Shown: piece after piece, positions 1-24,191 of the stretch | How the letters are laid out: the number at the start of each line of letters is the position of its first letter | Numbering within the stretch: the first letter of the stretch is position 1 | Assembly: GCA_018830205.1 (NCBI GenBank) | Contig: JAHJSX010000120.1 | Location: 1 to 24,191, forward strand | Direction: 5' to 3' | Source of the DNA: an archaeon | Lineage (GTDB): Archaea; Hydrothermarchaeota; Hydrothermarchaeia; Hydrothermarchaeales; Hydrothermarchaeaceae | DNA: 24,191 nt | Made by a program: the position numbers and the translations under genes | The notes under the pieces: generated by a model | Database searches by the model: none | What the model was told of the DNA's origin: nothing | What the model saw: only the letters and a program-made list of their open reading frames with translations

Positions 1-32
1 GCGGGTCAGGCGCCTGTAAATCGGTGAGTTTT

Positions 33-464
33 ATGGACAGGAAAACTGCAAAGAAAATCAAGCTGGTTTCAGGCCTTGGAGTGATTGTACTTCTGGTTGC
101 AATAGGCTTCAGCGCGCTTGGTGATTTCGCAAGCCCATATAAGACCGTTTCTGATGTTGCGCTAAGCCCTGGAGATTATACGGGCAGGCAGGTCCAGGTG
201 GAGGGAGACGTCATAATTGAAAGCATTGCCTGGGAGCCGCCCGTTTTGACATTTACAATGACAGATGGAATAAATGAGCTGGATATAAGATACGAGGGCG
301 TCCTGCCGGGTTCATTTCCTGTCGGGGACGTTGGAAGCGAATCAGAAATCGATGTAGTTGCTATTGGGTCAATGACGCTTGCAGGCGAATTCGATGCGGG
401 TTCTATTCTTGTCAAATGCCCGTCAAAGTACGAGGCAAAGCTTAACGAAACGTCACTGGATTAG
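33..464 (+). CDS. ccmE: Cytochrome c maturation heme chaperone CcmE, CxxxY (System I*) type
   Basis: N-terminal TM anchor, SPYKTVSDV, GRQVQVEG, YEGVLPGSF and C-terminal VKCPSKY. ATG at 33 is preferred over GTG at 24 because GGTGA (23-27) is an SD at suitable spacing. Confidence 0.92.
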   Translation: MDRKTAKKIKLVSGLGVIVLLVAIGFSALGDFASPYKTVSDVALSPGDYTGRQVQVEGDVIIESIAWEPPVLTFTMTDGINELDIRYEGVLPGSFPVGDVGSESEIDVVAIGSMTLAGEFDAGSILVKCPSKYEAKLNETSLD

Positions 465-1532
465 CCTGTACTCTTTTTTTCCTATTCCAAGTTCAACTGC
501 CGTGTCAAACTGCACCCTCCAGTGGGTGTCAGGGTTTATCGCCGTGAGCTTGTCATCCCCCCCTTCAAACGCACTTCCATCGATGCCGGGGGCCTTATTT
601 ATCATGTCAATTGAGGCCATGTCAATTGCGACTGGGTCAAGTGATGCAATGACGCCGATGTCCGGAACAATGGGGATGTCCGAGTGGGGATGGCAGTCGC
701 AGTGCGGGAGTATGTCCACGAGAAGATTTATGTATCCTGTGTTTTCCCCGAGCACGTCTAAAACGGCCTTTGCGTTTTCTGCAATACGCCTTGCAAGCGT
801 TTCTTTGTCGTTAAAGCCGACCTTGACTGCCCTCCTGTCGCACACGTCAAGGCAGACGTTGCATGGCAGGCAAACAGTCTCGTTTATTACGGGGAGGGTT
901 ATGGCGCCCTCAACAGGGCATTCCTCCACGCACTTGCCGCAGTCGTCGCAGAGTTCGCTGTCTATTTTTAATGGGCCGTCAAAATGAATGCGGAACTTCC
1001 CTGGCTTTGATACGCAGCCCACGCCGATATTTTTTATCGCGCCGCCAAAACCTGCCTGGATGTGGCCAGTCACATGAGATAAGAATATTAGAGCGTCAAG
1101 CTCTGCGATGCCTCTTGCAACAGGTATTTCACCACTCGTGCCGTCAAGACCGTCGTCGCCGTCCGCAATAACTATTGGTGCGCCAATCGTCTCCGGTGCA
1201 AAACCGTTTTTGGCTGCTGCGCGCAGGTGCTTCTCGCGCGATGTCCGGCCCGGTTTCCAGCCAAGTCCTGCCGTTTCGACGATTACTGGTTTTCCGCCGA
1301 GGCCTTTAATGATGTCGACAAGCTTTGATACGTATGCAGGTCTGATATAATGCACGTCCCCCGGCTCCCCGAAATGCATTTTTATGCCAACCGAGCCACC
1401 CTTCTTGACGAGCCTGTCAAGGCCTGCTGAAAAAAACACACACTCCATCTTCGAAAGCAAGCTCTCCTTTGGCACCCACCACTTCCTGAAATCTTTTACT
1501 CGTGCGCTTGCAAAATGTACTTCCGACGCCAC
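453..1532 (-). CDS. DUF362 (COG2768-like) protein with inserted 2x[4Fe-4S] ferredoxin domain
   Basis: GIKMHFGEPG, HVTGH-x3-GFGGAIKNIGVG, CDDCGKCVEECP, CLPCNVCLDVCD, PHCDC, LDPVAIDMAS. GTG start with AGGAGG 8 nt upstream. Confidence 0.88.
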   Translation of the reverse strand: MASEVHFASARVKDFRKWWVPKESLLSKMECVFFSAGLDRLVKKGGSVGIKMHFGEPGDVHYIRPAYVSKLVDIIKGLGGKPVIVETAGLGWKPGRTSREKHLRAAAKNGFAPETIGAPIVIADGDDGLDGTSGEIPVARGIAELDALIFLSHVTGHIQAGFGGAIKNIGVGCVSKPGKFRIHFDGPLKIDSELCDDCGKCVEECPVEGAITLPVINETVCLPCNVCLDVCDRRAVKVGFNDKETLARRIAENAKAVLDVLGENTGYINLLVDILPHCDCHPHSDIPIVPDIGVIASLDPVAIDMASIDMINKAPGIDGSAFEGGDDKLTAINPDTHWRVQFDTAVELGIGKKEYRLIQ

Positions 1533-1540
1533 TAAAAATG

Positions 1541-1577
1541 CCTCCTACCCATAATACTCTGCTTTCAATTATAAAAA
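1541..1577 (-). promoter_or_regulatory. TATA box (TTTTTATAAT, 1577-1568) and SD (AGGAGG, 1546-1541) of the DUF362 gene
   Basis: Motifs read on the minus strand with archaeal spacing to the GTG at 1532. Confidence 0.55.
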
Positions 1578-1592
1578 GATGTTTTCATCTGC

Positions 1593-4001
1593 ATGTTAGC
1601 ATCAAATTTATATCATTGTATCACCATTATCGTTATTGAAAGGAGTTGGAGCAAAGGGCAGGAGTGTGTTCAAACGGGAAAAGATACGAATATTTCTGGG
1701 TTCATAAGGGAACACTGGCAGGGTATAGTGATAGGCAGCCTCGGCTGGATAGCTTTTGGAACCTATCTGTTGGACGAATACACCAAACACGGTACTCTTT
1801 CTGAGTTCTATGAACATCTAATATCGGAACTGCCCATCCATCACATATTAATGCTTTCGGCAGTACCGCTAATGATGGCTTTCGGCTATGTCCTTGATAA
1901 AAAATTAAAACTTGAGAGGGAATTAAAAGAATACACCGACCAGCTAGAGCAAAGTGCATGGTCAACGTCCGCAGAGTTAGTCGCTTCGGAGGAGAAGTTT
2001 TCCAAGGTCTTCTTCTCCAGCCATAGTTTAATAATTATTACTGATTTGAGTGATGGAAAGATTATAGATGTGAATAACAGCGTTGTAAAAATTTCAGGAT
2101 ATTCAAGGGAAGAACTTATTGGGAAGACTACAATGGGACTTGGGCTTTGGGCAAATCCCAACGAGAGGGATAAATACATAAAGGCAATTCAGAAGGACGG
2201 GAATGTTACCGATCTGGAAACTGATGTACGGGCAAAATCAGGCAAGCGGTACACATTGCTCCTCTCAGGGGAGATTGTCAATATCGGTGAAGTGCAGCAC
2301 TTGATTTCCATAGGAAACGACATCACAGAGCGCAAGGAGGCGGAGGTGGCGCTGCATGAGAGCGAGGAGAAATACTCGACCCTTATCGAGCGTGGGAACG
2401 ACGGGATTATAATCATCCAGGATGGGCTTTTAAAATTCGTGAATTCCAAGATGGTTGAAATGTCCGGCTACTTGGTTGAAGAGGTGCTTGAGAAGCCGTT
2501 TATCGAATTCATCTCCCCTGATTTAAGGGAGGAGGTAATGTTCATATATAAAAAGAGGATGGCCGGAGAGGATGTCCCAGATAGGTACGAGACAGAAATC
2601 CTGCGAAAAGACGGTGCAACTGTACCCATTGAAGTAAATGCCTCGTCGATTGAATACGGGGGCAAACCTGCGAGCATGGCGATGCTGCGTGACATCACAG
2701 AGCGAAAGAAGGCTGAAAATGAAATAAAGCGAAATTACCACATTCAAAATGTAATAAATAAAATTTTGCATGTTTCACTGGAGCAGGTCCCGCTCACTCA
2801 GCAGCTCGAACGTGTGCTTGATTTAATGCTCTCCATCCCATGGCTTGTTTTAGAAAAAAAAGGCTGCATATTCCTGGTTGAAGACGACCCAAAAGTCCTT
2901 GTGCTGAAGGCCCAGCGAGGGCTCCATGAAGCATTGCTGACCAAGTGTGAAAACGTGCCTTTCGGACACTGTATCTGTGGGAGGGCGGCGGCCACCAAGG
3001 AAATATTATTCGTTGACAGCGTCGACGAACGCCACGACAACACTTACGACGGAATAAAGCCGCACGGGCACTACTGCGTGCCCATCCTCTCAGGCGCGCA
3101 TGTTCTTGGTGTGCTTAATCTCTATGTAAAAGAAGGGCACGAATGGAACACGTACGAAGCGGAATTTCTAAGTGCGGTGGCAGACGCCATTGCTGGAATC
3201 ATCGAGCGCAGGCATTCAATGGAAGAACTTGAGGAGGCCCATGAAAAACTCGAAGAAAGCCACTCAAAAATGGAGGAAACCCATGAAGCATTGCAAAATG
3301 CCTACGAAGATTTGAAAGACGTTGACAGGTTGAAAGATGACATCATCTCTAATGTCAGCCACGAACTGCGCACCCCGATAACCATCATAAAGGGGGCCCT
3401 TGAGATGTCAAGGGACGAGGAAGACATAGAGATGAGGGACAAGCTTTACAGGGTTGCAATAAGTGCGCTCGCGAAGCAAAACAGGATAGTGGGAAACCTT
3501 GTGGAGATGGCAGCGTTCAGGAAAAAGAAGTTTGCGTTTAACTTTGAAGAAGTAAAACTGGGCCACCTGGTCTCGCTTGTCATGGGAGAGGTTAAGCGTG
3601 AGGCAGAGTTAAAGGAAATAAAAATAGAGTCTGACGTCCCAGACATTGCTGTTATGGTGGACTTCGAGGGATTGAAGCTTGTTCTTTTAAACCTCCTGGA
3701 CAACGCTGTAAAATTCAGTGACCCGGGCGGACACATAGCGGTCAAAGCAGAGGTTAAAGGCGATAAGGCCCACGTCTGTATTGAAGATGAAGGCATTGGA
3801 GTGCCAGAGGAATTCCGCGATAAGATATTTGACAAACTCTTTCAGCTGGATGCCACGACGACGCGAAGGTTCGCAGGTACGGGCATGGGGCTTGCAGTTG
3901 CCAAGGAGATTATCGAGGCCCACGGCGGGAATATCTGGGTTGAGGGCAGGAAAAAAGGGAGTCTGTTCTGCTTCACTGTCCCCCTGAGTAAAGGTGAGTG
4001 A
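1593..4001 (+). CDS. Membrane sensor histidine kinase: 2TM-PAS-PAS-GAF-HisKA-HATPase
   Basis: Two PAS domains each ending in DITERK, a GAF domain, H-box SHELRTP, N-box NLLDNAVKF, DEGIG, G-box GTGMGLA. Start uncertain (ATG 1593 or in-frame GTG 1728). Confidence 0.93.
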   Translation: MLASNLYHCITIIVIERSWSKGQECVQTGKDTNISGFIREHWQGIVIGSLGWIAFGTYLLDEYTKHGTLSEFYEHLISELPIHHILMLSAVPLMMAFGYVLDKKLKLERELKEYTDQLEQSAWSTSAELVASEEKFSKVFFSSHSLIIITDLSDGKIIDVNNSVVKISGYSREELIGKTTMGLGLWANPNERDKYIKAIQKDGNVTDLETDVRAKSGKRYTLLLSGEIVNIGEVQHLISIGNDITERKEAEVALHESEEKYSTLIERGNDGIIIIQDGLLKFVNSKMVEMSGYLVEEVLEKPFIEFISPDLREEVMFIYKKRMAGEDVPDRYETEILRKDGATVPIEVNASSIEYGGKPASMAMLRDITERKKAENEIKRNYHIQNVINKILHVSLEQVPLTQQLERVLDLMLSIPWLVLEKKGCIFLVEDDPKVLVLKAQRGLHEALLTKCENVPFGHCICGRAAATKEILFVDSVDERHDNTYDGIKPHGHYCVPILSGAHVLGVLNLYVKEGHEWNTYEAEFLSAVADAIAGIIERRHSMEELEEAHEKLEESHSKMEETHEALQNAYEDLKDVDRLKDDIISNVSHELRTPITIIKGALEMSRDEEDIEMRDKLYRVAISALAKQNRIVGNLVEMAAFRKKKFAFNFEEVKLGHLVSLVMGEVKREAELKEIKIESDVPDIAVMVDFEGLKLVLLNLLDNAVKFSDPGGHIAVKAEVKGDKAHVCIEDEGIGVPEEFRDKIFDKLFQLDATTTRRFAGTGMGLAVAKEIIEAHGGNIWVEGRKKGSLFCFTVPLSKGE

Positions 4002-4005
4002 AAAG

Positions 4006-4380
4006 ATGACGAAAATACTGCTTGTTGATGACGAGCCTGACATCGTAATGCTTTGCAAGAACATGCTTGAAAAGGCCGGTTATGAGGTCGTTGTTGCACG
4101 AAATGGCCAGGAGTGCCTGGAAAGGCTTATAGAAGAACATTTTGACCTGATACTGCTTGATGTGATGATGCCAGGAGACAACGGATGGGTTGTGTGCAGG
4201 AAGATTAAGTCAAATAAGGTGACACGTGACATACCAGTTGTAATGTTCACGGTGTGCAGCGAACCATGGTTGAAAGAGAAAGGCAAGGAAGCCGGGGCCG
4301 ACGCACAGATTGACAAGCCCTTTGAGCTTGAAGATTTGTTGGGGACTATTGAAAGGGTATTGGCGGAGGATAAGGACTAA
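4006..4380 (+). CDS. Single-domain response regulator (receiver only)
   Basis: ILLVDDE, LDVMMP (phospho-Asp), MFT, KPF. ATG 4006 follows GGTGA SD at 3993-3997, adjacent to the kinase stop. Confidence 0.93.
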   Translation: MTKILLVDDEPDIVMLCKNMLEKAGYEVVVARNGQECLERLIEEHFDLILLDVMMPGDNGWVVCRKIKSNKVTRDIPVVMFTVCSEPWLKEKGKEAGADAQIDKPFELEDLLGTIERVLAEDKD

Positions 4381-4392
4381 TGTAATTAGGAC

Positions 4393-5712
4393 TTATTTTT
4401 CAACAAAGTACACATTGTTTTTATCATACCCTAGCTCTAAAAACCTTCCAGAGCTCAGGATTTTGTGGCTTTCGTATATTGGGGCCACCCTCTTTTTAGG
4501 TCCGATTATCGAGCCCTCTTCAATCGTGACGCCCTCGCCTATTACAGGGGTGAGGTCCTGAGAGCCTTCAAGCATGTCTACATCCAAATCCCTGTCAACA
4601 ACACTATTATCATGTATCGTGGAATATCTCCCAATTATGCAGTTGTTTAGCCTTGTGTTTCTGCCAATATTTGTAAAATCCATTACTGCAGACCCTTTTA
4701 TTGTTGCACCGTCCCCTATTGTGCAGTAATCGCCAATGCATGAGGAGTCTATCTCGGCGCCATCCCCTATTATGCAGTACTCGCCAATTCTTACGTGGTT
4801 TCCAATCTTTGGAGAGGCCTTCATTCTTTCTATGTTGCGGCGTGTGGACTTGTGAATCAATGTACTGGGCGCGTCTTTTTGAATTATGCCAAACAATGCT
4901 TCCTTAATAGTCGTCTGCCTTCCGGGAAAACTCATTCTGCCAAGCCTCCCGTGCAATATGTCCTGTGTTGTTCTTAAAAGCGTTTCTGGAGTGCCTACAT
5001 CCTCCCAGTAGCCTTCACAGACGAGTCCATAAACTGGATGGTTGTTTTCAACCAGGTGCGGCAGAACATTGGTGCCTGTGTCCATCGGCCCGCCCACCAT
5101 GTCATCCAAAAATCCCTTAATTTTTGGAGAAAATACATAAATTCCTGTGTTTACGAGCCTTGAAGGTTCCTCGCCCTCCGCAGGTTTTTCTACAAACCTT
5201 TTAATCTTGCCGTCATCTGCAAGTTCTACCACACCGAACCCCGAAATATCCTTGTCCTCTTCAAGCTCTTTTAATCCAATCGTAACAAGCGCGTTTTTCG
5301 ACCGATGAAAGTTGACTAGTTTTCGGAGGTCCATTTCCAGTATGTGGTCGCCTCCAACAACAAGAACCTCTTTTTTTATGTCATAAAAATCCATGCAAAA
5401 TCTTACTGCATCTGCATTGCCCCTGTCCTCATATTTTGGTTTATATTTGAATCTCGCGTCAGAAAGTGTCCCAGATGTTTTTGAAAATAAGTGCCCCTCT
5501 TTAAAGAACTCCTTTATGAAAAGTGTGCCCCTTATCCCTTTTCCTGCAAGTATGAAATCATTGAACCCCTGGTTGGCCATCGCCTCAAATGTCCGGGAGA
5601 GTATCGCCGTCCCGCAAAGGCAGACCAGGGGTTTTGGATGCTGGAGAGTAAGAGGGTATAATCTTGTGCCTTCTCCACCTACCACCGCTATTACAACCGG
5701 AAGTTCCCGCAT
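4393..5712 (-). CDS. NDP-sugar pyrophosphorylase (GlgC/Mpg1-like sugar-phosphate nucleotidyltransferase) with C-terminal hexapeptide beta-helix
   Basis: GGEGTRLYPLT-x3-PKPL, GNADAV, GGDHI, FVEKP, NTGIYVF, YWEDVGT and IGxxxx repeats. Substrate cannot be assigned. Confidence 0.85.
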   Translation of the reverse strand: MRELPVVIAVVGGEGTRLYPLTLQHPKPLVCLCGTAILSRTFEAMANQGFNDFILAGKGIRGTLFIKEFFKEGHLFSKTSGTLSDARFKYKPKYEDRGNADAVRFCMDFYDIKKEVLVVGGDHILEMDLRKLVNFHRSKNALVTIGLKELEEDKDISGFGVVELADDGKIKRFVEKPAEGEEPSRLVNTGIYVFSPKIKGFLDDMVGGPMDTGTNVLPHLVENNHPVYGLVCEGYWEDVGTPETLLRTTQDILHGRLGRMSFPGRQTTIKEALFGIIQKDAPSTLIHKSTRRNIERMKASPKIGNHVRIGEYCIIGDGAEIDSSCIGDYCTIGDGATIKGSAVMDFTNIGRNTRLNNCIIGRYSTIHDNSVVDRDLDVDMLEGSQDLTPVIGEGVTIEEGSIIGPKKRVAPIYESHKILSSGRFLELGYDKNNVYFVEK

Positions 5713-5747
5713 GGCCCACCAACCAGCATAACCTTTGGAGTCGGTTC

Positions 5748-5777
5748 TATATATACTTTAGGAGATATATACAGGAG
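5748..5777. promoter_or_regulatory. Divergent promoter core with two TATA-like elements (ATATATAC at 5749-5756 and 5765-5772)
   Basis: Lies between divergent genes at plausible distances from both starts. Confidence 0.45.
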
Positions 5778-5816
5778 AGTAAAATTTTATGTCGGTAAAG
5801 TGTAGTGTTTGATGTC

Positions 5817-6953
5817 ATGAACGGAGTTAAAACGAGCACTGTCGTCCTTTTAAGCGTAATAGCAGCGATAACGAGCAGTTTAGTGACCGGTGCTATGATG
5901 CTAAGTGCGTTCGAGCATGAACCCGCATATGTGGCATCGCCAACTTCTGAGATTGTAATAATAAATGAAACCAGCAGCCAGGAGGGGATTGTCAGCGCCG
6001 TATTTGACCGGGTGCAGAACTCGGTAGTCCATATAACCTCAAGGACCAGCGAACGGGATTTCTTCATGCGCCTTGTGCCTGTAGAAGGGACTGGGACAGG
6101 AGTCATAATCTCCTCGGACGGGTACATACTGACAAACAACCATGTCGTTGGCGGCTCTGAATCCCTTATTGTAGCACTTGCAACCGGTGAGGAGGTAAGC
6201 GCAGAAATTGTCGGGGTGGACCCAAACACAGACCTTGCAATAATAAAGATAGACCCCCCGAGAACGCTTACGGTTGCGAAACTCGGGGATTCTGATAAAA
6301 TCAGGCCAGGGCAGATGGCAATAGCAATAGGAAACCCATACAGGCTCGACAACACAGTGACTGTCGGGGTTATAAGCGCCGTGAACAGAACCCTCACAGT
6401 AGACGGCAGCTACAGGATTAGAGGGGTTATCCAGACCGATGCAGCAATAAACCCCGGAAACAGCGGCGGTCCGCTCCTAAACTCAAAAGGAGAGGTCATC
6501 GGCATCAACTCTGCGATAATAACAACCACAGAGGGGTTTCAGGGGATTGGGTTTTCAATTCCCATCAATATTGCAAAGGACGTATCAAGCGAGCTTATAG
6601 AGCGTGGGCGGGTCGTGAGGCCGTGGCTTGGCATAACAGGGACGGATTTGACAGCTGATATGGCAGAATCATTGAATCTCTCTATAACAAAAGGAGTTAT
6701 ACTTGTTACAATAGAAGAGAATGGTCCTGCAGATAAAGCAGGGCTTGTGGGGTCCATATCACACCTATGGGGAGAGGATTTTGTAATCGGGGATGTAATA
6801 CTTGAGATTGGAGGGGAAGCGACCGACACTATAGATGACCTGATTGAGATAAAGCTGAAATACAGGGTCGGCGAGACCGTGGAAGTCAGGTATTACAGGG
6901 AAGGCGAGATAAAAACCACAGAAGTCACTTTAGGGGAAACTCCAGAGTCCTGA
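5817..6953 (+). CDS. htrA: HtrA/DegP-family membrane-anchored serine protease with one PDZ domain
   Basis: GTGTGVII, catalytic triad TNNHVV / DLAI / GNSGGP, QTDAAINPG, PDZ (RPWLGI...GPADKAGL), N-terminal TM. GTG at 5805 is an alternative start. Confidence 0.93.
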   Translation: MNGVKTSTVVLLSVIAAITSSLVTGAMMLSAFEHEPAYVASPTSEIVIINETSSQEGIVSAVFDRVQNSVVHITSRTSERDFFMRLVPVEGTGTGVIISSDGYILTNNHVVGGSESLIVALATGEEVSAEIVGVDPNTDLAIIKIDPPRTLTVAKLGDSDKIRPGQMAIAIGNPYRLDNTVTVGVISAVNRTLTVDGSYRIRGVIQTDAAINPGNSGGPLLNSKGEVIGINSAIITTTEGFQGIGFSIPINIAKDVSSELIERGRVVRPWLGITGTDLTADMAESLNLSITKGVILVTIEENGPADKAGLVGSISHLWGEDFVIGDVILEIGGEATDTIDDLIEIKLKYRVGETVEVRYYREGEIKTTEVTLGETPES

Positions 6954-7557
6954 CCAGAAAGTCGTGGGTTTTGGTGCCCTTGCCATGGAGAAGGAATTCG
7001 CGGACGTCGTCCGGGATGTCTATATCAAGGGATAGGGAATATGAATCGTATATGTGCATTGGTACTTTGCTTTTCGCAGCCTCCTTTTCGAAATCGGCGA
7101 AACTCGTGCTCGTAAATTTATTGTCAAGTACCTGCGGCGGGCGGCGGTAAAGGATGCCTGTACCGCCCCGGCTTGAGGGCGATATTATCAGCGGGTGATT
7201 GTTTCCAAGGTCGATTATCTCTTTTACGTGCGTGCTTGTCAAAAGAGGCGTGTCGGCAGGTATGAAAAGCGTTGCCCCGGCACCCTTTTCGATTGCGTAT
7301 TTGGTTGCTTTGCCTACGGCCGCGTTGAGGCCCGCTTTTTTTTCTTCGTGGACGAAGTGGAACTCAAAGTCCATGGTGCCAACCAGCTCTGAGGGACTTA
7401 CAACGATTGTTTCAACCCCTTGGAGCGCACCCAAAACGTCCTGGAGCATGTTCAGCACCAGCTCCTCCCGGTCTTCAACAGATAGGATTCCTGAAAGCCG
7501 GGTCTTGGCCTCACTCAGCTTGTTCACAGGGATTATTGCATAAACTTCGCCGCTCAT
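6925..7557 (-). CDS. cofC: 2-phospho-L-lactate guanylyltransferase (F420 biosynthesis)
   Basis: AIIPVN-x4-AKTRLS, NMLQDVL, GLNAAV, PADTPLL, GGT, LDIDIPDD. Start moved to ATG 7557 (MSGEVYAIIP) because the upstream extension in the ORF track is not family-like. Confidence 0.88.
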   Translation of the reverse strand: MSGEVYAIIPVNKLSEAKTRLSGILSVEDREELVLNMLQDVLGALQGVETIVVSPSELVGTMDFEFHFVHEEKKAGLNAAVGKATKYAIEKGAGATLFIPADTPLLTSTHVKEIIDLGNNHPLIISPSSRGGTGILYRRPPQVLDNKFTSTSFADFEKEAAKSKVPMHIYDSYSLSLDIDIPDDVREFLLHGKGTKTHDFLVRTLEFPLK

Positions 7558-7683
7558 CAGGGGTAGTTTAAAGGCCCTGTTAATAAAATTAGCGCAAGCC
7601 TTATATGGGCAAGAGGTAGGATTTTTTGTGGAGGAATCTATATCATATTCAAAGGGAATGGAATAGAGCTTGAGATTGGGGGC

Positions 7684-8568
7684 GTGAGGATAAACTTGGA
7701 CCCGAAAAAGAAGGCTGAACTTTCTTTCATATCCCATGCCCATTCTGACCATGTTCCGTCTTCTATTGAAGGGAAAGTCCTGCTTTCAGGGCACACGCAA
7801 ACATTGATTTCAAAGCCAGGGACGCAGGCGCATGAATTCGGGGAGAGTATCCACGTTGGGCCGCTTGAACTCAGCATCCTTGAGTCGGGCCATATACTCG
7901 GGTCCGGGCAGCTTCTGGTCGAAAACGGCATGCGTGTCGTTTATACCGGTGATTTAAACCTGAAGGGCGGCGCCACTTCACCCAAAGCGGCCGTGCCGAA
8001 GTGCGACGTCCTGATAATCGAGACGACCTACGGGCACCCTCGTTATAATTTTCCAAAAAGAGAGGAAGTTGTGGGAGCGATAAAAGATTGGGTTGACGAC
8101 TGCCACGCCAAAGACCAGACGCCGGTGATGCTTGGATATTCGCTTGGCAAGGCCCAGGAGCTTACAAAATACCTGAGCTGCGATTTTGAAGTTGGCGTGC
8201 ATGAATCAATCTATCATTATAATCAAAAATACAAAGAGTTGGGCGTGGATTTGGGGGAGTACTCGCTTCTTGACGGGAAGCGCCCGGAAGTTGCAATAAT
8301 CCCGCCCAGCGCAAGGAAATCCTTCAACAATGAGGACTATCGATTTGCATTTACAAGCGGGTGGGCCCTGACTAGCGGAGGGGCGCGTAGATACAGCGCA
8401 AACACAGGCTTCCCTCTGACAGACCACTGTGGATTTGACGAACTAATCGAGTACGTGGAGCGCGCAGACCCCCAGATGGTTTACACAACGCATGGTTTCG
8501 CAGAGGATTTCTCAGAAGAGCTCCACGAGAGGGGATTTTATTCGGAACCTATAAGTTCGATGAAATAA
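7684..8568 (+). CDS. Metallo-beta-lactamase beta-CASP family nuclease (COG1236-like)
   Basis: SHAHSDH, GHILGS, YTGDL, ETTYG, YSLGKAQE, TDHCGFDEL, THGF. The true start is probably upstream, near 7628-7645 (see findings). Confidence 0.85.
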   Translation: MRINLDPKKKAELSFISHAHSDHVPSSIEGKVLLSGHTQTLISKPGTQAHEFGESIHVGPLELSILESGHILGSGQLLVENGMRVVYTGDLNLKGGATSPKAAVPKCDVLIIETTYGHPRYNFPKREEVVGAIKDWVDDCHAKDQTPVMLGYSLGKAQELTKYLSCDFEVGVHESIYHYNQKYKELGVDLGEYSLLDGKRPEVAIIPPSARKSFNNEDYRFAFTSGWALTSGGARRYSANTGFPLTDHCGFDELIEYVERADPQMVYTTHGFAEDFSEELHERGFYSEPISSMK

Positions 8569-8578
8569 TTCTTTTTGT

Positions 8579-9829
8579 ATGCGCCTGATTGTAACCTCCC
8601 AAAAAGACATCGCCGGCTCAAACATCTACGAGATGCTGGCCTGCGATTTCGGCTTTAAAGAAGACGGGGATTTTGAGGGGAAGCCTGTTTACAAAAAAGG
8701 TGACATCTGGCTCATCGCAACAGGGCGCGGGCAGGTGGAGGCAGAGCATCTCGATGAGTTTTTTAATCCTGATTATTACGTGTTTGCATCGCGCCACCGC
8801 AGCGAGTCAGGGGAGCGGACGCTTACCGTGCATGTAACTGGCAATCTTACTGAAAAAGCAGAGGTTGGTGGTAAGCCAAAGGAGCTCGCATACGCGAACC
8901 CGGATGCCATGAAAGTTGCGCTCTTGGAGCTTGAAAAGGGAAGAGAGGAAAAAAATCTCGACTACAAGGTCTCGATGGAGGCAACACACCACGGGCCGAC
9001 AGGCCTTAAAAAGCCAGTGCTTTTCGTTGAGGTCGGTAGTACAGAGGATGAGTGGCGGGATGAAAATGCGGTTGAGGTGGTTGCAAGAGCTGCACTTGCG
9101 GCTGCCGAGAACAAAGAAGAATTCACGCGTGCTATCGGCATCGGGGGGAATCACTATGCGCCCGTGCACACAAAGGCGGTGCTTGGCACTGATATCTCCA
9201 TCGGCCATATAATTCCGATATATGCAGTAAGCGAAATAGGGTTAAAAGAATTTAAAAAGGCATCTGAAAAGACCGGGGCCGAGTTCGGGTTCCTCGACTG
9301 GAAGGGTATGCGAAAGGAGCACAAGGACAGAGTGAGGGGGTTTGCAGAGGAGCTTGGCCTTCCGCTAAAGCGCGGGAAGGATATAATGGGGGCCTCAAAG
9401 CTGCCTGAATTTGAAATCGAAGAGGAGTTCTTCAATGAGGCCGTTAAAGCGAACAGAAAAATCATTTCTGATGCCATAGAAAAACACGGGGGCGTCCCAA
9501 AGTCCAATAAAGATGGAAGCATGTCTAATAAAATTTCATCAAAAATGGACATTCGAAAGGCTGTAATTTCGGCCTGCATCAAGGCGCTTTTACAAAAATA
9601 TGATTTGAAATTTGATGGAAATCTGGTCCTAAAAGAAGAAAAGATTGACATGAAAAAGATAGAATTACTCGGCATAAAACCTGGGCCGATTCTTGGAAAA
9701 ATCGCGCATGGTCAAAGTGTAGAAGTAAACGGTGTTGCCATTACCAAGGACATGATTGCATCTGAAGAAACAAGAGTCATAGAAATAAAAGAAAACCTCA
9801 CAAAAGACATTTTAGAGACCATGTTGTAA
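8579..9829 (+). CDS. dtdA: Archaeal D-aminoacyl-tRNA deacylase (DTD2/GEK1) with a C-terminal extension of about 145 aa
   Basis: FASRHRS, LTVHVTGN, EATHHGP, FVEVGS, IGGNHYAP, GHIIP, DWKG. Confidence 0.92.
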   Translation: MRLIVTSQKDIAGSNIYEMLACDFGFKEDGDFEGKPVYKKGDIWLIATGRGQVEAEHLDEFFNPDYYVFASRHRSESGERTLTVHVTGNLTEKAEVGGKPKELAYANPDAMKVALLELEKGREEKNLDYKVSMEATHHGPTGLKKPVLFVEVGSTEDEWRDENAVEVVARAALAAAENKEEFTRAIGIGGNHYAPVHTKAVLGTDISIGHIIPIYAVSEIGLKEFKKASEKTGAEFGFLDWKGMRKEHKDRVRGFAEELGLPLKRGKDIMGASKLPEFEIEEEFFNEAVKANRKIISDAIEKHGGVPKSNKDGSMSNKISSKMDIRKAVISACIKALLQKYDLKFDGNLVLKEEKIDMKKIELLGIKPGPILGKIAHGQSVEVNGVAITKDMIASEETRVIEIKENLTKDILETML

Positions 9830-9855
9830 TTGTCATTATTTTTAATAAAGTTATA

Positions 9856-9870
9856 GTAAACTTTATAAAC
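9856..9870 (+). promoter_or_regulatory. BRE/TATA promoter (TTTATAAA at 9862-9869) of the atpF-A-B-D operon
   Basis: Strong TATA consensus in an AT-rich intergenic region. Predicted TSS about 9890-9893, just before ATG 9894. Confidence 0.6.
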
Positions 9871-9893
9871 CTAACAAATAGATGTCAGTGGAT

Positions 9894-10208
9894 ATGGAGA
9901 TAGGTGTGGTTGGAGATTTTGACACTGTGACAGGTTTCAGGCTGGCAGGCGTCAAGGAGGCTTACGAAGCGGTGGAACCGGGGGCGGCAGTGAAAAATCT
10001 AAAGAAACTAATGAAAGAAGACGTGGGGCTTATAATTATTACAGAAAGGCTCGCTGACCAGATTCGAGATGAGCTGGATGCATTAACAGCGGGCAAGGCA
10101 CTTCCGTTAATAGTGGAAATTCAGGACAAGGGCGGACCTATTGAAGGAAAGATTGACCCTATTATGGCGCTCATCAAAAAGGCTGTTGGCGTCGATATTA
10201 AATTCTAA
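9894..10208 (+). CDS. atpF: A/V-type ATP synthase subunit F
   Basis: MEIGVVGDFDTVTGFRLAGV, GLIIITERLA, PLIVEI, IKKAVG. ATG 9882 is an alternative start. Confidence 0.95.
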   Translation: MEIGVVGDFDTVTGFRLAGVKEAYEAVEPGAAVKNLKKLMKEDVGLIIITERLADQIRDELDALTAGKALPLIVEIQDKGGPIEGKIDPIMALIKKAVGVDIKF

Positions 10209-10220
10209 TAAATTCTAATA
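10201..10220. repeat. Perfect tandem 10-bp duplication (AAATTCTAAT)x2 spanning the atpF stop
   Basis: Read directly at 10201-10210 and 10211-10220. Confidence 0.8.
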
Positions 10221-10252
10221 AGAGGTAGAGGAGAAACACGAGAGGTGAAAAG

Positions 10253-12031
10253 ATGGCAAAGGGAAAGATAGTAAAAGTAGCTGGTCCTGTCATTGTTGCA
10301 AAAGGAATGCGGGGCGCGCAGATGTACGAGGTTGTAAGGGTTGGAGAGGAAAACCTCATTGGAGAGGTCATAGAACTCGAGGGGGATGAAGCGACTATCC
10401 AGGTGTACGAGGAAACTGCAGGTATTGCCCCTGGAGCACCTGTGATAAGTACGGGTACGTCGCTTACTGTCGAACTTGGGCCCGGCATCATGAAGACTAT
10501 TTATGACGGAATCCAGAGGCCCCTTGAAGTCGTCAAGGCCAAGACGGGCACCTATATTGAACGGGGTGTTGAAGTCCCATCGATTGACAGAAAGAAAAAA
10601 TGGAAATTTACGCCAATTGCGAAAAAGGGCGACAAGGTTGTAGCAGGAGACTTTCTTGGTGAGGTGCCTGAAACAGAAGTCGTCATGCACAAAATCATGG
10701 TCCCTCCTGATGTGGAAGGAGTGGCAGAGGTTATAGAGATAATTGGTGCTGGAAACTACACGGTTGAGGAAAAAATTGCAGTGCTCAAGACACAAGCCGG
10801 CGAAAAAGAGTTGCAGATGATGCATAAGTGGCCGGTGAGGATTGGCAGGCCCTACAAAGAGAAGCATGCCCCGAACATCCCACTAATCACGGGCCAGAGG
10901 ATTCTTGACACATTTTTCCCTGTTGCAAAAGGCGGCACGGCCGCTATTCCTGGGCCATTTGGTGCTGGAAAGACTGTTACACAACAGCAGCTTGCAAAAT
11001 GGTGCGACGCAGAGATTATCGTTTATGTCGGCTGCGGCGAGCGCGGAAACGAAATGACTGAAGTGCTTGAGGAGTTCCCTGAGCTGACTGACCCAAAAAG
11101 CGGAAAGCCCTTGATGGAGCGGACGACAATGATTGCAAACACCTCAAACATGCCGGTGGCTGCGCGAGACGCAAGTGTTTATACAGGCATCACATTGGGT
11201 GAATATTACAGAGACATGGGATACAGTGTAGCGCTCATGGCCGACTCCACGTCTAGGTGGGCAGAGGCTATGAGAGAAATCTCAGGGCGTCTCGAAGAGA
11301 TGCCTGGGGAAGAAGGATACCCCGCATATCTTGCATCAAGGCTTGCAGACTTCTACGAGCGTGCAGGCAGAGTGCAGACGAATGGCAGCGATGAAAGGTA
11401 CGGCTCACTTAGCGTTATCGGTGCGGTATCTCCGCCTGGCGGCGACTTCTCAGAACCTGTCACCCAGAATACACTGCGTATTACCAAAGTGTTCTGGGCG
11501 CTTGACGCAAAACTTGCAGACAGGAGGCACTTCCCTGCCATCAACTGGCTTACCAGCTACTCACTTTATCTCGACAACATTGAGGGCTGGTGGAGCGAAG
11601 AGGTCTCACCTGAGTGGAAGGACCTAAGGATAAAGGCTATGGCGCTGCTCCAGAAAGAGTCAGAGCTTCAGGAAATCGTCCAACTGGTCGGTGCAGATGC
11701 ACTGCCAGAAGGCGACAGGGTCAGGCTTGAGGGTGCAAGGGTAATAAGAGAAGACTTCCTGCAGCAGTTCGCATATGACGAAGTCGACTCGTACTGCAGC
11801 CCAAATAAGCAGTTCGAAATGCTGAAAGTATGTCTTGGCTTTTATGACAAGTGCCTTGAGGCGCTGGAAAAAGGTCTGCCTGCAAATGAAATCGTAGAGA
11901 TACAGGTAAAAGACGATATTGCCAGGCTGAAGTTCGTGCCGGATGACAAACTAGACGCAAAGCTAAAGGAAATAAACAAGAAAATCGATGACCAGTTGAA
12001 GGCTCTTTTAGATAAGCGAGAGGTGAATTAA
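10253..12031 (+). CDS. atpA: A/V-type ATP synthase subunit A (no intein)
   Basis: Walker [52 protein letters not shown]. Confidence 0.98.
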
Positions 12032-12032
12032 A

Positions 12033-13418
12033 ATGGTTTCCGTTAAAGAGTACACGTCAGTGACAGAGGTTGCAGGACCTTTGATGATTGTAGAAGGGGT
12101 AGAAGGCGTGGGTTATGGGGAGGTCGTAGACATAACAATCCCCTCTGGCGAAAAGCGAAGAGGACAGGTGCTTGAATCCGCAGAGGGAAGAGCCGTCGTA
12201 CAGGTCTTTGAAGGGACACGAGGTATTGACACAAAGGGAACGAAAGTAAGGTTCACTGGAGAGACTATGAAGATTGGGGTGTCAAGCGAGATGCTTGGAA
12301 GGATATTTGACGGTACAGGGAGGCCAATCGACAAGGGGCCAGAGATTATCGCAGAAGAATACCGCGACATACACGGGAACCCAATGAACCCGACAGCACG
12401 AGAATTCCCAAGGGCGTTTATCCAGACAGGTATTTCAACTATAGACTGCATGAATACCCTCGTTAGAGGGCAAAAACTCCCAATCTTCTCTGGTGCCGGA
12501 CTGCCGCACAACGAGCTTGCTGCACAGATTGCAAGGCAGGCAAAGGTTCTAGGGGAAGCAGAGGAGTTCGCTGTCGTGTTTGCTGCAATGGGCATCACAT
12601 TTGAAGAAGCGTCGTATTTCATGAAAGATTTCGAGAGGACGGGAGCACTTGAAAGGGTGGTCGCGTTTATTAACCTTGCAGACGACCCAGCAATCGAGAG
12701 GATTATCACCCCGAGAATGGCGCTTACAACTGCTGAATACCTCGCTTATGAGAAAGGCATGCAGATTCTTGTTATAACAACCGATTTGACGAACTACTGC
12801 GAAGCCCTGCGAGAGATAGCTGCAGCAAGAAGCGAAGTTCCTGGAAGAAGGGGTTATCCCGGGTACATGTATACTGACCTTGCGACAATGTATGAAAGAG
12901 CAGGCAGAGTTATCGGCAACAAGGGCTCAATTACACAGGTGCCAATTCTTACCATGCCTGACGACGACATTACCCATCCCATTCCTGACCTTACAGGTTA
13001 TATTACTGAAGGCCAGTTTGTGCTCTCAAGGGAAATCCACAGAAAGGGTATCGCCCCGCCTGTGGACGTGCTGCCGTCTCTTTCAAGGCTTATGAAGGGC
13101 GGTATTGGTGAGGGCATGACAAGGGAAGACCATGCAAACGTTTCTGACCAGCTTTATTCAGCATACGCTGAAGGCAGGGATTTAAGAGACCTTGTAGCGG
13201 TGGTCGGTGAGGAGGCCCTGACTGAAAAAGACAGAAAATTCCTTGAATTCTCTGACAGATTCGAGAAAGAGTTCGTGAACCAGGGCAGTGACGAAGACCG
13301 CACAATTGAGCAGACGCTTACACTTGGCTGGGAACTTCTTAGCATCCTGCCTGAGCGAGAACTCAAGAGGATAAAAGACGAATTTATCGAAAAATATCAC
13401 CCGGCCCATAAAAAGTAA
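12033..13418 (+). CDS. atpB: A/V-type ATP synthase subunit B
   Basis: [52 protein letters not shown]. Confidence 0.98.
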
Positions 13419-13433
13419 CATGGGGACATCCAA

Positions 13434-14072
13434 ATGGCAGAAAAGATTGAGGGCGTCAAACCCACACGAATGGAGCTACTCCGGCTGAAGCGCAAGACAA
13501 AGCTTGCAGTTAAGGGGCACCGCCTCCTGAAGCAGAAGCGAGACGCCTTGATAATGGAGTTCTTCAATATTCTTGAGGAGGCAAAGGGAGTCAGAAAGGA
13601 GGCGAATGAATCTCTAATCAAGGCCTTTGAGTCCATTATTCTGGCACGCGGAACTTTGGGTACAATGACAGTCACGCAGGCTTCAATGGCCACAGGCGAT
13701 GTCGCCCCTCTTGAAACACAAACCAAGAGCATTATGGGAGTAAAAGTGCCTACCCTGAAACTCGAAGAATCACAAAGAGATGCTTCCAACAGAGGCTACA
13801 GCCTAATAGACACATCCTCAAAACTTGACGAAGCGGCAGAACAGTTCGAGAAGGCTCTCGCCGTTGTTGTACAGCTCGCTGAGGTTGAAAAGACAATCCG
13901 GCTCCTGGCAGCGGAGATAGAAAGCACAAAACGAAGAGTAAATGCACTCGAGAACATTGTAATACCGAGGCTGACAGGCACTGTAAAATACATAAAGATG
14001 CGCCTCGATGAAATGGAGCGCGAGAACTTCTTCAAGCTGAAGAGGATAAAAGCAGCAATCGACGAAGGATAG
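13434..14072 (+). CDS. atpD: A/V-type ATP synthase subunit D
   Basis: KPTRMELLRLK, GHRLLKQKRDAL, TKRRVNALE, IKMRLDEMERENF. Confidence 0.97.
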   Translation: MAEKIEGVKPTRMELLRLKRKTKLAVKGHRLLKQKRDALIMEFFNILEEAKGVRKEANESLIKAFESIILARGTLGTMTVTQASMATGDVAPLETQTKSIMGVKVPTLKLEESQRDASNRGYSLIDTSSKLDEAAEQFEKALAVVVQLAEVEKTIRLLAAEIESTKRRVNALENIVIPRLTGTVKYIKMRLDEMERENFFKLKRIKAAIDEG

Positions 14073-14075
14073 GGA

Positions 14076-14498
14076 TTAGCAGCACTTCCCTTTGGGGATG
14101 CTGTTTCCGTGCGGGCAAATTCTTGGATGGTTTAGTTTAGTGCAAACTGCGTCCGCCATTTCATCGGTTATGTGGTGTTCTATTGCGCATACCATCCCTT
14201 CATGGAGTCCGTCGTCTATATCAACGCTTAAAATCTCTGTCAAGAGAAGCTCTGCAATTCGATGATTCCTGATGATGCGTCTTGCAAGCCTCCGTCCTTT
14301 TTTTGTTAGAGCTACCCCTTCTCTTGCTCTGTAGTCCACGAGGCCTTCTTTTTCTATCTTTTTAAGCATCTCAACGGCGCTTGGAGGAGTTACTTTAAGT
14401 TCTCCTGCAACTTCGGATATCTTTGCAACCTTTTTTCCCTTCTCCTCAAGTATGAAAAGGGCCTCAAGGTACTCTTCAACGCTTTCTGTTATCTCCAT
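14076..14498 (-). CDS. DtxR/MntR-family metal-dependent repressor (intact wHTH, no FeoA domain)
   Basis: EEYLEAL, VTPPSAVEMLKK, LTKKG, RNHRIAE, CAIEH, CPHGNSIP. ATG 14498 has GGAGG 7 nt upstream. Confidence 0.92.
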   Translation of the reverse strand: MEITESVEEYLEALFILEEKGKKVAKISEVAGELKVTPPSAVEMLKKIEKEGLVDYRAREGVALTKKGRRLARRIIRNHRIAELLLTEILSVDIDDGLHEGMVCAIEHHITDEMADAVCTKLNHPRICPHGNSIPKGKCC

Positions 14499-15153
14499 TC
14501 TCTGCCCTCCGTACATAGATCTCTTTTGCGATGTCCTCGTCAATCGCAAGGTCGGTCTCGCCAATTTTGATGATGAATGAAGGTGTTTTCTGGTGCAGTT
14601 TTATTGTACTTCCCGGGACTACACCGAAGGTTGTCAACTTGTCAAGTCTTTTATGCTCCTTTGGTGCGATGAACACGATTCTCCCGTCCTCGCCCGGACT
14701 TAGCTCGGTAAGGGGTAAGACAAGAGGTTTCATTTCCTTTTTGAACCGCTGGCAGCATTCTCCTCTTGGAATCGGATTCCCATGATTGCAGACAGGCGGA
14801 TGTCCAAGAAACGTGCACACGCTCTCTGTTACGTCGGGGCCCAGTATGTGCTCGAACTTGCATGCCTCGGCGTGTACGGCTTCGTCGCTTAGTTCAAATA
14901 TCTGTGACAGGAGGACTTCTGCAAGCCGGTGCCGCCTTATGATGTCCCTAGCCATGGCGTCGCCTTTTTTTGTGAGCGAAATCTTGTCCCCCTTTATCTC
15001 AACAAGTGCAGCGTTTTCCATTTCCTCTATGATTCGCTCTGGGTTTTCCTGCTCGGAAATCCTTAACGCCTCGCCAAGGGAATCAACGTTTCTCTCCTTG
15101 AGTGTCCACAAAAGCTCCAATAACTCATCTATGTCATGTTCATGAATTGTCAT
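14476..15153 (-). CDS. DtxR-family protein with C-terminal FeoA domain and degenerate HTH
   Basis: LTKKG, RRHRLAE, ACKFEH, CNHGNPIP, and FeoA-like LTELSPGEDGRI...RLDKLTTFGVVPG. ATGA overlap with the feoB stop. Confidence 0.88.
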   Translation of the reverse strand: MTIHEHDIDELLELLWTLKERNVDSLGEALRISEQENPERIIEEMENAALVEIKGDKISLTKKGDAMARDIIRRHRLAEVLLSQIFELSDEAVHAEACKFEHILGPDVTESVCTFLGHPPVCNHGNPIPRGECCQRFKKEMKPLVLPLTELSPGEDGRIVFIAPKEHKRLDKLTTFGVVPGSTIKLHQKTPSFIIKIGETDLAIDEDIAKEIYVRRAENGDNRKR

Positions 15154-17111
15154 AGCATCACCTCAAAATAGCGTAGTATAAAATTTAAAATGCCTCCGAC
15201 TATGAAGGCCGTCGGGAAAATAAATGCAACCATGCCGGCTGCAGTCTTCCATCCCCTTTCTTTTATTATGATGAACAGGTTCGCGATGCAGGGCATGAAA
15301 AGCGTTATCGTGACCATGCTTACAACAATCTGAGTTGTATCCATTAGGCCCGCGCTTGCGAGGGCAAAAAGGCCTGCTGCGCCGTAGTCTCGCCTCAAAA
15401 ATCCGATTAAAAACGCGCCTGTGGCCTGCGCTGGAAGTCCGAGCACCCCTACAATCAAGGGCGATGCTGCTATCTCTATTCCTCCCAAAATCCCTGTGAT
15501 GTCAAGGGTAAAAAGGACAATCGTTCCCAAAATAAAAAGCGGCACCGCCTCCTTGAGGTACCACTCGACCCTTGTTGCAGTCTTTATGAGGATGTTTGAG
15601 AGCTTTGGCACCCTGATGGGTGGAAGCTCCATAATGAAGTCATAGCTTCCTCCAGGTATTACCTTCGAGGCGAGGAAGCCCACAACGAATAGTGTTGTCA
15701 CAACCGAACCTGCCCATACGGCAAGTGCCGCCCCAGATAGCCCTCCCAGGAGGCCAAGTATGACACCAAGCTGCGCCGAGCACGGCACCCCAAGCGCCAG
15801 AAGGAGTGTTACTATAATCCTCTCCTTTTTGGTTTCAAGGGTTCTTGCGGTAAGTGTTGCCATAGTAACGCATCCAAGCCCGAGTATCATCGGAAGCACT
15901 GCCTTTCCGTTTAGGCCGAGTATTTTAAAAATCCTGTTTACCATGACAGCAAGTCGCGGCAGGTAGCCGGAATCTTCCAATATTCCGAAAGCAATGAAAA
16001 AAGTGCCGACTATCGGCAAAATGATTGCAACAGAATATGTCAAGGCCATTGTTATTATGCCATAATCCCCTATGAGAAAATCTTGGGCCAGCTTGCTTGG
16101 TATCAACCTCTCGATGATGCCAGTAGATGTGGGATTGATGTACTCATTAAATATCACGCCCTCAAAGAAGTCCACAAGCGTCCCGGCGCCAAATACACCT
16201 ACAAACCAGTAAACAAGAAGGAGAACTGCCATGAGAATCGGAATCCCCTTGATGGGGTGTACTGCCAGTCTTCCAAATGACTCTAAAATCGAGCCGGCCT
16301 TCTTTTCTTCCCTGGATTCAGTTTGTTTTACAATTCTATGGACTTCCTCAAGCCTTCTTTTGGTTATTACGTAATTAAGGGGCTGTGAATAACTTGCCTG
16401 GGCCCTGTCGCGTATTTGTTCAATCTTCTTTATGGCCTCCGCGTCAAGCGAGGCTAGCCAGGGCTTTAGACTTTCATCACCTGAAAGAAGCATTAGCGCC
16501 ATGCTCCTTTTCCCTATCCTTGCTTCAGGTATTAGCTCTGCAATTTTTTTTGCCCCCTCTTCTATCTCAGGGGAATACCTGAAAGAAAAATGACTCTTTT
16601 TTGTTTTTGTTGTGCTTTTGACAAGCTTTGAAATCCCTTTCCTGCTCGTCGCAACCGTTTCAACTACGCGAACACCAAGAATATCCCCGAGACGCTTGGA
16701 ATCCACGTACATTCCCCTGCTCCTTGCCTCATCCCCCATGTTGAGGTCAATGAGAAAAGGTAGGCCCATTTCGCAAAGCTGGAGCGTTATCAAAAGCCCG
16801 CGACGGAGGTTTTTAGCGTCAATTACCTGCACAAGCCCGTCAAGGTCTTCATTTAACAGGATGTCGCGCGTGACCCGCTCATCCTCTGACATCGGAATGA
16901 GGTTGTTTACGCCTGGCGTATCGATTATACCGAGCTCCTTGTCAAAATTTGCATGTCCCGTTGTAACCTCGACCGTCGTGCCTGGGTAATTCGATACCAT
17001 GACATACTTGCCAGTTAAAAGGCCGAATATCACGCTTTTCCCAACGTTTGGATTTCCTAAAATTGCAATCTTTTTATCGGTCCTCAGTACCTCTTTTTCA
17101 TGGTTGTGCAT
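15150..17111 (-). CDS. feoB: Ferrous iron transporter FeoB
   Basis: G1 GNPNVGKS, NYPGTTVE, DTPG, NMGD, LEDSGYLPR, GLGC, PCSAQ, FIMELP, multiple TM segments. Confidence 0.97.
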   Translation of the reverse strand: MHNHEKEVLRTDKKIAILGNPNVGKSVIFGLLTGKYVMVSNYPGTTVEVTTGHANFDKELGIIDTPGVNNLIPMSEDERVTRDILLNEDLDGLVQVIDAKNLRRGLLITLQLCEMGLPFLIDLNMGDEARSRGMYVDSKRLGDILGVRVVETVATSRKGISKLVKSTTKTKKSHFSFRYSPEIEEGAKKIAELIPEARIGKRSMALMLLSGDESLKPWLASLDAEAIKKIEQIRDRAQASYSQPLNYVITKRRLEEVHRIVKQTESREEKKAGSILESFGRLAVHPIKGIPILMAVLLLVYWFVGVFGAGTLVDFFEGVIFNEYINPTSTGIIERLIPSKLAQDFLIGDYGIITMALTYSVAIILPIVGTFFIAFGILEDSGYLPRLAVMVNRIFKILGLNGKAVLPMILGLGCVTMATLTARTLETKKERIIVTLLLALGVPCSAQLGVILGLLGGLSGAALAVWAGSVVTTLFVVGFLASKVIPGGSYDFIMELPPIRVPKLSNILIKTATRVEWYLKEAVPLFILGTIVLFTLDITGILGGIEIAASPLIVGVLGLPAQATGAFLIGFLRRDYGAAGLFALASAGLMDTTQIVVSMVTITLFMPCIANLFIIIKERGWKTAAGMVAFIFPTAFIVGGILNFILRYFEVML

Positions 17112-17129
17112 CAGGATTCCTCACATAAC

Positions 17130-17157
17130 TTAGGCTGACCTAATTAGGCCGGCCTAA
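17130..17157. promoter_or_regulatory. Two tandem DtxR/SirR-type operators: TTAGGCTGACCTAA (17130-17143) and TTAGGCCGGCCTAA (17144-17157)
   Basis: Both fit TTAGG-N4-CCTAA and the second is a perfect 14-bp palindrome. They lie upstream of feoB and two DtxR genes. Confidence 0.85.
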
Positions 17158-17158
17158 C

Positions 17159-17168
17159 TATATAAAAA
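17159..17168 (-). promoter_or_regulatory. TATA box (TTTTTATATA) of the feoB-dtxR operon
   Basis: Directly upstream of the operators. SD-like GTGAGG at 17124-17119 precedes ATG 17111. Confidence 0.7.
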
Positions 17169-17191
17169 CTTATTGTAGATGCCGAAAAAGA

Positions 17192-17848
17192 TTAAATAGC
17201 CTTCGAGAGCTCGCCAACAATTCTTTCAAAAAGAAGTTTTCCCTTTTCTTTTGTGGCTTTTGTCGGATGTCCAAAGACGCCGCTTTTTGTTGGCACGAGC
17301 TGGTCATCTTTTAGTTCCACTTCCTCGTCCACAGCTTCCTCCATTTTCACTTTTTCAGAGCACAGGTAAAGCATGAGGGACGTCTCTGCCTCGCATGCAT
17401 GAAACGGTTTGGTCTCAAGTATGTCCGAAACGTCAATGTTTGAAAAATCTAAAAACTCTGTGCGGGTGCCGCTCTCGCCTGCCCCCTGCTTTATTGCATC
17501 AACATGCGCGTTGCTGTAGTGGCCCGAAGTTATATACACTTTTTTAAATCCGCTGTTCTTCATGGCCATTAATATGTCTCTTGTGTATGCCTTCAGTGTT
17601 TCTGGCTCTACCATTGTGGTGCCGGCGTAGGCCTTCGTAGTATTTGAAACACCATACCAGACGACTGGCGCTGCAAGAATCCCTGTTGCATCACTTACGC
17701 CCTCGCAAATGGCCTGTACAATGTCTCCGTCTGTTGAGAGGGGTAGGTGGTATCCATGCTCCTCAACACTGCCAAAAGGCAAAAGAATGTCAGACCTTTT
17801 TCCAAGATACTCCCCCACCTCATTCCAAGAGAGGTCATTAAGGTTCAT
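17192..17848 (-). CDS. Creatininase/creatinine amidohydrolase family protein (possibly ArfB-like deformylase)
   Basis: LPFGSVEEHGYHLPLSTD, TSGHYSN, HACEAETS, SGVFGHP, ATKEKG. Confidence 0.85.
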   Translation of the reverse strand: MNLNDLSWNEVGEYLGKRSDILLPFGSVEEHGYHLPLSTDGDIVQAICEGVSDATGILAAPVVWYGVSNTTKAYAGTTMVEPETLKAYTRDILMAMKNSGFKKVYITSGHYSNAHVDAIKQGAGESGTRTEFLDFSNIDVSDILETKPFHACEAETSLMLYLCSEKVKMEEAVDEEVELKDDQLVPTKSGVFGHPTKATKEKGKLLFERIVGELSKAI

Positions 17849-17849
17849 T

Positions 17850-18389
17850 TTACTTTGCGGCCTTTTTAGCTGGCTTCTTCTTTGGGGCCGCTTTCTTTTT
17901 TGCTGGTGCTTTTTTAGCTGCAGGTTTTGCCGGCGTTTTCTTTGGGGCTGATTTTTTGGCAGGTGTTTTCTTGGCCGCTGGCTTTTTTGCCGGGGCCTTC
18001 TTGGGTGCTGCTTTCTTCTTCACTGGTGCCTTTTTAGCGGGCGCTTTTTTGGCCGGTGCCTCCTTCTTGGGTGCTGGTTTTTTCTTTGCGGGTGCTTTTG
18101 GCTTCCCTACTTTCTTTGCTGGCTTTTTAGCCTTTGGCGGCGCCGGTGCTATGAATTCAAGCGAGTCCCCAACAGCATTCCCAGGAATGCCTTTTCTGAA
18201 TCTGGCCATGAGTGAATGCTTGCCATGAGTGCGTACGATTTTTCCCTGTATTACCTTGCCAGAAGCAGTCTTCCAGAAGACTTTCTTGCCTACCATGCCC
18301 GCTGGGTTTTTGTCGTCTGTATCTAGAATGCAGCTCCTATTGTCCTGGGTTCTCCTTGACCCTTTGAATCCGATGATTTTGGCTTTCAT
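17850..18389 (-). CDS. rpl35ae: 50S ribosomal protein L35Ae (eL33) with a 99-aa Lys/Ala/Pro-rich tail
   Basis: aa 1-80: MKAKIIGFKGSRRTQ, VGKKVFWK, GKVIQGKIVRTHG, ARFRKGIPGNAVG. SD AGGAG at 18400-18396. Confidence 0.9.
   Translation of the reverse strand: MKAKIIGFKGSRRTQDNRSCILDTDDKNPAGMVGKKVFWKTASGKVIQGKIVRTHGKHSLMARFRKGIPGNAVGDSLEFIAPAPPKAKKPAKKVGKPKAPAKKKPAPKKEAPAKKAPAKKAPVKKKAAPKKAPAKKPAAKKTPAKKSAPKKTPAKPAAKKAPAKKKAAPKKKPAKKAAK
17853..18149 (-). repeat. Degenerate PAKK/AAKK pentapeptide-like coding repeat
   Basis: Counted by hand: 8 exact PAKK and 41 Lys in 99 aa. Codons vary between units. Confidence 0.9.
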
Positions 18390-18427
18390 GATTTATCTCC
18401 TGCGTCCCTTTAGCTACTCTTGAAGCA

Positions 18428-18443
18428 CTAATAAACTTTTCGC
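18428..18443 (-). promoter_or_regulatory. BRE-TATA promoter of rpl35ae (GCGAAAAG-TTTATTAG)
   Basis: BRE-like CGAAAA immediately followed by a TATA-like element, about 40 nt upstream of the ATG. Confidence 0.6.
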
Positions 18444-18473
18444 ATGTTGCATGTCAATAGTTGTTGGAATTTT

Positions 18474-18701
18474 CTATTTTTCTAATTCTTTTACTATTTT
18501 GATTAGTTGTAAAATAATGTCAGACTGTTCGTTCAGCTTTTTCCTTAAAAATGTGGTCTCCGATTTAAGATGACTCATCTCTTTTTCAACGGTTTCAGTC
18601 TTCTTAAGAAGAAGGTTATAATCTTTATCGTCTTTCACCACTGTTATTCTCTCACAGTTAATAATAGTTATATCTCCCAATATAAACAGTTCTAGCGTCA
18701 A
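18474..18701 (-). CDS. Small hypothetical coiled-coil protein (AT-rich)
   Basis: Only sizeable ORF in the gap, with heptad pattern LLKKTETVEKEMSHLKSETTFLRKKL. Start uncertain (TTG 18701 or GTG 18641/18638). Confidence 0.5.
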   Translation of the reverse strand: MTLELFILGDITIINCERITVVKDDKDYNLLLKKTETVEKEMSHLKSETTFLRKKLNEQSDIILQLIKIVKELEK

Positions 18702-18757
18702 TCATTAATATAATTCTTTCAGTTTAAAAGCAAGAGGAGTCTAAGCAGCGCATAAAT

Positions 18758-18994
18758 TTACTTGATTTTTAATATCTTCTTTACCGCTTCCAGATTATAT
18801 CCTGCAATTATGGTGCCGTCTATATCAAGAACAGGGGTGCTGAGCTGGCCCGACTTCTCAAGCATCTCATGTGCAGCTTCGTGGTCTTCTGCAACGTTGA
18901 TGTCTTCATACTCAATGCCCTCTTCTTTGAAAAACTCCTTGTACTTTTTGCAATAAATACACTGAGGGGTTGAATAAATCTTTATTTTTGCCAT
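18758..18994 (-). CDS. NrdH/YruB-like glutaredoxin-family redoxin
   Basis: IYSTPQCIYC (CxxC), SGQLSTPV, IIAGYN. SD GGAGTGA at 19007-19001. Confidence 0.92.
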   Translation of the reverse strand: MAKIKIYSTPQCIYCKKYKEFFKEEGIEYEDINVAEDHEAAHEMLEKSGQLSTPVLDIDGTIIAGYNLEAVKKILKIK

Positions 18995-19012
18995 CTTTTG
19001 TCACTCCATGGT

Positions 19013-19960
19013 TTACGGTTTTTCTTCTCCCCTTGGACATACGTATTCCGGGTCGTTAACGTATGCGTAGGCCCAGTACGAAGCAGTGACCGCCTCACCT
19101 GCGCCCGTTATCGCCTGCTTGAATTTTGTGTCTGTTACGTCGCCACATGCAAAGACCCCTTTAATGTTTGTTGATGCGGTCCTGTCGATGATTATCTCTT
19201 TCTTTTTGTTGAGTTTGACGCCGATGCCCTCTGCCAGCTCAGAAAGTGGGATAATCCCTATCGCAACAAAAGCGGCGTGCACCTTGAATTCCTTTGTTCT
19301 TTTGTTTTTACCTTCGATTACAAGTGTGTCTAAAAGCAGGTCTCCTTTCATCTCGACGATGTTGGTGTTTGTGTGTACTGTGATTTTTTTGTTTTTCGTG
19401 AGCCGTTCGTTGTTAATTTTCTCCCCCAACAACTTCTCTCCCCGTACTAACATGTGCACCTCGCTTGCAAACTCCGAGAGAAAAAGCGCCTCTTTTGCTG
19501 CCGAGTCCGAGCCCCCTATCACGGCCACCTTCTTCCCCCTGTAAATCGGGCCGTCGCAAAGGGCGCAATAGTGCACTCCTTTGTTTTCAAACTTATCTGC
19601 GTTTTTTGCAGGGTGTTTCTTGTGTTTTGCGCCGGTTGCAAATATAACAGTCTTGCTTTCGAATGTTTTACTCCCTGATGAGACCGTGAAGCAGCCTTTT
19701 TTCCCTCCTATCTTTACTTTTTTAATGAGCGAAGTTTCTATGTCGATGTCGTATTCCTTTGCATGTTCAACGACGCTCATTGCAAGCTCTTCCCCTGAAA
19801 TTTTCTTTATGCCCGGCCAGTTCTCAACGATGTTGGTCGTTGTTATAACGCCTCCAATAAGCCCTGCTTCGACTATAAGGGTTTTAAGGCCAAGCCTGCC
19901 GGCGTACATTGCGGCAGTGAACCCGCTAATCCCGCCCCCAATTATTATTACATCGTGCAT
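19013..19960 (-). CDS. trxB: Thioredoxin-disulfide reductase family flavoprotein
   Basis: GGGISG, ENWPG, ATGA, GVHYCALCDG (CxxC), GGSDSA, GVFACGD, QAITGAGEA. Confidence 0.9.
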   Translation of the reverse strand: MHDVIIIGGGISGFTAAMYAGRLGLKTLIVEAGLIGGVITTTNIVENWPGIKKISGEELAMSVVEHAKEYDIDIETSLIKKVKIGGKKGCFTVSSGSKTFESKTVIFATGAKHKKHPAKNADKFENKGVHYCALCDGPIYRGKKVAVIGGSDSAAKEALFLSEFASEVHMLVRGEKLLGEKINNERLTKNKKITVHTNTNIVEMKGDLLLDTLVIEGKNKRTKEFKVHAAFVAIGIIPLSELAEGIGVKLNKKKEIIIDRTASTNIKGVFACGDVTDTKFKQAITGAGEAVTASYWAYAYVNDPEYVCPRGEEKP

Positions 19961-20113
19961 TTAACCTCTCCTTGTTTCTTGTTGGCCATCCAATGACTTA
20001 AATTTTTTTCTAATCGCCAGTGAAATGAGGGGATAAATATAAGTTTAGATTTCAAAAAACATAACTCTGATAAGGACTGACAGGCAAAGGAACTACATGA
20101 AGAGGAAAAAAAG

Positions 20114-21088
20114 ATGAAACAAAGCACTGCAAAGCCCTTGACGATAGGAGTGGACCTTGGCGGGACCAAGGTTAGCATGGCCCTGGTTGATGCTAACGGT
20201 CAAATTTTATCTGATAACCGCTACCAAACAAATCCTGATAAAGGCTCCGAGGCTATCGTCGCTGACCTTATAGACGCGGTGAATAAATTTCAGGAGCAAT
20301 CCGGGCAGGGAGCTGCAGCTTTAGGAATTGGTGTTGCAGGGCAAATTGACCTGGCAGGTATTGTGAAATCCTCACCCAACCTCCCATTTCATGACGAACC
20401 GCTGCAGGTGAGGCTTGAAGAAGAACTTGGGGTGCCGGTGCTGGTTACGAACGATGTCAACGCTGTAACATATGGTGAGTGGCGTTATGGTGCGGGAAAG
20501 GGTATGGATGATATAGTCGTTGTTTTCGTGGGGACAGGGATAGGTGGCGGAGTGATAAGCGCAGGACGGTTAATTGAAGGGTGTAACAACACTGCTGGAG
20601 AATTGGGTCATGTCACGATAGTATTTGAAGGCCGAAAATGCCGATGCCCGAACGTTGGATGTCTGGAGGCCTATGCAGGCGGATGGGCAATAGCCGAGAG
20701 GGCAAAAGAAGCGGTTTCAAAAAGTCCAAGCGAAGGTGAAAGGTTGATTTCTTTTTCTGGGGGGATTGAAAAAATAACTGCGGCTACCGTATGTCGTGCT
20801 TATGAGGCGCAAGACCCGCTTTCCAGGAGACTTGTAGAAGAAACAGGCCAATACCTTGCTGCAGGAATGGTGGGAATCGTAAACGCCTTTAATCCATGCC
20901 TCCTGATTCTCGGCGGGGGTGTTGTTGAAGGCATTCCAGAACTTGTGCAAATTGTTGAAGGTGTTGTACAAAAGCATGCTCTAAAGCCCGCCGTAGAAAA
21001 CTTAAAGATAGTAAAAGCCGGTCTCGGTGCAAAAGCAGGGGTCATCGGCGCAGCGGCCTTGGCCCGAGATAAAATTGCAAAAGGATAG
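20114..21088 (+). CDS. glk: ROK-family sugar kinase (probable glucokinase)
   Basis: DLGGT, NDVNA, GTGIGGG, GELGH, CRCPNVGCLEAYA. Confidence 0.9.
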   Translation: MKQSTAKPLTIGVDLGGTKVSMALVDANGQILSDNRYQTNPDKGSEAIVADLIDAVNKFQEQSGQGAAALGIGVAGQIDLAGIVKSSPNLPFHDEPLQVRLEEELGVPVLVTNDVNAVTYGEWRYGAGKGMDDIVVVFVGTGIGGGVISAGRLIEGCNNTAGELGHVTIVFEGRKCRCPNVGCLEAYAGGWAIAERAKEAVSKSPSEGERLISFSGGIEKITAATVCRAYEAQDPLSRRLVEETGQYLAAGMVGIVNAFNPCLLILGGGVVEGIPELVQIVEGVVQKHALKPAVENLKIVKAGLGAKAGVIGAAALARDKIAKG

Positions 21089-21095
21089 GGAGAAC

Positions 21096-22751
21096 ATGTC
21101 AAAAGACTGCCCGCACCAGATTCTCAAAATAGGAGACTTTCAAAATTTTGTAGACGCGCGGTTGAAATCCTGGGAGGAAATGGGATTTAATCGAAGGCTA
21201 TGGGAAAAGGACCCAACTCTCTGGTTTAGCGGGCCGGTGCTTGGTGTCGCTGACCGTTTGGGGTGGCTTGCTCTTCCTGAGAGCATGCAAGAGCAGATTG
21301 AAACTATTGTCTCATTTGCAAATGAAGTGAAAAACGAGGGGGTGCAACACATCGTCCTCCTTGGGATGGGTGGTTCAAGTCTGGCTGCCGGGGTTTTTCA
21401 GAGCATTTTTGGCAGCGGCCCGGGGTATCCAGAGCTCATAGTTCTCGACAGCACACATCCTGATGCAGTTCGCGCGGTTGAAACAAAAATAGACCTGCGC
21501 CGCTCCCTCTTTATAGTTGCAAGCAAGTCTGGAACCACCCCTGAGCCGCTTGCCTTTTTTAAATATTTCTGGAAAAAAATGGAGGAAACGGTTGATGTGC
21601 CGGGGCGTCACTTTATTGCTATTACCGACCCTGGCACCTCGCTTGTGCAGCTTGCAGAAGAGAAGGGCTTTCGCCAGATATTTCTGGCGCCGCCGGATTT
21701 GGGGGGTAGGTACTCGGCCTTAACGGTCTTCGGGCTTGTGCCTGCAGCACTTATAGGTGTAGATATTCACAGGCTCCTTGGTCGGGCGCATGATGCTGCA
21801 AAAGGTGGTGGTGCTTCAGAGCAAGAAGTGCCGGGGCTTGCGCTTGGCGCGGCGCTTGGGGAACTTGCTATAAGGGGCAAAAATAAAGTGACCTTCATGG
21901 CTCCACCCTCGCTCAAAAGATTTCAGGAGTGGCTGGAGCAGCTTATCGCAGAGAGTACCGGAAAAGATGGCAAAGGTATAGTGCCCGTTGTAAATGAGCC
22001 GCTTGCAGGTCCAGATGCCTATGGCAAAGACAGATTTTTTGTTTATTTTAATGTTGCAGATGAAAGGAGTGAGAAAATAAAAAATAGGGTTATGGAGCTG
22101 GAGGCCGCGGGCCATCCGGTAGTGCATATCAATCTAAACGACAAATATGACATTGGCTTTGAGATTTTTAAATGGGAGATAGCAACGGCATCAGCAGGGT
22201 CGATTCTTGGCATTCATCCCTTCAACCAGCCGGACGTCGAATCGTCGAAAGAGCTTGCACGAAGAGCCATGACAGGTGAGGTAAGGACAGAAATAACAGA
22301 GGCCGTATCAGTAAAGGACCCAGATGAGTTGGCCAATGCCCTGAACGATTGGCTGGAACTGGCTAAAGAAGGCGGCTACATAGTTATTCAATCTTATTTG
22401 CAGCCAACTGAAGAAACAACGAAACTGCTCCAGAAAATCCGTAAAGAACTCTTGAATCGCATGGGACTGGCAACGACTGTTGGTTACGGGCCGCGTTTTT
22501 TGCATTCAACGGGCCAGCTTCATAAAGGCGGCCCGGTAAGCGGCCTCTTCTTGCAAATCATAGACACCCCGGCGGAAGATTTACCTGTTCCGGGAGCTGA
22601 CTACACGTTTGGTGAAATAATTGGCGCACAGGCAATCGGAGACTACCTTGCCCTCAAAAAACGCGGGAGAAGTGTGCTCAGGGTTGACTTGAAAAAAGAT
22701 GTCGCCCGCGGGCTTTCCGAGGCGTCCCGGTTATTAAGTGCAAAACAATAA
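21096..22751 (+). CDS. pgi: Glucose-6-phosphate isomerase, bacterial type resembling the Pgi half of Tal-Pgi fusions
   Basis: LGMGGSSL, ASKSGTT, AITDPG, GGRYSAL, EQLIAESTGK, PFNQPDVE, GYGPRFLHSTGQLHKGG. ATG 21096 follows GGGAG, 7 nt after the glk stop. Confidence 0.9.
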   Translation: MSKDCPHQILKIGDFQNFVDARLKSWEEMGFNRRLWEKDPTLWFSGPVLGVADRLGWLALPESMQEQIETIVSFANEVKNEGVQHIVLLGMGGSSLAAGVFQSIFGSGPGYPELIVLDSTHPDAVRAVETKIDLRRSLFIVASKSGTTPEPLAFFKYFWKKMEETVDVPGRHFIAITDPGTSLVQLAEEKGFRQIFLAPPDLGGRYSALTVFGLVPAALIGVDIHRLLGRAHDAAKGGGASEQEVPGLALGAALGELAIRGKNKVTFMAPPSLKRFQEWLEQLIAESTGKDGKGIVPVVNEPLAGPDAYGKDRFFVYFNVADERSEKIKNRVMELEAAGHPVVHINLNDKYDIGFEIFKWEIATASAGSILGIHPFNQPDVESSKELARRAMTGEVRTEITEAVSVKDPDELANALNDWLELAKEGGYIVIQSYLQPTEETTKLLQKIRKELLNRMGLATTVGYGPRFLHSTGQLHKGGPVSGLFLQIIDTPAEDLPVPGADYTFGEIIGAQAIGDYLALKKRGRSVLRVDLKKDVARGLSEASRLLSAKQ

Positions 22752-22805
22752 ACAGCGAGAATATAAATATAATAAAAGACACATGAACATTAGAGGGAAA
22801 GCGAT

Positions 22806-23186
22806 ATGGTTAAAGTAAAAGACATGATGAAAACAGATATCGTCTCCGTGCAGGACAGCGCGCCGGCCATGGAAGCCGCAGTCGTTATGATGGAAAATAG
22901 GGTCAGCAGCGTTGTTGTTAAAAATGGAGAGGAGACTATTGGAATAATCACTGACAAGGATTTCGTTCATCTTGCTTCACTTGGGGGAAATCCAAGAGGG
23001 GTGACCAGCCATATGAGTACAGACCTTGTGACAATAGCACCGGGGGCAGACCTCAAGGAAGCCTTGGATTTGATGAAAGAAAAAGATGTGAGGCATCTTC
23101 TAGTCAAGGAAGAAGGGAAGATAATAGGCATCCTCTCCACAAAGGACATCAATCACAGCCTTGCAAGTATTCTGGCAAGTATTTAA
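22806..23186 (+). CDS. Tandem CBS-domain protein
   Basis: VKDMM, GIITDKD, VRHLLV, GILSTKDI. TATA-like ATAAATATAA at about 22764-22773. Confidence 0.9.
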   Translation: MVKVKDMMKTDIVSVQDSAPAMEAAVVMMENRVSSVVVKNGEETIGIITDKDFVHLASLGGNPRGVTSHMSTDLVTIAPGADLKEALDLMKEKDVRHLLVKEEGKIIGILSTKDINHSLASILASI

Positions 23187-23225
23187 TAACCTGAGCGGAA
23201 TTATTCAATTTTAGGAGATTATAAA

Positions 23226-23558
23226 GTGATAGTTTTTCCTATATTTACTGAAAAATTACATTTTGTAATGATGGGGTATGCGCTATTATTATCAATTATT
23301 TCTTATTTATTTTTAAGAAGATATAACTTATTACCCTTCAGTAAAAAGCATTTTTTAATTATTTGGGCTTTTATTGTTGTTTTTATTTTTTTAGCTACTT
23401 TCCTTACCAACAACCTATTACCAACGGGTTTATTCAGAGAGACCAACAATTTTACAAATTTTGTTTATATCTCCTATGGGGGTTTTGGTTTATATGTCAA
23501 GAGTTTTTTAGCATCGTTTCTTACCTTGTCCACCTTCTACTGGATAAGATATAGTTAA
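23226..23558 (+). CDS. Hypothetical membrane protein (3 hydrophobic segments, very AT-rich)
   Basis: GTG start with AGGAG at 23214-23218. No family recognised, and hydrophobicity partly reflects low GC. Confidence 0.55.
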   Translation: MIVFPIFTEKLHFVMMGYALLLSIISYLFLRRYNLLPFSKKHFLIIWAFIVVFIFLATFLTNNLLPTGLFRETNNFTNFVYISYGGFGLYVKSFLASFLTLSTFYWIRYS

Positions 23559-23786
23559 AAATGGTGACCCTTTGATTTGGGATTTTACGTTAATACTGCT
23601 ATTTTATGCAATATTGGTAGACGTGATAGTGGATATTAATGGTTTATTGTTATTACTGGATTCGATGAACTCACTTAATCCGCCATTGCAATAGTAATCA
23701 CCCAGATGTTTCTCGGGTCATGACCCGCCGATATGTTTACAGACGTTATGCTTGGCGTTAGAAACATAAAATCAGGGGGATATTAT

Positions 23787-24041
23787 TTGGAGTTCTGTTC
23801 TTCTTGCAAGGGCCTGATGGTCCCAAAAAACAGCAAAAAAGGCATTACATTAGTCTGCGGCAAGTGTGGACACGAGCTTAAGAAGTTCACAGCCACAAAG
23901 TACAAAATTAAAGAGAGCGTCGACCGGAAACGTAGAGATATTGCCATAATTGAAGAAGAAAAGAAAAAGACTACCCCTGATGAGAGGAGATACGTCAATG
24001 ACCTTTACGGGACTGAGACGTACATCGGTTCTGAAGAATAG
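23787..24041 (+). CDS. TFS/RpoM-like protein with N-terminal zinc ribbon and linker only
   Basis: TTG start behind AGGGGG (23774-23779) gives MEFCSSCKGLMVPK...LVCGKCGHE, the classic TFS N-terminus. No C-terminal TFIIS ribbon. Confidence 0.8.
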   Translation: MEFCSSCKGLMVPKNSKKGITLVCGKCGHELKKFTATKYKIKESVDRKRRDIAIIEEEKKKTTPDERRYVNDLYGTETYIGSEE

Positions 24042-24191
24042 CCCCATCGCTAGCAGAGCCGACTGACTCTCGGTATTTTGATAGTATGCTTGTTGGTTCT
24101 GTGTCTTTTTTCATGTCTTCTGCTTCCCTTTTGTTCAATTCGTCATTAGATACTGCAATGTCGAGCTTTCTTTGCGGGATGTCTATCTCTA
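23995..24191 (-). CDS. ilvD: Dihydroxy-acid dehydratase, C-terminal fragment (gene continues beyond the window)
   Basis: Manual translation from 24189: EIDIPQRKLDIAVSNDELNKRE...SILSKYRESVGSASDGAIL...GH-stop (TGA at 23997-23995), matching the IlvD C-terminal pattern IDIPxRxL...L.KY...V.SAS.GA. Confidence 0.85.
   Translation of the reverse strand, partial: EIDIPQRKLDIAVSNDELNKREAEDMKKDTEPTSILSKYRESVGSASDGAILQNRCTSQSRKGH

Follow-up and report, generated by a model that had tools for sequence, protein, structure and literature searches.

The dtdA locus and the two halves of its product

The window, a stretch of 24,191 nucleotides from the genome of a member of the Hydrothermarchaeota, carries on its forward strand a dtdA gene of the long form, which encodes 416 amino acids and ends in a TAA stop codon (Table 1). 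The reading frame was taken from the list of open reading frames and their translations, and its N-terminal sequence (MRLIVTSQ) is common to all homologues in the alignment. A gene of the MBL/beta-CASP type (7684-8568) precedes dtdA, its stop lying 11 nt before the dtdA start; the product resembles the ligase-associated DNA-damage-response exonuclease, with a score of 182 bits against a cut-off of 325. The same pairing of an exonuclease-like gene with dtdA was seen in five relatives from three families and was absent in others. The genes downstream of dtdA are those for subunits F and A of a V-type ATPase. No functional tie to the C-terminal arm described below was seen for the upstream MBL/beta-CASP gene or for the downstream ATPase subunit genes.

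Table 1. Features of the long-form dtdA gene. Positions are those of the window; aa, residues of the encoded protein.
Feature	Position	Strand	Basis
dtdA reading frame, long form	8579..9829	+	ORF list, translation, N-terminus common to homologues
DTD2 catalytic core, aa 1-268	8579..9382	+	PF04414, NF003072, PDB 2gfq/1yqe, invariant columns
Flexible interdomain linker (predicted), aa 269-275 (IMGASKL)	9383..9403	+	AlphaFold pLDDT/pTM, length variation
Platform subdomain, aa 276-345, predicted ferredoxin-like beta-alpha-beta-beta-alpha-beta	9404..9613	+	AlphaFold
RNase Z-type flexible arm (exosite), aa 348-402	9620..9784	+	hhalign, profile search, structural alignment
GP motif and following helix, LGIKPGPILGKIAHG, aa 364-378	9668..9712	+	Conservation, structural alignment
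C-terminal helix (predicted), aa 406-415	9794..9823	+	AlphaFold

Judged by its sequence, the first part of the protein (residues 1-268) makes up an entire D-aminoacyl-tRNA deacylase of the archaeal DTD2/DtdA type. Four comparisons bear on this assignment: (i) Pfam PF04414 matches residues 63-262 with an E-value of 9e-69 and 231.5 bits, above the cut-off of 33.6; (ii) the NCBIfam DtdA model NF003072 covers residues 1-264 with 266.6 bits, slightly short of the equivalog cut-off of 272; (iii) the short DtdA of PDB entry 2gfq (PH0006) aligns with residues 1-263 (E 6e-54); and (iv) that of entry 1yqe (AF0625) aligns with residues 1-269 (E 4e-46). All four agree with the preliminary description, which had the DTD2 core end near residue 268 of a reading frame of 416 codons. 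The DtdA motifs S-x-E-x-T-H-H-G-P, G-G-x-H-Y, G-H and D-x-K are all present, and the columns that are invariant in an alignment of 17 full-length DtdA sequences are intact (S132, E134, T136-H137-H138-G139-P140, G187, G189-G190, H192-Y193, G209-H210 and D240). The short DtdA/DTD2 proteins PH0006 (2gfq), AF0625 (1yqe), P. abyssi DTD2 and Arabidopsis GEK1 are homologous over the same 268 residues, with the invariant motifs intact, but short proteins of this kind stop 0-14 residues past the core, whereas the window protein runs for 148 more. The extension had earlier been placed from position 9385 onwards; residue 270, however, begins at 9386.

Beyond the core the tail comprises 147-148 conserved residues, of which about 55 form an arm similar to that of RNase Z; the remaining ones form a platform of ferredoxin-like fold that is specific to DtdA, and a terminal helix. 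The AlphaFold model of the full-length protein reached a pLDDT of 90.4 and a pTM of 0.65, whereas the tail modelled by itself reached a pTM of 0.83. Since the pTM of the full-length model is only 0.65 and residues 271-273 have a pLDDT below 50, core and tail are probably tethered flexibly, and in the alignment the length of the linker region differs between homologues. The orientation of the arm and its reach relative to the active site are, at a pTM of 0.65, predicted with low confidence.

In the AlphaFold model the platform consists of strand 277-279, helix 282-302, strands 305-309 and 315-321, helix 326-340 and strand 342-345, with pLDDT values above 95. Its sequence is slightly acidic and weakly conserved except for G313, which is invariant, and C333. 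An exhaustive phmmer search with the tail gave no sequence matches of the platform outside long DtdA proteins, and its structural neighbours are weak and at the level of the fold: the beta subunit of GlyRS (7yse_C, Z 5.3), designed ferredoxin folds and KH domains. The GlyRS match was considered as an indication of a specific tRNA-contacting domain, but it could not be assigned to one from the literature and is taken as a likeness of fold only. The helix at the C-terminus is variable or absent in many homologues. A match of the tail alone to the Pfam family WIYLD (E 0.037, below the cut-off) was judged spurious.

The RNase Z-type arm of the extension

The flexible arm of RNase Z is a compact head held out from the core by a two-stranded stalk. 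The same build is seen in the arms of the known enzymes (1y44, 2fk6, 4gcw, 2cbn, ELAC1 3zwf, ELAC2 8z1f/9ey0/8rr3 and Trz1 5mtz) and in DtdA, where strands 348-356 and 394-402 form the stalk and residues 357-393 a small globular head. The preliminary description had recognised an RNase Z-like arm in the extension and had quoted residues 357-393; the translation of nucleotides 9647-9757 gives these residues exactly as quoted, and sequence profiles, a reciprocal search and the predicted structure agree on the nature of the arm.

Three alignments were used in the sequence comparisons: the 17 full-length DtdA sequences; a tail alignment of 21 sequences (the window protein, seven relatives from related genomes and distant phmmer matches); and an alignment of six canonical RNase Z proteins from related genomes. 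As a single sequence, the protein matches positions 152-203 of the RNase Z model TIGR02651 with residues 352-402 (E 2.5e-4). This match is restricted to the arm, that is to a 52-position stretch of the 302 positions of the model, and scores 18-20 bits against a cut-off of 293. The best PDB match of the single tail sequence is the arm of human ELAC1 (E 0.065). When the profile of the tail alignment was compared with the PDB, the top matches were five RNase Z sequences (six entries), each matched at its arm; these included yeast Trz1 (5mtz 241-286, E 7.7e-9), human ELAC1 (3zwf 197-240, E 8.4e-8), E. coli RNase Z (2cbn 166-193, E 1.5e-3) and B. subtilis RNase Z (1y44/4gcw and 2fk6, 164-192, E 0.018). 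Direct comparison of the tail and RNase Z alignments with hhalign paired residues 349-403 with RNase Z positions 144-201 at a probability of 98.1% (E 8.4e-14); with the full-length DtdA alignment the probability was 97.3%. Conversely, the tail profile found canonical RNase Z proteins of about 300-320 residues in 33 of 38 genomes of the phylum, with E-values of 1e-10 to 1e-15. These matches cover profile positions 85-137 (65-136 in two of the genomes), and apart from long DtdA proteins and one frame of 51 residues the profile matched nothing else in the 38 genomes.

Common to the arms of RNase Z and DtdA is a GP motif of the form LG-x-x-x-GP-x-[FY]-x-x-L-x-x-G ... I-x-P-E-x-V. The consensus of the DtdA arm reads kFdP.kA..LGi..GPlfG.La.G..v.v.g.tI.PemV, and the corresponding arm of the canonical RNase Z of one relative, a protein with an HLHGDH motif, reads KKFDIEKAAALGLKPGPWF...GKLITPEMV. 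In the tail alignment G369, P370 and G378 never vary and G365 is kept almost throughout (at least 90%); the full-length alignment likewise shows no variation at G365 and G369. Residues 370-376 form a helix that bears conserved hydrophobic residues. In a set of 38 sequences that represent several orders and share less than 90% identity, no other part of the extension is as well conserved as the arm. Its net charge is mildly basic (median +2, range -7 to +11).

The structure of the tail was predicted with AlphaFold2 on the tail alignment (pLDDT 94.8, pTM 0.83). The arm of this model is composed of strand 348-356, helices 358-363 and 370-376 flanking the GP motif, a hairpin (381-383/386-388), a helical turn and strand 394-402. 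VIA-align, a comparison independent of Foldseek, was run with the model against 48,161 representative chains, and the best of all these was E. coli RNase Z (2cbn_A: Z 7.0, 1.7 Å over 50 residues), in which residues 350-399 (model 81-130) are superimposed on 153-203 of the chain. Foldseek against the PDB gave no match for the tail model at E ≤ 0.001; it reported 1y44_B with an E-value of 0.04 and a probability of 0.97 amid weak KH-like and ferredoxin-like matches. After realignment of the Foldseek candidates, the six best chains (1y44_B, the tRNA complexes 2fk6 and 4gcw, and ELAC2 8z1f, 9ey0 and 8z1g) were without exception matched at an arm of RNase Z or ELAC2, and four come from tRNA complexes; for 1y44_B the values were Z 6.3, 2.2 Å over 47 residues and 21% identity. 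Overall, the DtdA arm fits at 1.7-2.6 Å over 47-50 residues to bacterial RNase Z and at 2.0-3.7 Å over 43-52 residues to ELAC2. The comparison of residues 270-416 with RNase Z structures, proposed earlier as a check, gave the similarity that had been expected, with 2cbn_A and 1y44_B matched at the arm. Taken by themselves the structural Z scores (5-7) are modest, since the arm offers no more than about 50 residues for alignment; their weight rests on their rank, on the coverage of the full arm and on the agreement with the sequence statistics. Structural neighbours in the ESM Atlas were long DtdA proteins followed by clusters of the RNase Z family. Some of the latter suggested a likeness of up to 108 residues (TM 0.46), as if the platform too had come from the metallo-beta-lactamase (MBL) core; VIA-align and hhalign limit the likeness to the arm, and no such origin is claimed for the platform.

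We conclude, from sequence and predicted fold alike, that residues from about 348 to 402 are truly homologous to the flexible arm of RNase Z. Convergence or chance as the source of the likeness is highly improbable and is disfavoured by the present data, as is the view of the tail as a decaying, functionless remnant of a fused RNase Z fragment. The alignable segment is short (about 50-55 residues), the Foldseek E-values are above 0.01 and the existence of short forms shows the tail to be dispensable; yet the profile E-values of 1e-8 to 1e-14 with reciprocal matches, the fit of 1.7 Å across the whole arm, the very confident fold prediction and the conservation of the tail across Hydrothermarchaeota and Halobacteriota, with the arm conserved most of all, are hard to reconcile with chance or decay.

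A motif scan, the TIGR02651 comparison and the structural matches revealed no HxHxDH zinc motif and no metallo-beta-lactamase core anywhere in the window protein. The arm has thus moved alone, without that core, and the protein does not belong to the RNase Z family. The arm of RNase Z forms an insertion within the metallo-beta-lactamase core, which cleaves off the 3' trailer; that of the window protein rises from the ferredoxin-like platform, and the enzyme to which it is tethered is a hydrolase with another fold, which releases the amino acid at the CCA end.

Occurrence and descent of the long form

A phmmer search with the tail against 1.84 billion representative proteins returned 21 proteins. 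Every full-length protein among them is a DtdA, and no other host of the tail was found in this collection; the short matches, from contigs of 700-2000 bases, probably represent fragments. When species-representative genomes were scanned for patterns of the full-length alignment, 80 named loci were obtained, and hmmsearch with the tail profile detected the tail domain in 24 of them. Long forms occur in Hydrothermarchaeales and allied metagenome-assembled genomes (MAGs), Methanoperedens, ANME-2, Methanosarcinales, Methanocomedens, Methanohalobium, a Halobacteriota MAG and Methanocella, and the names of long-form clusters among the tail matches include Methanomicrobium and Methanosalsum. The statement in the preliminary description that some other euryarchaea have long DtdA proteins was therefore correct (Methanosarcinales, ANME-2, Methanoperedens, Methanocella, Methanohalobium and Methanomicrobium). 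In Methanocella the entire long DtdA is fused in frame to FtsZ. Short forms were found in Thermococci, Bathyarchaeia and the Thor-, Hel-, Promethearchaeota, Nano-, Woese-, Undin-, Iain-, Alti- and Hadarchaeota. Of 79 sampled archaeal DtdA genes, 23 are long and 56 short, so that about 29% have the extra domain. The number of residues after the core is bimodal, being 0-14 in the 56 short genes and 139-194 in the long ones. The phylum of the window has both forms, with open frames of 415-489 and of 273-294 residues.

A quick maximum-likelihood tree of the cores, rooted at the midpoint, placed the long forms in two well-supported clades. One contains the Halobacteriota (16 rows, all long) and the other the Hydrothermarchaeota (8 long and 3 short rows, two of the short ones nested among the long), and the label long or short changes at least 2-3 times on the tree. 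The whole domain of 135 residues, platform included, can be aligned between the two clades (E 1e-27 to 1e-40). This alignability argues, at the level of sequence, for a single origin of the domain, followed by inheritance or transfer and at least one loss. Since short forms exist in the same phylum, the arm domain is an optional add-on that is dispensable in evolution. No RNase Z was found in the window's own genome; this absence is uninformative, because the genome is 62.6% complete and only 16 of the 21 genomes searched gave a match above the cut-off.

The two-part architecture is shared with the NCBIfam PRK14866 families NF011436, NF011435 and NF011437, models of 435-524 residues named 'hypothetical protein'. 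The tail of the window protein matches these three with E-values of 1e-12, 2e-8 and 7e-4, respectively, and NF011436 aligns with both halves (residues 4-276 and tail positions 298-430). None of the scores comes near its equivalog cut-off (221.9 against 612, 168.6 against 622 and 107.9 against 1107 bits for NF011436, NF011435 and NF011437), so that the window protein belongs to a subfamily of the Hydrothermarchaeota that is distinct from the PRK14866 models but has the same architecture. Longer PRK14866 members have an additional segment, often rich in Cys, that separates core and platform and is not present in the window protein. The names of these families in the databases carry no indication of an arm, and one long-DtdA fragment has been labelled automatically as "ribonuclease BN".

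A possible role of the arm in tRNA recognition

RNase Z uses its arm as a clamp on the tRNA, which is gripped at the T-arm and elbow and recognised by its generic shape rather than its sequence (PMC5449637, PMC11996679). Deletion of the arm of ELAC2 abolishes processing, and a hydrophobic patch on the helix that follows the GP motif stacks on the G19-C56 pair of the tRNA (PMC11996679). The structural alignment with our model maps helix 370-376 of DtdA approximately onto this elbow-stacking helix. Because the DtdA arm keeps the GP motif, the invariant glycines and proline and the hydrophobic helix of the RNase Z arm, the tail can be read, by analogy, as a shape-reading handle that would hold the T-arm and elbow of any tRNA.

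Our main reading, to which we give a probability of about 65%, is that long DtdA is a two-module trans-editing enzyme, in which a DTD2 deacylase is connected by a linker to a platform-borne RNase Z-type arm that would clamp the T-arm and elbow. The head of the arm would dock on the tRNA as it does in RNase Z, with the helix of the GP motif turned towards the G19-C56 corner. The aminoacylated CCA end, at a distance of about one acceptor/T-arm minihelix from the head, would be received by the catalytic core. Such a sequence-independent, shape-based grip would serve a deacylase that acts on many tRNA species; it would be expected to lower the KM and to allow L-shaped tRNA to be told apart from other acyl esters. 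An arrangement of this type may be analogous to those of Ins3 of human GlyRS and C-Ala of AlaRS, whose role at the tRNA elbow is cited in PMC9908026: a small accessory domain would hold the elbow while the catalytic domain works at the acceptor end. The folds of C-Ala and Ins3 are unrelated to that of the DtdA arm and no homology between them was detected; the DtdA module comes from a tRNA-processing nuclease.

Several observations count against a clamp. The arm is no more than mildly basic and stands on a slightly acidic platform, its orientation is uncertain, short forms suffice in many archaea, the core shows no compensating change in charge and the ELAC2 arm can also bind protein. We had considered that a less basic core in the long forms might be offset by the arm; this was rejected, as the cores of long and short forms have median net charges of -5 and -6, respectively.

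The binding of protein by the ELAC2 arm points to a different conceivable function, in which the arm would have been kept as an element for protein-protein docking or oligomerisation, for example with a translation or tRNA-processing factor, and would make no contact with tRNA. The ELAC2 arm contacts the N-terminal domain of TRMT10C via a hydrophobic surface (PMC11996679), the low positive charge of the DtdA arm would suit such a role, and the Methanocella fusion to FtsZ indicates that the tail tolerates protein neighbours. The residues common to both arms, however, are those of the GP motif and the next helix, which face the elbow in ELAC2, and no conserved partner gene is evident, the upstream exonuclease-like gene being syntenic in only some relatives. 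We therefore regard docking as unlikely.

A further alternative keeps the tRNA as ligand but lets the tail redirect the enzyme to another or narrower substrate, such as pre-tRNA with a 3' trailer, a subset of tRNAs or aldehyde-modified D-aminoacyl-tRNAs, or serve as an autoinhibitory or regulatory lid. Activity of DTD2 on aldehyde-modified D-aminoacyl-tRNAs is reported in two papers (PMC7857688, PMC10942605), the linker permits large domain movements and the long form is restricted to particular lineages. The generic shape, not the sequence, that the RNase Z arm reads argues against a change in specificity, as does the lack of resemblance of the tail to anticodon-binding or other specificity domains, and we consider a redirected substrate or a lid to be quite improbable.

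Our literature search, in which coverage of subscription journals was thin, found no paper on the extension of DtdA/DTD2 or on a link with RNase Z, and none that describes the RNase Z arm outside RNase Z. The extension is not mentioned in the searched text of the two main DTD2 papers. The biochemical work on DTD2 that was found, which includes studies of chiral proofreading and of the detoxification of aldehydes in archaea and plants, deals throughout with the short enzyme, and recognition of the tRNA body by DTD2 is not addressed in any paper found. In line with the preliminary description, which knew of no functional characterisation, the literature searched yielded no functional study of long DtdA.

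Returning to the proposed tRNA clamp, a wider formulation, to which we would give even odds, is that the RNase Z exosite is an autonomous, transferable cassette for elbow binding, which archaea took once, put on a new platform and fused to DTD2, so that a free-standing chiral proofreader would have come to measure the acceptor/T-arm minihelix in the manner of RNase Z. Long DtdA joins a known enzyme to a known module in a combination of which no description was found, and its function can be tested directly. The RNase Z arm appears here as a portable module and not merely as an idiosyncratic insertion, and the key element of the extra domain of long DtdA, whose hosts include methanogens, ANME archaea and Methanoperedens, can be identified as the tRNA clamp of RNase Z. 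Database labels can be corrected accordingly, the tails being unannotated or "hypothetical" and fragments mislabelled "ribonuclease BN", and the arm offers a natural binder of tRNA shape of about 55 residues that could potentially be reused in protein engineering. If the proposed role is true, this would be the first case of an RNase Z arm outside RNase Z and a natural swap in which enzymes of tRNA processing and of quality control have come to share a handle for tRNA, and it may alter which aminoacyl-tRNAs are proofread in the methanogen and ANME lineages.

Distribution of the arm among RNase Z-related proteins

A search of the whole G000 assembly, the genome to which the window belongs, with the RNase Z model did not recover a canonical RNase Z gene; the sole match was the arm of DtdA. 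Because the assembly is 62.6% complete and 16 of the 21 genomes searched have an RNase Z match over the family cut-off, the missing canonical gene most likely reflects an assembly gap. Most of the relatives also encode RNase Z-like metallo-beta-lactamase (MBL) paralogues of about 240–290 aa (two examples are listed in the table), which match the RNase Z model at positions ~2–150 and 200–302, i.e. the regions flanking the arm, while the arm segment itself is missing. Thus, both RNase Z and DtdA of these genomes possess the arm, and a close RNase Z paralogue does not.

The product of the MBL/beta-CASP gene upstream of dtdA scores 182 bits against TIGR04122, under the cut-off of 325, and so resembles the exonuclease of the ligase-associated DNA-damage response that this model describes. 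The gene is also found upstream of dtdA in the relatives G002, G003, G010, G012 and G020, and is absent from this position in G019.

The similarity of the DtdA tail to RNase Z has also left a trace in existing annotation. P0017 (JGI), a 192-aa fragment at a contig end that is made of a DtdA tail, is named 'ribonuclease BN (tRNA processing enzyme)' in its source, evidently an error of an automatic pipeline that picked up this similarity.

Coordinates of features related to dtdA and its homologues.
Feature	Location	Strand	Remark
MBL/beta-CASP protein gene, 294 aa	window 7684-8568	+	ends 11 nt before dtdA
Arm-less RNase Z-like MBL paralogue (example)	G007:C39:5642-6412
Arm-less RNase Z-like MBL paralogue (example)	G003:C9:1002076-1002807
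Extra insert of longer DtdA forms	A1 columns 320-395; L060 frame residues ~340-375		alignment A1
Long DtdA-FtsZ in-frame fusion, Methanocella	L060:2351-5068	+	no stop codon between the two parts
Long DtdA-FtsZ in-frame fusion, Methanocella	L105:1006-3777	+	no stop codon between the two parts

Longer forms of DtdA and the fusion to FtsZ

The longer forms of DtdA in Methanosarcinales, Methanocella and Methanomicrobium (455–507 aa) carry an additional insert that separates the core and the platform. The 416-aa protein of the window lacks it. In Methanocella, this insert is Cys-rich (CGPHKCASCPFG).

In Methanocella, a complete FtsZ (Tubulin and FtsZ_C domains) follows C-terminal to the long DtdA, with the arm retained, yielding proteins of 860–880 aa. 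The fusion was seen in 26 protein clusters, M. conradii and M. paludicola SANAE among them; the protein of the latter bears the annotation deacylase/FtsZ homolog. The fusion joins a proofreading enzyme to a cell-division GTPase.
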